Shown here: piece after piece, positions 1 to 64,000 of the stretch
Numbering within the stretch: the stretch's first letter is position 1
How the letters are laid out: every line of letters starts with the position of its first letter
Position numbers and translations under genes: made by a program
Origin: Kiritimatiellia bacterium
GTDB lineage: Bacteria; Verrucomicrobiota; Kiritimatiellia; RFP12; UBA1067
Reading direction: 5' to 3'
Assembly: GCA_034003585.1 (NCBI GenBank)
Contig: JAVEYH010000006.1
Location: forward strand, 10,177-74,176
DNA: 64,000 nt
The notes under the pieces: model-generated
Database searches by the model: none
What the model was told of the DNA's origin: nothing
What the model saw: only the letters and a program-made list of their open reading frames with translations

Positions 1-2
1 CG

Positions 3-200
3 CTGATCGGGCTCGCCATCAGTTGCGCCACGAATCCCGCGGCCCAGATCGCGATGGAGCGGCTGAATGATCTGCGCGATTGCGAGATGCACATGACGCA
101 CATGGTCACGCCCGGCGATGAGGCGGGGTTGCGGCGGGTGGGCCTGCGCGCGACCTGCGATCCCTTTTTCGCCACGTCCGACCTGTTTGTGGACACGTGA
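3..200 (+). CDS. 3' end of a DUF1846 (UPF0371) family protein, truncated by the window edge
   Basis: Manual translation of frame 3 gives LIGLAISCATNPAAQIAMERLNDLRDCEMHMTHMVTPGDEAGLRRVGLRATCDPFF...DT*, resembling the DUF1846 C-terminus; stop TGA at 198-200. Confidence 0.7.
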   Translation: MIGLAISCATNPAAQIAMERLNDLRDCEMHMTHMVTPGDEAGLRRVGLRATCDPFFATSDLFVDT

Positions 201-215
201 CGTCCGGCGCGCGCC

Positions 216-707
216 TCACCCGGCGCCGCAACGGACCTCGTGCCATTGCATGCGGTCGCCCTCGAACACGAAGCGGCCCTCGAACGGGCGCCCCGCGAGC
301 AGGAGCGGGATCCAGAGCCGGTCGTCCGCCCACATGAGGTCATAGGGCAATTCGCCCTCGTCGCACCAGAACGGCGCGGCCTCGTCGGTCTCGGTCAGTT
401 CGCCGTGGAATCCCGTTGCGGTGAAGACCTGGCAGCGGAGCGCGTACCCGTCGGTGAAGGCGAACTCCAGTTGTCCGGCGGGACGGGGGTTCAGCGGCGT
501 GAGGCCGACCTCCTCGCGGGTCTCGCGGACCGCCGCCTGTTCCGGCGTTTCGCCCGGCTCGATGCGCCCCCCCGGCGCATTCACCTTGCCCCGGCCCAGA
601 CCGCGCTTCTTGACGATCAGCAGGAACCGGCCCGCGCTGCGGATGAACGTGAGCACCGCCCGATCTTTCGGCACCCATTTTTCCCAATCCATCTCGACAC
701 GTTCCAT
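216..707 (-). CDS. Nudix hydrolase, MutT/MTH1-like 8-oxo-dGTP diphosphatase
   Basis: Complete Nudix box GGRIEPGETPEQAAVRETREEVG; KKRGLGRGKVNAPGG and MWADD motifs typical of the MTH1-like subgroup. Confidence 0.85.
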   Translation of the reverse strand: MERVEMDWEKWVPKDRAVLTFIRSAGRFLLIVKKRGLGRGKVNAPGGRIEPGETPEQAAVRETREEVGLTPLNPRPAGQLEFAFTDGYALRCQVFTATGFHGELTETDEAAPFWCDEGELPYDLMWADDRLWIPLLLAGRPFEGRFVFEGDRMQWHEVRCGAG

Positions 708-743
708 CCGGACTCACCCCGCCTTTTCCTTCTTACCCCGCAC

Positions 744-785
744 CTCTTCCTTCTTCCTTCTTCCTTCTTACTTATTCCTTCCTAC
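744..785. repeat. Degenerate heptamer tandem repeat (consensus TTCTTCC, 6 units)
   Basis: ctcttcc ttcttcc ttcttcc ttcttac ttattcc ttcctac read directly; a partial copy lies at 724-736. Confidence 0.85.
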
Positions 786-1198
786 TCGACATGCCGGGTG
801 ATGAAGTGGTCGCGGAGATAGGCGATCGCCGCATCCAGTGACGGCAGGATCTTTGTGCAGTAACGCACCATCCACGGAGAGCAGTCCTGAAAGCCGAACG
901 GGGAGAAGGCGACCACGAATTTGCCGAGGTCATGCGCGGCGAAGAACACCTCCATCGAGGTGCCGATCGAGGTTTTGCTGTAGTTGACCAGCAGGATATC
1001 CGCATCGCGCACGTCCTGGAGGTCGAACTCCACGATCTCGTTGGCGCTGTCCACCTCGCGGTCCTTGAAATTGCGGCGCATGGGGTCCAGCAGCACAAAC
1101 TGGTCACGCAGCCCCTCTTTGGCGCGCTCGCGCCACGTCTGGGCCAGATCGGGATGCTCATCCATGATCGGGCCGCTGAGGTAGATTTTCTTTTTCAC
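782..1198 (-). CDS. Nucleoside 2-deoxyribosyltransferase / Rcl(DNPH1)-like nucleotide N-hydrolase
   Basis: KIYLSGPIM...DPMRR...IVEFDLQDVRDADILLVN...SIGTSMEVFFA motif set; GTG start at 1198 chosen within the longer ORF 782-1486. Confidence 0.75.
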   Translation of the reverse strand: MKKKIYLSGPIMDEHPDLAQTWRERAKEGLRDQFVLLDPMRRNFKDREVDSANEIVEFDLQDVRDADILLVNYSKTSIGTSMEVFFAAHDLGKFVVAFSPFGFQDCSPWMVRYCTKILPSLDAAIAYLRDHFITRHVE

Positions 1199-1229
1199 GA
1201 TTGGTGCCGGCCGCTGCCGGGGGCGTGTT

Positions 1230-2906
<1,677 letters not shown>

Positions 2907-2939
2907 TGCACTCCGGGATTGAAGGGTAGGGGGGTCAGG

Positions 2940-3830
2940 TTAGCGGGTGGCGTCCGTCACGCCGCGGAAATATCCGATCGATTCGGCGATACCGTCAAAC
3001 GGGTCGGCCATGTCTTTCTCGTATTCGAGACTGCAGACGCCCGCATAGCGCACCGCGCGCAGCGCGCGCACGAACGCCGGCAGGTCGATCCGGCCGCGCG
3101 GCATCTCAATGCCCTTGCCGCTCTTGTCGGCCGCGGTCACGTTTTTGATGTGGATGTCGTACACGCGGTCGGCGTAACGCAGCAGGGCCTGGACCGGGTC
3201 TTTGCCGTCCCGGTACTGGTGGCCGATGTCCAGGCAGAGCCCGATGCGCGGATCCAGATCCGCGATCATCCCCATGGCGCTTTCGGCGGTGGGGAACAGC
3301 TCCGGCATGTCGGGGCCGTGGTTGTGGATGGCGAAGCAGATGTCATGCTCCCGCACCCGATCCTGCACCCGGCGCAGCACCCGCGCCGAAGCCACGCGTT
3401 TTTTGCCGTCCCGGTCATAGGGCACGCCCACCAGCGTCCGGGTGCCGACGCGCTTGGCGTAGGCGAACGCCGCGTCCACCTCCTCGTCGGTCGACATGTA
3501 GATGGGGCCGACCCCGTATCCGGTCACCCCGTAGGTGCGGCAGGTCTCATGGAAATCGGCGATCTCCTGCTCCGTGCTGGCGAGCGGCAGGTGGAAATCC
3601 TTGATGCACAAAAACCGCACGTCGATCTTCCGCAGCATCTCCAGCGTCTGGGTCAGGGTAAACTTATGGAACGTGTATCCGGCGATGCCCAGACGGAACG
3701 GATCGGTCGAGGCGGCCGGGGTTGGCCGGATGCGCGGTGCGGTGGCGCAGCCCGCCGCGAGACCGCACGCGCCGGCCCAGGCCGCGGTGCCGATTCCCGC
3801 CTGTTTGAAAAAAGAACGTCGGGTCGTCAT
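2940..3830 (-). CDS. Tat-exported sugar-phosphate isomerase/epimerase family (xylose isomerase-like TIM barrel) protein
   Basis: MTTRRSFFKQAG twin-arginine signal; IHNHGP, CLDIGH, DIHIKN, SLEYE metal-binding motifs. Confidence 0.8.
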   Translation of the reverse strand: MTTRRSFFKQAGIGTAAWAGACGLAAGCATAPRIRPTPAASTDPFRLGIAGYTFHKFTLTQTLEMLRKIDVRFLCIKDFHLPLASTEQEIADFHETCRTYGVTGYGVGPIYMSTDEEVDAAFAYAKRVGTRTLVGVPYDRDGKKRVASARVLRRVQDRVREHDICFAIHNHGPDMPELFPTAESAMGMIADLDPRIGLCLDIGHQYRDGKDPVQALLRYADRVYDIHIKNVTAADKSGKGIEMPRGRIDLPAFVRALRAVRYAGVCSLEYEKDMADPFDGIAESIGYFRGVTDATR

Positions 3831-4001
3831 GCTTCCCTCCTCAAGATGGAAAAGTGCGTTTGTAAACGGGACCGCCCCTAAAGTCAAGAGCATTCGCGGC
3901 GCCTGCGGGGCAAGAAAAACAGGCTGATTCTTCTGGCTGATCTCCGGTGCGGATTATGCTATCCTTCTTTCTCGTTTTGAGCGAAAGAAGGGTTTTGGGG
4001 C

Positions 4002-6416
4002 ATGAAAGTACCGGTCAGTTGGCTGAATGAGTTTGTGGACGTGGCGGATCTGTCGGTCAGGGAGTTGGCCGATAAGCTGACGTTCTCGGGTGTGGAGGTG
4101 GAGGGCATCGAAGAGGTCGGCGTGACACTCGGTGACGCCTTTGTGGTGGGCGAGGTGCTGGCCTGCGCGGCGCACGCGAACTCGGATCATCTGCATGTCT
4201 GCACGGTGTCGGACGGCGAGCGGGAGTGGCAGGTGGTGTGCGGGGCGCCCAACGCGCGCGCCGGCCTGAAGGTGGCCTTCGCGCGCATCGGCGCGGTGAT
4301 TCCCGAGGGCGGGTTCACGATCAAGAAGGCCAAGCTGCGCGGCGTGGAGTCGTTCGGCATGCTCTGCTCGGCGCGCGAGCTGAAACTCTCGGACGATCAC
4401 GCGGGCATCATGGAGCTGGATCCCGCGCTGAAGCCGGGCACCCCGCTCCGGGACGTGCTGCCGCCGCCCGAGACGGTGCTGGATCTGGAGATCACCTGGA
4501 ACCGGCCGGACTGCCTTTCGATCATCGGCATCGCCCGCGAGTTCGCCGCGCTGCTGCGGCGGCCGCTGCGCCTGCCCCCGGTGGCGTTCGCCGAGACCGG
4601 GGAGGCGGTGGAGCGTTTCGCGAAGGTGCGCGTGGAGGATCCGGGCAAGTGTCCGCGCTACACGGCGCGCGTGATGACCGGCGTCAAGGACGGGACCGCG
4701 CCGGCCTGGATGCGGCGCCGGCTGGAGCTGTGCGGCGTGCGGGCGATCAGCCTGACGGTGGATGTGACCAACTACGTGATGCTGGAGTGCGGTCAGCCGC
4801 TGCACGCGTTCGACTACCGCGCGCTGGCGGAGCGCACGGTCGTGGTGCGCCGCGCCGCGCCGGGCGAGGCGATCACCACGCTGGACGGCGTGAAGCGTTC
4901 GCTTGACCCGGACATGCTGGTGATCGCGGACGCCAACGCGCCGAGCGCGGTGGCGGGCATTATGGGCGGCGCGGGCAGCGAGATCGCGGCGGGCACCGAG
5001 CATGTGCTGCTGGAGAGCGCGCTGTTCGACCCGGCCTCGACCAAGTTCACCGCCACGCGGCTGGGGCTCGGCACCGAATCGTCGCGCCGCTTCGAGCGCG
5101 GCGTGGATCCGGAGCTGGCGGATTGGGCGAGCCGCAGGGCCGTGGCCCTGCTGGCGGAGCACGGGCAGGCGCGCGTGGCCCGAGGCGTCATTGATGTGGA
5201 CAACCGCGCGTGGAAGGCCAGCGAGGTGGCGCTGCGTTTCGCGCGGGCGCGGGAGGTGATCGGCGTGGCGCTGCCCGATGACGAAATGGTCGGGCTGCTG
5301 ACTTCGCTGGGGCTGGAGGTTCTGACGCGTGACGGGCGGGGCGCGACCTTCCGCATTCCGTCGTGGCGGCTCGACCTGACGCTGGAGGCGGACCTGATCG
5401 AAGAGATCGCGCGCCTGCACGGGCTGGACGCGATTCCGGACCGCCTGCCGGACGCGACGGCCGTTTCCACGCTGGATGAGGGGGCGTTCCATGCGCGGGC
5501 GCGCTGCCGCCAGATTTTGCTGGGCATGGGATTCAGCGAGGCGATGCACTACAGTTTTCTTTCGTCGCAGGAGTTGGATGCGTTTGACGCGCGCCGCGCG
5601 GCGTCGCGGGCGGTGCTGCCGAACCCGGTGAGCGCCGATTACGGCGTGCTGCGCGATACGCTGCTGCCGCAGCTCGCGGGGTCGCTCGGGCGCAACGCCT
5701 CGCGCCAGGTCGAGTGCGCGGCGCTGTTTGAGATGGGGCGCGTCTTTTTCAAAGGGGCGGACGGCGAGCCCGGCGAGGAAGAGCGTGTGGCGCTGGGCCT
5801 GATGGGGCCGTTCGGACGGCCGGCGGTGGATCGGCGGCGTCCGGTCGGCAACGAGGAGGCGCTGTTGTGGCTGAAAGGGGCGGTGGAGAATCTCGCGGCG
5901 GCCCTGCGCGCCGGCGGCCTGACCTTCGCGCGCGGCGAACACCCCGCGATGGAGACGGGGTGGGCGGTCGAGATCCGGCTCAACGGCGAACCGGTCGGGT
6001 GCATGGGGCTGCTGTCGGCGGCGTTGCGGCACGCGTGGCGCATGACCGCGCCGATGCCGCTGGCCGAACTGCGGTTGACGCCGTTGCTGGCCGGCGCGGG
6101 CGCGGCGGCCGGGATCCGGCCGGTGCCGCAGTATCCGGCGGTGCGGCGCGACATCGCGTTTGTGGCGGACGCCGCGGTGACGCACCGCGAGGTGGTCGAG
6201 ACCGTGCGCCGGGCGGGACCCGGGGAATTGACCGGCGTTGGGCTTTTTGATATCTTCCAATCAAAAGAAATCGGCAAGGGAAAGCGCAGTTTGGCCTATG
6301 CGCTGGAGTTCCGTTCACCAGACCGGACCCTGACGGATCAGGAGGTGAACGCGGCGTTCGCGGAGATTGTGCAGGCGTTGAAGCAGGATCTGCGCGTGGA
6401 CGTGCGGGAAGGTTGA
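4002..6416 (+). CDS. pheT: Phenylalanine--tRNA ligase beta subunit
   Basis: MKVPVSWL start, tRNA-binding OB fold (VVCGAPN, GMLCSAREL), ITWNRPDCLS, B3/4 domain, C-terminal FDX-ACB (SLAYALEFRSPDRTLTD). Confidence 0.97.
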   Translation: MKVPVSWLNEFVDVADLSVRELADKLTFSGVEVEGIEEVGVTLGDAFVVGEVLACAAHANSDHLHVCTVSDGEREWQVVCGAPNARAGLKVAFARIGAVIPEGGFTIKKAKLRGVESFGMLCSARELKLSDDHAGIMELDPALKPGTPLRDVLPPPETVLDLEITWNRPDCLSIIGIAREFAALLRRPLRLPPVAFAETGEAVERFAKVRVEDPGKCPRYTARVMTGVKDGTAPAWMRRRLELCGVRAISLTVDVTNYVMLECGQPLHAFDYRALAERTVVVRRAAPGEAITTLDGVKRSLDPDMLVIADANAPSAVAGIMGGAGSEIAAGTEHVLLESALFDPASTKFTATRLGLGTESSRRFERGVDPELADWASRRAVALLAEHGQARVARGVIDVDNRAWKASEVALRFARAREVIGVALPDDEMVGLLTSLGLEVLTRDGRGATFRIPSWRLDLTLEADLIEEIARLHGLDAIPDRLPDATAVSTLDEGAFHARARCRQILLGMGFSEAMHYSFLSSQELDAFDARRAASRAVLPNPVSADYGVLRDTLLPQLAGSLGRNASRQVECAALFEMGRVFFKGADGEPGEEERVALGLMGPFGRPAVDRRRPVGNEEALLWLKGAVENLAAALRAGGLTFARGEHPAMETGWAVEIRLNGEPVGCMGLLSAALRHAWRMTAPMPLAELRLTPLLAGAGAAAGIRPVPQYPAVRRDIAFVADAAVTHREVVETVRRAGPGELTGVGLFDIFQSKEIGKGKRSLAYALEFRSPDRTLTDQEVNAAFAEIVQALKQDLRVDVREG

Positions 6417-6439
6417 CCGGTCATGGATCTTTGAAAGTT

Positions 6440-6462
6440 CCGGGTCCCGTTTCCGGACCCGG
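6440..6462. terminator. Stem-loop just downstream of pheT (possible terminator or processing hairpin)
   Basis: ccgggtcc-cgtttcc-ggacccgg perfect 8-bp inverted repeat; no clear U-tract. Confidence 0.4.
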
Positions 6463-6479
6463 ACGACGAACGAAGTGGG

Positions 6480-6648
6480 CCCTGCTTTGTGCGCGGATAA
6501 GCAGCATTTCTCTGACCTTCAATTTGTTACGGGAGTTTGAGTTCGGCGCGGGACGGACACCTGCCTTGCGCGGGGACCGGAAAACGCCGGCGAAAGCACC
6601 CACCTCATTCGTGAGGTTTCAGAGGTACTGTCATACGGCAAAGCGGGG
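6480..6648 (+). ncRNA. ssrS: 6S RNA
   Basis: Terminal stem ccctgctttg/caaagcgggg, tctctga/tcagagg, inner stem tcggcg/cgccgg, central bubble containing the CACCCACCT...GGTTTCA...ACGGC 6S signature and a small cctca-ttcg-tgagg hairpin; followed by a T run; 6S genes often lie near pheT. Confidence 0.82.
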
Positions 6649-6670
6649 TTTTTTTTCGGATGGGGGATGC

Positions 6671-7516
6671 GTGAAAAGGGTTTTGACAGGGGCCGCGGCG
6701 GCGTGGATCGCATGCGCGGCGGTGTTCGGCCAATCGCGGGATGCGGCGGATCAGGCGGAAACGGAGCTGGGGGTCACGACGGGGGTGCCGCAGGCGACCG
6801 GTTTCGTGTTCATCGAGGGGCGTTACCTGCCGCCGCCTTACACGGTCACGCGGAAAGGGAACGGCCTTTTCATCAACCGCACGCTCGTGGAGCGTCCGGT
6901 GCCCTGGCCGCCCGCGGCCGCGCCGCAGGCGCCGGAGACGGAAAAACGCGCGGCCGGCGATGAGGCGCCGCGGCCGCGGGCCGGACCGCAGGAAGAGACG
7001 CCGCAGACCGGGGCGCGAAAAAAGATCGTGAGCATCGACGACCTGTTCGCCGATGAGGATCTGCACGAGGAGACCATTCCGGTTGCGGGGGAAGAGGCGG
7101 AACGCCCGGTTGCCGAGGCGGCCGCCGTGGTCGGCGGCGGCTTGTCCGCCGAGGAGGCCGCGCAGCGCAAGACGGAGGCCCTGGCAGTGCTGGAACGGCT
7201 GCGCAAGGGGTATGAGGCCGCGTTGTCGCAGGGCGAGGTGTTCTTTTTCAGTCAGCGGCACAACCGGGTGAACGGCACGTACGGGACGGCCCGTCTGCTG
7301 CTGGGCGTGCTGCCGGCGGCCCTACGGTATGCGCAATCGCCGTCGGATCTGATGGCCCGGCTCTATCAGGGAGACATCTCGTTCATTGATCTCACCATGT
7401 GCGCCGCGTTGTACGATCACCGGAACACGTTTCCGCTACTGGAGGAGCGGCTGGCCCGGATTGAGGAGGCGGAGCGTGAGGAGGAGCGGAAGCGTAAGGC
7501 GGCGCGGCGCCGGTAG
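6671..7516 (+). CDS. Hypothetical exported protein
   Basis: GTG start after a GGGGGA SD; signal-peptide-like N-terminus (KRVLTGAAAAWIACAAVFG); in frame with ORF 6413-7516; no family recognised. Confidence 0.65.
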   Translation: MKRVLTGAAAAWIACAAVFGQSRDAADQAETELGVTTGVPQATGFVFIEGRYLPPPYTVTRKGNGLFINRTLVERPVPWPPAAAPQAPETEKRAAGDEAPRPRAGPQEETPQTGARKKIVSIDDLFADEDLHEETIPVAGEEAERPVAEAAAVVGGGLSAEEAAQRKTEALAVLERLRKGYEAALSQGEVFFFSQRHNRVNGTYGTARLLLGVLPAALRYAQSPSDLMARLYQGDISFIDLTMCAALYDHRNTFPLLEERLARIEEAEREEERKRKAARRR

Positions 7517-7532
7517 CGGGAGGGGGTGGAAG

Positions 7533-7898
7533 ATGGCCAGAGCGAAACAGGTGCGGGACGGAGCGTCCTTTCGGGCGGTGGCGGGCGTATTGGCGGAGAT
7601 CCGCTCCACCGGGGAGATGACCGCCTTTCTCGATGAACTGCTGACTCCCGGGGAGGTGCACGACATCTCCCTGCGGTGGAAGTTGCTCGGGTTGCTTGCG
7701 CAGGGCGTGTCGCAGCGCCGGATTGCCGAGGAACTCAAGATCAGCCTGTGCAAAATCACGCGCGGATCGAGGATCCTCAAACAAAAAGGGGCCGTGACCG
7801 CCCGTCTGCTGTCCGGCGGAAAAGCCGTCGGGACGGGGTGCGGCAAGGCGGACGGGACGAAACGGAATCTCCGGAAAGGGGCGGGCGGATGCAGGTGA
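7533..7898 (+). CDS. trpR: Trp repressor (TrpR/YerC) family transcriptional regulator
   Basis: FLDELLTPGEVHDISLRWKLLGLLAQGVSQRRIAEELKISLCKITRGSRILK matches the TrpR HTH pattern. Confidence 0.8.
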   Translation: MARAKQVRDGASFRAVAGVLAEIRSTGEMTAFLDELLTPGEVHDISLRWKLLGLLAQGVSQRRIAEELKISLCKITRGSRILKQKGAVTARLLSGGKAVGTGCGKADGTKRNLRKGAGGCR

Positions 7899-9073
7899 TC
7901 GCAAAGGCGGTGCAGGAGCAGATGGGCGGCGCGTCCTGGATCCGGAAAATGTTCGAAAAAGGCGCGGAGCTCAAAAAAACCTTTGGTGACGAACGGGTGT
8001 GCGATTTCAGTCTCGGTAATCCGGACGTGCCGCCGCCGGCCCGCGCGCGTGACGTGCTGTGCGCGCTGGCGGATCAGGCGGTGCGGCCGCTGGGGTTGGG
8101 GTATTGCCCGAACGCGGGACTGCCCGCGTTCCGTGAGGCTCTGGCGGATTTCCTCGCGCGGCAGCAGGGCGTGCCGATGCGGGCCGACCAGGTGGTGGTC
8201 ACCTGCGGTGCGGCTGGCGCGCTGACCTCCTTCTTCCGGGCGGTGTTGGAACCGGGCGACGAAGTGATGTGCCCCGCTCCGTATTTCGTGGAGTACGGCG
8301 CGTACTGCGGCCATTTCGGCGGTGTGCTCAGACCGGTGCCCGCGCTGCCGCCGGATTTCCAGCCGGATGTCGCGGCGATCGAGGCGGCGGTGACGGAGAG
8401 GACGCGCGTGCTGCTCCTCAACTCGCCGAACAACCCCACCGGGTGCGTGTATGCGCGGGAAACGCTCGAACGTCTCGGCGCCCTGGTGGATCGGGTCAAC
8501 GCCGCACGCGAGCGGCCGCTCTTTCTGGTGAGTGACGAGCCGTACCGTTTCTTCGCGTACGATGGCGTGACCGTGCCTCCGGTGCTGCCGCTCTCGCCCT
8601 TCTCCCTTGTGCTCGGATCCTTTTCCAAAAGCCTCTCGCTGGCCGGCGAGCGCATCGGGTATCTTGCGGCCAACCCCGCCATGCCGCAGGTCGGGACGCT
8701 GATGGGCGCGGTGACCATGACCAACCGCACGCTGGGTTTCGTGAACGCGCCGGTTTTGGGTCAGCGGCTGGCGATGGCGTTGCTGGAGGAGGGCGTGAAC
8801 CTCGAGGTGTATGACCGGCGGCGCCAGGCGATGGCCGCGGTGCTCGCGCAGGCGGGGATCCGCTTCGCCATGCCGCGCGGGGCGTTCTATTTCTTTCCGG
8901 AAGCGCCCGGCGGGGACGATCTGGCGTTTGTGCGGCGGTTGCTGGAGCGCAATGTGCTGGCGGTGCCGGGCCGAGGCTTCGGCTTCCCCGGCTATTTCCG
9001 GTTGAGTTTCTGTGTGGAGGAGGCGGTGATCGCGCGTTCGGCCGAGGGATTTCAAGCCGCGGTCGCAGGCTGA
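7889..9073 (+). CDS. PLP-dependent class I/II aminotransferase (aspartate aminotransferase-like)
   Basis: SWIRKMFE, DFSLGNP, NSPNNPTG, SDEPY, SFSKSLSLAGERIG (PLP lysine), GAFY, PGYFRLS. Confidence 0.9.
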   Translation: MQVIAKAVQEQMGGASWIRKMFEKGAELKKTFGDERVCDFSLGNPDVPPPARARDVLCALADQAVRPLGLGYCPNAGLPAFREALADFLARQQGVPMRADQVVVTCGAAGALTSFFRAVLEPGDEVMCPAPYFVEYGAYCGHFGGVLRPVPALPPDFQPDVAAIEAAVTERTRVLLLNSPNNPTGCVYARETLERLGALVDRVNAARERPLFLVSDEPYRFFAYDGVTVPPVLPLSPFSLVLGSFSKSLSLAGERIGYLAANPAMPQVGTLMGAVTMTNRTLGFVNAPVLGQRLAMALLEEGVNLEVYDRRRQAMAAVLAQAGIRFAMPRGAFYFFPEAPGGDDLAFVRRLLERNVLAVPGRGFGFPGYFRLSFCVEEAVIARSAEGFQAAVAG

Positions 9074-9104
9074 GGGCGCGGAGGCGTTGCCGGAAGGAGG
9101 GGGC

Positions 9105-10472
9105 ATGCGGACAGGGCTCGGAATCATGCGGGTGGCGGTGGCGGTACTCTGGGTGTGCGGTGCGCGGGCCACGGGGTTCACCGGGCCTGCGGAGTGGCGG
9201 ACGGTCAACACCAACGGGGTGCGGGCGTGGCAGGCCGCACAGCAGGCGGCCGCGTCCGGCGGCGCCGTTGCGGTCTGGCCGGGTGTCGCGGCGGATGCCG
9301 TCCGGCGCGAGGTGCGGTTGCTGGCCGAAGCCGTGGGTCACACGGAGGGAGTCACAACGGAATTCATCCTGATCGGCCCGATGAGTGACCGCGCCTATGA
9401 GTCGGTGGCCGTGACCGTGGCCGCGCCCGGCGATATCGTGCGGGCCGTCGAGCATCTCGGTCTGAAACGCGGCGGAGGGGTGGGCAGCCGCCCCTTCCGC
9501 TTCTGGCCAATGGGGGAGCGCGTGACCGCCACGGTGAGGCCGCTGGATGGCGCGGATGCGGCGGCGCAGCCGCTGCAAGCCCTGATCCGCGACGAGGGGG
9601 AGGACGCGCCGCTGGTCGGGGAGGGCGGCCTGGTTTTCACGGGGGGACGGTGGGACGGTCCGGTCTGCCTCACGGACACCAACATGCCCGGTTCGGTCAT
9701 TTCGCTCTACAACGCGGGGGAGACGGTTTTTGACGTGCCGTTCCGGGTCGGGCAGAGTGAGGTGTACGGCCGGCTGAAATTGGCGCGCTCGTATCCGTGC
9801 GGCGCGCTGCTCGAGGTCGTGCTGCGTCCGTTGGCGGCGGACGGGCGGCCGCGGGTTCTGCCGCTGCGGGTTACGGCGGAACCCGGCGAGGGTGGGGTGT
9901 CGCTGGCCGCGCGCGGGGCGGACGGGGCGGTCCTGCATCGTTCCGATCTGGCCGGGACGCTGGCCTGGTTGCGGGCGCGGGCGGATGCGGGCCGCGAGCT
10001 TTTCGTCACGCTGGAGATGGATGAGGCGCTCACGCTGCAACAGGCCGCGGAGGTCGCGCGGACCTTCGAGATGCTCGACGGCAAGGGATTGAAACTCGAC
10101 GGCAAAGGGGATGGCGGTTTGTACGCCAAGGCCTTCCTGCCGCTGGAGAAGTGGCGCGAGCGCGAGGGCCGCACGCCCCAGCCCTTTGAATTGCATGTGA
10201 CGCGGAATGCGGCGGGCGCGTGGGTCAAAAGTCTGGTTTTCATCGAAGAGGACTGGCGGGTGGAGGGGCTCGATCCGCGGCTGACCCCGCGCGCGTTCCC
10301 GTTCGAGGAGTGGAAAACGCTGCCGGGCCTGACGGCCCGTGCGGGCGGAGCCGAGAACAAAGTGCAGGTGCTCTTTGTCTTCGCACCCCGGGAGGCGCCG
10401 CTCCAGGCGTTCATGCCCGGCGTGCGCGCGCTGTCGGAGCGGCTGCCGATCGTGTACGTGTTCGGCGAATAA
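9105..10472 (+). CDS. Exported protein with a YdjY-like domain
   Basis: Signal-peptide-like start; EFILIGPMSDRAYESVAVTVAAPGDIVRAVEHLGLKRG resembles the YdjY domain; GGAGG SD upstream of ATG 9105. Confidence 0.55.
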   Translation: MRTGLGIMRVAVAVLWVCGARATGFTGPAEWRTVNTNGVRAWQAAQQAAASGGAVAVWPGVAADAVRREVRLLAEAVGHTEGVTTEFILIGPMSDRAYESVAVTVAAPGDIVRAVEHLGLKRGGGVGSRPFRFWPMGERVTATVRPLDGADAAAQPLQALIRDEGEDAPLVGEGGLVFTGGRWDGPVCLTDTNMPGSVISLYNAGETVFDVPFRVGQSEVYGRLKLARSYPCGALLEVVLRPLAADGRPRVLPLRVTAEPGEGGVSLAARGADGAVLHRSDLAGTLAWLRARADAGRELFVTLEMDEALTLQQAAEVARTFEMLDGKGLKLDGKGDGGLYAKAFLPLEKWREREGRTPQPFELHVTRNAAGAWVKSLVFIEEDWRVEGLDPRLTPRAFPFEEWKTLPGLTARAGGAENKVQVLFVFAPREAPLQAFMPGVRALSERLPIVYVFGE

Positions 10473-10481
10473 GCCGCCGTC

Positions 10482-13400
10482 CTATTTGCGGAACTCCTTC
10501 TGGAGCTGTTCTAGAAACGACTGCACCTTCTGCAGGTTTTCCTCGCCGACAGCCTGTTTGATCAGCCCGCCCAGCGCGTTGTGCAGCACGTTCAGGTCGG
10601 GCCGCGGTTCAGTCACCGTCCCGGTGATCGGGATGCTGAGGGTCGTGCCCTTCAGCATTCTTCCCGCCACACCGCCGGCCAGGCGCTCGGTGATGGGCAC
10701 CTGCAGCAGATAGCGGATCGACCCGTCGAAGGCGATCCAGCCGCTGAACACGATGGGCTGGTTGCCCACCACCATGCGGATAGGGTCCACCTGCGTCTTG
10801 CCGTCGCGGATGATCAGACGCACCGGCAGGCGCTCCGCGGCGTAGGTCCGCTCCTTGACTTGAAGGAGCGTCAGCACTTCGCGCAACGCGGGCCCGAGGG
10901 TCAGGTTCAGGCGCTCGAAACTCAATGCGAGGTCGGCGGAGAGGCCGGTCTTCAGATCCTTCCCCGGCTGGTATGCGAAGTGGCGCACATCCAGGGTCAC
11001 CGTGCCGTCCCGGATCTCGCTCCCGCGGAACATCGGGTTCAGATTCACGAGCAGGGTGTCCACCATTTTTTGGGTGATCTTCACCTTCTCCAGCAGACGG
11101 CTCTTTTCCGGAACGGTCAGCGTCACGCCGTTCGGGCCGCACACCCATTGCGGCGTGAAAAGCAGCCGCCCGCCGTTCAGTGCGGGCGCGTACCGCGCGT
11201 CGAGAGTCCCTTTGGCGAGGCGCAGGTTCACGTCCGAGGGCCCGGCGTCCAACCCCAGGCCTTTGGCGGAAGCGAGGAACGCGGCGCCGGAGAACTCCCC
11301 CTCGGCGAGGAGTGTCGCCAGGCCGCCCGCGGTTGGCGCGGAGATGCGGAACGGACGGGCCGCTTTGCCCGTCAGGGCGAACTCGTCGATTCCCCGGGCG
11401 TCCAGAAGGCGCGTCACTGCGGCGAAATCCACGGTCATGTCGCCTTGGGCCTGGAGCAGACGCCGCACCGCGAGATCGGTGAATGTGCCGCGCGCGCGGG
11501 CTTCGAGCAGGCTGGAACGGATGTCGAGGGCATCGATCCGCACGCTACGGCCGTCGGCCGCCAGCGTGAAATCGGCCGCGAGCCGCGCGGCCGGTTCGGC
11601 ATAGACCGTCTGGCCGTCGCGTTCGAATGCCGCGTTGCCGGTGGCCGTGGTTTCGCAGCGCAGGCCCGGCTGTTGCGCGTTTTGCGTCAGAGTGCCTTCC
11701 ATACGGAGATCCGGCACGCGCCAGACACCGGTTTCGGTTCGGGAGGCGCCGTGGCGCAATGCCGCGTTCATCCGCGCTTTGACCGCGCCGGAGGCGGCTT
11801 CGGCGGTGGCGTTCGCCACCAGCGCGCCCTGCCAGGGAGTCAGGCGGCGCAGGACCGGAGGCGGAAGGAGTCCGCCCAGCGTTTGACGCAGGGAGTGCAG
11901 GTCCGTGTCCGCAGCCAGCGTGAAACCGCGCAGCACGGCCGGTTGACCGCCCTGCGCGGGCCGCCAGCGTTTCCAGCTCCCCGCGAGTTTCGTCTTGTCC
12001 AGGGTCACGTCAAAGACCGTGTCCCGCAACTCCCGTTCGGGTTGGTCACCTTTCATGGGGACGCGGCCGTTGAGTTTGAGCGTGCCGAGCGGCACGGTCA
12101 GGCGCTGGCCGGGACGGACCTCCGCCGCCGTATCGGAAAGTTTCAGGAACCCGGTGATCGCCGCGTGGTCCTCCTCGCGCCGGGTGGCCAGGTCCAGATA
12201 AACGGAGCCGACCATGGGTGGCGCCTGGTGCAGGATGCGTTTGAAATCGCGTGAAAACCGGGTCAGGTTCACTTGGCCTTTCACCACGGCGGAGTCGAAT
12301 CGGCCGCTGCCGTAGAGTTCCGCGAACGGGGCTTTGAGGCGCAGGGTCTCCACCACCGGCCAGTGCCCGTAAGGGAAGGAGGCCTTCAGGTGCAGCGAAG
12401 GTTCGGGTTTCAGGAGCAGCGGTTGCCCGTCCACGGTCAGGTTCAGGTCCGCGGCGGCGAGCGCCGCGTCCAAGCCCAGCGCGGTCTCATCGCCCTGGAG
12501 CGCCACCGTGCCTTGGAGCACGCCCTGGCGCACGCGCAAGCCCTTGGCAAGATTGAGCGCAGGACCGAAATCCCGCGCCACAGCCGCGAGATCGATTTCG
12601 GTTTTGGCGCGGAGGGACCCGACGGGGGCGGTCTGGCCCTGCCCGACGGCACGCAGCGCGCCTGACGCTTCCGCCCGGATCCATGGCGCGGAGAGGTCAA
12701 AACGGGTGATGGTGAGGGAGGGCCGTTCATACGCGAGATCCGTCATCAGCGCCAGATCGCCCGGGGGCGAGGGGCGGTGTCCCGTGGCCGCGACCGTGAG
12801 CCGCGTGACCAGCACGCCGCCTTTCAGGGTCAGGTGGTCGAGGCTCGTCACGGTTGCCGTGAAGGCGCCTTCCGCCTTCCCGCCGCAGACCCATTCCTGG
12901 CCGGCCCACTCGCGCAGCAGCGGGCGCAGGGCGGCAAGGTCCACGCCGAGCAGTTTGACGGTCAGCGTTTCCGGTTCGGCGGGCTGCGCGCTGCGGGCTG
13001 CGGTCAGAGCCCTCAGACTCTGCACGCGTCCCTCGATGACGACCGTGCCGCCGCCGACCCGCATCTGCCCGTTGATCTCGATGGGCTTGCGGAAGGAGGC
13101 TAGGGCGATCCGGCCTTCGATCTGTTGCGCCTCGAAAGGCGTTTCGCTCCGGCCGTTCACCCGCAGCGATCCCTCCCGGATCACGGCCCGCGCCGCGATA
13201 TCCAGAATCGGCAGGAAGAACCCGCGACCGCGGGAGGGTTGCCGCGGCTCCGCCGCGGCCGCGCGGGGGCGCGGCGCGAGATCCAGGAGGACCTCCGGTT
13301 TCTCCAGCGTCAGATTCCCCGCATTCCACGCGCCCAGCGGCAGCAGCCGCCAGAGGCCGCGGTCGGAGGTGAGGCGTTCCGCGTTGACCGTTAGGCCGCG

Positions 13401-13676
13401 CGCGGGAACGGTCACGCTGACCTGTTCGAGAACCGGGGCGCGGAACCAGCCCCATGACCACTTTCCGACCGCGAGGCGGATGTCGCCCGCGGCGTTCAGG
13501 CGCTCGAGTGCGAAACGCCGCCCCGCATCGGTGGAGAGCAGCGCGGGCAGCAGTGCCGCAAACAGAAAAGCGGGAGTGAGAAAAAACAGGATCACGCGGA
13601 AGAGGATCGCCACGCATCCCGGCCGCCGCCCCAAGGTTTCTTCCGTCTCGTCGTCTCGGATCTCCGTGAAATCCAT
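10482..13676 (-). CDS. AsmA-like large intermembrane (lipid transport) protein
   Basis: N-terminal membrane anchor, long beta-rich body, C-terminal IVFSGWIAFDGSIRYLLQVP...IPITGTVTEP typical of AsmA-like C-termini. Confidence 0.7.
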   Translation of the reverse strand: MDFTEIRDDETEETLGRRPGCVAILFRVILFFLTPAFLFAALLPALLSTDAGRRFALERLNAAGDIRLAVGKWSWGWFRAPVLEQVSVTVPARGLTVNAERLTSDRGLWRLLPLGAWNAGNLTLEKPEVLLDLAPRPRAAAAEPRQPSRGRGFFLPILDIAARAVIREGSLRVNGRSETPFEAQQIEGRIALASFRKPIEINGQMRVGGGTVVIEGRVQSLRALTAARSAQPAEPETLTVKLLGVDLAALRPLLREWAGQEWVCGGKAEGAFTATVTSLDHLTLKGGVLVTRLTVAATGHRPSPPGDLALMTDLAYERPSLTITRFDLSAPWIRAEASGALRAVGQGQTAPVGSLRAKTEIDLAAVARDFGPALNLAKGLRVRQGVLQGTVALQGDETALGLDAALAAADLNLTVDGQPLLLKPEPSLHLKASFPYGHWPVVETLRLKAPFAELYGSGRFDSAVVKGQVNLTRFSRDFKRILHQAPPMVGSVYLDLATRREEDHAAITGFLKLSDTAAEVRPGQRLTVPLGTLKLNGRVPMKGDQPERELRDTVFDVTLDKTKLAGSWKRWRPAQGGQPAVLRGFTLAADTDLHSLRQTLGGLLPPPVLRRLTPWQGALVANATAEAASGAVKARMNAALRHGASRTETGVWRVPDLRMEGTLTQNAQQPGLRCETTATGNAAFERDGQTVYAEPAARLAADFTLAADGRSVRIDALDIRSSLLEARARGTFTDLAVRRLLQAQGDMTVDFAAVTRLLDARGIDEFALTGKAARPFRISAPTAGGLATLLAEGEFSGAAFLASAKGLGLDAGPSDVNLRLAKGTLDARYAPALNGGRLLFTPQWVCGPNGVTLTVPEKSRLLEKVKITQKMVDTLLVNLNPMFRGSEIRDGTVTLDVRHFAYQPGKDLKTGLSADLALSFERLNLTLGPALREVLTLLQVKERTYAAERLPVRLIIRDGKTQVDPIRMVVGNQPIVFSGWIAFDGSIRYLLQVPITERLAGGVAGRMLKGTTLSIPITGTVTEPRPDLNVLHNALGGLIKQAVGEENLQKVQSFLEQLQKEFRK

Positions 13677-13756
13677 CTCGTTGCCTTTCCGGTCCGCGCG
13701 GGTCGCTCACAAGATGGGGAAAAGTATAGCATGTTCTCGCGGTCGCGTCGATGCCG

Positions 13757-14668
13757 TCACCAGAGTTCGCCGGGACGTTGGCAGAAGGGACGGACCTCGG
13801 CGATGTCGGACGCGTCGCAGGCCAGCATGACCAGGCGGTCGATGCCGAGCGCGATCCCCCCGCAGGGAGGCATTCCCGAACGCAGGGCGGCGAGAAACGG
13901 CTCGTCGAGCGGATAGACCGCTTTGCCGAGGTGACGGCGGGCTTCGGCCGCGGCGAGAAACCGCGCGCGCTGGGTTTCGGCATCGCAGAGTTCGCTGTAC
14001 GCGTTGGCGAGTTCGAGGCCGCCGAGGTAGAGTTCCCAGCGTTCGGCCACCTGCGGGTCATCCGGTTTGAGACGGGCGAGCGAGGCGGCCGGAGCGGGAT
14101 AGTCGGTCAGCACGAAGGGCCGGTCGCGCGGCAGGGCGGGTTCGACGGCCCGCACCATATCGAGGTCGAACCGTTCCGGATCCCAGTCGCGCACCGGGTC
14201 CCAGCCCGCAAAACGCCGGTAGGCCTCCCGGACGCTCAGGCGTGTCCACGGGGTGCCGAGATCGATTCGCGCCCCCTGGTAAACCAGGGTTGTCCGGCCG
14301 AACACGGATTGGAACACCTGCGTCAGCAGCGCTTCGGTATCCCGCAGGATCGCGGTGTAATCCGCTTGTGTGCGATACCACTCCAACAGGGTGAACTCCG
14401 GGTTATGGCGCCGGCCGCATTCGCCTTCGCGGAAGCAGGGGCCGATCTGATAGAGCCGCGGCGAGCCGGCCGCGAGCAGGCGTTTCAGATGCAGTTCGGG
14501 GGAGGCCCGCAGCCAGGCGCGCCCCGCGGGGGGCGCGTCGATGTGCGTTTCGAGCGCGGGCGCCGGGATGCGCACCGGCGTCTCCGCCTCCACAAAATCC
14601 TGGGCGTGGAAAAAGGCGCGCACGGCATGCAGGATGCGGCTGCGCAGGGCGAGGCGTTCGGGATTCAT
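13757..14668 (-). CDS. epmA: EF-P lysine aminoacylase (EpmA/GenX/PoxA)
   Basis: LysRS catalytic core without an anticodon domain: ASPELHLKRLL, FREGE...HNPEFTLLEWY, ELANAYSEL, GGIALGIDRL. Confidence 0.88.
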   Translation of the reverse strand: MNPERLALRSRILHAVRAFFHAQDFVEAETPVRIPAPALETHIDAPPAGRAWLRASPELHLKRLLAAGSPRLYQIGPCFREGECGRRHNPEFTLLEWYRTQADYTAILRDTEALLTQVFQSVFGRTTLVYQGARIDLGTPWTRLSVREAYRRFAGWDPVRDWDPERFDLDMVRAVEPALPRDRPFVLTDYPAPAASLARLKPDDPQVAERWELYLGGLELANAYSELCDAETQRARFLAAAEARRHLGKAVYPLDEPFLAALRSGMPPCGGIALGIDRLVMLACDASDIAEVRPFCQRPGELW

Positions 14669-14678
14669 GATCAGCCGT

Positions 14679-14930
14679 TCAATAGATCTTCTCGTATTCG
14701 CCTTTGCCGAGGCGCTTCAGTTTGGTGAAGCCCGCGGACTTGGCGCGGTCATCGAGTTTGGATTTGGAGCGGCCGATGGCCGGGGCGGTGATCACGCGGC
14801 GGACGGCCGCGCCGCAGGCGGGGCAGACCGTCAGGCGCGCGTCGCGGATCGATTGCGTGACGTCGAAACCGCCGGCGCAGCGGGGGCAGCCCGCATCAGG
14901 GTTTACGGCCTCGTAGACATAGACAGGCAT
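14679..14930 (-). CDS. FmdB family zinc-ribbon protein
   Basis: MPVYVYE...CPRC...Q...LTVCPACGAAVRRVIT pattern. Confidence 0.85.
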   Translation of the reverse strand: MPVYVYEAVNPDAGCPRCAGGFDVTQSIRDARLTVCPACGAAVRRVITAPAIGRSKSKLDDRAKSAGFTKLKRLGKGEYEKIY

Positions 14931-15032
14931 ACGGCTTCTCCGGGTTGGTTCCGATGCGTCACACCATAGCATAACCCGGCGGGAAAAACAGGCGTTTTGA
15001 GAACGCCTTTCTGTATGCGGGTGCCCCCGCGC

Positions 15033-15061
15033 TTGAATCGGAGGGGGGGCGCTGTTATGCT
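15033..15061 (+). promoter_or_regulatory. sigma70-type promoter for the parvulin PPIase gene
   Basis: TTGAAT-17 bp-TATGCT with a TG extended -10. Confidence 0.6.
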
Positions 15062-15126
15062 ACGCAACGGCAAGTCAAACCAACGGGTTCGAAACCGAAA
15101 TGTGCCGGTGAGGCGGAAAGAGCGGG

Positions 15127-16008
15127 ATGAAAACAGTCAAGGTCAATGGACAGCGGATTCCGGAAGAGGCGATTCAGTTCGAGTTGGAGCGGCTGGTCCG
15201 TTTTCACGCCGAACACGGGATGGCGGAGGATCAGGTGCGCGCGCAACTTCCGGCCCTGGTCGACAAGGCGATCGATCAGGCCATCGGCGCGAAGCTGCTG
15301 CTCGATGAGGCCGGCCGTCTCGACGTGCCGGTGAGCGAGGAGGAGGTCGAGGCGCAGATCGCCCGGATCGTCAAGCAGGTTGGCGGCGAGGACGCGTACC
15401 GCAAGGCGCTGGCCGGGCAGAACACCACGGAACAGGCGTTCCGCGACCAGCTCCGCCGCGGGCGCCGTGTCGAGAAGCTGGTGGAGCAGGCCGTGTCGGA
15501 GGTCCCGGAGCCGACCGAAGAGGAGATCCGGCGGCATTTCGAGGAGCACAAGGCGGAATACGCCAAAGGCGAGCGGGTCCTGGCCCAGCACATTCTGATC
15601 TCCCCGGACGGCGACACGCAGACCTCCAGGGACGAGGCCCGCGCCAAGATCGAAAGCATCCGCGGGCGCGTGCTGGCGGGCAAGGCGTTTGCGGATGAGG
15701 CCGCGGCCCACTCCATGTGCCCGAGCGGCAAGGAGGGCGGCAGCCTCGGCTGGTTCAGCCGCGGCATGATGGTGCCGGAGTTCGATTCGGCCGTCTTCTC
15801 GATGAACGTGGGCGAGGTCAGCAACATCATCGAGACGCAGTTCGGCTACCACATCATCTTCAAGACCGACCACGAGGCCGCGGGCGAGGCGGATTTCGAC
15901 CAGGTGCGCGAAAAGATCCGCGATTTCCTCCGGCACGTCCGGCGCGGCCAGGCCATGTCCGCCTACGTGAGCGAATTGCGGGCCCAAGCCCAGATCGAGA
16001 TGGAGTAG
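15127..16008 (+). CDS. Parvulin-type peptidyl-prolyl isomerase (SurA/PrsA-like)
   Basis: SurA-N-like helical region, then AQHILI, FADEAAAHSMCPSGKEGGSLGWFSRGMMVPEFDSAVF, ETQFGYHII. Confidence 0.9.
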   Translation: MKTVKVNGQRIPEEAIQFELERLVRFHAEHGMAEDQVRAQLPALVDKAIDQAIGAKLLLDEAGRLDVPVSEEEVEAQIARIVKQVGGEDAYRKALAGQNTTEQAFRDQLRRGRRVEKLVEQAVSEVPEPTEEEIRRHFEEHKAEYAKGERVLAQHILISPDGDTQTSRDEARAKIESIRGRVLAGKAFADEAAAHSMCPSGKEGGSLGWFSRGMMVPEFDSAVFSMNVGEVSNIIETQFGYHIIFKTDHEAAGEADFDQVREKIRDFLRHVRRGQAMSAYVSELRAQAQIEME

Positions 16009-16171
16009 TGCCCGAGGACGCGGCAACGCCGAGAAAAGCCTGTCGTTTCTCACCGTGGCCCCGGACGCGCCATGCCAACGAAGGGCGTGAAATCCGCTTC
16101 CGGCACCATGAGGTGATGGCTGGCCTTGATCGGTGTGTCGCGACCGCGGTGGCCGAAGTTGGGCGGCGCGG

Positions 16172-16200
16172 TTCACAGTCCGGGCGGTTTTTGGTATGAT
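16172..16200 (+). promoter_or_regulatory. sigma70-type promoter for hemL-panC-larE
   Basis: TTCACA-17 bp-TATGAT with a TG extended -10. Confidence 0.55.
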
Positions 16201-16278
16201 GCGGGCACATCGGGTGGCTCTGTGGGATACCGCGCTTGTGCCGGTTGCAGATCGTTCCGTCACCGGGGGAATGTGCCT

Positions 16279-17544
16279 ATGCTGAATCATGACGCTTTGT
16301 TTTCGCGCGCCTGCCGGGTGATTCCGGGCGGGGTCAACAGCCCGGTCCGGGCCTTTACCGGCGTGGGCGGGGTGCCGCTCTATGTGGAGTCGGGCAAGGG
16401 CGACACGCTACGGACGGCCGATGGCCGGACGCTGACGGATTTTTGCTGTTCGTGGGGCGCGATGATCCTGGGACACGCGCAGGACGAGGTGGTGGAGGCG
16501 ATCGCCCGGCAGGCCGCGCGGGGCACGACGTTCGGGATCAACACCCCGGCGGAGGTGACATTCGCCGAGCGTCTCGCGGCCCTGGTGCCGGGACTGGAGC
16601 GGGTGCGCCTCGTGAATTCCGGCACTGAGGCGGTCATGACCGCGCTGCGCGTCGCGCGCGGGGTGACGGGACGCAAACGGATCATCAAGTTCGACGGCTG
16701 CTATCACGGGCACAGTGACAGCGTGCTGGTCGGCGCGGGCAGCGGGCTGCTCACCGGCGGGACGCTCCACTCGCTCGGCATCTCGCGGCATGTGGCCAGC
16801 GACACCTATGTGGCCCCATTCAATGATATCGAGGCGGTCAATGCGATCATCCGCGAGAAGGGGGCGGAGATCGCGGCCATCATCGTGGAGCCGATGCCCG
16901 GCAACATGGGGCTCGTGCCGCCGGAGCCGGAGTTCCTCGCCAAACTGCGGCGTGCGGCGGATCGTTGCGGCGCGCTGCTGATCTTTGATGAGGTCATCAG
17001 CGGGTTCCGGTGCGGGCTCTCCACTTACGCGCAGCGCATCCGGGTGAAGCCCGATCTCGTCACGCTGGGCAAGGTGATCGGCGGCGGCCTGCCGCTGGCG
17101 GCGGTGGGCGGGGCCGCGGTTTTCATGGATGAGCTGGCGCCGTGCGGAAAGATCTATCAGGCGGGGACGCTCTCCGGGAACCCGCTGGCGCTGGCCGCGG
17201 GACTCAAAACGCTGGAGGTGCTCGAACGGGACGATCCCTACCCGCGGATGGCTCAGATCGGGCGCCGCATGGCGGAGCGGATCAACACGGCGGCGGCCGC
17301 CAAAGGGTTGCCGTTGCGGTGCGCGCAGTTCCAGGGCGTGTTCACGCTCTTCTGCACCACCGCGCCGGTGCGGAATCTGGAGGACGCGAAGCGGAGCGAC
17401 ACGCAGATGTACGCGCGGCTGTTCCACAAACTGCTGCAGCGGGGCTATTACCTGCCGCCCTCGCAATTCGAGGTCGGGTTCATCTCGGCCGCGCACAGCG
17501 AGGAGACGGTCATGGCGTTCGCGCAGGCGGTGACCGACGAGTGA
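16279..17544 (+). CDS. hemL: Glutamate-1-semialdehyde 2,1-aminomutase
   Basis: IPGGVNSPVRAF, VNSGTEA, FDGCYHGH, FDEVISGFR, LGKVIGGGLP, YQAGTLSGNP, PPSQFE. Confidence 0.95.
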   Translation: MLNHDALFSRACRVIPGGVNSPVRAFTGVGGVPLYVESGKGDTLRTADGRTLTDFCCSWGAMILGHAQDEVVEAIARQAARGTTFGINTPAEVTFAERLAALVPGLERVRLVNSGTEAVMTALRVARGVTGRKRIIKFDGCYHGHSDSVLVGAGSGLLTGGTLHSLGISRHVASDTYVAPFNDIEAVNAIIREKGAEIAAIIVEPMPGNMGLVPPEPEFLAKLRRAADRCGALLIFDEVISGFRCGLSTYAQRIRVKPDLVTLGKVIGGGLPLAAVGGAAVFMDELAPCGKIYQAGTLSGNPLALAAGLKTLEVLERDDPYPRMAQIGRRMAERINTAAAAKGLPLRCAQFQGVFTLFCTTAPVRNLEDAKRSDTQMYARLFHKLLQRGYYLPPSQFEVGFISAAHSEETVMAFAQAVTDE

Positions 17545-17586
17545 GGGTTGTCCGCGCGCCGGTTGCGCGGCACGGAGGAACGGTTG

Positions 17587-18423
17587 ATGCAGGGGTTCAC
17601 ACAGCCGGAAGCGATGCGGCAATGGTCGGAGGAACAGCGCCGCGCAGGCAGGCGGATCGGGTTTGTGCCGACCATGGGGGCGCTGCACGCGGGGCATCTG
17701 TCGCTCATCGCGGAGGCGCGGCGGCGGACGGATGTCGTGGTGGTGAGTCTTTTCGTGAATCCGGTCCAGTTCGGGCCGAACGAGGATTTCGAAAAATATC
17801 CGCGCGACGAGGCGCGCGATCTCGCGTGCTGCCGGGGGGCGGGGGCCGACGCGGTGTTTCTGCCGCCGGTCGCGGTGATGTACGCGCCGGACGCCAGCGT
17901 GTTCGTGGAGGAGGAGCGCCTCTCCCGCGGGTTGTGCGGCGCCCGGCGCCCGGGACACTTCCGGGGGGTATGCACCGTGGTGGCGAAGCTGTTCCACATC
18001 GTGTTGCCGCATGTGGCGGTGTTCGGTCAGAAGGACTATCAGCAGGCCGCGGTGATCCGGCGCATGGTGCGCGATCTGGATTTTCCGGTCGAGGTGGCGG
18101 TCGCGCCGATCGTCCGCGAACCGGACGGCCTGGCGATGAGCTCGCGGAATGTGTATTTGACGGGAGAGGAACGGCAGCGCGCGCTGGGGTTGAGCCGCGC
18201 GCTGCACGCGGCGGCCGTCGCGGTGGCCGCGGGGCCCTGCGGCGCCGACGCGGTGCGGCGGCGCATGACGGAAGTGCTGAGGGAGCACGCGCTGGAGATC
18301 GATTACGTGGAGATCGCGGACCCCGAGACGCTGGAGCCGGTGGGGGAGGCGCGGCAGGGGATGGTGGCGCTGGTCGCGGTCTTTTGCGGGAAAACGCGGC
18401 TGATCGACAACCGGGTGCTGTGA
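17587..18423 (+). CDS. panC: Pantoate--beta-alanine ligase
   Basis: FVPTMGALHAGH, FVNPVQFGPNEDFEKYPR, RPGHFRGV, FGQKDYQQ, DGLAMSSRN, TRLIDN. Confidence 0.96.
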   Translation: MQGFTQPEAMRQWSEEQRRAGRRIGFVPTMGALHAGHLSLIAEARRRTDVVVVSLFVNPVQFGPNEDFEKYPRDEARDLACCRGAGADAVFLPPVAVMYAPDASVFVEEERLSRGLCGARRPGHFRGVCTVVAKLFHIVLPHVAVFGQKDYQQAAVIRRMVRDLDFPVEVAVAPIVREPDGLAMSSRNVYLTGEERQRALGLSRALHAAAVAVAAGPCGADAVRRRMTEVLREHALEIDYVEIADPETLEPVGEARQGMVALVAVFCGKTRLIDNRVL

Positions 18424-18457
18424 GCAGCGGCGCGGGAAACCGGCAACAGGAGACGAC

Positions 18458-19318
18458 ATGGCGGAGACCGTTCTGACGGACAAGGAACAACGGCTGCATG
18501 CGTTGCTGAGAGGGTACGGCCGGGTGGCGGTCGGGTTTTCGGGCGGGGTGGACAGTACGCTGCTGCTGCGCGTCGCGCGGGATGTGCTGGGGCCGGAAGC
18601 GGTGCTGGCGGTGATTGCCGATACGCCGAGTTTGCCGCGCAACGAGTTCGCCGCGGCGCGCGCGCTGGCCGACGCGATGGGGGTGGCGTTCGTGGTGATT
18701 GATCCTGCCGAACTGGACGACCCCCGGTATGCGGAAAACTCCGCGGACCGCTGTTATTACTGCAAGAAGCATCTTTTCGCGCGGATTGCCGCACTCGCGT
18801 CGGAACAGGGATACACCGCGGTCCTCGACGGGAACAATGCGGATGACGCGGGCGATTACCGGCCCGGCCGGCGCGCCGCGGCGGAACTGGGCGTGAAGAG
18901 CCCGCTGGCGGAGGCGGGGCTGACGAAAGAGGAGGTCCGCGCGCTGTCGCGTCGGCTGGATCTGCCCACGGCGGAGAAACCGGCCATGGCCTGTCTCGCG
19001 TCGCGCATCCCCTACGGGTCGCCCGTGACGGCCGAGGCGCTGGGGCGGGTGGAGCGCGCCGAAGAGGCGCTGAAGGCCGCGGGCTTCGAGGTCTGCCGTG
19101 TGCGCCATCACGGCGAGGTCGCGCGGATCGAGGTCGCGGCCTCCGCGCTGCCCCGGCTGCTGGAGGAGCCGCTTCGCGAAGCCGTGGTGGCGGGCGTGAA
19201 AGCGGCGGGATTCCGGTATGTGACCCTCGATCTGCAGGGATACCGCATGGGAAGCCTCAACGCGTCGCTTCCCGGAGCGTCTCGACGCGGCGGCGCGCCG
19301 GATGCCGCCGTCCGGTGA
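18458..19318 (+). CDS. larE: ATP-dependent sacrificial sulfur transferase (nickel-pincer cofactor biosynthesis)
   Basis: PP-loop GFSGGVDS, RCYYCK, DGNNADD..DYRPG, PAMACLASRIPYG, VRHHG, VTLDLQGYRMGSLN. Confidence 0.88.
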   Translation: MAETVLTDKEQRLHALLRGYGRVAVGFSGGVDSTLLLRVARDVLGPEAVLAVIADTPSLPRNEFAAARALADAMGVAFVVIDPAELDDPRYAENSADRCYYCKKHLFARIAALASEQGYTAVLDGNNADDAGDYRPGRRAAAELGVKSPLAEAGLTKEEVRALSRRLDLPTAEKPAMACLASRIPYGSPVTAEALGRVERAEEALKAAGFEVCRVRHHGEVARIEVAASALPRLLEEPLREAVVAGVKAAGFRYVTLDLQGYRMGSLNASLPGASRRGGAPDAAVR

Positions 19319-19322
19319 GGCG

Positions 19323-20681
19323 CTATGCGCTCGGCAGGCGCCGGACCGCGCGCAGGATCAGGAACGACAGCACGGCCATCACGGCCAGCGAGACAAGCAG
19401 CAGGCCATGCCGCACGAGGAAGCGTCGCGCGCGCGCGGCGGCGCCGATATGCGGCCCGCCGTCGGGCGCGGCGGCGGCTGGCCAGACTTCCGCCCGGCGT
19501 CCGCCGCGCAGATAGCTCACGACGCTCTGCTCGTAGACCGGCGCCGCCACCGCTTCGGGCGCGCCGTAGACCAGCGCGTACCGTGCGCCCGGCTCGGCGA
19601 TGAAGAGCGCGCGGTACGCCTGGCGTTGCGCGCTCACGCTGCCCGGCGCGAAGGTCAGCGGCGGATTGTCGTGGTTCTCGACCACCACCCGCAGCCGCGC
19701 CGCGCGCGTCTCGGGCAGCGCGATCTTGCACCGCTCGACCGGCGCGGTGTCCGGCAGGCGCACGCGCGTCAGCCGCGCGGCGGCCAGTTCGCGCCAGCCG
19801 CCCGGCACTTCGCACGCCACCGTGACGCGGCGGTCGAAGTTCTGCTGGTCGGGCTGCAGCGCAAGGCCCGTCACCGGCCATTGCGCGGCCTCGAGGGTCA
19901 GCACCGTCCGCTTGCGCTCGCGTTGCTCCTCGACCGTGAACGCCGGCACCGCCAGCCGCTCGGTGCGGAGGGTGTCGGCCACCGCCACCCGCCGGGTGTC
20001 GCGGAAGAGCACGGCGTCGATGCGGAACGGCCGCTGCTCCACGTCGTAGCGCTTGAATGAACGCTGACGGGTTTCCGCGGCGTCGCGCTCTTCAATCATC
20101 GATGCGTAGGCCGAGAATACCGTGTCGTCGGCGCGGGCGATCACCAGTTTGAAGAGCCGGTTGGTAAGATTCGGCAGCGTTACGCTCTCCTTCTTCACGT
20201 CGGCGTAGCGGCTGTAATCGAACAGCGGTTCCGCCGCGCGCAACGGCACCCACGCGCCGTCCGCTCCCTGGACCGTGACCGTCACGCTCTGCTCGTAATC
20301 GCGCAGCGGCGTGCGCACCGTCAGGCGCGTGAGCGTGAGCGCGTTGGTGCCCTCCAACTCGCACACCACGGCGAGCCCGCCGTCGGGGAGCGGCTCGGCG
20401 CTTTGGAGGAGCGCCGGGCGTTCGACATGGCGCTCCTCAAAGCGGTAGGCGCGCTCCGGCTCGACAGCGCGCGGAACCTCGCGCCCGACGGTGTCGGTCA
20501 CGCGCAGGTCGGCCCACTGCGGCTGCGTGTGGGCGAACACATGGTCGTCCAGCGGCACGGCGACCACCGTGGTGGACATGGCTTCGCCCTGGATCGCGCG
20601 CGTCACCCGCGCACCACTGCCGGCCAGACTCAGCGCGGCGGCACCCCACCATCCGCACGCACACAACAGACTACGCATCAT
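19323..20681 (-). CDS. Exported, C-terminally anchored protein (DUF3999-like)
   Basis: Signal-like start overlapping the upstream stop (ATGA); DLRVTDTVGREVP and ENHDNPPL segments; C-terminal transmembrane helix. Confidence 0.6.
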   Translation of the reverse strand: MMRSLLCACGWWGAAALSLAGSGARVTRAIQGEAMSTTVVAVPLDDHVFAHTQPQWADLRVTDTVGREVPRAVEPERAYRFEERHVERPALLQSAEPLPDGGLAVVCELEGTNALTLTRLTVRTPLRDYEQSVTVTVQGADGAWVPLRAAEPLFDYSRYADVKKESVTLPNLTNRLFKLVIARADDTVFSAYASMIEERDAAETRQRSFKRYDVEQRPFRIDAVLFRDTRRVAVADTLRTERLAVPAFTVEEQRERKRTVLTLEAAQWPVTGLALQPDQQNFDRRVTVACEVPGGWRELAAARLTRVRLPDTAPVERCKIALPETRAARLRVVVENHDNPPLTFAPGSVSAQRQAYRALFIAEPGARYALVYGAPEAVAAPVYEQSVVSYLRGGRRAEVWPAAAAPDGGPHIGAAARARRFLVRHGLLLVSLAVMAVLSFLILRAVRRLPSA

Positions 20682-22672
20682 GGGACCTCCCGTTTGTCCG
20701 GCACGGCGCGTTCTCCCGTCTCGAACAGGTTCTTGTAGGTCAAATACACGAACGATCCCAGCACCAGCAGCACGCCGGTGGACAGGAAAGCGATGATCCG
20801 GTAGAGCGTGGCCAGGCCGTCGAGGTCGGAGGCCAGCAGCTTGGTCACGGCCAGCGCGAAGAGCGCCAGCCCGCACCAGCGTAGCCAGCTCCCGCGCAGG
20901 CGGATCCCGGCGAACAGCAGCGCAAAGGCGAAGAGGGTCCAGACCAGCGTCACGGCGCCGCCGCGGAATCCTGGGGCGAACACGCGCGCCAGCAGCCCGG
21001 CCTCCAGCGTGAGCAGCAGCCACACCTGCAACAGCACCAGGCCTGTCACCTTGGCGGCGTGGCGGTACCCGCGCGCCAGACGCCACGCCGCGGTCAGCGT
21101 GACGGGCAGCACGCCGCAGAGCAGCGCGCGCAGCCCCGCCGCCCGCCAGAAGGCGGTGCCGGCCAAGCGCCAGGGGCGCAGCGCGTGATAAAAGCGGTTG
21201 AGATCGAAAAACAGTCCGCGCGCGCAGGCCAGCGCAAAAAGCGCGACGGCCGCTTTGGCGAGAAAGGGCTGTCCGGCGCGTTGCGCGATCCAGAGCATGG
21301 CCAGCGCCTGCAGGCACCAGGCGAAGGTCAGCCAGTGCGATGTCAACATGAAGACCGGGCTCATGGCCAGGAAGACCGCCGCGAACGCGACGAAAAGCGT
21401 GAGCGCGGCGCGGTCCAGCACGGCGCGGCGGATGCAGGCGTAGGCCAGCGCCACGTAGACGGTGGCCACGGCGAGCGCGACCAGCCCGGCGCCCTCGCGT
21501 CCGTAGACCGGCTTGAAGAGCAGAAAGGCCCACGTCCAATAGGTCGCGGCGTTGAGGCTGAGCGCGGTCCATTCAAACGCGCCGGTTTTCCGCTGCGTGC
21601 GCAGATGCAGCACGATCACCGAAAGCAGGTAGAGCAGGTGCACGCCCGAGGTGAAGAGCAGGTCGCGGAAGAGGTCGTCGGCCGCCGCGTGGCGCGAGCA
21701 GAACAGGAACGACAGCCCGTAGGCCGCCAGCATGCCGAGGCCGTTCAGCACCGGCCAGCGGCGCGCCCACGAGATGCCGAGCACGCCAACACCCAGCGCC
21801 AGCACGTACGCATAGAAGAAGAGCGGATTCGCCGAGGAGCCGCCGAGCATCAGCGGCGTGGCGTAGCCGCCGACCACGCCGAGCAGGGCGATGCCGAGCG
21901 ATTGGTAGAGCACCGCGAGGGTCCCGGCCGCGGCGGTCACGCAGGCCATCAGGCCGAAGGCCGCGGGCAGGGGCATCAGGTGATAGAGGATCGAAGCCGC
22001 ATAGAAGGCGAAATAGAGCGTCACGAAGCCGGTGCCCGCGAGGCCCTGGCCCAGCAGGTGATACTTTTTGAAGAGCAGGCGCAGGCCCGAAACGATCAGC
22101 GCCACGCCGGCCGCCAGACTCAGGGCCACGCGCCCGAGCGGGCCCATCAAGCCCCTCTCGATCGAATACTTGAGGAAAAAGGCGACGCCCGCGAGCACGA
22201 TCAGGATGCCCGCGCGCAGCAGCCAGTGGGTCGCCGCCGCATACTCCCACGATTCGCCGGGTTTGCGGTACGCCTCGCCGATGGTGAACCAGTTCCATGC
22301 CTGGGCCACGGCCCGCTCGACCGCATTCGGCTCAGACGGCGCGGCCGTCGCCGTGCGCGCGGGCTGCGTCTCGGGAACCGCCAACCGTTCAGGCTCCGCG
22401 CGCGGTTGCGGCGGCGCGGACGGCGGTTGAGGCGCAGGCGCGGGCTTCACATCCGCTTCGGCGGCAGATGCGGCAACGGCCGGCACGCTTGCCGCAGGCG
22501 GCGCAGGCTTTCCGGGCTCCTTGGCCATCCGCCCTTCCATCCGGATCAGCCGCCGCTGCAGGTCTTCCATGCCGCGGCACAGGCCCGACACGCGGATCAG
22601 CAGGATGAGAGGAACCACAAAGAAGATCGCGACGACTCCCAGCCCGATCGCCAACGTAAAAAATTCATTCAT
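20678..22672 (-). CDS. DUF2339 predicted multi-pass membrane protein
   Basis: WLLRAGILIVLAGVAFFLKYSIERG...GGYATPLMLG...YRIIAFLSTGVLLVLGSFVY, typical of DUF2339. Confidence 0.8.
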   Translation of the reverse strand: MNEFFTLAIGLGVVAIFFVVPLILLIRVSGLCRGMEDLQRRLIRMEGRMAKEPGKPAPPAASVPAVAASAAEADVKPAPAPQPPSAPPQPRAEPERLAVPETQPARTATAAPSEPNAVERAVAQAWNWFTIGEAYRKPGESWEYAAATHWLLRAGILIVLAGVAFFLKYSIERGLMGPLGRVALSLAAGVALIVSGLRLLFKKYHLLGQGLAGTGFVTLYFAFYAASILYHLMPLPAAFGLMACVTAAAGTLAVLYQSLGIALLGVVGGYATPLMLGGSSANPLFFYAYVLALGVGVLGISWARRWPVLNGLGMLAAYGLSFLFCSRHAAADDLFRDLLFTSGVHLLYLLSVIVLHLRTQRKTGAFEWTALSLNAATYWTWAFLLFKPVYGREGAGLVALAVATVYVALAYACIRRAVLDRAALTLFVAFAAVFLAMSPVFMLTSHWLTFAWCLQALAMLWIAQRAGQPFLAKAAVALFALACARGLFFDLNRFYHALRPWRLAGTAFWRAAGLRALLCGVLPVTLTAAWRLARGYRHAAKVTGLVLLQVWLLLTLEAGLLARVFAPGFRGGAVTLVWTLFAFALLFAGIRLRGSWLRWCGLALFALAVTKLLASDLDGLATLYRIIAFLSTGVLLVLGSFVYLTYKNLFETGERAVPDKREVP

Positions 22673-22746
22673 TGCCGGACTCCTTGAACACTGCGGTTGG
22701 GAATCACTTTAGGCTGTCTGTACCTGGGCATCAAGGCGGAAAAGCG

Positions 22747-23604
22747 TTATGGGTGCGGATTCGGCAAACCGGAATCCGCACCCATCTGATCGGGGCGGCA
22801 TGTCCCCAGCGCGAGCAGGCCGTAAAAAGTGTGCTCGGTGTCGCCCTGCGCGGCAACGGGAGACGCTCCGAAAAGGCCATCACCCATCCAGCACGCCTCG
22901 ATGAAGGCCAGGTCTTCCGCACGCGACGCTTCCGTGCCGGGATTTTTTGCGGGGGATGCGAGCCTCCCCAAGGCGAACCGCGCCACCGCCGTGGCGAGCA
23001 GGTCGGGCGGTATGCCGGGGGCGGAGGCGTAGCCTCCGGCAACGTGATGACGCGCGGCCAGGGCGGCGGCGTGCGGGGCGGTGTCCCGGTCTGCGAGCGC
23101 GGCCAGCAGCACGCCCGCGGCCAGCCGCGGGGTGGGGCTGTCCTCCGGCGCGGGCGAATCCGGCCGAAGGCGGCGGGCGCGCCAGATCAGGCGCATGATC
23201 CGGCGCGGCCGCAACGGGAGCGTCAGGCTGGCGAGAAAAACGCCGTAGGGATCGCCTGCGCGCCAGAGGCTGGCCCAGCCTGTCAGCACGGCGCGGAAAA
23301 CGGTTCGTTTTTCGACAGCCAACAGCAGTCGCGCGCAGGCGGCGTCAACCGGATTCGCGGCGCGCGTGTGGCGGGCCATCGCGGCGCAGAGTTCGTCGCG
23401 GTCATACGGCGTGCGCAGCGCCCGCAGCGAAAGCCAGCCGAAAAAGGTGTAGTAGGGATCGCTCCGGCCGTCCAGCCCGTTGAAGCCCCCTTGGGCCGCG
23501 CGGCGGTTCGCCAGGCTGCGGACCAGCGTGTTTCGCGCGTCCGGCAGCAACCCGTCGGCGCCGTATGCGGCAAGGCGTTCCAGCGCGTCAAAGAGCGAGG
23601 GCAT
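22747..23604 (-). CDS. Prenyltransferase/squalene-oxidase repeat protein
   Basis: QGGFNGLDGRSDPYYTFFG and GLFGA...DTEHTFYGLLALG repeat motifs. Confidence 0.7.
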   Translation of the reverse strand: MPSLFDALERLAAYGADGLLPDARNTLVRSLANRRAAQGGFNGLDGRSDPYYTFFGWLSLRALRTPYDRDELCAAMARHTRAANPVDAACARLLLAVEKRTVFRAVLTGWASLWRAGDPYGVFLASLTLPLRPRRIMRLIWRARRLRPDSPAPEDSPTPRLAAGVLLAALADRDTAPHAAALAARHHVAGGYASAPGIPPDLLATAVARFALGRLASPAKNPGTEASRAEDLAFIEACWMGDGLFGASPVAAQGDTEHTFYGLLALGTCRPDQMGADSGLPNPHP

Positions 23605-23689
23605 GGGGTGAACCTGAAACGTGCGGAGGGGTGCGATGCGGAGCCTCGGGTTCGACAGCCTCCCGCGGAGCGGAGAAGAGGGAACGGGA

Positions 23690-23724
23690 ACGCTCTACGT
23701 CCAACGCGCAACTCTCAACGCGCA
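23690..23724. repeat. Degenerate heptamer tandem repeat (consensus ACGYNCA, 5 units)
   Basis: acgctct acgtcca acgcgca actctca acgcgca read directly. Confidence 0.75.
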
Positions 23725-23729
23725 AGTTG

Positions 23730-23751
23730 GCGGCGAGTCCGCCGCTTTTTT
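23730..23751 (+). terminator. Intrinsic-terminator-like hairpin on + with no annotated + gene upstream
   Basis: gcggc-gagtcc-gccgc followed by TTTTTT. Confidence 0.45.
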
Positions 23752-23768
23752 GGGGGTGGGGGATGGAC

Positions 23769-23798
23769 AAAAGCCTCTTCCGCGGGTGCGGAAGAGGC
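23769..23798 (-). terminator. Intrinsic terminator of the AsmA-family gene
   Basis: 11-bp stem gcctcttccgc/gcggaagaggc, 4-nt loop, UUUU on the minus strand, ~25 nt after the stop codon. Confidence 0.8.
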
Positions 23799-23822
23799 CG
23801 TGTCCTCAACGGGATTGCGGAA

Positions 23823-24719
23823 TCATTTGCCGAAGGGGTTCAGCTTCTTCAGCTTGTCGGTGGTGGCCTTGGCCGCGTCCGCCGCGCTCTTGGCCGCGTT
23901 CTCCGCGGCCTTGACCGCATCATCCGCCGTCCCGGTCGCTCCGGAAGCCGCGCCCTTCAGCGCGTCCGTCGCGCCTTTCGCCGCATCGCCCGCACCCTTC
24001 AGGGCATCGCTTGCCGCGCCGCCCGCGCCTTTGAGCAAATCCCCGGCCGCGCCCGCCGCGCCGGACACCGCCTTGGAGAGGCCGCTCAACACGCCGTTCA
24101 TGATTTGGGTCAGGGCCTCGGCCGCGGATGCGCCGCCCGATCCCTTGCCGATGTCGCGCACGGTGACGGAGGGGAGGGGGAGGGTGACCGCCTTGCCGAG
24201 GGTAAGGCCCGAGGCGAAGGCGACCTGACCGCTGTTCAGCGTGAACTCCTCAATGATCACTTTTTTTCCGGGTTTCTTTTCGCCTGCCGGGGCTTTGGCC
24301 TTCTCCTCCTCCGAACTCTTCTTGGCGTTCGCCATCATGGCGTCGAAGTTGGATTTTCCGTCCTTGCTCTCGAACGCGATGGCGGGCGCGTCGATTTGAA
24401 TCTTGCGGACCACGATCGTATCGCTCAGCAGCGAGCGCATGTTCAGGCCGACCTCGATTTTTTCCACCGCGAAGGCGTCTTTCGCCGAGTAGCCCTGCGG
24501 ATTGCCGACCTTGACCTGCGACACGGTGAGGTTGCCTGCCAGCGGGTTGAGTTTGACGTCGCCGACCGAGACCGGCACGCCGAGCGCCTTGGGCCCGCCG
24601 ACCGATGCGGCGGTTTTGACGATCGGCCCGATCGTCATCGGCAGCGTCAGCACAAGGGCCAGAACCAGCACCGCGAGCACGATCACGAGGCCGATGAGAA
24701 GTTTCATCAGTTTTTTCAT
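23823..24719 (-). CDS. AsmA/DUF748-family protein with an Ala/Gly/Lys/Asp-rich repeat tail
   Basis: MKKLMKLLIGLVIV.. membrane anchor; GNPQGYSAKDAF, SNFDAMM, KKVIIEEF segments; low-complexity helical C-terminus. Confidence 0.7.
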   Translation of the reverse strand: MKKLMKLLIGLVIVLAVLVLALVLTLPMTIGPIVKTAASVGGPKALGVPVSVGDVKLNPLAGNLTVSQVKVGNPQGYSAKDAFAVEKIEVGLNMRSLLSDTIVVRKIQIDAPAIAFESKDGKSNFDAMMANAKKSSEEEKAKAPAGEKKPGKKVIIEEFTLNSGQVAFASGLTLGKAVTLPLPSVTVRDIGKGSGGASAAEALTQIMNGVLSGLSKAVSGAAGAAGDLLKGAGGAASDALKGAGDAAKGATDALKGAASGATGTADDAVKAAENAAKSAADAAKATTDKLKKLNPFGK

Positions 24720-24807
24720 CGCATGTTTCCTTTCGTCGGATCGGCGGATCCGAAAAGGCCGTTGCCACACGGCACGGCAGTCCCGAATCCGCTTTTCCCC
24801 GATGTGC

Positions 24808-26304
24808 TTACACCGTGTAGGTCGAAGCGGCGGTGTTGCCTCCGCTCTCCGTCCAAATATGATGGTAGAACTCGCCGCGCGGCTTGTCAACACGTTCGTA
24901 GGTGTGCGCGCCGAAATAGTCCCGTTGCGCCTGCAGCAGGTTGGCCGGCAGGCGGGCGCTGCGGTAGGCGTCGAAGTAGTTGAGCGCGGTGCTCATGGCC
25001 GGCACCGGGATGCCGAGATCGACAGCCGTCTTGATGACCGCGCGCCAGGCGTTCTGGGCCTTGGCGATGACCTTTTTGAAGTATGGGTCAAGCATCAGGT
25101 TGGCGAGTTGCGGATCGGCGTCGAACGCCTCCTTGATCTTGCCCAGGAACCGGGCGCGGATGATGCAGCCCTGACGCCACACCAGCGCGATCTCGCCGTA
25201 GTTCAGATCCCATTTGTACTCGGCTGCCGCCGCGCGCAGCAACTGGTAGCCTTGCGCGTACGAGCAGATCTTCGAGGCATAGACCGCCTGTTCGAGCTGT
25301 TTGACGAAAAGCTTTGTGTCGACCTTCGCCTTGGCGGCCGGCCCCTTGAGGACCTTCGCGGCCGCGACACGTTCTTCCTTGATCGCCGAGAGGCAGCGCG
25401 CGAACACCGCCTCCGCGATCTGCGGGATCGCCACGCCCAGATCGAGACCGGCCTGCGAGGTCCACTTGCCCGTGCCCTTCTGCCCGGCCGTATCGAGGAT
25501 CACGTCCACCATCGGCTTGCCCGTCATCTCATCGTACTGCGAGAGGATGTCCGCCGAGATATCGATCAGGTAGCTGTCGAGGTCACCCTTGTTCCACTTG
25601 GCGAAGACCTTCTGCATCTCTTTGGCGCTCATGCCCAGGCCGCGCGCCATCAGGTCGTACGCCTCGCAGGTAAGCTGCATGTCGCCGTACTCGATGCCGT
25701 TATGCACCATCTTCACGAAGTGGCCGGCGCCGTCACTGCCGATCCACGCGCAGCAGGGGGAACCGTCATCCACCTTCGCCGCGATGTCCTGGAAAACACT
25801 CTTCACATGCGGCCACGCCTTGGCATCGCCGCCAGGCATGATCGCGGGGCCCAAGAGCGCGCCCTCTTCGCCGCCCGACACGCCGGTGCCGATGAAACGC
25901 AGGCCCTTCTCAGCCAGATATTTTGTGCGGCGGATGGTGTCGGGGAAATGGCTGTTGCCGCCGTCGATGATGATGTCGCCCTTCTCCAGCACCGGCAGCA
26001 GAGACTCGATTGTCTCGTCCACGGCCTTGCCGGCCTTGACCATCATCATCACGCGGCGGGGCTTCTTGAGGCTTGCGGCCAACTCTTTCAGCGAGTGGCA
26101 GCCGATCAATTTCTTGCCCGCGCCGCGGCCGTCCACGAAGGCGTCGACCTTCGCCACCGTGCGGTTGAAGCAGGCCACGGTGTAGCCCTTGCTCTCCATG
26201 TTGAGAATGAGGTTCTCGCCCATCACCGCCAGTCCGATGAGCCCGATGTCCGCCTTCTTTGTCTTTTTGGCGGCCGGGGCCGCCTTCGTCACTTTCTTCG
26301 CCAT
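24808..26304 (-). CDS. gnd: NADP-dependent 6-phosphogluconate dehydrogenase (decarboxylating)
   Basis: [71 protein letters not shown]. Confidence 0.97.
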
Positions 26305-26323
26305 GGTCGTTTTTCCTTTGGAT

Positions 26324-26402
26324 TCGAGTGGGTCGAGTAAACCGATTGAATCGAGTCTCGAATCTGCCGAATCTTTCGATTCCCCCGATTCTTTCGATAA
26401 AA
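26324..26402. repeat. Degenerate 9-mer tandem repeat (about 9 units ending TCGA/TCGG on the minus strand)
   Basis: Minus strand reads ttttatcga aagaatcgg gggaatcga aagattcgg cagattcga gactcga ttcaatcgg tttactcga cccactcga. Confidence 0.7.
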
Positions 26403-26413
26403 CCGGCGGCACG

Positions 26414-27271
26414 TCACACGCCGCTGTAGGCCGAGAAGCCTCCGTCGATCGGCACCACCACGCCGGTCACGAAGCCGGCCGCCCGGTCCGAGACCAGCCA
26501 CAGCAGCGCGCCGATCAGGTCGTCCGGCTCGCCGAAATGGCCCATCGGCGTGTGCGCCAGGATCTTTTCGGAGCGCGGGGTCATCGACCCGTCCGGGTGG
26601 GTCAGCAGCGCGCGGTTCTGATCGGTCAGGAAGAAGCCCGGCGCGATCGCGTTGACGCGGATGCCGGCCTTGGCCATGTGCACCGCCATCCACTGCGTGA
26701 AGTTGCTGACCGCCGCCTTGGCCGCGCTGTAGGCCGGGATTTTGGTGAGCGGGCGGAAGGCGTTCATTGAGGAAACGTTGATCACCACGCCGGCCCGGCC
26801 GAGCGCCATCCGTTTGGTAAAGGCCTGCGTAGGCAACAGCGTGCCGAGAAAATTGAGGTTGAAGACGAACTCGATGCCCTTGGGGTCCAGGTCGTAGAAG
26901 GTCACGAAATCGCGGTTCTCCTTCAGCAGGTCATCGGGGTTCAGGTACTCCATGGCGGTCGTGCCTTTGGGATGGTTGCCGCCCGCGCCGTTGATCAGGA
27001 TCGCGACCGGGCCGAGCGTCGCCTCGATCTGCGCGTTGGCCGCTTCGAGACTCTCCTTCTCCAGCGCGTTGCAGGCCACGGCCATGGCCTTGCCGCCCGC
27101 CGCCGTGATCTCGTCCGCCACGCGCTGCGCGGACTCCAGCTTGAGGTCCGCCACGGCCACCGCCGCACCGCATTCCGCCAACGCCTTGGCCATCGCGCTG
27201 CACAGCACGCCGCCACCGCCGGTCACCACCGCCACCTTGCCGCTCAAATCCACCTTAAAGGGAAGCGCCAT
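26414..27271 (-). CDS. uxuB: SDR oxidoreductase, D-mannonate oxidoreductase (fructuronate reductase) type
   Basis: [66 protein letters not shown] match the SDR-type UxuB family. Confidence 0.75.
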
Positions 27272-27338
27272 GATGCTATCCTTTCCTTAACCATACCCTT
27301 AATCAAACAGAAAACATCGCTCAAGAAGAGGTGAGTGA

Positions 27339-28235
27339 TTATTGCCGTGCTGCTGGCGCGTTCAAAACAACCGCATGCCCCATGTGATTTTCCACGATTT
27401 TGACAGCCGGAGCAGCCGAGAACGTATGCATATATGCATGATGAATGGTCAAAACCAAATCCTGCAAGGCGTTGTCATTTTCTAACATTGAAATTTTCAG
27501 GCCAAATGATTTTGCTTCGTCTGCATGGATGTGCCGCGCATGCATTTTCGTGTCGGCATGATTATTCAACTTGGCGACAATATTTTTTGCCTTAACCGCC
27601 GCATCCTTCTCACCACAAAACATGCCGGTTCTCAGCCATTTCTCAACAATATCACTGGCAAGCTCTATGGCATTCCGACATTCTCCAACGAATGTCGGAT
27701 GATATTTGCCGATAATGACCTGCCATATGGGGATGCTAGCCGGATCTTTTTTGATTGCCTCGATCGCCTCTTGGAATTCAGCGATGACACCGTGTGCGGG
27801 AATCCCTCCGAATTGGGGATCGATCGGACCAATATTTGACTCCTTTCCCATATAGATTTCTCTGCACGCACAGGCGATCATTGTTCCGCCTGACATGGCC
27901 AATTGCGGGATGAAACAGCGAATATTCGTACCGAACATACTATGCAGATAATCCACCATGGATTCGGTCGCCGCAAAATCTCCCCCGGGGGTGTGCAGAA
28001 ACAGATCGAGCCCTTTTGCCCTATCCAAACCGTGTATGGCATTCATGAAGCCGTTTTTATCAAGGTCGGAAATAGAACATACAGCTAGACTCGGCTTCTG
28101 CAACCATCCTGAATAGTAGGTGATAATATTCCGACCCGTGGTCTGATGCAATTGGCTCAAGTATTTTCGACGGACACGATCAAGTCCGCCTTCACACGTC
28201 TGAATCTCATTGAGGACACTTGCCCAGTTTGGCAT
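27339..28235 (-). CDS. SDH-family ClpP-fold serine protease (S49-like)
   Basis: LFLHTPGG, AMSGGTMIACAC (Ser), GPIDPQ (Asp), HARHI (His): Ser-Asp-His order; no signal peptide. Confidence 0.85.
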   Translation of the reverse strand: MPNWASVLNEIQTCEGGLDRVRRKYLSQLHQTTGRNIITYYSGWLQKPSLAVCSISDLDKNGFMNAIHGLDRAKGLDLFLHTPGGDFAATESMVDYLHSMFGTNIRCFIPQLAMSGGTMIACACREIYMGKESNIGPIDPQFGGIPAHGVIAEFQEAIEAIKKDPASIPIWQVIIGKYHPTFVGECRNAIELASDIVEKWLRTGMFCGEKDAAVKAKNIVAKLNNHADTKMHARHIHADEAKSFGLKISMLENDNALQDLVLTIHHAYMHTFSAAPAVKIVENHMGHAVVLNAPAARQ

Positions 28236-28237
28236 AG

Positions 28238-28444
28238 CTAAACTCCCGCGTGGGCGGTTGTCGTGATCGAACAATTCTCAAGGAGCGTGCAACGCTTGAA
28301 CGTGCGAGAAAACTCAAGTGGCGTTGTGTAACTTGTTTTCCCGAGATCCTCCAAACGCAACTGCTTGAATCCCGCAGCTATCTTCGCGTCAGTGAGTTCT
28401 TTTGTCTGGCGCACACATTTGCGTGTCTGACCTTGACGTTTCAT
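28238..28444 (-). CDS. Small hypothetical protein (68 aa), probably co-transcribed with the protease
   Basis: GGAG SD 8 nt before the ATG, stop 2 nt before the protease ATG, promoter upstream. Confidence 0.6.
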   Translation of the reverse strand: MKRQGQTRKCVRQTKELTDAKIAAGFKQLRLEDLGKTSYTTPLEFSRTFKRCTLLENCSITTTAHAGV

Positions 28445-28483
28445 AATCCAAGTCTCCGGTTTTGGTTGCTCATTTTGACACCC

Positions 28484-29800
28484 TTAGGCAATTACGTTGC
28501 TTTCGATCATAGCACCTTCGCCGTTTGAAGTGAATCTCTCCCGCACGGACCAGAGGCCGAGCGCGGGGTTGCTGATGAAGAAAATCTCCTCGCCGTCGGG
28601 CATGACGTTCACGCCGTCCTTCAGGTTTTCGGGATTGTAGCGCGCCATCATCGCCCGCACGTCGGCGTACGCGAAGCCCGCGCCCTCGATTTCCGCGCGC
28701 GTCAGATGCCCCGGCGCGTAGGTGATGGTGAAGCGGCCTTCGGAGGAGCCGTGGATCAGGTGCGCCGCCGCGCCCAGGTTCTCCCGCAGGTCGGCGTTCT
28801 CCTTTACCGCCGCCAGCGTGCGCGGCGTGCCGAAGTAGCCGTACTTGCGGATCAGCGCGTCGATCTGGGCGTCCTCGCCGAACTCTTTCACGCCCGGCGC
28901 GAGGATCAGCAGCTCGCCGCCGTCGGCCATCGCCATGCGCGTGCGGTAGACGGCCTTGTTGCCGAGCCAGGTGCTCTTGAACTCGGCGGGATCGAGGTAG
29001 ACCACGCATTTCCTGAAAGGCTTCGGCACCATCTCGAAGTTGACCTCGAGCGCCAGCGCCGCGGCGCGGTTGAAGACCTCGATGTCGTCGCCGACATAAA
29101 GCCCGCGCACCGCCATACCGCCGCCGTCGGCGCGGCCCACGACCGTCTGCGCGTACACGGTCTGCGGCAGCAGGTGGCCGAAGTGGTCGGAGCCGTAATT
29201 GAAGAGCCGGCGCACCGGCGTGTCGGCGCGCCCCATGATGCGCTCCATGCCGTAGACCGCGCCCACGAAGTGGCTGCGGTTGATCGCCACGGCGCCGCCG
29301 GTGCCCACGAACACGTTTTTGTTGTAGTTGGCCATGCCGATCACCTCGTGCGGCACGACCTGGCCGATCGAGAGGATCAGGTCGAAGCCGCCCTCGACCA
29401 GCAGCCGGTTGACCTGCACCGGCCAGTCGAAGTCCAGCTTGCCTTCCGTGACCTCGCGCACGTACTCCGGCGGCACGGTGCCCAGCGTCACCACATCATT
29501 CCGCCAGTCGTGGGGCTTGAAAAGCGAAAGCGGCATCGCGCCGAACATCTCGCGGAGCTGCGCCCCGGTCATCGGCGAATGGGTCCCCAGCGCCGGCAGC
29601 ACGGCGGCCAGCCGGTCGCCGTAATACTCCCACACGTATTGGGTCAGCAGGCCGGCCTGCGAGTGGAACCGGGTGAAGTCCGGCGGCAGCGCCAGCACCT
29701 TGTTGCGCGGGCCCAGCCGGTCGAGGGCCTCAAAGAGTCCTTGTTTCAGCCGCGTGCGGTCGAGCGCGCCGGACTTCGAGCCGCATTCAAAGTATAACAT
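28484..29800 (-). CDS. LarA-family (DUF2088) alpha-hydroxyacid racemase/epimerase; candidate D-mannonate/D-gluconate 2-epimerase
   Basis: LPPDFTR (DxTR), VVPHEVIGMANYNKN (the PH...K motif of LarA homologs); specificity inferred from the uxuB and gnd neighbours. Confidence 0.75.
   Translation of the reverse strand: MLYFECGSKSGALDRTRLKQGLFEALDRLGPRNKVLALPPDFTRFHSQAGLLTQYVWEYYGDRLAAVLPALGTHSPMTGAQLREMFGAMPLSLFKPHDWRNDVVTLGTVPPEYVREVTEGKLDFDWPVQVNRLLVEGGFDLILSIGQVVPHEVIGMANYNKNVFVGTGGAVAINRSHFVGAVYGMERIMGRADTPVRRLFNYGSDHFGHLLPQTVYAQTVVGRADGGGMAVRGLYVGDDIEVFNRAAALALEVNFEMVPKPFRKCVVYLDPAEFKSTWLGNKAVYRTRMAMADGGELLILAPGVKEFGEDAQIDALIRKYGYFGTPRTLAAVKENADLRENLGAAAHLIHGSSEGRFTITYAPGHLTRAEIEGAGFAYADVRAMMARYNPENLKDGVNVMPDGEEIFFISNPALGLWSVRERFTSNGEGAMIESNVIA
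28506..28534 (-). promoter_or_regulatory. sigma70-type promoter of the small ORF-protease islet
   Basis: Minus strand TTCACT-17 bp-TATGAT with a TG extended -10, lying inside the last codons of the upstream LarA-family ORF. Confidence 0.55.
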
Positions 29801-29903
29801 AAGGCAAACCTTCCATTGAAACGCCGGTTCCAGTGTTGCATAATACCGGTGACGAATCAAGCGTGCGCGGTCAAGACGCGGGCGGAAAAGGGCGGAAACG
29901 GAT

Positions 29904-31148
29904 ATGGGAGACGACAGTCGGATCAGGCGGTTGGCCGCCGCGGCGGGATGGATGTTGTCCGTGTTGGCCGCGGCCGGGGGGGAGCCTTACGGGCCGCGTC
30001 TCGCGCGGCGGTCGGCTCCGGCCGCGGCGATCACCTCGCGGGACGGGACGGTCGTGGTGCGCGCCCCGGTTGCGATGGCGTCATACCGCGCGCCGGTGCT
30101 GGTGTTTGTGGACCGGACGCGCGAAGAGCTGGCGCGGGCCACACGGCTCAGGCTGGTGACCCCCTCGTGTCCGTTGGAAATCGTGATCGGCGACCGCCGG
30201 GACGGCGACACGCGGGTGTTGGGATCGCGCGTGCTGGATCCCGGGGGCGGCGTGTTCGAGCGGATCGAGCTGCCTGATCCCGAGGCGGCGGACCTGGGGC
30301 GATTCCGCCGCGCCATTTCTCTGGCGCTGCTGCGGGCCTGGATGGTGGAGGCGGGCGGGCGCGAGGGCGTGATGCGCGACGTGCCGCTCTGGCTGGTCGA
30401 CGGCGTGGTGCGGCACACCGGCCGGGAGACGCGGCAGCAGGACATTGACCGCACGCTGCTGCTGTGGTCGCGGGCCTGCCTGCCTCCGGCGGCGGCGCTG
30501 TTTGCGGGCGAGAGTGTCGCCGCATCGCGCGAACCGGCAGTGGCGGCGGTGCTGGCGAGCTGGCTGCTCGAGCGGCGTCCGGACGGCCTGCCCTTTGAGA
30601 AGCTGCTGCGTGCGGCGGCACAGGGACAGGCGTGGGGGCCTGAGGCGGCGGCGCGGATGCTGACCGGAGCGGAGGACACCCTGGCCTTCGATGCCGCGCT
30701 GGACCTCTGGTTCGCGGCCCTGGGGCGCACGGTGGTCAAACCCGGGCTCACGAGTTCCGGCATTGTGCGGCGGTTCCGGTCACGCTTATTGCTCTATCCC
30801 GCCTTTTATGGTACAACGTGGGGCTATGAACGGCCTCACCTCACTTTCCGTGAGGCGGCGATGCGTTCCGATGAGCCGGAGGTCCGGCGCCGCGCCGCGG
30901 TTCAGGCCCGTCTGATTGAGATGGCTGCCGTTGGGCGGGATGGTATGCTTCTTGCTGTTTCGGAGGCGTACGCCTCCTTTCTTCAGGGGGTGTCGTCCGG
31001 CGCGGCGCAGGGGGAACTTTTGAGGCGATTGATGGAGGCGGAGGGGATGCGCAGGGAGTTGGAGCTCCGCACCGGGCGCGGAATGGTTTTACAGCGCACG
31101 GAGTCCGGGCGGGATGCGGGAGAGGGACCGCGGGGATTGCGCGAATGA
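29904..31148 (+). CDS. Hypothetical exported protein
   Basis: Long ORF with a signal-like N-terminus; stop overlaps the argH start (ATGA); no family recognised. Confidence 0.6.
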   Translation: MGDDSRIRRLAAAAGWMLSVLAAAGGEPYGPRLARRSAPAAAITSRDGTVVVRAPVAMASYRAPVLVFVDRTREELARATRLRLVTPSCPLEIVIGDRRDGDTRVLGSRVLDPGGGVFERIELPDPEAADLGRFRRAISLALLRAWMVEAGGREGVMRDVPLWLVDGVVRHTGRETRQQDIDRTLLLWSRACLPPAAALFAGESVAASREPAVAAVLASWLLERRPDGLPFEKLLRAAAQGQAWGPEAAARMLTGAEDTLAFDAALDLWFAALGRTVVKPGLTSSGIVRRFRSRLLLYPAFYGTTWGYERPHLTFREAAMRSDEPEVRRRAAVQARLIEMAAVGRDGMLLAVSEAYASFLQGVSSGAAQGELLRRLMEAEGMRRELELRTGRGMVLQRTESGRDAGEGPRGLRE

Positions 31149-32554
31149 GGATGTTGCGGCACATGAGAAAAGAGACGGCAGGCCAGAAGACGATTGTGGG
31201 CAAGATCCATCCGGACGTCTTGGCGTTCACGGTCGGGAAGGATCCGGTGCTGGATCTCGACCTGGCGGTGTGGGACTGTTTGGGCACGGCGGCGCACGTG
31301 ACCATGCTTTCGCGGATGCGCGTCCGTCCCGCCGTATTGGGGACAGCAGAACGCAACCGGGTGGTGGCGGCTCTGGCGGAGGTGATCCGCGAGGTCCGGG
31401 CCGGCGGGTTCCGCATCACGCAGGCGGATCAGGATGTTCATCTGGCGGTCGAGCGCCGGCTCACCGAGCGGTTGGGCGAGTTGGGCCGCAAGATCCACAC
31501 GGGGCGGAGCCGCAACGATCAGGTGGCGGTGGACATCCGGCTGCATGTGCGCGACCAGTTGCTGGGGCTGACGGAAGAGGTTGCGGAGGTGGCGGAGTCG
31601 CTGGTCCGTTTCGGCCGCCGCCATGTGAAGGTGCCGATGGTGGGGCGGACCCACCTGCAGCCTGCGATGCCCAGTTCGGTGGGGCTCTGGGCCACGGCTT
31701 ACGCCGAGACCCTGTTGGATGATCTGCTGATGGTCGAAGCCGCCTACACCTACAACGACCGCTGTCCGCTGGGTTCGGCCGCGGGGTACGGGGTGCCGTT
31801 GCCGGTGGACCGCGAACTCACCGCGCGGCTGTTGGGCTTTTCGGCGCCGCACCACAATGTCTTTCACGCCAGCAACGCGCGCGGCAAGAACGAGGCGGTT
31901 TTGCTGGCGGCGTGCGGCCAGTTGATGCTGACGCTTTCCCGGATGGCGGAGGATCTGATCCTCTTCTCCATGCCGGAGTTCGGCTATTTCACGCTGCCGC
32001 CGGAGGTCTGCACGGGCAGCAGCATCATGCCGCAGAAGAACAACCCGGATGTGCTGGAGCTGATCCGCGCCAAGGCGGCGGTGGTGCTCGGATACGGCAG
32101 TGCGGCGAACCTGATTCTGAAGGCGCTGCCGGGCGGGTACAACCGCGATCTGCAGGAGACCAAGGGGTTGTACATGGAGGGGCTGGCGGTCACGCGCGCC
32201 GCGTTGCGCATCATGCGGCTGATGACGGAAGCGCTGACGGTCCGGCCCGAGCGGCTGCGCGCGGGGTTCACGCCGGGCGTGTTCGCGACCGACCGCGCGC
32301 TGGAGCTGGTGGCGGGCGGCATGCCGTTCCGCGACGCGTATCAGCATGTCCGGTCGCACCTGGAAGCGTTGCGGGAGGCGGACCCGGACCGGGCGTTGGC
32401 GGCGAAAACCCATCTGGGGGCCACGGCGGGGCTGGATTTTGACGGGTACCGGGCGCGTGTGCGCGACGTGCGGCGTTGGGTGCGCGTGCGGCGCACGCGG
32501 CTGCGGACGGTCTTCGGCGCCCTGTTGGGCGGCGCGGCGGACGCGCTCGGGTGA
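31145..32554 (+). CDS. argH: Argininosuccinate lyase
   Basis: DQDVH, KIHTGRSRNDQ, GRTHLQPAMP, PLGSAAGYG, TGSSIMPQKNNPD, GYNRDLQETK. Confidence 0.95.
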   Translation: MRMLRHMRKETAGQKTIVGKIHPDVLAFTVGKDPVLDLDLAVWDCLGTAAHVTMLSRMRVRPAVLGTAERNRVVAALAEVIREVRAGGFRITQADQDVHLAVERRLTERLGELGRKIHTGRSRNDQVAVDIRLHVRDQLLGLTEEVAEVAESLVRFGRRHVKVPMVGRTHLQPAMPSSVGLWATAYAETLLDDLLMVEAAYTYNDRCPLGSAAGYGVPLPVDRELTARLLGFSAPHHNVFHASNARGKNEAVLLAACGQLMLTLSRMAEDLILFSMPEFGYFTLPPEVCTGSSIMPQKNNPDVLELIRAKAAVVLGYGSAANLILKALPGGYNRDLQETKGLYMEGLAVTRAALRIMRLMTEALTVRPERLRAGFTPGVFATDRALELVAGGMPFRDAYQHVRSHLEALREADPDRALAAKTHLGATAGLDFDGYRARVRDVRRWVRVRRTRLRTVFGALLGGAADALG

Positions 32555-32605
32555 CGTGACGTGCCGGAATCTGGAGATCCGGTGCGGGGTGAAACAGGAG
32601 AAGGG

Positions 32606-33397
32606 ATGGGTAGGATGGTCAACAGGAAAACGGTCACGGGAGTCTTGGCCTTCACGGGGTCGCTGGCGTGCGCGTGGGCGCAAGAGGCGGCGGCAAGCGC
32701 GGCGGCCGCCCCGGCCGCGGTCAACGGGTACGGCATGTCGCTGAAACAGGCGTGGGAATACGGCGGCTGGATCATGTGGGTGCTGGCCGCGATTTCGGTC
32801 TTTGCGCTGGCCATGGTGTTCTACTTCATGACCGTGCTGCGGTCCGGGTCCGTCACGCCGCGCGAGCTGCTCATCGATCTGGTGGCGCGGGTGCGCGCCA
32901 ACGATCTGACGGAGGTGCGGCGTTTGTGCGACCGGCATCCCTGCCCGCTGGCGTCGGTGGTGCTGGCGGCCTTGGACTGTCTGCGCAATGTGCCGCAGTG
33001 CGATGTGGCGCTGCTCCGGGGCGCGGCCGAGGCCGAGGGCGCGCGCCAGGCCGACGCGATTCAGGGGCAGACCGAGTTTCTGCTGGATGTCGCCACGATC
33101 GCGCCGCTGCTCGGCCTGCTCGGGACGGTGCTCGGCATGCTCACGGCCTTCGGCTCGGTCGCGAGCGATGTGGCCAGCGCCAAACCGGTGGTGCTCGCCG
33201 CCGGCGTGTCACAGGCCATTGTGACCACGATCTTCGGCCTGATCGTCGCCATCCCCTGCATGGTGTTTTACGCCTGGTTCCGGCGTCGGGCGAGCCGCCA
33301 GATCGCCAACCTCGAGGCGGCGTCGTCCGAGGTGCTGACCGCCCTTATCGGCATGGGGACGAAAGCCCCGTTTACGGACAGGATTGACAAGGCATGA
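32606..33397 (+). CDS. exbB: MotA/TolQ/ExbB proton channel protein
   Basis: IAPLLGLLGTVLGML..F...GVSQAIVTTIFGLIVAIP; AGGAG SD before ATG 32606. Confidence 0.9.
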   Translation: MGRMVNRKTVTGVLAFTGSLACAWAQEAAASAAAAPAAVNGYGMSLKQAWEYGGWIMWVLAAISVFALAMVFYFMTVLRSGSVTPRELLIDLVARVRANDLTEVRRLCDRHPCPLASVVLAALDCLRNVPQCDVALLRGAAEAEGARQADAIQGQTEFLLDVATIAPLLGLLGTVLGMLTAFGSVASDVASAKPVVLAAGVSQAIVTTIFGLIVAIPCMVFYAWFRRRASRQIANLEAASSEVLTALIGMGTKAPFTDRIDKA

Positions 33398-33828
33398 ACT
33401 TCCGCAGAAAAAGCCGGAGTCCGCTTCCCGCCTTTCAGATGACGGCGATGATGGATGTCATCTTTCTGCTCCTCTGCTTCTTCATCACGACCTCGGTGTT
33501 TTCGCAGTGGGAGTATGAGATCAACATCACGCTGCCGTCGGCGCAGAGCGGCAAAGTGCCGGACCGGTTGCCCGGGGAGATCATCATCAACATCACCCGG
33601 GACGGCCGCGTGTCGGTCAACCAGCAGGACCTGACGCTGGATGCGCTCCGCGCCCGGCTGGACCGCCTCGCGCGCTACTTCCCTGGCCAGCCGGTGGTGC
33701 TGCGGGCGGATAAAGAGACAAAGTACGAGGATCTGATCAAGGTGGTGGACACCTGCCGCAAGGCGGACATCTGGAACTTCTCGATGGCCACGAGCGAAGA
33801 GAAGCCTGCCGCCACGGAGACGCCATGA
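33394..33828 (+). CDS. exbD: ExbD/TolR biopolymer transport protein
   Basis: MTAMMDVIFLLLCFFIT, INITLPSA, VVLRADK..YE.LIKVVD. Confidence 0.9.
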   Translation: MNFRRKSRSPLPAFQMTAMMDVIFLLLCFFITTSVFSQWEYEINITLPSAQSGKVPDRLPGEIIINITRDGRVSVNQQDLTLDALRARLDRLARYFPGQPVVLRADKETKYEDLIKVVDTCRKADIWNFSMATSEEKPAATETP

Positions 33829-36188
33829 GGATGCGCTGGGCACAGATCGGCGCCGGACTGCTGCTGCTCGCCGCGTGCGGCGCGCGCGCGGCGGATCCGG
33901 TGGAAGTGCGGGACCGCCTGCAACTGGCGGACGGGCTCTTCCGCCGCAGCCTGTTCGATCTGGCCGCGCGCGAATACGTCTCCCTGGCCGAAACGCCGCA
34001 GGTGCCGGAGCGGGACAATGTGCTGTTCCGCCTGGCCGAGTGTTACCGCCGCACGGGCCGCGCGGCGGAGGCGGCCGCGGCCTACAAACGGCTCTCCGAA
34101 ACCTTTCCTGACAGCCCGAACGTCTCGCGCGCCGATCTGCAGCGGGCGCTGCTGCTGCTCAAGGCCGGGGGCGCGGAACGGAAGACGGCGGCCGCGCTGT
34201 TCGAAAAACTGACCGTGACGAACGTGCCGCCAGAGGTGCGGTCGGCCGCGCTCTACCATCTCGGTGAGGCGCTCGAACAGCTCGGCCAGGCCGCGGAGGC
34301 GCTGACGCGCTATGAGCGGTTAAGCCGGGAGTTCGCGCAGACCGACTACGGCATGTATGCGGGGCTGCGCATCGCGTGGCTGCTCGGCAACACCGGCAAG
34401 CCTGAGGACCGGCGCCGCGCCATGGGCATCTATCTGGATCTGGCGCACAAGGCCCAAGACCCCAAAGTGGCGGAGGAGGCGCTGTTTTTCGCGGCCCAGA
34501 CCGCGCTGCTGGACCGGCGGCACGAGGAGAGCGCCAACCTGTTCAAAACGCTGAAAGCGAAATATCCCGCCTCGCCGCGCGTGCGCGAGAGCGCGCTGTC
34601 CGCCGGCTGGGCGAACTATTATGCGGGGCGCTATGCCGAAGCCTGCGGGAGTCTCGAGCCGGTGATCGGCGACGCCGGACACCCGGCGCGCGAAGAGGTG
34701 CTCTACGTCCAGGCCAATTGCCTGCGCCAGCTCGAACGGCGCGCCGAGGCCGTGAAGGTCTACGCGCAACAGCTCGAAGCCTTTCCTGCGGGACGGCTGG
34801 CCGGGCACGCCTGGTACGAAAAGCTGACGACGCTGTATCATGACGGCAAGTATGAGGCGGTGCTGAAGATGACGGCGGAAAACACGCGGCCGTTCGACCT
34901 GCACGCCGATCATGTTTATTGGATGAACGCCGAGGCGGCCCTGGCGCTGCAGCGGTATGACGCGGCCGTGCAATCCTGCCGCCTGCTGGCGGACAAGTGC
35001 CCGCAAAGCCCGTTTGTCAAAGACGCCCTCTACCGGTTGGGATGGCTGCTGCAGAAACAGGAGGCGTGGGAGTCGGCCTCGTCCTGGTATCTGCAGGTCG
35101 CCCGGCGTTTCCCAGATGACCCGCTCGCCTCCCAGGCCCTTTATGCCTCCGGCGTCTGCCTGTCGCGACTCGGACAGGGCGATGCGGCGCTGCGGGACTG
35201 GACCGCGCTGCTGACCCGGTACCCCGAGTGCGCCGAGGCCGCGGAGACGCTCTATCAGAAGGCGATGGAGGAGTTGCGCGCGAAAAACGTGCGCGCCGCG
35301 GCCGCCACGCTGGATGAGCGCATGCGCCGGTTCCCGGATGACGCCCGCAAGGCCGAGGTCCTGTTCTGGCGCGCCTCCGCCTACCGGCAAGTCGGCGAGG
35401 ACGCCGAGGCGGAGAAGTTGTTCCGCAACTGCCTCGCGGCGTCTCCGGCCAAGGACTTTGAGCGGGAGGCGATGCTGGAACTGGGCATGCTGCTCCAGAA
35501 GACCGGGCGCAAACCCGAGGCCGCCTCCTTTTTCCAGAAACTGCTGGACGCGCCGATCGCCGAGAAACTCGGTGCCGAGCGGCTGGCGTGGCTCGCCGAG
35601 TTCCAGCTGGAGCAGAAACAGCCGGTCGCGGCGATCCGGGCCGCGACCCGACTGGTCGAGTTGAAGGCGGACAAGGGCTGGACGCAGACGGGGTGGACCC
35701 TGCTGGGCCGCGTGCACCGCGCCAAAGGCGAGCGTGATCCGGCTCTCCACGCCTTTACCCAGGCTTTGGCCACGGGCGCCTCCACCGCATACGGCGCCGA
35801 GGCCGCTCTCCGGCTCGGCGAGCTGCTGAGCGAGGCGGGCCGGTTCGAAGACGCGGAAAGACATCTGACCGACGCGGCGTCGCGCGCGGCCGCGCCCGAC
35901 CTGCTGGGGCTGCGGGCGCATGCCTATGCCGGGTTGGCGCGCAACGCCGAACGCAAGGGGGATCCGGAGGCCGCGTTACGCTACCATGTCAGTGTCGGGA
36001 TTTTGTTCGATGATCCCACACTCGTGCCGCAGTCGCTGCACCAGGCGGCGCTTTTGCTGGACAAGTCCGGACGGGCCCGGGAAGCCGCGGCGTTGCGCGA
36101 GGAGTTGCGCGCCCGCTATCCCGCCTCGCCGTTGGCGAATCCGGTTCCGCCGGCTGCGGCCGCAGGCGAGAGGAAGGCCGGCTCATGA
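33825..36188 (+). CDS. Exported tetratricopeptide-repeat protein
   Basis: Signal/lipoprotein-like N-terminus; many TPR units ending ..FP.SP / YP.SP. Confidence 0.85.
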   Translation: MRMRWAQIGAGLLLLAACGARAADPVEVRDRLQLADGLFRRSLFDLAAREYVSLAETPQVPERDNVLFRLAECYRRTGRAAEAAAAYKRLSETFPDSPNVSRADLQRALLLLKAGGAERKTAAALFEKLTVTNVPPEVRSAALYHLGEALEQLGQAAEALTRYERLSREFAQTDYGMYAGLRIAWLLGNTGKPEDRRRAMGIYLDLAHKAQDPKVAEEALFFAAQTALLDRRHEESANLFKTLKAKYPASPRVRESALSAGWANYYAGRYAEACGSLEPVIGDAGHPAREEVLYVQANCLRQLERRAEAVKVYAQQLEAFPAGRLAGHAWYEKLTTLYHDGKYEAVLKMTAENTRPFDLHADHVYWMNAEAALALQRYDAAVQSCRLLADKCPQSPFVKDALYRLGWLLQKQEAWESASSWYLQVARRFPDDPLASQALYASGVCLSRLGQGDAALRDWTALLTRYPECAEAAETLYQKAMEELRAKNVRAAAATLDERMRRFPDDARKAEVLFWRASAYRQVGEDAEAEKLFRNCLAASPAKDFEREAMLELGMLLQKTGRKPEAASFFQKLLDAPIAEKLGAERLAWLAEFQLEQKQPVAAIRAATRLVELKADKGWTQTGWTLLGRVHRAKGERDPALHAFTQALATGASTAYGAEAALRLGELLSEAGRFEDAERHLTDAASRAAAPDLLGLRAHAYAGLARNAERKGDPEAALRYHVSVGILFDDPTLVPQSLHQAALLLDKSGRAREAAALREELRARYPASPLANPVPPAAAAGERKAGS

Positions 36189-38149
36189 CACCATACGGAT
36201 TCAGACCGCATCCGCAAACCCATGACCGCCATGTGCTGCTGGCCTGTGCCGCGGTTCTGCTTTCCGCGGTGATCCATGTGGTCCTGATGGTCTTTTTCTC
36301 CGATTGGGCGATCTCCGGCATCTCCAGTCTGCGCGAACGGGGACGCGAATGGTTCGCGGGCGACCGCGTGCCGCCCATGCGTGTCGAAACGATGCGCGCG
36401 GACCCCATGCACATCGGCCGGAAGAAACCGGGTGAGCGCGATACGCCCAGCCGCGGCCCGATCGAGGTTTCCGAACGGGTGGAGGCGCTCAGCCAGTCGG
36501 CCGCGCCCGTTCTCACCGCGCCCCCGCCGATTCCGCGGGAAGCGCTTCAGCCGGGTGTGCCCGCGCTCAAAGAGTCAGCCTCGTCTCAGATCGACGCCAC
36601 CCCCTGGATGCCGCGCCAGGAGATCGCCCAGATCTATGACCGGACCGTATTGGATGAGGTCGCGGCCCTGCCGCGCCGCGAGATCCCCATGATTGAGCGG
36701 GTTCCCGACGCGCCGGACATCGTGCCGTCGATCGACCTCGCGGGACGCCGCTTCGGCAACGACCCCGAGCCGCCCAAGCCGTTCGAGGCGGCGGAGGTGT
36801 TTGACACCGAAATCAGCGCGGGCACCTTCAAGGTTCCCGCGCCGGAGGCGCCGGCCACACCCGCGCCGGTCTCCACCGCGGCCACCGAGTCCCGGTTCGC
36901 GATGCAGCCCGGCGAAAAAGGCGGGAAAAGCCTGACGGCCGGTTCGGCAGCGGGCGGACCGGATGGGACGCGCGCCGCGGAACTACAGAAACGGATCGAG
37001 CGGGAGCTGGCCGCCGCATCGCAACAGATCTCCGCCGCCGAGGTCAGCGAGGAGGAACGCAGGGCGCGCGAGGCCCAGGCCCGGGTCGCGGCGCTGCAGG
37101 AGCAGGCCGACTACCAGCCGATCGACGATCTGCTGGCCGTGGGCTTGGAAACCTACCGGGACCCGTCCGATCCCGGACGCGTCTATTTCCGGATCGGGAT
37201 CGAGCCGCGCCGCGACCGCACGGTGCCCACGCTCGCCAAGGATATCGTCTGGGTGCAGGATGTCTCGGCCTCGATGTCCGAAGAGCGCATGGTCTTCTGC
37301 CGCCGCGCGATGGCGGCCGCGCTGGAAACGATGAATCCCGGCGACCGCTTCAACGTGGCCGCGTTCCGGGACACGACCGAAACCTGTTTCCCGGACTGGG
37401 TTCCGGTGACGGAGGCCCATCTCAAAACCGCCTCAGCCTTTGTCGCGGCCATGCGCGCGTTCGGGCAGACGGATGTGTTCGGTTCGCTGCGCACGCTCAT
37501 GAGCCTGCCGCGCGATCCGAAGCGTCCCATGATCGCTTTCATCGTGACGGACGGCAAGCCGACCTTCGGCGTGACCGAGAGCGCCAGGATCATCGGCGAT
37601 TTTTCGAAGCTGAATCAGGGTCTGGTCTCCATCAACATGTACGGGACACAGAGCAAGGCCAATGTCTATCTGCTCGACATGCTGACGTACGGCAACCGGG
37701 GCGGGTCGGTTGTGCTCACCGGCAACCGGTGGGACATTCCGGACTCGATGGCAGGGGCGTACACCGGGATCCGCCATCCGGTGATGAGCGACATCCAGGT
37801 GACGTTCGACAGCGTGTCGCAGAGCGAGGTCTATCCGAAACGCACGACACCCCTCTACAAGGAGCGTCAGATCCAGTTGCACGGGGTCTGCCCCGACACC
37901 ACGGAGGAACTGGTGTTCCAGATCCGCGGGCTGGCCGCCGACAAGGGGTACGATTCGATTTTCCGGCTCAGCCTGTCGCGGCACGCCAAACTCGGCACGG
38001 CGGCGGTGAGGCAGCGCTGGGCGTATCAGAAGCTGTACCATTTGGTCAGCGTCTATGCGGTCGACCCGCGGCAGCAGGTGTTGGCCGAGATGCTCAAAGT
38101 GAACCGGCAGTACGGCATCCCGATCCCGTATGAGTCCGAGATGAGGTGA
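36185..38149 (+). CDS. Membrane-anchored VWA-domain protein with a Pro-rich linker
   Basis: TM containing SAVIH (36263-36277), Pro-rich spacer, MIDAS DVSAS (37259-37273), DRFNV, TDG. Confidence 0.75.
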   Translation: MTPYGFRPHPQTHDRHVLLACAAVLLSAVIHVVLMVFFSDWAISGISSLRERGREWFAGDRVPPMRVETMRADPMHIGRKKPGERDTPSRGPIEVSERVEALSQSAAPVLTAPPPIPREALQPGVPALKESASSQIDATPWMPRQEIAQIYDRTVLDEVAALPRREIPMIERVPDAPDIVPSIDLAGRRFGNDPEPPKPFEAAEVFDTEISAGTFKVPAPEAPATPAPVSTAATESRFAMQPGEKGGKSLTAGSAAGGPDGTRAAELQKRIERELAAASQQISAAEVSEEERRAREAQARVAALQEQADYQPIDDLLAVGLETYRDPSDPGRVYFRIGIEPRRDRTVPTLAKDIVWVQDVSASMSEERMVFCRRAMAAALETMNPGDRFNVAAFRDTTETCFPDWVPVTEAHLKTASAFVAAMRAFGQTDVFGSLRTLMSLPRDPKRPMIAFIVTDGKPTFGVTESARIIGDFSKLNQGLVSINMYGTQSKANVYLLDMLTYGNRGGSVVLTGNRWDIPDSMAGAYTGIRHPVMSDIQVTFDSVSQSEVYPKRTTPLYKERQIQLHGVCPDTTEELVFQIRGLAADKGYDSIFRLSLSRHAKLGTAAVRQRWAYQKLYHLVSVYAVDPRQQVLAEMLKVNRQYGIPIPYESEMR

Positions 38150-38155
38150 CTCGGC

Positions 38156-38875
38156 TCACAGGGTGCGCAGGAGTTCGGCCTCGGCGTGCTGCAGGATCTG
38201 ATGCATCTCGCCGGCATGGTCGGCGGCGCGCAGGTCGGAAAGCAGCAGGCTGCCGTGCGCAAGCATGCACAACCTTGCCAGCGCATGCAGATGCAACGCG
38301 TCATCCGTGCAGCAGATCAGGAAAAACAGGTCCGTCCCGCCGCCGTCCTGCGCGCCGAAGAAAATGTTCTGCCGCGTCTTGCCGAGCACGATAAACGAGT
38401 CTGCGGCCCAGAAGGGGTCGTGATACCGCGCGTGCAGCAGGGCCGCGCCGCCCCCGATGGCGGTCGAACAGGCGGCCTCCCGCTCCTCGACCTCGCGTTG
38501 AAAGGCCGCATCGTCATACAGCCGTCCGGTTGAGACCGCCAGCTCGACCATGTCCCGCACGACCGCGGGCTTGGTCCGCGAGGGCAGGGCGGGGTTGATC
38601 CATTCGGGACGGAAGAGGCGCGTCACCAAAGCGTCCTCCTCGCTGCGCGACGTGCGGTCCGCCGTGGTCTCGCGGTGATGCCGGGTGAGGGATTTCGTCG
38701 GCAGGCCGAGGATGCGCCGCTGCGCCCAATCGTCGAGCCGCCGGTGCTCGAAGACCACTTCGTCGCCGCGCTTCTGAAACGGGATCTCTTCGCGCTGAAC
38801 CAGATGGAACAGCTCGCGTTCCGGGATCCGGATGTGGCGCGCGGCCTGCGGCAAACTCAAGATTCGGTGAGGCAT
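38156..38875 (-). CDS. ptsN: PTS IIA(Ntr)-like protein with an N-terminal excisionase-type HTH
   Basis: LSLPQAARHIRIPERELFHLVQREEIP (HTH), then EREAACSTAIGGGAALLHAR (phospho-His), HLHALARL. Confidence 0.8.
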   Translation of the reverse strand: MPHRILSLPQAARHIRIPERELFHLVQREEIPFQKRGDEVVFEHRRLDDWAQRRILGLPTKSLTRHHRETTADRTSRSEEDALVTRLFRPEWINPALPSRTKPAVVRDMVELAVSTGRLYDDAAFQREVEEREAACSTAIGGGAALLHARYHDPFWAADSFIVLGKTRQNIFFGAQDGGGTDLFFLICCTDDALHLHALARLCMLAHGSLLLSDLRAADHAGEMHQILQHAEAELLRTL

Positions 38876-39090
38876 GATGCGGCAGTGTACCCTTTTGGCG
38901 TTCGGCCTGTCAAAGCCGAAAGGCGATTTCCCCGCTGGACAATTCCGGTTTGCGCCTTTATACTGCCGGTCAGGAAACATACCCATGGAGTGTGGGTGTG
39001 CGGAAACAAATCCTCCGGCGGACCGTTACGACACACGCCGTCCGGGGCGATCTGATCGGAATCGGGTGTCGCAAGAAGGAGGGTTCGGTT

Positions 39091-40356
39091 ATGAATGACC
39101 ATCATGATCAACCGGGCAATGTCGCGCTGGACACGCATGTCGCGGACCTCACCATCACGCCGGCGGAACGCGACGTGTTGCGTAAGCTGGGGGAGCGGGT
39201 CATGTCGTTGTCCACGCGGCAAATCGAGGCGGAGAAGAAGGTCCTCTGGACGCGGCAGAATCAGTTGCAGCCCTCGCGGCCGCTGATTTTGTGCGATCCG
39301 GAGTTCAGTTGGCGTGAGATCATCCCGGATACGTCCCTGCAGTGCGAACACGCGCTCGCCCGGCATTGGGAGCACCGCTTGCGCAAGGAGATTTTCTGGG
39401 GCGAGAAGATGGGAGATGACCGGGTCGTTGAGAGCCGGTTCACGGTCGGCTGGGTTTATCGGCGCACGTTTTGGGGACCCGACGCCTCTTCGGTCCATCC
39501 GCAGTCGACATGGGGCGATTTGAATGATTTGAGCGGGCTTCAGTTCCAAACGGTCACCGTCGACCGGGGGGCCACCACCGAAATCGTGCATCTGGCGCGC
39601 GAGGTTTTCGACCGGGTCCTGCCGGTGAAGCTGCGCGAGCAGTGGTACTGGTCCCTTGGCCTGACCCGTGAGGTGATCAAACTGCGCGGCTTCGAGCAGT
39701 TCATGCGGGACATCCGGGAGAATCCGGCCGGGGTGCACAATCTGATGGCTTTTTTGCGTGACGGCACGCTGGACCTCATCACCTTCCTCGAGAATGCGGG
39801 GCTGTACAGTCTCAACAACGAGGGCGATTACATCGGTTCGGGCGGCTTCGGCTGGACCACGCAACTGCCGGTCAAGGACTATCAGGGGACGGCACGCGCC
39901 AAAGATCTCTGGGCGCTGTTCGAAAGTCAGGATACCCGGGATCTGGCGCCTGAACTGTTTGACGAGTTTGTGCTGCAATACCAGAAGCCGGTCATGGAGC
40001 GCTTCGGACTGGTGTGTTACGGGTGCTGCGAGCCGATCAGCGAGCGGTGGCACCTGCTGCAAAACGTGCCGAACATCCGGCGGGTCAGCGTGTCGCCGAC
40101 CTGCAACCGGGCGAAAATGGCCGAAGCGCTGCAGGACCGCTACGTGTACTCCTGCAGGCCCAATCCCGCGATTCTCGCCGCCAGCGCGTTTGATGCGGAG
40201 GCGGCGCGCAAGGAAATCCGCGACATTCTCGAGAAGGCCAAAGGCTGCCACCTCGAAATCATCATGAAGGATCACGATACGATTCACAATGATCCGGCCC
40301 GCGCGATCGCGTGGTGCCGGATCGCCAGAGAGGAAATCGCCCGGTACTATCAGTGA
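39091..40356 (+). CDS. Uroporphyrinogen decarboxylase-like (URO-D superfamily TIM barrel) protein of unknown function
   Basis: FDEFVLQYQKPVMERFG..CYGCCEP, RRVSVSP, YSCRPNP, LEIIMKD; AAGGAGG SD. Confidence 0.6.
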   Translation: MNDHHDQPGNVALDTHVADLTITPAERDVLRKLGERVMSLSTRQIEAEKKVLWTRQNQLQPSRPLILCDPEFSWREIIPDTSLQCEHALARHWEHRLRKEIFWGEKMGDDRVVESRFTVGWVYRRTFWGPDASSVHPQSTWGDLNDLSGLQFQTVTVDRGATTEIVHLAREVFDRVLPVKLREQWYWSLGLTREVIKLRGFEQFMRDIRENPAGVHNLMAFLRDGTLDLITFLENAGLYSLNNEGDYIGSGGFGWTTQLPVKDYQGTARAKDLWALFESQDTRDLAPELFDEFVLQYQKPVMERFGLVCYGCCEPISERWHLLQNVPNIRRVSVSPTCNRAKMAEALQDRYVYSCRPNPAILAASAFDAEAARKEIRDILEKAKGCHLEIIMKDHDTIHNDPARAIAWCRIAREEIARYYQ

Positions 40357-40398
40357 CCGGCTTGACAAGACGACCACCCACGGAAGGAGAAACGGAAG

Positions 40399-40893
40399 AT
40401 GATCAGTAAGAAAATGACCCAAGAGATCAACGCGCAGATCAACCGCGAATTCTATTCGGCGTTTTTGTACCTCGCCATGGCGCATGACGCGATGGACAAG
40501 GGGTTCAAGGGCGCCGCCAACTGGTTCACCATCCAGTTCCAGGAGGAGCAGGGGCACGCGATGAAATTCGCGAAGTATCTGGAGGACCAGGGCGCGAAGG
40601 TCAAACTGGCGGCGATGGACAAGCCGAAGACCGAGTGGAAGGATCTGCTCGCGATGTTCCAGGACGCGCTGGCGCATGAGAAAAAGGTCACCGCCTGGAT
40701 CTGCGGTATTCAGGACCTCGCGGTGGCCGAAAAGGATTACGCCACGCAGAACATGCTGAAGTGGTTCATCGATGAGCAGGTCGAGGAAGAGGCCAGCGCC
40801 TCGGATGTGATCTGGATGCTCGAAATGAGCGCGGGCTCCAAGGGCGCGCTGTTCATGGCGGACCGGACGCTTGGCAAGCGCAAGGACGACTGA
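40399..40893 (+). CDS. ftnA: Non-heme ferritin
   Basis: QINREFYSAFLYLAM, EEQGHAMK, HEKKVT, DYAT..L.WFIDEQVEEE ferroxidase residues. Confidence 0.93.
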   Translation: MISKKMTQEINAQINREFYSAFLYLAMAHDAMDKGFKGAANWFTIQFQEEQGHAMKFAKYLEDQGAKVKLAAMDKPKTEWKDLLAMFQDALAHEKKVTAWICGIQDLAVAEKDYATQNMLKWFIDEQVEEEASASDVIWMLEMSAGSKGALFMADRTLGKRKDD

Positions 40894-40932
40894 TCGGCGG
40901 CAAAACAACTTCCGCCGCGGCGCGGCGGAGGC

Positions 40933-40964
40933 AAGGGGGCGCGGCCCGCGGGCCGCGCCCTTTT
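40933..40964. terminator. Bidirectional intrinsic terminator between ftnA and nudC
   Basis: aa-gg-gggcgcggcc-cgcg-ggccgcgccc-tttt between convergent genes. Confidence 0.75.
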
Positions 40965-41701
40965 CATGCCGAGAAGAAGGTGTCGATCAGGCGGCGGGCG
41001 ATGCTGACGCGCGACGGGATCGGCGGCAGACCATCGCATCCGAACCAGCCGGCCTCGGCGATCTCCCCGCCGTCGGGAAGAATCTCGCCGCCATCGTACG
41101 CCGCGGTGAATCCGATCATCAGGTTGTTGGGATAGGCCCAGGGCTGGCTGGCGGCATAGCGGATGTCGCGCACGCGCAGGCCGACCTCTTCGCGCACTTC
41201 GCGCCGGACGGTCTGCTCCAAAGTCTCCCCTGCCTCTACGAACCCGGCGATCAGGCTCCAAAAGGGGTACAGATTCCCGGCTTTCCGCGCGAGCAGTACT
41301 TCGCGCCCCCGGTGAATCAAGGTGATCACCACCGGATTGATCCGGGGATAAGCGAGATGCCCGCAGGCCGGGCAGCGCATGGCGCGCTCGGCGGGGTGGC
41401 GCTCCAGCGGCCCGGCGCACACGCCGCAGAAGCGGTGCGTCCGGCGCCAGTGCAGGAGTTGCCGGGCCATGCCCGCGTTCTGCGAGGTTTCGGCGGGCGC
41501 CAGATCGAACAGCTCGCGCAGCCCGATGGGCTCGGCGCCGGGGGCGGGCGCGGATTCCGCCTCCGCGGCCCAGGTGCCGTCCGGCAACGGTTCGACCGGC
41601 ACGATCCGCGCGTTCGGGTCCGCGTCGAACAGCCACTCGGTTCCGGCGGTCGAGCGCCGGACCCACAACCGCTCCTCCCGGAAACAAAGGCAGCGTTTCA
41701 T
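40964..41701 (-). CDS. nudC: NAD(+) diphosphatase
   Basis: HRFCGVCA..CPACG zinc ribbon, YPRINP, AGFVEAGETLEQTVRREVREEVG, SQPWAYP, LMIGF. Confidence 0.92.
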   Translation of the reverse strand: MKRCLCFREERLWVRRSTAGTEWLFDADPNARIVPVEPLPDGTWAAEAESAPAPGAEPIGLRELFDLAPAETSQNAGMARQLLHWRRTHRFCGVCAGPLERHPAERAMRCPACGHLAYPRINPVVITLIHRGREVLLARKAGNLYPFWSLIAGFVEAGETLEQTVRREVREEVGLRVRDIRYAASQPWAYPNNLMIGFTAAYDGGEILPDGGEIAEAGWFGCDGLPPIPSRVSIARRLIDTFFSA

Positions 41702-43656
41702 GCGTGCGGTTTCCGGATCTGGCTGCGGATGGCCTCCGTCAGCGTTTCCGCGTCCGTGGCGTCGAGCCGCGCCAGGATGAGCTGCCAGCGGTAGGCGAGA
41801 CTGCCTGCCGGATCGACCGGGCGGTGTTTAAACAGCTTGTCGAACGCGCGGCGCCGCCGGCGGTACTCCTGCTGCACCGCCTCGAACCGCTGCCGGAACG
41901 ACGCGAGGTAGGTTTCGGTGAAGGCTTCCGGATTGGGCATGAACGCAATGCGCTTGGTCACGGGCTTCGCATAGGCCCCTGCCATCCGCTCCAGCGGCTC
42001 CTCGTAAAGGGTGAAGGCGCCGGTATGGTCCGAGACGATCAGCCGTTCCGGCATTCCCGCCTGATCCAGCGTGATCACCTCGTCGCCGTCATCAAAAAGA
42101 ACCTGCCGCCCCGCATTGGCCCGGCCGACCACGCAGTTGACCGCGGCGGCCTCGCCCAGCAGCCGGGCCAGAAGCAGATTGAATTCCGGGTTCGCGTAGT
42201 GCCGGGTCAGGATCTTGTCGGTCACCCGTCCGGGAATGTAACGGCGCTCGAAGTACACGGTCCAGCACTTGGCGCCCTGGTACAGGGGGTTCGGGCCGGC
42301 ATACAGGATCGGCATCCGGCCGGTCGAGACTTTCTCGGGCAGGTTCATGCCGAGCTGGCGGCACCCGAGGCGGCGGTCGAGCACGTAGTCGGTATAATCC
42401 ACCGCTTCCATGATCGAGCGGATCATGTCCTTGCCTTCGTCCAAGTGCTCGCAGACCCCCCATTTCTGGAAACGCAGGATGCGGAGTTCCGGATTGGGGT
42501 TTCCGGTTTCCTTGATCTGCACGATGTAGACGTTGGTGCGGTGTCCGTTGGCCGGCGCGCGCGTGGACAGGGAACGCGTGATGCGTCCGACATTGATGAA
42601 TTCGATGGTGCCGAACTCCCGCACGTAATTGAAGATGATCTCTTTGGCCCGCGGATCGCAGAAGGTCCGCAGTTCGGCGTCCTCCGGCATCAGGTCCAAC
42701 TCCTCGTAGACCGGATCGAAGATCAGTTCGCCCTCCTCGATCCGGCATCCCGGCAGCCACTCGATCTGCATGTGGAATTCGGGGGCCATGCCGTCCGGGA
42801 GGTCTTGGGTGGCCACCGCGTTCGGCTGGTGGATGAGCGTGGAGCAGAGCCGGTTGCGCCAATCGAGGTTCTCGAACGTTTCCTCGCGGAGTTCGACCGG
42901 GACGGCCTCGCGGAAAACCGCGAGTAGCTTCCGGTAGGCGGCGCGCAGCGCCCCGATTTCGAGGCCCTCGGCGTTCAGGGCCTCGAACGCCTGACGGGTG
43001 AAGGCGCAGCCCGCGGGGAAGATGTCGATTTCCGGGTACCCGAAGCGGTTGCGCAATGCGCTGTAGTTCGCGATCTCGGCGAGGTGCTTGCGGAACACGT
43101 CGTCCGGCCGCGTCCCCAGCCAGTCAAACGTTTCCAGCGTCAGAAAGCGTGTGCCTGTGGCGGAGTTGTAGAAATAGAGCGGCAGGCCGGAAATGGCGGT
43201 CCGCGCCTGGGCGATCAGCCGGTTCATCTCTTCCGGCGAAACCGGAACCCGGCTCATGCGCCAGTTCTCGCCGCGCGCGCGCAGCGCGTTGCGGATGATC
43301 TCGTTCTGCGTGTTGAGAAACCGGATCTTGCGCTTGGAAACCAGCGCCTGAAGCGCCTCGTCCGCCTCAAACGCCAGCTCGATGGCGTAGGGGTCGGGCC
43401 GGATGAGCACGTACTGGTCATCAAACAACAAATCCACCGAGTGCGTGATCTCTTCGTCGCTTTCCGCTTCCGAGAGGGCGGGGGCCCCGGCGGCCTGACG
43501 TTCGCGGTTGAGGTCGCTGAGCCAGGCAAGGCGCTGTGTGGCATGCACGCCGGGCAGCGTGACCAGTCCGGGGGTGCGCAAAAAGAGTGTGCCGATCCGG
43601 GTTTTCAGACGGCCCGTCTCATCCCGCGCGAAGAGCGGTTCGCCAAGACATTTCAT
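41698..43656 (-). CDS. Conserved hypothetical protein (652 aa), possible atypical kinase-like C-terminal half
   Basis: Translationally coupled to folD and nudC by ATGA overlaps; see finding for the kinase-like motifs. Confidence 0.75.
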   Translation of the reverse strand: MKCLGEPLFARDETGRLKTRIGTLFLRTPGLVTLPGVHATQRLAWLSDLNRERQAAGAPALSEAESDEEITHSVDLLFDDQYVLIRPDPYAIELAFEADEALQALVSKRKIRFLNTQNEIIRNALRARGENWRMSRVPVSPEEMNRLIAQARTAISGLPLYFYNSATGTRFLTLETFDWLGTRPDDVFRKHLAEIANYSALRNRFGYPEIDIFPAGCAFTRQAFEALNAEGLEIGALRAAYRKLLAVFREAVPVELREETFENLDWRNRLCSTLIHQPNAVATQDLPDGMAPEFHMQIEWLPGCRIEEGELIFDPVYEELDLMPEDAELRTFCDPRAKEIIFNYVREFGTIEFINVGRITRSLSTRAPANGHRTNVYIVQIKETGNPNPELRILRFQKWGVCEHLDEGKDMIRSIMEAVDYTDYVLDRRLGCRQLGMNLPEKVSTGRMPILYAGPNPLYQGAKCWTVYFERRYIPGRVTDKILTRHYANPEFNLLLARLLGEAAAVNCVVGRANAGRQVLFDDGDEVITLDQAGMPERLIVSDHTGAFTLYEEPLERMAGAYAKPVTKRIAFMPNPEAFTETYLASFRQRFEAVQQEYRRRRRAFDKLFKHRPVDPAGSLAYRWQLILARLDATDAETLTEAIRSQIRKPHA

Positions 43657-44567
43657 GCGTTGGATCCACCGGGTGCGGTGTGCGAGGCGGCCGCGCGCCG
43701 CGCGGCCTCCAGGGTGTTGTGCAGCAGCATGGTGATGGTCATCGGTCCCACGCCTCCGGGAACCGGGGTGATCAGCGAGGCGACGCGGCGGGCGGAATCG
43801 AAGTCCACATCGCCGACAAGGCGGAACCCGCTCGGACGGGAGGGGTCGGGGATGCGGTTCACGCCGACATCGATCACGACGGCGCCGGGCCGGATCATGT
43901 CGCCGGTCACTGTGCCGGGCCGTCCCGCGGCCACCACCAGGATGTCGGCCCGGAGCGTGTGCGCCGCGAGATCGCGCGTGCCGGTGTGGCAGACCGTCAC
44001 CGTGGCGTTGCCGCCCTCGGCTTTGCGCATCAGCAGATGCGCGACCGGTTTGCCCACGATGTTGCTGCGGCCCACCACGACGGCATGCCGGCCCGCGGTC
44101 GGGACGCCGGCCTTCAGTAGCATCCGGATGATGCCGTGCGGGGTGCAGGGCAGATAGCAGGGCTCGCCGAGAATCATGCGCCCGACGTTCGCCGGCGTGA
44201 ACCCGTCCACATCCTTGTCCGGGGAGATCGCGTTGAGGACGTCCGATTCGTCGATATGGCGGGGGAGCGGAAGTTGGACCAGGATGCCGTGAATGCGGGG
44301 ATCCGCGTTCATGCGGTTGACGAGGGCCAGCGCCTCCGCCTGCGTGGTCCCGGCCGGCACGCGCACGTCTTGCGAAACCATGCCCGCCGCCGCACACGCC
44401 TTTTCTTTGGCGGTGACGTAGGAGACGGACGCGGGATCCGCCCCGACCAGGATCACGCCGAGTCCCGGCGTCACGCCGCTTTGCCGTTTGAGTTCCGCCG
44501 TCTCGCGGGCGATCTCCGCCCGCAGTTCCGCGGCCAACACTTTTCCGTCCAGAATTGTCGCTTGCAT
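43653..44567 (-). CDS. folD: Bifunctional methylene-THF dehydrogenase/cyclohydrolase
   Basis: ASVSYVTAKEK, HGILVQLPLP, KDVDGF, PCTPHG, GRSNIVGKP, IDVGVNR, VPGGVGPMTI. Confidence 0.97.
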   Translation of the reverse strand: MQATILDGKVLAAELRAEIARETAELKRQSGVTPGLGVILVGADPASVSYVTAKEKACAAAGMVSQDVRVPAGTTQAEALALVNRMNADPRIHGILVQLPLPRHIDESDVLNAISPDKDVDGFTPANVGRMILGEPCYLPCTPHGIIRMLLKAGVPTAGRHAVVVGRSNIVGKPVAHLLMRKAEGGNATVTVCHTGTRDLAAHTLRADILVVAAGRPGTVTGDMIRPGAVVIDVGVNRIPDPSRPSGFRLVGDVDFDSARRVASLITPVPGGVGPMTITMLLHNTLEAARRAAASHTAPGGSNA

Positions 44568-44642
44568 CGTGCTCCCGTGAGGGGGTTGTTGTCTGTTTCT
44601 TGCCGCCGTCCGTCTCCGGCGGCCGGGGTGCGTGCCGGCCCG

Positions 44643-46160
44643 TCAGTGGGTCAGGCAGTACGTGATGAGGTTCGCGCCGAGACGCAGCGCGTCGGCGGTC
44701 TCGTAGCCGTACGAAAGGGGGTGCTCCTCGCCCTGCCAGCCCGCGGCCAGATCAAACGGACTGTACAGGACCCGGGCCTGCCCGTCCACATTCAGCACTT
44801 CGATCAGCGGGGTCGTGAGGGTGGGGTGACGCGCGCGGGCCGCCAGCGTATAGCGCACCGCATCCAGCTTGAACGGGCCCTGGAGAAAAACCGCATGTCC
44901 GGGCGGGAGCCTGGCGAAGGCGGAGTCGGGCAGGACTTTCTTCATCTCGCGGGAGACCGCTTGGTGGAACTCCTCCAAACCGAGCGAGTTGTCGATCAGC
45001 AGATAGCCTCCCGAGGTGAGGTATCCGCGCAAGGCAAAGGCCTCGGCCGGGTTCAGGGTGAAATCGCTGAGGCCCGAAAGATACAGGAAGCTGTAATCCG
45101 CCAGCGGGTCGGTGTCCAGCTTCACGGTGCGCGTCAGGTAGTTGGCCTTCACGTTGAGCGTCTTTTTCATGAACCGGAGCAGATTGTGCGCGCCGCCGGG
45201 TTCGGTGTTCCACACGCCGTCCGTGCGGATCTGGGCGAACACCACGGGGTCGGCATCGGCCCGCGCGTCCTCCTCGCGGTAGAGTTGCGTTTTGGCGTGC
45301 GCCTGGCCCACACGGAAATATCCCAACGCGTACGCCGTGAGATTGAACCCGAGGCGGAGGGCGGAGGGCGGATCGTAGTAGTCCGCCTGCTCGACCCGTT
45401 CGGGCGCCGTGTTGTCCCACCCCGCGCCGAGACCGTAGGGGGAGAGGACCGCGGCAACCCGCGAGCCGATATGCACGCCGTCCATCACGGGCAGAATCCC
45501 CCGCTGCGTGCGGGTGTCCAGCCGGATCGTGTCGTCAACCATGTGAAAGAGGGGATGGTCAGCCGGCAGGCGGCGGATCTGCGCCTCGGGCAGGATGCGC
45601 CGCAGCTCCGTGAGCGCGGAAGTGTAGAAATAGGGGGAGCCGACCACCGAATCGAACCAAACCATGCCGCCGGCCAGCAGGTAACGCCGGAGCGTCTCCC
45701 GTTCGGCATCAGTGAAGCGCAGCGACCGCCCGCCCGAAAAGTAGAGCACGGGGATCTCCCCCGGTTGCGCGCTGAACCCGGCGAGCGTGACGGACTCGGC
45801 CTTGTATTCGAGGCTGAGATGACGCTGCGCGGCGCGCAGCAGGGCCTGGCAGTCGGCCGGCACCATGTTCCAGTCGAACACCCGTGTGACCTGGCCGTTC
45901 TCCCAGGTGTAGTCGAGGTGGGAACCCCAAATCACCTTGCCGATCAGCGTGGAGGGGCTCGGCGGGCGTTTCTTTTCCGAGCGGCGCAGGGGCGTGGCAG
46001 GCAGGGGCAGGGGCGGCAGGGCCTCGCCGCCCTGGCGCATCTGGGGGGCCGCCCTCGGCGGCAGTCCCACCGGGCGGAGGAAATCGTCCTCGCCCGCCAC
46101 GGACGCGAGCGTCACGCCCAGCACCGCGGCCGCGAGGTGCGGCAGGCCGCCCTTACTCAT
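44643..46160 (-). CDS. Exported protein with two DUF4159 domains
   Basis: Two similar units: PVLYFSG...LRRYLLAGGMVWFD...LPADHPLF and FLYLSG...LRGYLTSGGYLLID...LPPGHAVF, each ending LG.NL. Confidence 0.75.
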   Translation of the reverse strand: MSKGGLPHLAAAVLGVTLASVAGEDDFLRPVGLPPRAAPQMRQGGEALPPLPLPATPLRRSEKKRPPSPSTLIGKVIWGSHLDYTWENGQVTRVFDWNMVPADCQALLRAAQRHLSLEYKAESVTLAGFSAQPGEIPVLYFSGGRSLRFTDAERETLRRYLLAGGMVWFDSVVGSPYFYTSALTELRRILPEAQIRRLPADHPLFHMVDDTIRLDTRTQRGILPVMDGVHIGSRVAAVLSPYGLGAGWDNTAPERVEQADYYDPPSALRLGFNLTAYALGYFRVGQAHAKTQLYREEDARADADPVVFAQIRTDGVWNTEPGGAHNLLRFMKKTLNVKANYLTRTVKLDTDPLADYSFLYLSGLSDFTLNPAEAFALRGYLTSGGYLLIDNSLGLEEFHQAVSREMKKVLPDSAFARLPPGHAVFLQGPFKLDAVRYTLAARARHPTLTTPLIEVLNVDGQARVLYSPFDLAAGWQGEEHPLSYGYETADALRLGANLITYCLTH

Positions 46161-48234
46161 GGGTTCCCTCCTGGTTTGCGCGTTCGATCTCATGCAACAG
46201 CTCGCGCGCCTCAATCTCCTCCCGGGTCCACGCACTCTCCTTCCGGATCCGCGCGATCTGGCGCCGTGCGGGCAGGATCTCCCCCTGCCGCGCGTGCAAC
46301 CGCGCCAGCTCCAGCCGCACCCGCGGCGTATACGTCTCATCCAAACCCGCTTGCAGCGTGCGCTGGAGGCAGACGATGGCCTTGCGCGGCTGACCGTTTC
46401 CCGCGAGCGCCTGGGCCTTGAGGAGGTTGATGCGCGGCGAGGCCCGCTCTTCGGGCCACTCCCACTCCAGCATGTCCACCTCGGTCAGACTTTCGCGGTA
46501 CCGGCCTTGCCGCAACAGATTCTCGATCCGAAAGGAGCGACCATAATAGTCGAACAAAGCCTTTTTGTCTATGCCGGAGGCGCTGAGGAGCGCGCGCGCC
46601 CCGGGGATCGCCGCAAGCTGCTTCAGGGCCGTGGTGACGTCATCGAGAACCAGCGCGGCATCCGCCAGATAAATGTCCAGCAGCCGCGGTTCCCAATCCC
46701 GGAGATCCTCGCGCCGGATCGCGCTCAGGAGCGCGCGGGCCTCTTCCGGACGGTTGAGGCAAAGCGTGAGCATCCCGCCGTAGTGCAGGGCCGCGGAGGC
46801 CCGCACGTTCGCCTCGCCCGTTTTGTCGATCAGCATGCGGAAACAGCGTTCGGCCAGCCCGTAAGACTCCCCCGCCTGCTGCACGCCGAGGGCCAGTTGC
46901 GTCAGGGCCGCGTCGCGGTCGGCGGGCGGCATCCGGTCTGCGGCGGCGAGCACGCGGCCGCCAAAGTCGGCGGCCTCGCTTTCCCGGAGGAAAAAGAAGA
47001 GAAGATCCGTGATAAGCGCGTAACCCTGCGGCTGGATCCCGGTCTCGCGCTCCTGACGCACGGCGCGCTCCAGCAGGGCCAGGGTGCGGGCATCGTCGTT
47101 CTCGTCCTGGCCGTAACGGGGGGCGACGGGAACGCGCTGCCGGCACACGGAGACCTTGTTGCCGGCGGAAGTCACGCGGAGTGTGACCGGAACCTCCGCT
47201 TGTGCGAAGTAGAGGTGCTCGGCGGCCGGACCCGCGGCGCCAACACGGTTGTCGCCGAAATCCCAGGCGTAGGCGGGGGGGGTGCCCCGGCCGGCCGGCG
47301 CGGCCTCAAACGCGAAGTCGTGCAGCGATCGGCCGTTCAGCGTTACCATGTGGCGGTTCTCCCAGAGGAAATCGGCCGGGCGCGAACCGTCCCGCGCCAG
47401 GAGCGGACCCACCCGTGCGTATGCGGCCGGAGAAAAAAATTCCGGCCCGATCACGGTGTGGCGCGTGCCGCCCGGTGGGATGATGGCGGCCACGGCAAAA
47501 GACTCGGCGCCGCTGTTGGCGTGAAGGTAGGTGAAGCGGTGGGTGCCGGGTTCGAGCCGGACACTGCCGCGGTGGCGCCCGTCCACCCCCTCATGGGCCG
47601 GATGACGGCCGGGCCACGAAACGACCGGAGTTGCGTTGACGAACAAAAACGAGGCGTCGGAGGAGACGGTGCAGAACTGCGTGACGCCGCGGTTCGTGAC
47701 CGTCAGAAACCCCTCATACCGGTGCAGCGTGTTGGAGTTGGGGCCGAAGGGGTTGAAGGCGTCGAAGACATTCGCGGCGAACCTCCCCCCCAGAAACGGC
47801 GCGGCGGCCCACAGGCTCTGAAACTGCTCCGCCGTGGCCACCGCCCGGCCGTCGTAGCGCCGCGCAAGGTGGCGCAGTCCCGATCGAATCGGCCCCTCCG
47901 GTTGCGGCGGCGGCTCGGTGGAGGACGGGTAAAGCAGCAGGCGCTCACCGGGTTCGGCGTCGAAATGGATCGCGAAGCGGCTCCCCTCGCGGTGAAGCAG
48001 GCGGACCGGCCGCCGCGCGCCGCGCGCGTCAAACAAAGTGAACCCGGTGAAGCGGTCATCGAGGAAGAGCGTTGTGGTCGCCGTGAGGCCGTTGCCGCCG
48101 CTGCCCTCCACCTGCAGTTCCCGGCGGCACTCCGCCGCCGGGTCATGCCAAGCCGTCTCGGCCCCCCGCGCGGATGGCGGTCCGACCGCGAACCGGATGG
48201 CGAAACCCAATAAAAACGGAAACACCCTGCGCAC
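46153..48234 (-). CDS. Exported PA14-like + PKD + TPR protein
   Basis: YEGFL..SSDASFLFVN..VRLEPGTH (PA14-like), YAWDFGD..EHLY (PKD), C-terminal TPR-like helices; start codon uncertain (GTG 48234 chosen). Confidence 0.6.
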   Translation of the reverse strand: MRRVFPFLLGFAIRFAVGPPSARGAETAWHDPAAECRRELQVEGSGGNGLTATTTLFLDDRFTGFTLFDARGARRPVRLLHREGSRFAIHFDAEPGERLLLYPSSTEPPPQPEGPIRSGLRHLARRYDGRAVATAEQFQSLWAAAPFLGGRFAANVFDAFNPFGPNSNTLHRYEGFLTVTNRGVTQFCTVSSDASFLFVNATPVVSWPGRHPAHEGVDGRHRGSVRLEPGTHRFTYLHANSGAESFAVAAIIPPGGTRHTVIGPEFFSPAAYARVGPLLARDGSRPADFLWENRHMVTLNGRSLHDFAFEAAPAGRGTPPAYAWDFGDNRVGAAGPAAEHLYFAQAEVPVTLRVTSAGNKVSVCRQRVPVAPRYGQDENDDARTLALLERAVRQERETGIQPQGYALITDLLFFFLRESEAADFGGRVLAAADRMPPADRDAALTQLALGVQQAGESYGLAERCFRMLIDKTGEANVRASAALHYGGMLTLCLNRPEEARALLSAIRREDLRDWEPRLLDIYLADAALVLDDVTTALKQLAAIPGARALLSASGIDKKALFDYYGRSFRIENLLRQGRYRESLTEVDMLEWEWPEERASPRINLLKAQALAGNGQPRKAIVCLQRTLQAGLDETYTPRVRLELARLHARQGEILPARRQIARIRKESAWTREEIEARELLHEIERANQEGTHE

Positions 48235-48497
48235 GCTGACCCGCCCCCTGAACGGTGTGCGGACAAACCCTCCCGTTTGCCCGATGCACGGTATGATGCG
48301 CCATCCTCCGGCTAAAGCCAAGGGATCATTTTCGGGACTGACCCGGATTCCCCCCGCCGGGCGGCATCGCGCTGTTCGCGAACGGAACCGGTTCATCCAG
48401 GAAAGCCGCCCCGCGCCGCGATTGTTTGTCAGCGCCCGCGGTTTCTGGTTTAATATCCTCTTTTTCGCGACCCGCAACCTGTAAACCCGGACTTTTT

Positions 48498-51173
48498 ATG
48501 GACAAGCATTACGACCCCAAGACCGTCGAAAACAAGTGGTACGCGTGGTGGGAGGAGACCGGCCAGTTCCACGCGGAGGCGTCGCAGGGCGGCGAACCCT
48601 ACAGTGTGGTGATCCCGCCGCCGAATGTGACGGGGATCCTGCACATGGGCCACGCGCTCAACAACACCATCCAGGATGTGCTGGTGCGCTGGCGCCGCAT
48701 GCAGGGCCGCAACACGGTCTGGATGCCGGGCACCGACCACGCGGGCATCGCCACGCAAAACGTGGTGGAGAAGGCGCTGCGCAAAGAGGGCCTCTCGCGG
48801 CGCGATCTCGGGCGCGAGAAATTTCTGGAGCGCGTGTGGGAGTGGCGCAAGGAGTACGGCGGCACCATCGTGCGCCAGCTCCGCAAGCTCGGGGCGAGCT
48901 GCGACTGGTCGCGCGAACGCTTCACCATGGACGAAGGGTTGAGCGAGGCGGTGGCCGAGGTGTTCTGCCGGCTCTACGACGAGGGCCTCATCTACCGCGG
49001 CAACTACATCGTGAACTGGTGCCCGCGCTGCCACACCGCGCTGTCGGACGAGGAGAGCGAGCATCAGGACACGGCCGGCCATCTCTGGCACATCCGCTAC
49101 CCGATTCCGGGCGGCGGCGAGGTCGTGGTGGCGACCACGCGCCCCGAGACCATGCTGGGCGACACGGCGGTGGCGGTGAACCCGGCGGATGAGCGCTATC
49201 AGGAGCTGGTCGGTAAGTCCGTGACCCTGCCGCTCCTGAACCGCGAGATCCCGGTGGTCGCGGACGAGTACGTGGACCGCGCCTTCGGCACGGGCGTCGT
49301 GAAGATCACGCCCGCGCACGACCCGAACGATTTCCAGGTGGCGCAGCGCCACAGTCTGCCGGTCCTCAACGTCATGAACGGCGACGGCACGATGAACGGG
49401 GAGGCCGGCCCGTATGCGGGCATGGACCGCTTCGCCTGCCGCAAGAAGGTGATCGCCGACCTCGAGGCCCAGGGGCTGCTGGTCAAGGCCGATCCGCATC
49501 AGCACGCGGTCGGCCACTGCTACCGCTGCGATACCGTGGTCGAGCCGCGGCTCTCCAAGCAGTGGTTCGTGCGCATGAAGCCGCTCGCCGCCCCGGCCAT
49601 CGAGGCCGTGCGCGCCGGCAAGGTCAGCTTCTTGCCGCAGCGCTGGGAAAAGACCTATTTCGAGTGGATGGAGAACATCCGCGACTGGTGCATCTCGCGC
49701 CAGATCTGGTGGGGCCACCGCATTCCGGTCTACACCTGCGCGGGCTGCGCGCACGAGTGGGCCGCGAAGAAAACCCCGGAGGCGTGCCCCCAATGCGGCG
49801 CGGCGGCGATCACGCAGGACGAGGACGTGCTCGACACCTGGTTCTCCTCGTGGCTCTGGCCCTTCAGCACCTTCGGCTGGCCCAAGGACCACCCGGACCT
49901 GAAGTTTTACTATCCGACCCGCGATCTGGCCACCGCGCCGGAGATCCTCTTCTTCTGGGTCGCGCGCATGATCATGGCCGGCTGCAAGTTCATGGGTGAG
50001 GTGCCCTTCCGCACGGTGTATCTGCACGGCACGGTGCGCGACGACAAGGGCCGCAAGATGAGCAAGAGCCTGGGCAATTCCATCGACCCGCTCGACATCA
50101 TCGAGACCTACAGCGCCGACTCGCTGCGCTTCAGCCTGATGCTCATCACCTCCACCGGTATGGACGTCTACGTCAACATGGAGAAGTTCGAGATCGGGCG
50201 CAACTTCGCGACCAAGGTCTGGAACGCCGCGCGCTTCATGAAGATGCACATGGAGAAGCTGCCCGGCACAAACTGGCGCGAAGCGGTCCGCCGCGAGCTG
50301 GCGCTCGATCCGGCACTGCTGCGCGATGACGACCGCCACATGCTCGCCACCTGCGAGAACGCCGTGCGCGCCGTGACCGGACATCTGGAGGCGTTCCGCC
50401 TGCAGGACGGCGCGCTGGCGATCTACGATTTCGTCTGGAGCCAGTTCTGCGATTGGTATCTCGAATACGCGAAGCCGGATCTGAACGGCCCGGACGAGGC
50501 GCGCCGCCGCCAGGTGCTGGCCGTGATGGCCGATGTCTTCGCCAAGGCGCTCAAGCTGCTGCACCCCTACATGCCGTTCCTCACCGAGGAGCTGTGGCAC
50601 CAGATGGGGTACGGCACGGCGGAAGAGAGCATCATGCGCGCGCCGTGGCCCGCGCCCTACACCGACGCGCAGCGCGCGGCGTGGGGACTGAGCGAGGAGG
50701 TCACCGCTTTCGTCACTGCCCGGCGCGAGCTGGTCACCGCCGGCCGCGCGCTGCGCGCCGACTACAACGTCGCGCCCTCCAAATTCCTGCACTACATCGT
50801 GCAGGCTGTGGACGAAGCCGTTGCGGAGCGTCTGAATGCCGACGCCGAGACGCTCAAGCAGCAGTTGCGTTCCGACCGCCTGGAGATCGTCGCGGGCGGC
50901 GGCGAGAAAGCCATGCCCGGCGCGCTCTGCAAGCTCGGCACGGTCTACCTGCCTCTGGACGGCGTGGTGGACGTCAAGGCCGAGGCCGCGCGCGTGAAGG
51001 CCGAGTTGGAGAAGACGCGCGGGTTCCTCAAAGGCGTGGAAGCCAAACTCGGCAACGGGGGGTTCGTGGCCAAGGCGCCCGCGGCCGTGATCGAGCAGCA
51101 GCGCGCCAAGCGGATAGAGCTGACCGAGACCGTCGCGCGGCTCGAGAAGCTGTACGCGACGTTTGGGGGATGA
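48498..51173 (+). CDS. valS: Valine--tRNA ligase
   Basis: PPPNVTGILHMGH (HIGH), DHAGIATQ, DWCISRQIWWGH, KMSKS, C-terminal coiled-coil arm. Confidence 0.98.
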   Translation: MDKHYDPKTVENKWYAWWEETGQFHAEASQGGEPYSVVIPPPNVTGILHMGHALNNTIQDVLVRWRRMQGRNTVWMPGTDHAGIATQNVVEKALRKEGLSRRDLGREKFLERVWEWRKEYGGTIVRQLRKLGASCDWSRERFTMDEGLSEAVAEVFCRLYDEGLIYRGNYIVNWCPRCHTALSDEESEHQDTAGHLWHIRYPIPGGGEVVVATTRPETMLGDTAVAVNPADERYQELVGKSVTLPLLNREIPVVADEYVDRAFGTGVVKITPAHDPNDFQVAQRHSLPVLNVMNGDGTMNGEAGPYAGMDRFACRKKVIADLEAQGLLVKADPHQHAVGHCYRCDTVVEPRLSKQWFVRMKPLAAPAIEAVRAGKVSFLPQRWEKTYFEWMENIRDWCISRQIWWGHRIPVYTCAGCAHEWAAKKTPEACPQCGAAAITQDEDVLDTWFSSWLWPFSTFGWPKDHPDLKFYYPTRDLATAPEILFFWVARMIMAGCKFMGEVPFRTVYLHGTVRDDKGRKMSKSLGNSIDPLDIIETYSADSLRFSLMLITSTGMDVYVNMEKFEIGRNFATKVWNAARFMKMHMEKLPGTNWREAVRRELALDPALLRDDDRHMLATCENAVRAVTGHLEAFRLQDGALAIYDFVWSQFCDWYLEYAKPDLNGPDEARRRQVLAVMADVFAKALKLLHPYMPFLTEELWHQMGYGTAEESIMRAPWPAPYTDAQRAAWGLSEEVTAFVTARRELVTAGRALRADYNVAPSKFLHYIVQAVDEAVAERLNADAETLKQQLRSDRLEIVAGGGEKAMPGALCKLGTVYLPLDGVVDVKAEAARVKAELEKTRGFLKGVEAKLGNGGFVAKAPAAVIEQQRAKRIELTETVARLEKLYATFGG

Positions 51174-51176
51174 GAC

Positions 51177-51794
51177 ATGGCGATCATTAGAAACGTGGTT
51201 TCCGAAGAAGGATTTAACACCGACCTCGCGCTACCGTTCGAGTTGCGTTTGGCTGATTTCCGTTTGGCCGTCCAAGACGTATATGATTTCTTCTTCGACG
51301 TAAATTCAACGTTACAAACGAAAGGGTTGCAGCGTTTGGATGACATGTTACGTCCGGCCATTATGTCAGGCGTCCTGTCGGATATGTTGACGGCAAGTCT
51401 TGCTAAGCATTCGCGTTCGTTGTGTGAGAACAAATATTTTAACGGGCATCCGGATTTAATTGTTCGAGGTGTGTATTCCGACAACGCTGTGAAGGCTGGC
51501 GATCAGGGCGTTGAAATTAAAACGACCCGCAAAAGCGGTGGTGCCGTAGATACGCATGGTGCACGGAATCAGTGGATGTGCGTGTTCGTTTATGAGGTGG
51601 ATGATCAGACTGAACCGGCAACGCAACGAAAGCCTATGACCATAACTGAAATCTACCTTGGGCATGTTGCCGTGGATGATTTTAGAAAAAATGCCCGAGG
51701 CGAATTAGGAACCCGCACCGCCACGTTGCATAAAGACGGGATTGCGAAACTCAGAGAGAGTTGGGTCTATCGACGCCCCTTGCATCGCGCTTGA
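51177..51794 (+). CDS. Putative PD-(D/E)XK Type II restriction endonuclease
   Basis: GHPDL...GVEIKTT nuclease-like motif, convergent with a DNA methyltransferase, atypical composition. Confidence 0.7.
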   Translation: MAIIRNVVSEEGFNTDLALPFELRLADFRLAVQDVYDFFFDVNSTLQTKGLQRLDDMLRPAIMSGVLSDMLTASLAKHSRSLCENKYFNGHPDLIVRGVYSDNAVKAGDQGVEIKTTRKSGGAVDTHGARNQWMCVFVYEVDDQTEPATQRKPMTITEIYLGHVAVDDFRKNARGELGTRTATLHKDGIAKLRESWVYRRPLHRA

Positions 51795-52955
51795 AAAGGG
51801 GTGCTTGTCTGTCACACAACCCGCTAGTTTCGCCACGGATTCACAGGCCAGTCTGAAATAGGCCTTATCTTTTTCGGTTCCCATGCTTTCGTACCCGACG
51901 GCTTCCGCCGCCGCAAGGGTCGATCCCGAGCCCGCGAACGTGTCGACCACGACGCCTTTTCCGAGTGGTAAAACCGCTCTGACAAGTTGGCGGAGAAAAG
52001 CTTGCGGTTTGAGGCTTGGGTGCGGCGCAAGTTCACGCTCTGTTTTGCGTGTGGGTGCTGATTCGATCACGTCGCCGAACGGTTTGTCTTTCTCCGGTCG
52101 GCGGAATCCGCCGGTTCCCCATATACGCAGATTGTCTTGGGCACGCCCTTGAAGCGGTTTACGGTAGATCAACCACGGTTCCCACATGGAGCGCGGCATG
52201 ACGCTGACATCCGAGAACTCTTCATGCGCGGCCTTGGGTCGGTCTCCACCGCGCATGGTCATCGTCAGGCGAATCAATTCGCCGCGCCGCTCGAGTCCCG
52301 CATCGGCCAATGCTTGCGATACAATGTATGACAAAAGCGGATTGGACGCCACAATCACGTTTGCCCCCGGAACCAGTTTGGGAAGAAGGGCGCGGCCCCA
52401 TCGCGTAAAGAACGCTCTGAGTTCTCGCAATTGCTCGGGTGAGAGGATTGTAAAGCGGGGGAGCGGCGCACGCTGATGTCCGTCGAACGATGGCGGAATT
52501 CGCCAGACACCGCCTTTGCCTTCCCGCAGTTTTGCGACTTGTTCTTTTGAGTATTCGAAAAGGCCGTAGGGTGGGTCAGTGACGACGGCGTGAAGGCTGT
52601 GGTTGTCTCGGCTTTCTAACCAACCAAAACAATCGGCGTGAAACAGAGTGGCGAATCGACCGACTTTTTTATGCGGGAATTCATCGGCCGCTCGAATCTT
52701 GGTCTCAACAGGCTCAGCAAATCCGGGAAATGTCGGGGCACACGAATAGAAGCCGCGCGACTCTCGAACGAAGAGGTCCGGTGTGTTGAGCCGAAGGTAG
52801 GAGCGCACGGAGGATGTGGACACGCCTCCGAGTCGTAGTCGTACGGCGTCCGATATTTCGGCGACGGAGAGCGGTCGTTGCGCTGTCTTAACGGTATCAA
52901 GAATGGCGTCGCGAACTTGGCCCGGCGCCTTTCTTGCCTTTGCGTCGTAATTCAT
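51705..52955 (-). CDS. Beta-class amino (m6A or m4C) DNA methyltransferase with an N-terminal winged-HTH-like domain
   Basis: Motif IV VTDPPY precedes HPSLKP and motif I VVDTFAGSGST (beta order); ~75-aa N-terminal extension with an HTH-wing pattern. Confidence 0.88.
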   Translation of the reverse strand: MNYDAKARKAPGQVRDAILDTVKTAQRPLSVAEISDAVRLRLGGVSTSSVRSYLRLNTPDLFVRESRGFYSCAPTFPGFAEPVETKIRAADEFPHKKVGRFATLFHADCFGWLESRDNHSLHAVVTDPPYGLFEYSKEQVAKLREGKGGVWRIPPSFDGHQRAPLPRFTILSPEQLRELRAFFTRWGRALLPKLVPGANVIVASNPLLSYIVSQALADAGLERRGELIRLTMTMRGGDRPKAAHEEFSDVSVMPRSMWEPWLIYRKPLQGRAQDNLRIWGTGGFRRPEKDKPFGDVIESAPTRKTERELAPHPSLKPQAFLRQLVRAVLPLGKGVVVDTFAGSGSTLAAAEAVGYESMGTEKDKAYFRLACESVAKLAGCVTDKHPFSSAMQGASIDPTLSEFRNPVFMQRGGAGS

Positions 52956-52962
52956 GGCGCAC

Positions 52963-52991
52963 AGGTTAGACGTCTGGACGTCTTTTGTCAA
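52963..52991 (-). promoter_or_regulatory. sigma70 promoter of the methyltransferase with two GACGTC palindromes in the spacer
   Basis: Minus strand TTGACA-aaaGACGTCcaGACGTC-TAACCT-gtgcgcc-ATG; 17-bp spacer; ATG 7 nt after the -10, no SD. Confidence 0.85.
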
Positions 52992-53043
52992 GGAAACTGC
53001 CACTCGTGATCCACACGCCGGGGCCGGTGTGGCACGGCGGTTG

Positions 53044-53982
53044 TCACAGCCGCTCGCACGCCACGGCCCGGCACAGGGCGCGCGCGCGGCGGGCGTCAAA
53101 CGCGGCGGGTGTCAGGGTTTCGGCGTTGGCGCTCCCGCACGCCAGGCCCAGCCGCACGGCTTCGGGCAGCCGTTTGCCGCGCAGCAGCGCGTGCGCGATG
53201 CCGGCGGTCGTGCAGTCGCCGCTGCCGATGGGGTTCACGCGCTCGCGGATCGCGGGCGGGGTGAAGCGCCATGCGGCACGGGGCGTCAGCAGATAGGCGG
53301 CGCGGCCGCCCTGGGTCACGAAGACGTTGGCGGCCCCCAGGTTCAGCAGGTCCCGCATGCCGCGCAGGATGCGCGCCTCCGTGTTCAGGGTCTCGCCAAG
53401 CGTGGCCGCCAGCTCCGGCACATTCAGTTTGGCCAGCAGCGGCTGTTCGAACAAAACCTGGATCAGCGCCGTGCGGTGCGAATCGATCACCACCGGGACT
53501 CCGGCGGCGCGCGCGGCGCGCGCGAACGCCACGTAAAAATCATCCGGCGCGAAGGGCGGGAGCGTGCCACTGATGGCCAGCATGGCGGCGCCGGGAATCC
53601 GTTTCAAATTGTCCGCAACGAACCGGCGCAAGGCGGCGCGGCCGGGCGCGGGCGCCTCCTCCACCAGTTCGGTCACGGTCTTGGCCTGATTGTCGAGCAG
53701 GGTGGTGCAGAGTCGCGTGGGGGCGGGCATCGCCGTCATCCCGTCACCGACCCCGCACGGTTTCAGCATCGCGGCCACCCGTGCGCCGGTCGCGCCGCCG
53801 TTGAGTCCCGCCGTTACTGCGGGGGTGCCCAGGGTGACGAGGGCCCGCGCGGTGTTGAGCGCCTTGCCTGCGGCGCTTTCGGTGACCTCTTGCGCGCGGT
53901 TCACCTCATCCGGCGTGAGCCGGTCAAACCGGAGCGTGCGCTGCAGCACAGGGGACAATCCGAGGCAGAGGACTTTTTTCAT
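53044..53982 (-). CDS. PfkB-family sugar kinase (1-phosphofructokinase/LacC-like)
   Basis: AAGKALNTARAL, TRLCTT, ISGTLP, KLNVPEL, NPIGSGDCTTAG. Confidence 0.85.
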   Translation of the reverse strand: MKKVLCLGLSPVLQRTLRFDRLTPDEVNRAQEVTESAAGKALNTARALVTLGTPAVTAGLNGGATGARVAAMLKPCGVGDGMTAMPAPTRLCTTLLDNQAKTVTELVEEAPAPGRAALRRFVADNLKRIPGAAMLAISGTLPPFAPDDFYVAFARAARAAGVPVVIDSHRTALIQVLFEQPLLAKLNVPELAATLGETLNTEARILRGMRDLLNLGAANVFVTQGGRAAYLLTPRAAWRFTPPAIRERVNPIGSGDCTTAGIAHALLRGKRLPEAVRLGLACGSANAETLTPAAFDARRARALCRAVACERL

Positions 53983-54617
53983 GCGAATCCGTTCTCTTCC
54001 AGCATCTGAAGGGTGATGCCGCCGCGGGCATCGCGTCCCAGCAGGCGCGCCACATATTTTCCCAGTAAATCGCCCTCGACGTTCAGCGCGTCGCCGGGCT
54101 GTCGGTCGCCGAGCGTGGTGGTCCGGAGCGTGTGGGGAATCAGGTTCACCTCGAGCCAGTCCCCGCCCACATCCGTGACCGTGAGACTGACGCCGTCCAG
54201 GGTGACGGAGCCTTTGCGGACCGTGTGTCCCGCGAGTTCGGGCGAGCAGCGCACGCGCCAGGCCGCGTCGCGTCCGCGCGTTTCTACGGAAAACAGCGTG
54301 CCGCACTCGTCCACATGGCCGCTCACCAGATGGCCGCCCAGACGGCCGCCCCACGCCAGCGCGCGTTCGAGGTTGACGCGCGCGTCCGGGCCGAGCCGCC
54401 GCAGGGCGGTGCGCCGCAGGGTCTCGTCGAGCAGGTCGGCGGTGAACCCGTCCGGGAGGAGGGCGGTCACGGTCAGGCAGGCGCCCTGCACCGCCACACT
54501 CTCGCCCAGGATCAGGGCGTCCGGCCAGGGATCGTGGGCGATGGCGACGGACCAGCCCGCGCCGGAGCGCTCCAGCCGCCGGATCACACCCACCTGTTGC
54601 ACCAGTCCCGTAAACAT
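53979..54617 (-). CDS. ribE: Riboflavin synthase (alpha chain)
   Basis: MFTGLV start, SVAVQGACLTV, VNLERAL..GGHLVSGHVD, GSVTLDGVSLTV, NVEGD. Confidence 0.95.
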   Translation of the reverse strand: MFTGLVQQVGVIRRLERSGAGWSVAIAHDPWPDALILGESVAVQGACLTVTALLPDGFTADLLDETLRRTALRRLGPDARVNLERALAWGGRLGGHLVSGHVDECGTLFSVETRGRDAAWRVRCSPELAGHTVRKGSVTLDGVSLTVTDVGGDWLEVNLIPHTLRTTTLGDRQPGDALNVEGDLLGKYVARLLGRDARGGITLQMLEENGFA

Positions 54618-54620
54618 GAA

Positions 54621-55742
54621 TCAAGCCCTCCGCGCGCGGATCCGGATATCCGTGCCGAACCGGTTCACCTCCGCGCAGCGCAGCCGCCGCATGCCGGCCA
54701 GCAGGCTGCCGCATCCCATGACCGCGCCGGTCGCGCCGCTGTCGCCCAGCACCGCCGGCGCATAAAAGAAGGCGTACTCATCCACGGCAGCCGCATCGTG
54801 CAGCGACCCCGCGAGACGGCCGCCCCCCTCGCACAGCACATGGAGGCATCCCTCCGCGGCGAGCTTCCGCAACAGGCGCCGGACCGGCACGCGTCCGGTC
54901 TTGTCCGGGGCGAAGGTCCAGACCCGAGCGCCGTGCCGCGCCCACGCCTTTGCGCGCCGCGCCGCGCCGTCGGGTGTGGTGGCCACAAGGGTGCGCGCGG
55001 CCGCGGCATCCGAAAACACCCGCGCGTCCGGGGGGGTGCGGCCTGCGGCGTCCACCACCACGCGCAGCAGTTCCGCGCCGCCGGGGTGCCGGAGGCGGCA
55101 CAGCAGCGAGGGGTTGTCCGCGCACACCGTGCCGGCACCGACCATCACCGCATCGGCGCGCCGGCGCATGCGCTGCACCTCGGCCCGCGCCGCCTCGCCG
55201 GTGATCCACTGCGAACGGTGGGTGCGGTCGGCGATGCGCCCGTCCAGGGTCAGGGCCAGTTTCAGGGTGACAAAGGGCAGGCCGGTAGTGGCCCTCGTGA
55301 AAAAGGGGCGGGCCAGTTCGCGGGACTCCTCTTCGCAGACGCCGCAGACGACCTCCACCCCATGCTGTTGCAGCAGCGAGAGGCCGCGTCCGCAGTGGCA
55401 GCCGTTCTCGTCCCGGCAGCCGACCACCACGCGCGCGATGCCCTCGCGCAGAATGCGGTCGGTGCAGGGCGGGGTGCGGCCGTGCGTGCAGCACGGTTCG
55501 AGCGTCACGTACAGCGTGGCGCCGCGCACGGATTCGCGGCAGGCGTCCAGCGCCTCGATCTCGGCATGGGCACACCCGGCGCGGCGGTGCCGGCCCGCGC
55601 CCAGCACCCGGCCCGCGCGCGTGACCACCGCGCCGACGGGCGGGTTGGGACGCGTCCGGCCCTCGCTCAGGCGCGCCAGCGTCAGGGCCCGGCGCATCCA
55701 GTGCCTGTCGTCCTGCATCTCCCGCGTCCTCCCGCGCGTCAC
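54621..55742 (-). CDS. ribD: Bifunctional pyrimidine deaminase/reductase
   Basis: NPPVGAV, HAE, TLEPCCTHGRTPPC, SQWITG, VLCEGGG; start is GTG 55742 or ATG 55718. Confidence 0.95.
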   Translation of the reverse strand: MTRGRTREMQDDRHWMRRALTLARLSEGRTRPNPPVGAVVTRAGRVLGAGRHRRAGCAHAEIEALDACRESVRGATLYVTLEPCCTHGRTPPCTDRILREGIARVVVGCRDENGCHCGRGLSLLQQHGVEVVCGVCEEESRELARPFFTRATTGLPFVTLKLALTLDGRIADRTHRSQWITGEAARAEVQRMRRRADAVMVGAGTVCADNPSLLCRLRHPGGAELLRVVVDAAGRTPPDARVFSDAAAARTLVATTPDGAARRAKAWARHGARVWTFAPDKTGRVPVRRLLRKLAAEGCLHVLCEGGGRLAGSLHDAAAVDEYAFFYAPAVLGDSGATGAVMGCGSLLAGMRRLRCAEVNRFGTDIRIRARRA

Positions 55743-56230
55743 GTCCGGTTGAGTTCCTTGTTCAGCCGGTCGAGCACGCCGTTGACGAAACGCCCGGCAT
55801 CGGCGTTGCTGAAGTATTTGGCCAGGTCAATCGCCTCATTGAGCACCACGGCCGGCGGCACGTCGGTGCAGTGCAGCATCTCGTAAAAGGCGAGGCGCAG
55901 CACATTGCGTTCGACCGAGCCCATGCGGTGCAGCGGCCAGTTCTGGGTATACGAGGTGAGTTTCGCGTCCAGTTCGGGCAGATGGCCCAAGACCCCGCGC
56001 ACGAGCCGTTCGGCGAACTCACGGATTTTCGGCGGCGCGACGCGGTCCTCCACCGACCGGCCGGCCTTTTCGGGGAGCGTCACATCCTTGTCGGCGGCCT
56101 CCTCCACCTTGCAGGTGTACTGCTGGGTCCAGAACTTCGGGATGGCCATGTCGAGGTCCATTCCCGGATTCAGGTCCGCCTGAAAAAGCATCTGCAGCGC
56201 CCATTCCCGCCCCTGTCTGCGTGTCGCCAT
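55739..56230 (-). CDS. nusB: Transcription antitermination factor NusB
   Basis: RRQGREWALQMLFQ, VERNVLRLAFYEM, NEAIDLAK.F, FVNGVLD. Confidence 0.95.
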   Translation of the reverse strand: MATRRQGREWALQMLFQADLNPGMDLDMAIPKFWTQQYTCKVEEAADKDVTLPEKAGRSVEDRVAPPKIREFAERLVRGVLGHLPELDAKLTSYTQNWPLHRMGSVERNVLRLAFYEMLHCTDVPPAVVLNEAIDLAKYFSNADAGRFVNGVLDRLNKELNRT

Positions 56231-56266
56231 GGAAACTCCTTGCCTCGCGTTCCGGTTTCCAGGCGC

Positions 56267-56728
56267 TTACAGCGCCCGGAGCACATTCACCGTTTCGATC
56301 GCGGCCAGAACCGCGTCCCATCCCTTGTTGCCGTGCTTCGTTCCGGCGCGTTCGACCGCCTGTTCGAGATTCTGCGCGCAGACCACGCCGTTGATGACCG
56401 GCACGCCGGTGTCGAGCGCGATCTTCGCCAGGGCCCGCGCCACCGTGCCGTTGATCAGGTCGGCGTGCGGGGTGGCGCCCTGGATCACGGCGCCCAGCGC
56501 CACGACGGCCTGGTGTTTTCCGGCCGACGCCAGCCGTTGCGCGGCGAGCGGCAGCTCATTCGCTCCGGGCACCCGAACGAGCGTCAGCGCGTCCTCGCCG
56601 CCGCCATGGCGGAGGAAGCAGTCGGCGGCCCCCTTCACCAGTTGTTCGGTGAAGAAACTGTTGAACCGGCTCACCACCAACGCGAGCCGCATGCCCTTCG
56701 CATCCAATTGTCCCGTGATTTCCACCAT
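56267..56728 (-). CDS. ribH: 6,7-dimethyl-8-ribityllumazine synthase
   Basis: VVSRFNSFFT, VPGANELP, LGAVIQGATPH, VINGV, ERAGTKHGNKG. Confidence 0.95.
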   Translation of the reverse strand: MVEITGQLDAKGMRLALVVSRFNSFFTEQLVKGAADCFLRHGGGEDALTLVRVPGANELPLAAQRLASAGKHQAVVALGAVIQGATPHADLINGTVARALAKIALDTGVPVINGVVCAQNLEQAVERAGTKHGNKGWDAVLAAIETVNVLRAL

Positions 56729-56814
56729 GGCGTTCTCCTGTAACGCGTTCCGTGTTCCCTTTTCCCGCGCCGTTTCCGGCACGCCGCATCGGATGCCCTG
56801 TCCGGGTTCCGAAA

Positions 56815-58032
56815 TCAGATCAGATGCCCCATTTTGGATTTTTTGACTTCCAGATAGCGCCGGTTGTGCGTGCCCGCCTCGAAGACAACCGGCACGCGCT
56901 CCACGATCTCCAGCCCGTAGCCCTGCAGGCCGATCAGTTTTTGGGGGTTGTTGGTCATGAGCCGGATGCGTTGGAGTCCGATGTCGGCGAGGATCTGCGC
57001 GCCCACGCCGTAATCCCGCAGGTCAGCGGGGAACCCCAGCTCGATGTTGGCCTCCACCGTGTCGAACCCGTTTTCCTGCAGTTTGTAGGCGTGCAGTTTG
57101 TTCGCGAGGCCGATGCCGCGGCCTTCCTGGCGCATGTACAGGACCACGCCGCATCCCTCTTGCTCCACCCTGCGCATGGCCGCGTGGAGCTGGTTGCCGC
57201 AGTCGCAGCGGGCCGAGCCGAACACGTCGCCGGTGAGGCACTCGCTGTGGACGCGCACCAGCGGCGCGGGGCAGGCTGCGGGATCGCCTTTGATCAGCGC
57301 CAGATGCTCCCGGCCGTCGGGCGACGACGTGTAGAGACGCAGCCGGAAATGACCGTAGGCGGTGGGCAGCGCCACCTCCTCCACAAAATCGATCAGGCGT
57401 TCGCGCCGCCGCCGGTACTGGATCAGGTCGGCGATCGAGAGCATCGTAAGCTGGTGACGCGAAGCGAAGGCGCGCAAATCGGGCAGGCGGGCCATGGTGC
57501 CGTCCGGCAGCATGATCTCGCAGATCACGCCCGCCGGTTTGAAGCCCGCCAGGCGCGCGAGATCCACCGCCGCCTCCGTGTGGCCCGCGCGTACGAGCAC
57601 GCCGCCCTCGCGCGCCTCGAGCGGGAAGATGTGGCCGGGGCTCACGACCGATTCCGGACCGGAGGCGCCGTCGATCAGCACGCGGATGGTGCGCGCCCGG
57701 TCCGCGGCGCTGATCCCGGTGGTCACGCCCGCGGCGGCGTCCACGGAATAGGTGAAGGCGGTCGCGAATTTGTCGCCGCGGTTGCGGCTGGGGGCGCGTT
57801 CCACGCCGAGGCGCCGCAGGTCCGCGCCGGTCATGGGCACACACACCAGCCCGCGCGCGTGGACGACCATGAAATTGATCGCTTCCGACGTCACCCGTTC
57901 GGCGGCGATAATCAGATCGCCCTCATTCTCGCGGCTCTCGTCGTCCGCGACAATCACCATTTCCCCCCGCCCGAACGCCTCGATGCAGGTTTCGACCGGA
58001 TCGAACACCGAATCCTTTTCCATCGCCGCCAC
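56815..58032 (-). CDS. ribBA: Bifunctional DHBP synthase / GTP cyclohydrolase II
   Basis: DDESRENEGD, PGHIFPL, GHTEAAVD, RVHSECLTGDVFGSARCDCG, QEGRGIGL, RLMTNNP. Confidence 0.96.
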   Translation of the reverse strand: MAAMEKDSVFDPVETCIEAFGRGEMVIVADDESRENEGDLIIAAERVTSEAINFMVVHARGLVCVPMTGADLRRLGVERAPSRNRGDKFATAFTYSVDAAAGVTTGISAADRARTIRVLIDGASGPESVVSPGHIFPLEAREGGVLVRAGHTEAAVDLARLAGFKPAGVICEIMLPDGTMARLPDLRAFASRHQLTMLSIADLIQYRRRRERLIDFVEEVALPTAYGHFRLRLYTSSPDGREHLALIKGDPAACPAPLVRVHSECLTGDVFGSARCDCGNQLHAAMRRVEQEGCGVVLYMRQEGRGIGLANKLHAYKLQENGFDTVEANIELGFPADLRDYGVGAQILADIGLQRIRLMTNNPQKLIGLQGYGLEIVERVPVVFEAGTHNRRYLEVKKSKMGHLI

Positions 58033-58035
58033 CTC

Positions 58036-58064
58036 AAAAAAAAACCGGTCCGCAAACGGGACCG
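58036..58064 (-). terminator. Attenuator terminator of the FMN riboswitch expression platform
   Basis: Minus strand ccggtcc-cgtttgc-ggaccgg followed by 8 T, between the aptamer and ribBA. Confidence 0.8.
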
Positions 58065-58084
58065 GGGCAAAAGCAACACAGCTT

Positions 58085-58227
58085 CACATCTTCTTTTATC
58101 CAGACTAGACTGTCGGCCACGGAATCGAACCGTGTCAGTGGCGCGCAGGAACAGCGTGCCAGTCGCGGGCTGTACCGCCGGTCAGGACTCTCCCGCATAC
58201 ACGGGATCACCTTGCCCCGAAGACGTT
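58085..58227 (-). ncRNA. FMN riboswitch (RFN element)
   Basis: Minus strand TCTTCGGGGCAAGGTGA...GACCGGCGGTACAGCCCGCGA...GATTCCGTGGCCGACAGTCTAGTCTGGATAAAAGAAGA directly upstream of the rib operon. Confidence 0.95.
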
Positions 58228-58490
58228 TGAAACGGTATGACTGTAGTCCTTTGTCTGGGATTTGGCAAGGCCCGAAGTCACCGGCCGGGGTATCGGGGAA
58301 AACGTTTTTTTGTGGAGAGCGGACTTGTCCCTTTTTTCAGCCTGAAGCAAAGTGAAACGGTTCCCGTTGCGTTGCGGCCGGCAATTCAGATTGGAAACGG
58401 GGGTTCTGGCGTTGCGTGTCCGAATGGATTGTGCTAAAAAGTTACCCATATTTCGGTTTCGGGTGTGGAGCGCGAACGCGGGAGGGTGAG

Positions 58491-61400
58491 ATGGTCAGAG
58501 GAACCAATTGGGTCGCGACGGTTTGTGTGGCAGGGCTTGTCGCGTCGGCGGGCCTGGCGGCCGACGGGGTGTTCAAGGCGCTGAGCAATTCGGTGATGTG
58601 GGCGGATGCGGCCCAATGGACAAACGGTGTTCCCGCTGAAGGGGCGGACGCGACGGCCTTGTTGCTGGATCCGGGGCTGAGTTCGTACACCGTGAATCTG
58701 ACGGAGGGGGATTCGCCGTGGCTTCTCGGCAAACTCGAACAGAACGCGGGAAACAAGACCGTGACTTTTCAGGGCGGGGAGTACCTGTTCAGGGGGGCGC
58801 CGGCCGTAATCAAAGGGAACAACGGCAACCGGTACGATTTCAGATCGCGCTTGATCGCGGAGTCCAATCTGCTGGTGTCTTCGGGCTCGTCCTATGTCAT
58901 GAACACCAACCGCTTCGATGCTCCGGTGTTTGTCCGGGCCTTGACGGCGCTGATGTTTCACCATCCCGGCCTGGAGAGCGTGCTCGCTGTGTTGCGGGGC
59001 ACGGGCTATGCCGGCTTCCGGCACACATCCCTGACTGACACCAATGATGTCGGAACCCTGACGGTGACCAATCCCGCCTCTTTCCTGGGCGGGACCTTCT
59101 ACGTGGGGAACGGCACGCTGCGCACGGTAAAAGCCCCGCCCGCCGAACTGACCGATCCGTCGGTCACGCCGGAACGGGTGGCCGCGCCGGTGCTGCACCT
59201 GGATGCCAGCCAAGGCGGTTCCTTCACCTTCACCAACGGGACGCAGGTGCTGGAGTGGCGCGATCTCTCGGGGAACGGGTATCATGCGCGCGCCGTCGAC
59301 ACCAACAATCCGCCGGTGCTGCTCGCGAAGGAATTGGGGACCCTGCCTGCCGTCTCGTTCGGCCGGCGCGGGTCGAACCAGCTTTTGAAATGGCCCGTCA
59401 CGCTGACGACCGCCCGGTCGGTTTTCTGGGTGATCGGCAGTCAGGATGGCGGCGGGTTCTTGCTGGGAGGCAACGCGAGCTATGATTTCCACCGCGGCGG
59501 GTTACTGGGCGTGAATCCCGACGACCCGCTCTGGTCGACGGGAAGCCCGCTGCAGAACAGCTATCTCAACGGTCAGGCGGTCAACGGCCGCACCACGGGG
59601 CTCTGCGGGGGGTATGACCTCGTCAGCGTCATCGAGAGCGCGGCGCGCAGCGCGGACGGGCTGGCGTTTGACCGCGGCTTTGCTGACCGCACCGGCGGGC
59701 AGCGGCTTGCCGAGCTGATCATTTACGACCGGACGCTCTCCGAAACCGAGCGTCGCCAGGTCGAGGCCTATCTCTACCGGAAATGGTTTGCGGACGGCAC
59801 CGACCTGAGTCAGCTCCACATGCTGAGCGATGCGGCGATCCGGACGGAGATCGGGTGCGGCGGGACAACGGGGGTCCGGCGCGTGAGCGGCCGCGGGAAT
59901 CTGGCCAAGGCGGGCGAAGGTGCGCTGCGCCTCCTGGAGCCGTGGTCCTATCCCGGAACGCTTGTGCTCAAGGAGGGTGCGGTCGTGCTCTCCAACGCGG
60001 TGCCGGACGCCGTGCCGGGCACGTTCGCCCAGACGCCGGTCTTCCGTCTGGACGCCTCCGCGTGGGCCTCCTCCATGGTTCTCACGAATGACCGTGTCTA
60101 CGCATGGCAGGATGCGGACGGCCGCGCGATCGTTGCGGCGCTGACCGATGCGACCGCCAAACCGCCGGTGCTCATGCGCAATGCGCTGAACGGTTTGCCG
60201 GTCGTCGATTTCGGTATGCTCGGATCCCAACAGTTTCTGGACTGGAGCGAGCGCCTCACGCAAATCGGCACGGTGATCTGGGTTTTGGGCGGCCACAGCG
60301 GCGGCGGGTTCCTGCTCAGTGACCGGGCGGAGTACTCAACCAATGTTGATTTCCACCGCGGCGGACTCCCCACCCGGATCGGAGTCGATTACAGCGTGGA
60401 GGCGGCCTTGTTCAATTCAAAAAACACCATGAACGTCTGGATCGACGGGGCGCCGGCCAACGCGCTGGCCACACCTCTCTCCGGCGGGTATCAGATCGTC
60501 ACGGCCCACCGGGTCGGCGGATTCTGCGCCGCCTGCCGTATCGGCCAGGACCGCGGTTTCACTTCGCGCAGCGGCGGCTTGCGTCTGGCGGAACTGCTGA
60601 TTTACAACCGCGTGCTGAGCGAGCGCGAACGGCTGGAGACCGAGGCCGCGTTGCGGGCCAAGTGGTTCGGCTCCGAACCGGTGGTGCAGGCGGTCGAGGC
60701 CGCCGGCGACGCCGCGCTCTGCGCGGAGGCCGATCTGACCCTCGGCACGCTGAGCGGCACGGGCACGTTGAGCCAGACCGGTCCCGGCCGGGTCACGCTC
60801 AAAGGACTTACCGGCTTTACCGGAACGCTGCGGACGGAGGCCGGCGCCTTCCGCCTGGTCTCGCGCGGCGCGGCGCCGGCGGCGCCGGTGGCCGGACCGG
60901 TTGTGTGGCTCGACGCCTCGCGCGAAGACACGCTGACGCTGGATCCGGCCTCCTCGCGCGTCACGCGCTGGGCCGCGGCGGATGACTCCGGGTATGCGGC
61001 GACGAACGTGCTGGAGCGCGCGCCGCTGCTGCTGCGGAATGCGCTGAACAGCCTTCCGGTTATCGACTGCGAAACGACATACAGTTCCCGCGGACTCCTT
61101 CTGGACCACGCGACCAACACGGTGCGGTCGGTGTTCATGGTGTTTGGCAGCCAGAACGGCGGCGGCTACCTGCTGGGCACGATGGACGGCCAGCGGCCGT
61201 TCGAACGCAACATCAACAGTGCGGGTTATCCGCTCTTCGGTGCCGACAACGCCGCAGGACGCGGTTTCGCCTGGATTGACGGACTGCCGGTGCAGCCGCG
61301 TCTCCGGGGGATGAACGGCGGCTATCAGCTCATCTCCTTCCTGACCGGCGAGGATGTGCGGGTCGATACGGTGGGCATCCGTCTCAACAACGGGGAAGGC

Positions 61401-62945
61401 GGCGGACAGCGCTATGCCGAGGTGATCCTCTATGACAAACCGCTGGCGGACGAGGATCGCATGGCGGTGGAAGCCTATCTTGCCGCCAAGTGGTTTGCCC
61501 GCGCGATTCACGGCTATACGGTGCCGGGGGTGCCCACCGTGCCGAGCCTCGGCATCACGGGCGCGACGGCCCTGTATCTCGACGCGGGCGCGACCAACAG
61601 CGTGGGCTGGATGACCGGTGAGGGGCGATTGGAAAAAACGGGGGCGGGAACGCTCGAACTGGCGGGCAGCACGGTGGGGTTCAACGGCACGTTGGATGTG
61701 CGTGAAGGCGTGTTGCGCTACACCGCCGGCACGCTGGGGCTCATTTTGCCGGTGACCAACGACCTGGCCGTCAATCTCGACGCCTCGTTGACCGGCAGTG
61801 TCGTCCTGAACGCGGAGGGCAAGGCCACAAACTGGTGGGACGCGTCGGGCAACGGGATGTGCGCCTATGCGCCGGGGGTCGCGCCGGACTATTACGCCGA
61901 CGCCGGGTTGGGCGGTCGGCGCACGCTGGACTTCGGCCCCTTCGGGTCGGGCGGCGGGTACATGCTCTTCAGCCGGCATCTGCCGGATGTGCGGTCGGTC
62001 TTCTGGGTGCTCGGCAGCCAGAACGGCGGCGGCTTCCTGCTGGGATGCACCAATATCGTTGACGATCAGCAGATTTCGGATTGGCATCGCGGATCGGTGC
62101 CCGCCGGGACGTCGCTGTTCCCGATCACCGACGCCAATCGGTTGTACGGGTATAACGCGCCGGGCCACGTGACCGGCGGCAAGACCTACATCGACGGCGT
62201 CCTGCTGCCCTCGCCGACCGCGCCGGAGGCCACCAACGTGCTGAACGGCGGGTACCAGTTGGTTGAGACGCACACCACGGCCGACGCGCGGGCCGACGGT
62301 CTGGCGTTCGACCGCGTCACCACCATCGGGGACCGGCGCGGCGGACAGCGGCTGGCCGAGATCCTGATTTACAACCGGTGCCTGACGGACGAGGAGCGTC
62401 TCGCGGTGGATGCGCATCTTCAATGGAAGTGGTTCGGGATCCAGCCGCGCCCGGATCTCCCGGTCATGCCGCCGGACGGCGCTTCGGCCGATACGGTGCG
62501 TGTGGCGGCCGGCGCGGCCTTCGAGCTGGGCGGGTTCACCCAGAACACCCGCGAATTGGCTGGCGGCGGGACGATCAGCGGCGGGACGGTGTCGGTCTCG
62601 GGCGCCGTCAATCTGGCAGATCCGGTGTCCGGCACGCTGACGGTCGACGGCGATCTCGTGATTCAGGACGGGGCCACCGTGATCGTGGGGAACGGCAGCA
62701 CCGTGGATGTGAACGGCACGCTGACGATCGGCGGCGCGGCCGTGATCGCTTGGCCGGAGGGCGTGACGCCGCCGGTCGGCCTCATCCCGCTCTTCACCTA
62801 TGACGCGATCGTCGGCGCCGGGAATCTTTCGCTCTGGCTGGTGAGCCCGTCCGACGGTTCGCGTTTCTCTGTCAGCGCGTTTGCAACGGGCGGAACGCTC
62901 TATGCGCGCGTGCAGCCGAAGGGCACCCTGCTGCTGCTGGACTGA
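58491..62945 (+). CDS. Large exported protein with four LamG/ConA-like repeats and autotransporter-associated beta-strand repeats
   Basis: Signal peptide; four units starting xLDAS and ending LxxKWF; linkers GNLAKAGEGALRL, GTLSQTGPGRVTL, GRLEKTGAGTLEL; GGAGG SD. Confidence 0.85.
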   Translation: MVRGTNWVATVCVAGLVASAGLAADGVFKALSNSVMWADAAQWTNGVPAEGADATALLLDPGLSSYTVNLTEGDSPWLLGKLEQNAGNKTVTFQGGEYLFRGAPAVIKGNNGNRYDFRSRLIAESNLLVSSGSSYVMNTNRFDAPVFVRALTALMFHHPGLESVLAVLRGTGYAGFRHTSLTDTNDVGTLTVTNPASFLGGTFYVGNGTLRTVKAPPAELTDPSVTPERVAAPVLHLDASQGGSFTFTNGTQVLEWRDLSGNGYHARAVDTNNPPVLLAKELGTLPAVSFGRRGSNQLLKWPVTLTTARSVFWVIGSQDGGGFLLGGNASYDFHRGGLLGVNPDDPLWSTGSPLQNSYLNGQAVNGRTTGLCGGYDLVSVIESAARSADGLAFDRGFADRTGGQRLAELIIYDRTLSETERRQVEAYLYRKWFADGTDLSQLHMLSDAAIRTEIGCGGTTGVRRVSGRGNLAKAGEGALRLLEPWSYPGTLVLKEGAVVLSNAVPDAVPGTFAQTPVFRLDASAWASSMVLTNDRVYAWQDADGRAIVAALTDATAKPPVLMRNALNGLPVVDFGMLGSQQFLDWSERLTQIGTVIWVLGGHSGGGFLLSDRAEYSTNVDFHRGGLPTRIGVDYSVEAALFNSKNTMNVWIDGAPANALATPLSGGYQIVTAHRVGGFCAACRIGQDRGFTSRSGGLRLAELLIYNRVLSERERLETEAALRAKWFGSEPVVQAVEAAGDAALCAEADLTLGTLSGTGTLSQTGPGRVTLKGLTGFTGTLRTEAGAFRLVSRGAAPAAPVAGPVVWLDASREDTLTLDPASSRVTRWAAADDSGYAATNVLERAPLLLRNALNSLPVIDCETTYSSRGLLLDHATNTVRSVFMVFGSQNGGGYLLGTMDGQRPFERNINSAGYPLFGADNAAGRGFAWIDGLPVQPRLRGMNGGYQLISFLTGEDVRVDTVGIRLNNGEGGGQRYAEVILYDKPLADEDRMAVEAYLAAKWFARAIHGYTVPGVPTVPSLGITGATALYLDAGATNSVGWMTGEGRLEKTGAGTLELAGSTVGFNGTLDVREGVLRYTAGTLGLILPVTNDLAVNLDASLTGSVVLNAEGKATNWWDASGNGMCAYAPGVAPDYYADAGLGGRRTLDFGPFGSGGGYMLFSRHLPDVRSVFWVLGSQNGGGFLLGCTNIVDDQQISDWHRGSVPAGTSLFPITDANRLYGYNAPGHVTGGKTYIDGVLLPSPTAPEATNVLNGGYQLVETHTTADARADGLAFDRVTTIGDRRGGQRLAEILIYNRCLTDEERLAVDAHLQWKWFGIQPRPDLPVMPPDGASADTVRVAAGAAFELGGFTQNTRELAGGGTISGGTVSVSGAVNLADPVSGTLTVDGDLVIQDGATVIVGNGSTVDVNGTLTIGGAAVIAWPEGVTPPVGLIPLFTYDAIVGAGNLSLWLVSPSDGSRFSVSAFATGGTLYARVQPKGTLLLLD

Positions 62946-63047
62946 CGCGGACCGGCGGAACCGCCGCCGCCCTTGCCCACGGCGCCCCACGGCCCGTTGC
63001 GGAGGCGGCACGGCGGTCGGGCCCGGAGCGTGCGCAGAGGCGGCGGT

Positions 63048-63076
63048 TTGCCCTGATGAAACAAGTGTGCTATGTT
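63048..63076 (+). promoter_or_regulatory. sigma70-type promoter for the E1-alpha gene
   Basis: TTGCCC-17 bp-TATGTT with a TG extended -10. Confidence 0.5.
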
Positions 63077-63115
63077 TTTCAAAAAGGTTTCGGGGGGAGG
63101 AGCAACAGGGGGAGC

Positions 63116-64000
63116 ATGGACACGCTTTCAATGTATGATCTGATGCTGCGGATCCGGTTTTTCGAGGAGGCGATCGAACGCCTGTTTCTGGAGGGCCGCA
63201 TCATGGGTACGGCGCACACCTGCATCGGGCAGGAGGCGGTGGCGGTGGGGGTCGCCGCCGCGCTGGAGCCGCGTGACGCCCTGACCACGACCCACCGCGG
63301 ACACGGGCATTTCCTGGCGCGCGGCGCGGACCCGGGGCGTGCTATGGCCGAACTCTTCGGCCGCGCCGCCGGGTATTCGCGCGGCCTCGGCGGCAGCCAG
63401 ATGATGATGGACGTGTCGCTGGGGTTCTACGGCGCGAACGGCATCACCGGCGGCAGCATCCCGTTCGCCACCGGGCTGGCGCTCGAAGCGCAATACCGGA
63501 AGACGGGACGGGTGACGGTCTGCTTTTTCGGTGACGGCGCCTCCAATCAGGGCGTGTTCCACGAGTCGCTGAACCTCGCGGCGCTGTGGAAGCTGCCGGT
63601 GCTGTATGTCGTGGAGAACAACGGCTACGCGATGTCGACCGCCACGGAACGCGGGTTGTCCGACCCGCGCGTGGCGGACCGCGCGGCGGCTTACGGCATG
63701 CCCGGCGAGCGGGTGGACGGAAACGACCCGCTGGCGGTGCGCGACACCGTGGCGCGCCATGCGGCGCAAGCGCGCGAAGGCGGGGGTCCGGCCCTGATCG
63801 AGTGCGTGACCTACCGGCTTTCGGGCCATTCGCGCGGGGATCCGCGCGTGTACCGCAGCCGCGAAGAGGAAGCCCAGGCATGGCGCCGCGATCCGATCCG
63901 GCTCTTCGAGGCGCGCCTGTGCGCGGAGGGGGCGCTCGACGAGGCGGCCATCGCCGCGCGGCGTGCCGCCGCGCTGCGCCGCATCGAGGCGGCGGTCGGC
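63116..64000 (+). CDS. TPP-dependent 2-oxoacid/acetoin dehydrogenase E1 alpha subunit (3' truncated)
   Basis: Manual translation MDTLSMYDLMLRIRFFEE...IGQEA...THRGHGH...GDGASNQG..HESLN..ENNGY..TYRLSGHS; GGAG SD; absent from the ORF track because it has no stop in the window. Confidence 0.92.
   Translation, partial: MDTLSMYDLMLRIRFFEEAIERLFLEGRIMGTAHTCIGQEAVAVGVAAALEPRDALTTTHRGHGHFLARGADPGRAMAELFGRAAGYSRGLGGSQMMMDVSLGFYGANGITGGSIPFATGLALEAQYRKTGRVTVCFFGDGASNQGVFHESLNLAALWKLPVLYVVENNGYAMSTATERGLSDPRVADRAAAYGMPGERVDGNDPLAVRDTVARHAAQAREGGGPALIECVTYRLSGHSRGDPRVYRSREEEAQAWRRDPIRLFEARLCAEGALDEAAIAARRAAALRRIEAAVG

Follow-up and report, generated by a model that had tools for sequence, protein, structure and literature searches.

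Three co-oriented genes, encoding a LarA homologue, an SDR-type fructuronate reductase (UxuB) and 6-phosphogluconate dehydrogenase (Gnd), probably form a conserved hexuronate catabolic module that feeds the pentose phosphate pathway beside the classical UxaC–UxuB–UxuA route. They lie in the window, i.e., the whole 64,000-nucleotide stretch of a Kiritimatiellia contig that was analysed. The module's most likely role is to divert uronic acids of the pectin type into the pentose phosphate pathway. Both the enzyme group and the route have already been proposed in the literature; for this window, the value lies in a corrected annotation, an apparently complete branch and a located candidate kinase.

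The transcription order on the minus strand is LarA homologue, a low-GC islet, SDR and gnd (Table 1). The sequence-only reading had described these genes as a co-oriented LarA homologue, an SDR-type UxuB and Gnd, and all three proved to be real, with the coordinates unchanged and family scores above the cut-offs. The SDR matched the NCBIfam model NF006132, ‘D-mannonate oxidoreductase’, with 429 bits (cut-off 281), and shares 49% identity with a second SDR copy encoded in the classical operon on contig C39. Gnd, whose start was placed by alignment with a close relative (L114), scored 748 bits against TIGR00873 (cut-off 427). Since gnd is present in a single copy and zwf is also encoded in the genome, Gnd would serve the ordinary oxidative pentose phosphate pathway as well.

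Table 1. Features of the module, its surroundings and the candidate kinase (window positions unless a contig is named).
Feature	Position	Strand	Basis
LarA-superfamily group-18 enzyme, 438 aa	28484..29800	(-)	NF052594, Lar_N and 4NAR matches, residues
SDR-type fructuronate reductase / D-mannonate oxidoreductase (UxuB, YjmF type), 285 aa	26414..27271	(-)	NF006132
NADP-dependent decarboxylating 6-phosphogluconate dehydrogenase (Gnd), 498 aa	24808..26304	(-)	TIGR00873
uxuB–gnd spacer: terminator-like hairpin and GAATCG/CGATTC-type word array	26305..26413	(-)	sequence, comparison with L114
Foreign low-GC islet, ~1.2 kb, between epimerase and reductase genes	27290..28530 (approx.)	(-)	GC, relatives
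Islet ORF, 68 aa	28238-28444	(-)	checked by translation
Islet SDH/ClpP-fold serine protease gene	27339-28235	(-)	PF01972, translation
LarE, sulfur-insertion enzyme of nickel-pincer cofactor synthesis	18458-19318	(+)	TIGR00268
panC	17548-18423		adjoins larE
KdgK-like PfkB kinase, candidate pathway kinase	contig C81:4004-5077		orthologue of cluster kinase

The LarA homologue starts at the same ATG as its homologues and was assigned to NCBIfam NF052594 with 641 bits (cut-off 500), other families reaching at most 28 bits; Pfam Lar_N was also matched (E = 3e-8). Numbered by the 458-aa ORF and not by the 438-aa protein, the residues D61, R64, H94, H171, K181, H197 and K302 are present with spacings as in LarA (D72, R75, H108, H174, K184, H200, K298); they include an Asp, an Arg, a pair of His, the Lys that tethers the cofactor and the cofactor-binding His. 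These catalytic and nickel-pincer nucleotide (NPN)-binding residues are invariant in the homologue alignment and align to the structure 4NAR. The published signature of group 18 comprises a loop E-V that follows the second His, W-L-x-N-K within helix 11 and A-A-(A-H)-L-I-H-(G)-S within helix 14 (PMC7583248). Its counterparts here are PHEV (H171-E-V), STWLGNK (W298-L-G-N-K302) and AAAHLIHGSS, and the same motifs were found in the group-18 rows of the Desguin 2020 dataset (PMC7583248).

A profile of the LarA homologue matched PDB 4NAR with E = 2.6e-48. In a Foldseek search with its AlphaFold model (pLDDT 82, pTM 0.80), 4NAR again came first (E = 2e-28, TM 0.73/0.79), and the top 16 PDB matches were all LarA-family structures, indicating the LarA two-domain fold. 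Its score against the curated NCBIfam model, the signature described for the group and its similarity to 4NAR in sequence and structure place the protein clearly in LarAH group 18. This group is named ‘nickel-dependent putative hexonate epimerase’ in NCBIfam and ‘G2E3’ in Desguin 2020 (PMC7583248); databases mostly label its members ‘lactate racemase domain protein’. D-mannonate/D-gluconate 2-epimerase activity has been measured for the sister groups 19 and 20 (PMC7583248) and for LarAH15 (PMC11770544), and our literature search found no assay of any group-18 enzyme. The protein is accordingly annotated here as a putative NPN-dependent D-mannonate/D-gluconate 2-epimerase. Its sub-branch is 81–90% identical to other Kiritimatiellia sequences but only 54–55% to those from the remaining genera of its family. 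Group-18 proteins are very frequent in environmental genomes, and the epimerase has over 8000 close relatives.

The genomic context of group-18 genes was compared across two sets: 72 species-representative loci (Bacteroidota, Verrucomicrobiota, Planctomycetota, Acidobacteriota and others) and 40 metagenome loci. Carriers of the gene include Mariniphaga sediminis SY21 (L031), Limisphaera sp. VF-2 (L052) and Acidobacteriaceae KBS 146 (L085). In the first set, the neighbours were SDR (48 loci), Gnd (43), KdgK-like PfkB (42), UxaC (29), UxaE (29) and LacI (29); in the second, Gnd and SDR were each found in 32 loci, PfkB in 25 and UxaE in 17. The published neighbours of group 18 are similar: SDR 36%, 6-phosphogluconate dehydrogenase 32%, ribokinase-family kinase 16%, MFS, UxaC and KduI (PMC7583248). 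With a score far above the cut-off, the signature residues and the neighbour genes all matching, this copy differs from group 18 in nothing essential, apart from an insertion-derived C-terminal tail. Genes for PdxB and a GFO/MocA oxidoreductase also recur in the clusters, with no obvious role.

Whether gnd stands beside the epimerase gene by chance, with a different hydroxy acid or hexonate as the substrate of the LarA homologue and the SDR and with Gnd as a housekeeping pentose-phosphate enzyme, can be judged from the recurrence of this linkage in several phyla, alongside UxaC, UxaE and UxuB. The single gnd copy and the presence of zwf would suit a chance association, as would the recurring PdxB and GFO/MocA genes, and the native substrate of group 19 has been doubted by its own authors (PMC7583248). 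However, the breadth of the linkage argues against it, as does the fact that the substrate of Gnd is reached from mannonate solely via the C2 epimer, and we regard an incidental association as very improbable.

The sequence-only reading had placed the gluconate kinase, larB and larC outside the window, which is where they were found, the kinase as a candidate. Its weak kinase candidate within the window, the PfkB gene at 53044-53982 (-), was discarded: it is of the 1-phosphofructokinase type (TIGR03168, 202 bits) and related to the cluster kinase at the superfamily level only (E = 0.012). No GntK/IdnK-type gluconokinase was found in the genome, and the five FGGY kinases are all nearest to xylulokinase, none being near the gluconokinase cut-off. 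What the genome search did reveal is a KdgK-like PfkB kinase on contig C81, the conserved partner, with 76% identity to a Bacteroidota cluster member. It passed no NCBIfam equivalog cut-off; its nearest solved relative is the Thermotoga maritima KdgK (PDB 2AFB, E = 7e-31), with which it shares the PfkB fold family and, presumably, phosphorylation of a six-carbon sugar acid at C6. In public sources, the cluster kinase is named ‘sugar kinase’ or KDG kinase, and it has more than 8000 close relatives.

Identity between the C81 kinase and the ordinary KdgK-like paralogues carried by most genomes of the phylum is only ~35%, and the two types form separate score populations (>525 versus ~200 bits). 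Unlike these paralogues, the C81 type is co-inherited with the epimerase: in a sample of 201 genomes from the phylum, the epimerase occurs in 46, the kinase orthologue in 38 and both in 35, giving an odds ratio of 161, although related genomes in the sample are not independent. On this pattern, the C81 enzyme is a candidate for the role of the ‘missing gluconate kinase’.

The position of the kinase gene, directly upstream of the epimerase gene in 42 of the 72 loci, also raises the possibility of a reversed order, in which the KdgK-like PfkB would phosphorylate D-mannonate and the group-18 enzyme would be a 6-phosphomannonate/6-phosphogluconate 2-epimerase. In Lactobacillus suebicus extracts, mannonate was not converted to gluconate when ATP was absent; the extracts did produce 6-phosphomannonate, which was interconverted with 6-phosphogluconate (Valk 2020, PMC6978723); this was the sole paper on mannonate kinase or 6-phosphomannonate 2-epimerase activities found in our literature search. 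The L. suebicus route resembles the one proposed here in its entry (UxaC, UxaE, UxuB), its exit (6-phosphogluconate, Gnd) and its redox neutrality, and differs in that the kinase precedes the epimerase; the likeness is one of activities shown in extracts. That the cluster kinase is a distinct subfamily and no canonical gluconokinase would agree with such an order, and the high Km of the characterised GntE enzymes for free mannonate (9–120 mM; PMC11770544, PMC7583248) leaves room for another true substrate. On the other hand, groups 15, 19 and 20 epimerise free mannonate, and no phosphate-binding site is recognisable in the epimerase sequence. One carrier (G169), moreover, has an SDR–GntK–MFS–epimerase cluster, in which a canonical GntK-type gluconokinase replaces the PfkB kinase, arguing that free gluconate is the intermediate. 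We consider phosphorylation before epimerisation unlikely, though it is the most probable of the alternatives. If true, a very widespread module (thousands of sequences, many phyla) would have phosphorylated sugar acids as its substrates, and the label ‘gluconate epimerase’ would have to be revised for the whole GntE branch.

Returning to epimerisation of free mannonate, we infer the following substrates and step order for an expressed module. Glucuronate and galacturonate would be isomerised by UxaC, with epimerisation by UxaE in the case of galacturonate, to give fructuronate; both enzymes are encoded elsewhere in the genome, where the search suggested by the sequence-only reading located UxaC twice (contigs C33 and C39) and UxaE once (C20). 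Fructuronate would then be converted to D-mannonate by the SDR UxuB, and D-mannonate to D-gluconate by the group-18 LarA homologue, with inversion at C2 via transient oxidation to a 2-keto acid. Following phosphorylation at C6, putatively by the C81 kinase, Gnd would convert 6-phosphogluconate to ribulose-5-phosphate and CO2 and regenerate the reducing equivalent spent by UxuB. With one NAD(P)H used by the reductase and one regained through Gnd, uronic acids could be turned into pentose phosphate without net redox cost by Kiritimatiellia and other anaerobic degraders of polysaccharides, which the dehydratase/KDG route does not allow.

The proposal that hexuronates reach 6-phosphogluconate through a branch dependent on the nickel-pincer cofactor thus held at the sequence level, through the group-18 assignment, the recurring linkage and the presence of the partner genes. 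The suggestion that UxuA and KDG are bypassed did not: a classical SSF–UxaC–SDR–UxuA operon is present on contig C39, so the shunt would be a parallel branch. Its genes are located on contigs C6, C20, C33 and C81, not in one co-regulated locus, and no LacI gene lies beside them; the partner genes overall are spread over at least five contigs. Inspection of the regions upstream of the epimerase, the C81 kinase, UxaC, UxaE and the C39 operon revealed no evident shared operator.

The hexuronate shunt proposed for Thermotoga maritima (Rodionova 2012, as cited in PMC7583248 and PMC6978723) consists of UxaC–UxaE–UxuB–GntE2 (LarAH20, PDB 4NAR)–GntK–Gnd. The two routes follow the same logic and share an isomerase, a tagaturonate epimerase, a reductase, a LarA-type 2-epimerase and Gnd, with the C81 candidate as the putative kinase here; 4NAR is the nearest solved structure to the epimerase studied here. 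In contrast, the Thermotoga epimerase belongs to another LarA group (aligned structurally, 4NAR and the protein studied here are 23% identical), its operon carries GntK where a KdgK-like PfkB would act here, and its genes form one regulon locus whereas ours are scattered.

The nickel-pincer nucleotide for the epimerase would be supplied by LarB, LarE and LarC. All three, including both domains of LarC, scored above their cut-offs in the genome, LarE with 342 bits against TIGR00268 (cut-off 150). The larE gene noted earlier at ~6 kb from the cluster is real and lies ~5.5 kb beyond gnd, on the opposite strand, beside panC and outside the operon. Its nearness carries no weight, as larB, larC and a canonical larA are dispersed on other contigs. 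A genome devoid of larB, larC and any gluconate kinase had been named in advance as refuting the route; larB, larC and a candidate kinase are all encoded. Elsewhere the pattern is uneven: LarB and LarC are both missing in 15 of the 46 group-18 carriers of the phylum sample, and LarC in 4 of 15 carriers from other phyla, so that the cofactor dependence of group 18 is not settled by the phyletic pattern. Overall, about one third of the carriers sampled are without LarB/LarC, the chromosome-level Anaerohalosphaeraceae genome with locus L086 being one example.

Finally, the operon has been split by a recent foreign insertion of 1.2 kb that left all three frames intact. The GC content of this islet is 0.48, compared with 0.67 in the flanks. 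In the closest relatives (87–90% identity; L113, L114 and L117), epimerase, SDR and gnd are contiguous between the same flanking genes, with 26–81 nt in place of the islet. A search for a target-site duplication yielded just an imperfect 12-nt direct repeat (27295 and 28480), possibly due to chance. The islet protease matched Pfam PF01972 (E = 2e-18) and scored 84 bits against NF047768, below its cut-off; no match to a known defence gene was found in PADLOC. The islet plays no part in the pathway.

The insertion replaced the native stop of the epimerase gene, whose last ~15 codons (tail SNGEGAMIESNVIA) derive from the islet; the tail is missing from relatives and disordered in the AlphaFold model. 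Such a change, with promoter-like hexamers within the islet and the dispersal of the partner genes, could be read as decay of the module in this genome, the altered C-terminus and the uncoupling of uxuB–gnd meaning that the branch no longer works as one unit. We find this highly unlikely, as the frames are intact, the catalytic residues are kept, the tail begins after the final conserved residues and the uxuB ribosome-binding site is retained. A terminator-like hairpin is located at the uxuB stop (26424-26406), in a uxuB–gnd spacer about twice the length of its counterpart in the closest relative. Like the islet insertion, this hairpin before gnd could disturb co-transcription. The islet genes themselves are co-oriented with the module, making read-through possible.

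Three genes of the window, which is C6:10177-74176 of a 3.7-Mb assembly (95% complete), lie on the minus strand, and each exceeds its NCBIfam cut-off (table below). In the sense of transcription they run from the LarA homologue across a low-GC stretch of ~1.2 kb to the SDR and gnd. The co-oriented LarA homologue–UxuB–Gnd module described in the sequence-only reading is correct and well supported. The LarA homologue starts with the ATG at 29800, in agreement with the N-termini of ~425-aa homologues, and the gnd start was placed by comparison with a 93%-identical relative. The uxuB–gnd spacer is about twice as long as that of the related locus L114. It contains arrayed words of the GAATCG/CGATTC type and, at the uxuB stop, a terminator-like hairpin. 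Gnd bears a Lys/Ala-rich N-terminal extension, longer still in the related locus L117.

Features of the uronate locus and other genes discussed (window positions, except for contig C81 of the same assembly)
Feature	Position	Strand	Family match or remark
LarE	18458-19318		
gnd	24808-26304	minus	TIGR00873, 748 bits (cut-off 427)
uxuB–gnd spacer	26305-26413		
SDR (UxuB)	26414-27271	minus	NF006132 'D-mannonate oxidoreductase', 429 bits (cut-off 281)
Low-GC insertion	27290-28530		GC 0.48
SDH/ClpP-fold serine protease gene	27339-28235		within insertion
68-aa ORF	28238-28444		within insertion
Imperfect 12-nt direct repeat	27295, 28480		flanks insertion
LarA homologue	28484-29800	minus	NF052594 'nickel-dependent putative hexonate epimerase', 641 bits (cut-off 500)
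N6/N4 DNA methylase gene	51705-53099	minus	
PfkB gene	53044-53982	minus	1-phosphofructokinase-like
Cluster-kinase orthologue	C81:4004-5077		76% identical to Prolixibacteraceae cluster member

In the classification of LarA homologues by Desguin et al. (2020; PMC7583248), which comprises 25 groups, D-mannonate is epimerised to D-gluconate by groups 19 (C. glutamicum GntE1) and 20 (T. maritima GntE2, PDB 4NAR); both have loop (E-V/S) and helix-11 (W) features in common with group 18. The latter, labelled 'G2E3' in the dataset, was 'hypothesised to epimerise a hexonate'; its context table (n=25 members) lists SDR (36%), 6-phosphogluconate dehydrogenase (32%) and a ribokinase-family kinase (16%), as well as MFS, glucuronate isomerase and KduI (PMC7583248). 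The literature already covers this group, the function it probably has and its gene neighbours; a later paper, which added a eukaryotic GntE as LarAH15, contains no group-18 assay (PMC11770544).

The window protein, previously read as a LarA-family epimerase, can be placed as a putative group-18 hexonate epimerase by its family score, signature and predicted fold. It carries D61, R64, H94, H171-E-V, K181, H197, W298-L-G-N-K302 and AAAHLIHGSS (numbering of the 458-aa ORF). A PDB search with a profile of the protein and eleven relatives matched solely 4NAR (E=2.6e-48), which was also the top structural match of the AlphaFold model (pLDDT 82; E=2e-28, TM 0.73/0.79), followed by other LarA-family structures. 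In one public record, a close relative is named 'D-mannonate epimerase'.

To describe the conserved context, 80 species-representative loci were fetched and their ORFs clustered without prior labels, with the epimerase ORF recovered in 72. A UxuB-type SDR was found nearby in 48 of these, gnd in 43, and UxaC, UxaE (tagaturonate epimerase) and a LacI regulator in 29 each, while a 358-aa PfkB kinase stood immediately upstream on the same strand in 42; all counts are lower bounds, because contig ends cut many loci. Carriers belong to Bacteroidota, Verrucomicrobiota, Planctomycetota, Acidobacteriota, Ignavibacteriota and others. A second, independent sample comprised 40 metagenome loci, each flanked on either side by 3 kb or more; Gnd and SDR occurred in 32 each, the kinase in 25 and UxaE in 17. 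The enzyme set is that of the Thermotoga shunt, from which the kinase differs. Genes for PdxB (4-phosphoerythronate dehydrogenase, above the NF001309 cut-off) and a GFO/IDH/MocA oxidoreductase lie between epimerase and gnd in 27/72 and 20/72 loci; L119, L120, L122, L124 and numerous loci of Bacteroidota show this arrangement.

Within one bacterial family, the group-18 enzyme forms two sub-branches, L109-L112 (genomes G068, G191, G149, G041) versus L108 (G194) and L113-L115. The window type is 81-90% identical to the copies of G194 and metagenome Kiritimatiellia, 65-68% to those of Bacteroidota, Planctomycetota and Acidobacteriota, and only 54-55% to those of sister genera; this identity pattern suggests lateral transfer of the module.

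The kinase, missing from the window, was sought genome-wide. No GntK/IdnK-type gluconokinase was found in the genome, and none of its five FGGY kinases came near the gluconokinase cut-off; the genome does encode a candidate, the orthologue of the cluster PfkB kinase on C81. Kinase matches in 201 genomes of the phylum formed two populations, orthologues (at least 65% identity, >525 bits) and ordinary KdgK-like paralogues (~35%, ~200 bits). The orthologue was present in 35 and absent from 11 of the 46 genomes with a group-18 epimerase, versus 3 and 152 of the 155 without it (odds ratio 161, from related genomes that are not independent), and the two genes are adjacent in many of the sampled genomes. 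The nearest solved structure is the T. maritima KDG kinase 2AFB; the cluster kinase reached none of the curated equivalogs, and public sources name it 'sugar kinase' or KDG kinase. The window PfkB, earlier put forward as a weak gluconate-kinase candidate, was discarded, being 1-phosphofructokinase-like and related to the cluster kinase only at superfamily level. It adjoins the DNA methylase gene and has no connection with the uronate module.

The kinase might also act first, with the group-18 enzyme working on 6-phosphomannonate. This is a real alternative: in L. suebicus extracts mannonate is phosphorylated and 6-phosphomannonate then epimerised, activities to which no genes were assigned (Valk et al. 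2020, PMC6978723; the sole report found in our literature search for mannonate kinase or 6-phosphomannonate epimerisation). However, free mannonate is the substrate of the assayed GntE enzymes, and the SDR-GntK-MFS-epimerase cluster of the related genome G169 has a canonical GntK-type gluconokinase (168 bits, cut-off 114) in place of the PfkB kinase. We consider the epimerase-first order several times more likely.

The upstream enzymes are encoded elsewhere in the genome, with UxaC in two copies (C33, C39) and UxaE on C20; gnd is single-copy. The proposed bypass of UxuA/KDG was not borne out, since C39 carries a classical SSF transporter-UxaC-SDR-UxuA operon, whose SDR is a paralogue (49% identical) of the window SDR, and Eda and Zwf are encoded as well; the epimerase branch therefore adds to the dehydratase route and does not replace it. 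The larB and larC genes reported as absent from the window were located on C1 and C5 (LarC with both domains), and a canonical lactate racemase on C13.

Fifteen of the 46 epimerase carriers in the phylum sample have neither LarB nor LarC (G019, G037, G043, G061, G068, G073, G079, G091, G109, G148, G184, G190, G191, G193, G196). They belong mostly to three genera, one in the window organism's own family. In five that were re-searched, no LarC was detected at E<=0.001, and the best LarE-like match at this threshold scored 31 bits (cut-off 150). These five have intact epimerase genes that retain both the tethering Lys and the cofactor His and stand in SDR-gnd-epimerase-kinase clusters. Among 15 carriers of other phyla, four lack LarC (loci L082, L086, L045, L072), two of them chromosome-level assemblies. 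Our literature search found LarB/C/E without LarA discussed, and not the converse, a LarA homologue without LarB/C. Cofactor scavenging or another maturation route is possible in such carriers. The pattern has no bearing on the present genome, because LarB, LarC and LarE are all encoded there.

The low-GC segment between epimerase and SDR is an insertion missing from the closest relatives, L113 (90% identity), L114 (87%) and L117 (78%), where epimerase, SDR and gnd are spaced by 26-81 nt and the outer neighbours are the same as in the window. A PADLOC search of its genes gave no match. The insertion starts within the last epimerase codons and replaces the native stop, adding a tail of ~15 residues that is disordered in the model; the catalytic residues are all intact, and the SDR retains its ribosome-binding site.

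Follow-up and report, generated by a model that had tools for sequence, protein, structure and literature searches.

A 14 bp, almost invariant element, GACGTC-N2-GACGTC, was found inside the promoter of a DNA methyltransferase gene in the window, i.e. the whole stretch of 64,000 nucleotides analyzed here from a Kiritimatiellia bacterium (GenBank assembly GCA_034003585.1, contig JAVEYH010000006.1, positions 10,177 to 74,176). Comparison of homologous loci shows a common anatomy, a high conservation of this dyad and its strict association with a winged helix that is usually encoded at the start of the same gene. The dyad is probably the operator through which the methyltransferase of a Type II restriction-modification cassette represses its own gene by means of this winged helix.

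Promoter and genes of the cassette

The minus strand from position 52991 to 52953 reads TTGACA-aaa-GACGTC-ca-GACGTC-TAACCT-gtgcgcc-ATG. The features of the cassette in the window are as follows:

51177..51794, plus strand: putative restriction endonuclease gene, 205 aa, convergent with the methyltransferase gene
51705..51794, both strands: 90 bp overlap between the convergent 3' ends of the methyltransferase and nuclease genes
51705..52955, minus strand: methyltransferase gene, 416 aa, beta-class N6A/N4C amino-methyltransferase (PF01555)
51918..51938, minus strand: SAM-binding motif I FAGSGST, residues 340-346, located 3' of motif IV, invariant
52566..52577, minus strand: catalytic motif IV DPPY, residues 127-130, invariant in the alignment
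52740..52925, minus strand: predicted N-terminal winged-helix domain, residues ~11-72, HARE-HTH-like (AlphaFold2)
52953..52955, minus strand: ATG start codon, 7 nt past the -10 and without a Shine-Dalgarno sequence
52963..52968, minus strand: -10 hexamer TAACCT, 3/6 to consensus; the TAnnnT pattern is kept in homologues
52969..52974, minus strand: GACGTC hexamer 2, adjoining the -10 (direct reading and repeat finder)
52975..52976, minus strand: central dinucleotide 'ca' of the dyad
52977..52982, minus strand: GACGTC hexamer 1, promoter-distal half of the candidate operator dyad (direct reading and repeat finder)
52969-52985, minus strand: promoter spacer, 17 nt
52986..52991, minus strand: -35 hexamer TTGACA of the methyltransferase promoter (direct reading)

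The first-pass annotation had described a perfect -35, a 17 bp spacer and a dyad of two GACGTC sites, all of which were recovered exactly on re-reading. It had also called the -10 good, which does not hold, as TAACCT fits TATAAT at T1, A2 and T6 only and is weak here, whereas the -10 of homologues is mostly TATAAT, TATACT or TATTAT. A consensus promoter scanner did not call the methyltransferase promoter of the window. The repeat finder returned 7 nt arms (AGACGTC/GACGTCT) separated by 2 nt. The exact pattern GACGTCNNGACGTC is present a single time in the window, where 0.02 copies are expected, with at least one match in two out of 100 shuffles, and single GACGTC sites number 12. A chance origin of the dyad was rejected on the basis of these shuffles, of its conservation in 62/76 loci and of a metagenome scan (111/114), both described below. 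The ATG at 52955 was taken as the real start because the alignments of homologues begin there; the reading frame itself is open upstream as far as a TTG at 53099. The methyltransferase mRNA is probably leaderless, starting at or beside this ATG. Many public gene calls for the family read through the promoter, which gives false N-termini such as ...DVWTS....

The methyltransferase scores 53.4 bits against PF01555 (cut-off 26.7), and its sequence matches CcrM, DpnA, M.MboIIA and M.RsrI. Motif I lies downstream of motif IV, the beta-class order, and this order together with the PF01555 match bears out the class assigned earlier. The DPPY motif is typical of N6-adenine methyltransferases. The C-terminal ~34 residues are unconserved and have low pLDDT, and the full-length AlphaFold2 model (pLDDT 60) is too poor for the target-recognition region. 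The N-terminal winged helix proposed in the first-pass annotation was likewise recovered, being modeled at residues 11-72 as helix-strand-helix-helix-strand-strand with a pLDDT of 84-94. The window's own domain falls under the threshold of the HARE-HTH profile PF05066 and gives weak matches to other winged-helix families (E ~0.01), and the domains of two homologous loci score 31.7 bits (L006; cut-off 25.9, positions 3-69 of 71) and 18 bits (L015) against PF05066. No other part of the domain is as conserved as the putative recognition helix SSVRSYLRLN, residues 47-56 of the methyltransferase, and this fits an invariant target; the residues S48, S49, R51, S52, Y53 and L54 are invariant.

The 205 aa partner is a putative PD-(D/E)xK nuclease of no known family, with the invariant motif HPDL(93)...E113-x-K115. 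It matched nothing in Pfam, NCBIfam or the PDB sequences, and a Foldseek search of the PDB with its model gave no significant match, the weak ones being EcoRV and SfiI (E ≥0.09, TM about 0.3). The AlphaFold2 model has a pLDDT of 80 overall and below 50 in the catalytic loop (91-101). On plasmids the protein is annotated as 'hypothetical protein'. Nuclease and methyltransferase are paired in 79 of 80 genome loci, and the 3' ends of both genes overlap in 65/76 loci (median 13 bp), leaving no space for an intergenic terminator. In the window, the nuclease ATG lies 3 nt past the valS stop codon and the gene is joined to the end of valS without a promoter of its own. Neither the dyad nor a copy of GACGTC was found in the nuclease promoters.

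Conservation of the dyad and its association with the winged helix

The exact dyad was sought in the 150 nt that precede the start codon. The 76 evaluable loci come from genomes of Kiritimatiellae, Verrucomicrobia, Planctomycetes, Nitrospirae, Chloroflexi, Proteobacteria, Acidobacteria, Chlamydiota and others. Of these loci, 62 have the exact dyad, adjoining a TAnnnT -10, and a further seven retain an intact hexamer beside a degenerate one in the same place. Whether homologous loci keep the dyad, a check suggested in the first-pass annotation, is thus answered clearly in the positive. In 47 of the 62 loci, 11-16 nt separate the end of the dyad from the start codon, and TTGAC(A) is kept at the same distance from the dyad in most homologous loci.

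Out of 67 dyads compared, the first position of the central dinucleotide is T in 41, C in 21, G in five and A in none, and the second is A in 30, G in 26, C in six and T in five, so that the center is a symmetric Y-R step; the spacing is invariably 2 nt. The TA next to hexamer 2 is also well kept (T in 52 and A in 59 of the 67). Additional GACGTC sites are not enriched near the dyad (0.27 per kb vs 0.33 per kb). As judged from these alignments, the dyad behaves as a single unit with fixed spacing, a Y-R center and no extra copies. In loci where the nuclease has decayed to a remnant of 49 or 79 codons, the dyad and the winged-helix methyltransferase are still present; the dyad outlasts the decay of the nuclease gene, and the element therefore belongs to the methyltransferase gene.

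The winged helix is conserved in 69 of the 76 loci, accompanied by the exact dyad in 62 and without the exact dyad in seven. The remaining seven loci have neither, and none has the dyad without the winged helix. Dyad and winged helix are both missing from a Dehalococcoidia clade, in which the methyltransferase gene now begins within an operon behind a GNAT gene, and from one Rubrivivax locus. Both of these losses are 5' truncations that remove promoter and domain together and therefore constitute weak independent evidence for the association.

On two plasmids the winged helix is a gene of its own. On an Iamia plasmid, whose nuclease is 47% identical, it forms a separate leaderless ORF of ~72 aa, whose promoter contains the dyad. 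The other is a plasmid of Mycobacterium avium with a nuclease of 35% identity and the tandem order winged helix, methyltransferase, nuclease, and here too the dyad is located upstream of the separate winged-helix ORF.

In a reverse test, metagenome contigs were scanned with the pattern TTGAC-N4-GACGTC-NN-GACGTC-TA and nothing else. Out of the 121 sites found, 114 have enough downstream DNA, and a winged-helix ORF follows in 111 of these (97%). A winged-helix profile search of 1.84 billion representatives, aimed at relatives on other restriction-modification families whose dyad might change with specificity, gave 446 matches, and all those long enough to judge belong to the same methyltransferase family and have the same dyad. 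A divergent subfamily has retained the identical dyad. At one metagenome locus (L186), the dyad lies at the center of a perfect palindrome of ~50 bp, with no winged-helix gene downstream.

Candidate autorepression and competing readings

The first-pass annotation had offered feedback by methylation of a cognate GACGTC, an operator read by the winged helix of the methyltransferase itself, or both. The second of these is well supported comparatively by the association in fused, split and tandem forms, by the lack of the dyad in loci that lack the winged helix, by the spacing with its Y-R center and by the invariant recognition helix. A sigma-70-type promoter would drive the methyltransferase gene, with the dyad almost filling its 17 bp spacer. 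The winged helix would bind the dyad, most likely in dimeric form with each domain contacting one of the hexamers, and when bound between the -35 and the -10 it would exclude RNA polymerase. If the winged helix blocks the promoter in this way, the gene would be active in a cell that has newly received the cassette and still lacks the protein, and would be throttled later, once the methyltransferase has accumulated. As the genes overlap convergently and the nuclease promoters contain no GACGTC, shut-off of the methyltransferase promoter might also relieve the nuclease gene from head-on transcriptional interference and thereby delay restriction. The nuclease gene of the window has no promoter of its own and the -10 of the methyltransferase promoter is weak, so this part of the model may not apply here. 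Binding and repression, like the leaderless transcript and any influence on the nuclease gene, are inferred from the arrangement and conservation of the sequences.

Two features do not sit easily with an operator read by the winged helix only. The centers of the hexamers are 8 bp apart, against the ~10-11 bp that usually separate the half-sites of helix-turn-helix dimers. In addition, each half-site is a perfect palindrome, which a winged-helix operator does not need and which suggests that another reader of the hexamers may exist. Control by methylation would come in as well if GACGTC were also the recognition site of the system. We found no paper or annotation that gives the family a specificity in searches covering GACGTC methylomes, Klebsiella and Col440I plasmids. 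A GACGTC motif reported from haloarchaea is of the m5C type and has no relation to the family. Avoidance of the site was measured with a maximal-order Markov model in which all 64 palindromic hexamers were compared, in the window and in 423 kb of pooled flanks. GACGTC occurs ten times in the window vs 13.4 expected (ratio 0.75, rank 28/64) and has a ratio of 0.80 (rank 13/64) in the pooled flanks; the site is thus mildly under-represented, less so than a dozen other palindromes, and host DNA in these two sets has no specific avoidance of it, which makes avoidance uninformative as a guide to specificity. A depletion that looked stronger with a dinucleotide shuffle (12 vs 26.6) was lost under the higher-order model. 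A Klebsiella plasmid that carries the system has six GACGTC sites vs 0.98 expected. That the specificity is the same as that of AatII and ZraI is a guess.

One alternative, which we regard as improbable, is that methylation acts without any involvement of the winged helix, GACGTC being the cognate site and G-m6A-CGTC beside the -10 lowering the activity of the promoter, as in the AhdI, LlaDII and CfrBI type. The arguments for this cognate site are indirect. Each half-site is a whole 6 bp palindrome of Type IIP-like character, which we estimate would arise in ~1 of 64 cases per register if the operator served a helix-turn-helix only, and a third GACGTC occurs at variable positions near the dyad in a few loci. 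The DPPY motif suits an N6-adenine enzyme, and M.AatII is an N6-adenine methyltransferase that methylates the A of GACGTC (PMC3287169). The promoter of the AhdI methyltransferase is attenuated by methylation of a cognate site over its -10 (PMC2275141), and LlaDII and CfrBI are similar (PMC12707154). However, independent methylation targets would need neither a fixed 2 nt spacing nor a Y-R center and extra sites are not enriched; the dyad tracks the winged-helix coding sequence even where this is a separate gene; and GACGTC is not specifically avoided and exceeds expectation on the Klebsiella plasmid. Less probable still is binding of the dyad by a nuclease dimer or a host factor, or a structural or recombinational role for it at the border of a mobile cassette in place of a transcriptional one. 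The dyad does lie near one end of the cassette, and the L186 palindrome without a downstream winged-helix gene would suit such a site, but across dozens of unrelated genomic contexts the dyad holds one place with respect to the -35, the -10 and the start codon, it is kept despite decay of the nuclease gene, and a winged-helix ORF follows it in 97% of the evaluable cases.

The autorepression proposed here could also be combined with methylation, a possibility that we hold only tentatively. GACGTC would then be the cognate site, and the HARE-HTH-like domain would read the methylation state of the promoter sites by binding one form only. That the sites are methylated by the catalytic domain and read by the N-terminal domain of the same protein is, in our estimate, about equally doubtful. 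Repression would in this case report completed self-modification and not the level of the protein. All the evidence for the operator applies to this combination as well, together with the argument from the palindromic half-sites. HARE-HTH domains have been proposed as readers of modified DNA on the grounds of their recurrent fusion to adenine methyltransferases, and the ASXL1 HARE-HTH is reported to bind DNA containing 6mA in a sequence context (PMC6591016); the winged helices of DpnI-type enzymes do read 6mA (PMC11037411). On the other hand, it is disputed that HARE-HTH domains read 6mA (PMC11037411), the avoidance data give no sign of GACGTC as the cognate site, and the sequence holds nothing that separates binding of the methylated form from binding of the unmethylated one.

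Distribution, significance and comparison with known systems

For either partner of the cassette, searches returned more than 8000 proteins. The cassette is present in at least 589 GTDB species representatives from many phyla and is among the more widespread uncharacterized Type II restriction-modification families. It also occurs on small mobilizable plasmids of Klebsiella (4.9 kb, Col440I type, e.g. NZ_CP040037.1), Citrobacter, Raoultella, Pseudomonas and Ralstonia. Carriage by phages was detected neither by protein search nor by the DNA pattern. If autorepression through the dyad is true, self-repressing methyltransferases would extend from the C5 class to the beta-class amino-methyltransferases, and an operator in the spacer combined with convergent overlapping genes would be a third route to the timing of methyltransferase versus nuclease. 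It would also provide a concrete DNA target for a bacterial HARE-HTH, making the disputed idea of a modified-DNA reader directly testable. The combination with methylation, if true, would provide the first defined HARE-HTH target and a natural test bed with a bearing on the human ASXL proteins.

Methyltransferases with a fused repressor domain, such as those of SsoII, Ecl18kI, EcoRII and MspI, are known to repress their own promoters (PMC12707154, PMC3978073). The first-pass annotation had held the switch to be undescribed; this stands for its exact form, whereas both of its ingredients, the fused repressor and promoter methylation, are known (PMC12707154, PMC2275141). M.SsoII, M.Ecl18kI, M.EcoRII, M.MspI and M.ScrFIA share with the system of the window an N-terminal DNA-binding domain of ~70-80 residues (PMC12707154, PMC3978073) and a palindrome in their own promoter, which in the SsoII type is an operator tying expression to the level of the methyltransferase and here is a candidate for one. 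They are C5-cytosine methyltransferases, whereas the enzyme of the window is a beta-class amino-methyltransferase (DPPY, PF01555), and its HARE-HTH-like N-terminus matches HARE-HTH and other winged-helix profiles only, with no homology to the SsoII N-terminus. The SsoII-type genes are divergent with competing promoters, whereas those studied here are convergent with overlapping 3' ends. The candidate operator also differs from the SsoII type in filling the spacer of a mostly leaderless promoter and in consisting of two full 6 bp palindromes, in place of one 15 bp inverted repeat unrelated to the recognition site.

A Type IIP-like site inside the core promoter of the methyltransferase is shared with AhdI, LlaDII and CfrBI (PMC2275141, PMC12707154), and the AhdI genes are also convergent with only the methyltransferase promoter affected (PMC2275141). 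In contrast to these systems, the window has two sites at a fixed spacing instead of one, a DNA-binding domain always accompanies them, and their status as cognate sites is only a candidate one. The hexamer is identical to the AatII and ZraI site and DPPY suits m6A, a likeness that is based on site and motif alone. R.AatII was listed in 2008 as a family of unassigned fold (PMC2441816), whereas the nuclease of the window has an evident D...ExK motif.

Only the rare split forms of Iamia and M. avium resemble the arrangement of a C gene ahead of a methyltransferase gene. A leaderless start is frequent among C genes. C.PvuII, C.AhdI, C.Esp1396I and C.Kpn2I are likewise small regulators that bind DNA, and their own promoters carry dyad operators (PMC2275141, PMC6237814). 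C proteins, however, have an Xre-type helix-turn-helix, use GACT...AGTC C-boxes upstream of or over the -35 and usually activate the C and nuclease genes, whereas here the winged helix is fused to the methyltransferase and the candidate operator, lying between the -35 and the -10, would serve repression only and control the methyltransferase. The nearest relatives of the domain itself are the HARE-HTH domains (PF05066) of RpoE/delta, ASXL proteins and restriction enzymes, which it resembles in fold and, for members of the family, in profile match. We found no defined DNA target for a bacterial HARE-HTH in the literature; the domain described here comes with an invariant 14 bp candidate target attached to its own gene.

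The gene pair and the methyltransferase promoter

The features of the window considered here are the following:
51177-51794, plus strand: putative nuclease gene, an open reading frame of 205 aa convergent with the methyltransferase gene, the 3' ends overlapping by 90 bp
52955-51705, minus strand: methyltransferase gene, an open reading frame of 416 aa opened by the ATG of the promoter sequence, PF01555 amino-methyltransferase
52991-52953, minus strand: methyltransferase promoter, TTGACA aaa GACGTC ca GACGTC TAACCT gtgcgcc ATG, read directly

The 205-aa product has no sequence match in Pfam, NCBIfam or PDB. An HPDL...ExK motif is invariant in this protein and its relatives, and the structural model is good (pLDDT 80, pTM 0.81), its structural matches being weak and non-significant with EcoRV and SfiI recurring among them. 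The protein is probably a restriction endonuclease of the PD-(D/E)xK type, from a family not yet described. Its ATG (51177) comes 3 nt past the stop codon of valS (51173), just 3' of a GGGGGA (window 51170-51180), and this junction recurs in L001, the closest relative. The gene seems in this lineage to lack its own promoter and to be transcribed together with the essential tRNA-synthetase gene valS. Nuclease promoters elsewhere are often TTGACA-N17-TAnnnT with very short leaders, and GACGTC is absent from the nuclease genes' own promoters in the loci having them.

In the methyltransferase, DPPY (residues 127-130) precedes FAGSGST (340-346), which is the beta-class order; together with the PF01555 assignment this bears out the class proposed in the first-pass annotation. 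The N-terminal winged helix-turn-helix proposed there was recovered by AlphaFold2, where residues 11-72 form a confident winged helix (helix-strand-helix-helix-strand-strand, pLDDT 84-94) within an otherwise poor model. Profile searches with this domain gave weak matches only, to various families of winged helices. The homologous domain of locus L006 matched Pfam HARE-HTH over nearly its full length (31.7 bits, threshold 25.9), and that of locus L015 matched weakly. The third helix, SSVRSYLRLN, is the best-conserved stretch of the domain, which fits recognition of a DNA target that does not vary. HARE-HTH domains have been proposed as readers of modified DNA given their recurrent fusion to adenine methyltransferases, and the ASXL1 domain was reported to bind 6mA DNA (PMC6591016), although others doubt the reader role (PMC11037411). 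The C-terminal ~34 residues of the methyltransferase (~383-416; 51705-51806) are unconserved with low pLDDT, and they stretch the overlap with the nuclease gene well beyond that found elsewhere.

Direct reading confirmed the promoter sequence reported in the first-pass annotation, whereas the -10 described there as good matches the consensus at 3/6 positions (T1, A2, T6) and the consensus scanner did not call this promoter. The dyad, GACGTC-N2-GACGTC in the promoter spacer, has arms AGACGTC/GACGTCT of 7 nt each with 2 nt between them (repeat finder, I3). Exact GACGTCNNGACGTC occurs once in the 64 kb against 0.02 expected.

Conservation of the dyad and its association with the winged helix

Relatives of each partner protein number more than 8000, typically 65-80% identical across phyla, and the nearest public proteins come from Kiritimatiellae. 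At least 589 loci carry the cassette in a scan that took one genome from each GTDB species, of which 80 were retained for comparison. The genes are convergent in 79 of these 80 loci, with overlapping 3' ends in 65/76 (median 13 bp, against 90 bp in the window). The cassette was also found on 4.9-kb mobilizable ColRNAI/Col440I-type plasmids of Klebsiella, Citrobacter and Raoultella, on Pseudomonas aeruginosa pYUI-1 and on Ralstonia, Rhizobium and Gordonia plasmids; phage records and viral contigs yielded no copy. This restriction-modification family is very widespread and so far unnamed, and the small enterobacterial plasmids make it tractable by experiment.

The self-sensing switch suggested in the first-pass annotation turned on whether homologous loci keep the dyad, and its conservation is striking. 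Among the 76 evaluable loci aligned at the methyltransferase start codon, an exact dyad lies within 150 nt of the start codon in 62, one intact and one degenerate hexamer occupy the same position in seven, and the dyad is missing from seven. The typical sequence, TTGACA-N3-GACGTC-NN-GACGTC-TAnnnT-N6-8-ATG, was observed in Kiritimatiellae, Verrucomicrobia, Planctomycetes, Nitrospirae, Chloroflexi, Delta-, Gamma- and Betaproteobacteria, Acidobacteria, Chlamydiota and others. The dyad lies 11-16 nt from the start codon in 47 loci, a distance consistent with a leaderless mRNA, and 28-46 nt in another 15; these are mainly Betaproteobacteria and possess a leader with a GGAG-type ribosome-binding site. 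The 2-nt spacing is constant in all 67 dyads compared, the centre is Y-R (first base T41/C21/G5/A0, second A30/G26), TA...T usually comes directly 3' (T 52, A 59, T 54), and further GACGTC copies near the dyad show no enrichment. The dyad therefore acts as one unit of fixed geometry rather than as two independent sites.

Degenerate hexamers occur in L009, L013, L016, L042, L050, L052, L068 and L085. The second hexamer of L052 and L068, AACGTT, remains palindromic and has the ACGT core unchanged; in others the degenerate hexamer is AACGTC, GACGTT or GACGAT. The Klebsiella pneumoniae plasmid locus L081 (NZ_CP040037.1, 4367-4402) has a third GACGTC 16 bp upstream of the dyad and a start codon ~45 nt 3' of it, past an AT-rich leader.

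All seven loci without the dyad (six Dehalococcoidia, one Rubrivivax) encode a methyltransferase lacking the N-terminal ~80 residues. In L012, the one Dehalococcoidia locus examined, the gene start overlaps an upstream GNAT gene, and the conserved upstream sequence of this locus recurs in the other five. A dyad without the winged helix was found in none of the 76 loci. On an Iamia plasmid (nuclease 47% identical) an ORF of ~72 codons encodes the winged helix separately, with tttGACGTCgaGACGTCtactct-N7-ATG at its head, immediately 5' of a short methyltransferase gene; on a Mycobacterium avium plasmid with tandem genes (nuclease 307 aa, 35% identical) it is again its own ORF, with the dyad ~70 nt upstream. 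A divergent, mainly alphaproteobacterial subfamily retains the dyad. In the Steroidobacteraceae loci L088 and L089 (4100-4340) a nuclease remnant of 49 or 79 codons accompanies an intact winged-helix methyltransferase and dyad, apparently an orphan derived from the system. In the reverse direction, metagenome contigs scanned for the promoter DNA pattern only gave 121 sites, seven of which end too soon; an ORF matching the winged-helix profile lies within 330 nt downstream at 111 of the 114 evaluable sites (97%). A profile search of 1.84 billion representative proteins returned only 446 winged-helix relatives, and all those long enough to judge run into the same methyltransferase family. Many methyltransferase N-termini in public sets start too far upstream (e.g. 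P0151, P0182, P0239, P0244, P0270, P0325, P0332, P0377) and read the dyad in frame as LTKDVWTS, DVWTS, DVQTS or RRLDVY; these promoter-translating gene calls are a systematic mis-annotation.

Two further occurrences stand apart. In L186 (minus strand, around 1605-1630) the dyad centres a perfect palindrome of ~50 bp, cattaacagttgacaata GACGTC ta GACGTC tattgtcaactgttaatg; no winged-helix ORF follows, and the palindrome may represent two back-to-back promoters or a different element. In L104 (7975-8120) sequence that, we presume, resembles a cobalamin riboswitch takes the place of the methyltransferase gene behind the promoter motif, which may be a captured or remnant promoter.

Operator and recognition-site readings of the dyad

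We consider it probable that the dyad is an operator and the methyltransferase winged helix its repressor, a reading drawn from the sequence comparisons. Two winged-helix domains, probably of one methyltransferase dimer, would occupy both hexamers between the -35 and -10 and shut out RNA polymerase, so that the methyltransferase would be made freely in a newly entered naive cell and throttled later. Since a terminator would not fit between the convergent genes, turning the methyltransferase promoter off could also relieve transcriptional interference on the nuclease gene, a step of pure inference; it is inapplicable unchanged in the window, where the nuclease ATG directly follows valS with seemingly no promoter of its own.

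GACGTC might also be the recognition site of the system. Each half-site is a full 6-bp palindrome, which a helix-turn-helix operator does not need; the catalytic motif is m6A-type, and G-m6A-CGTC is the product of M.AatII (PMC3287169); and methylation of cognate sites in the core promoter controls AhdI, LlaDII and CfrBI (PMC2275141, PMC12707154). Other observations speak against this or are neutral: under a maximal-order Markov model GACGTC is only mildly under-represented, with 10 occurrences against 13.4 expected in the window (rank 28 of 64 palindromic hexamers) and 127 against 160 in the pooled flanks of related loci (rank 13 of 64), the 4938-bp plasmid of L081 has six sites against 0.98 expected, and R.AatII, whose family was of unassigned fold in 2008 (PMC2441816), is as then described unlike this nuclease. 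No specificity assignment for the family was found in literature or annotations. We regard as unlikely a switch in which methylation of a cognate GACGTC in the promoter by itself sets methyltransferase transcription. A combined switch, with the winged helix sensing whether cognate GACGTC sites are methylated, is a sub-case of the operator-repressor reading and is a tentative possibility.

In the same counts CAGCTG, the PvuII site, is nearly absent from the window excluding 51100-53050 (1 against 19.4 expected, z -7.5). In flanks pooled from the 80 related loci it heads the list of depleted palindromic hexamers (78 against 160); CTCGAG, CACGTG and GAGCTC are also low. The CAGCTG depletion may come from another restriction system or a general bias.

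Comparison with known control systems

Type II systems are controlled by promoter methylation, dual-function methyltransferase repressors, antisense RNA or C proteins (2025 review, PMC12707154). By analogy, the operator-repressor element would work like the dual-function repressors (SsoII, Ecl18kI, EcoRII, MspI) and possibly like the promoter-methylation mode as well. It is outside the SsoII family, since catalytic domain, DNA-binding domain, gene orientation and operator position all differ: a beta-class amino-methyltransferase rather than a C5 enzyme, a HARE-HTH-like winged helix, convergent rather than divergent genes, and an operator filling the spacer of a mostly leaderless promoter. The Iamia and Mycobacterium avium split forms look like a C gene, whereas their fold, operator position and controlled gene are all unlike those of C proteins.
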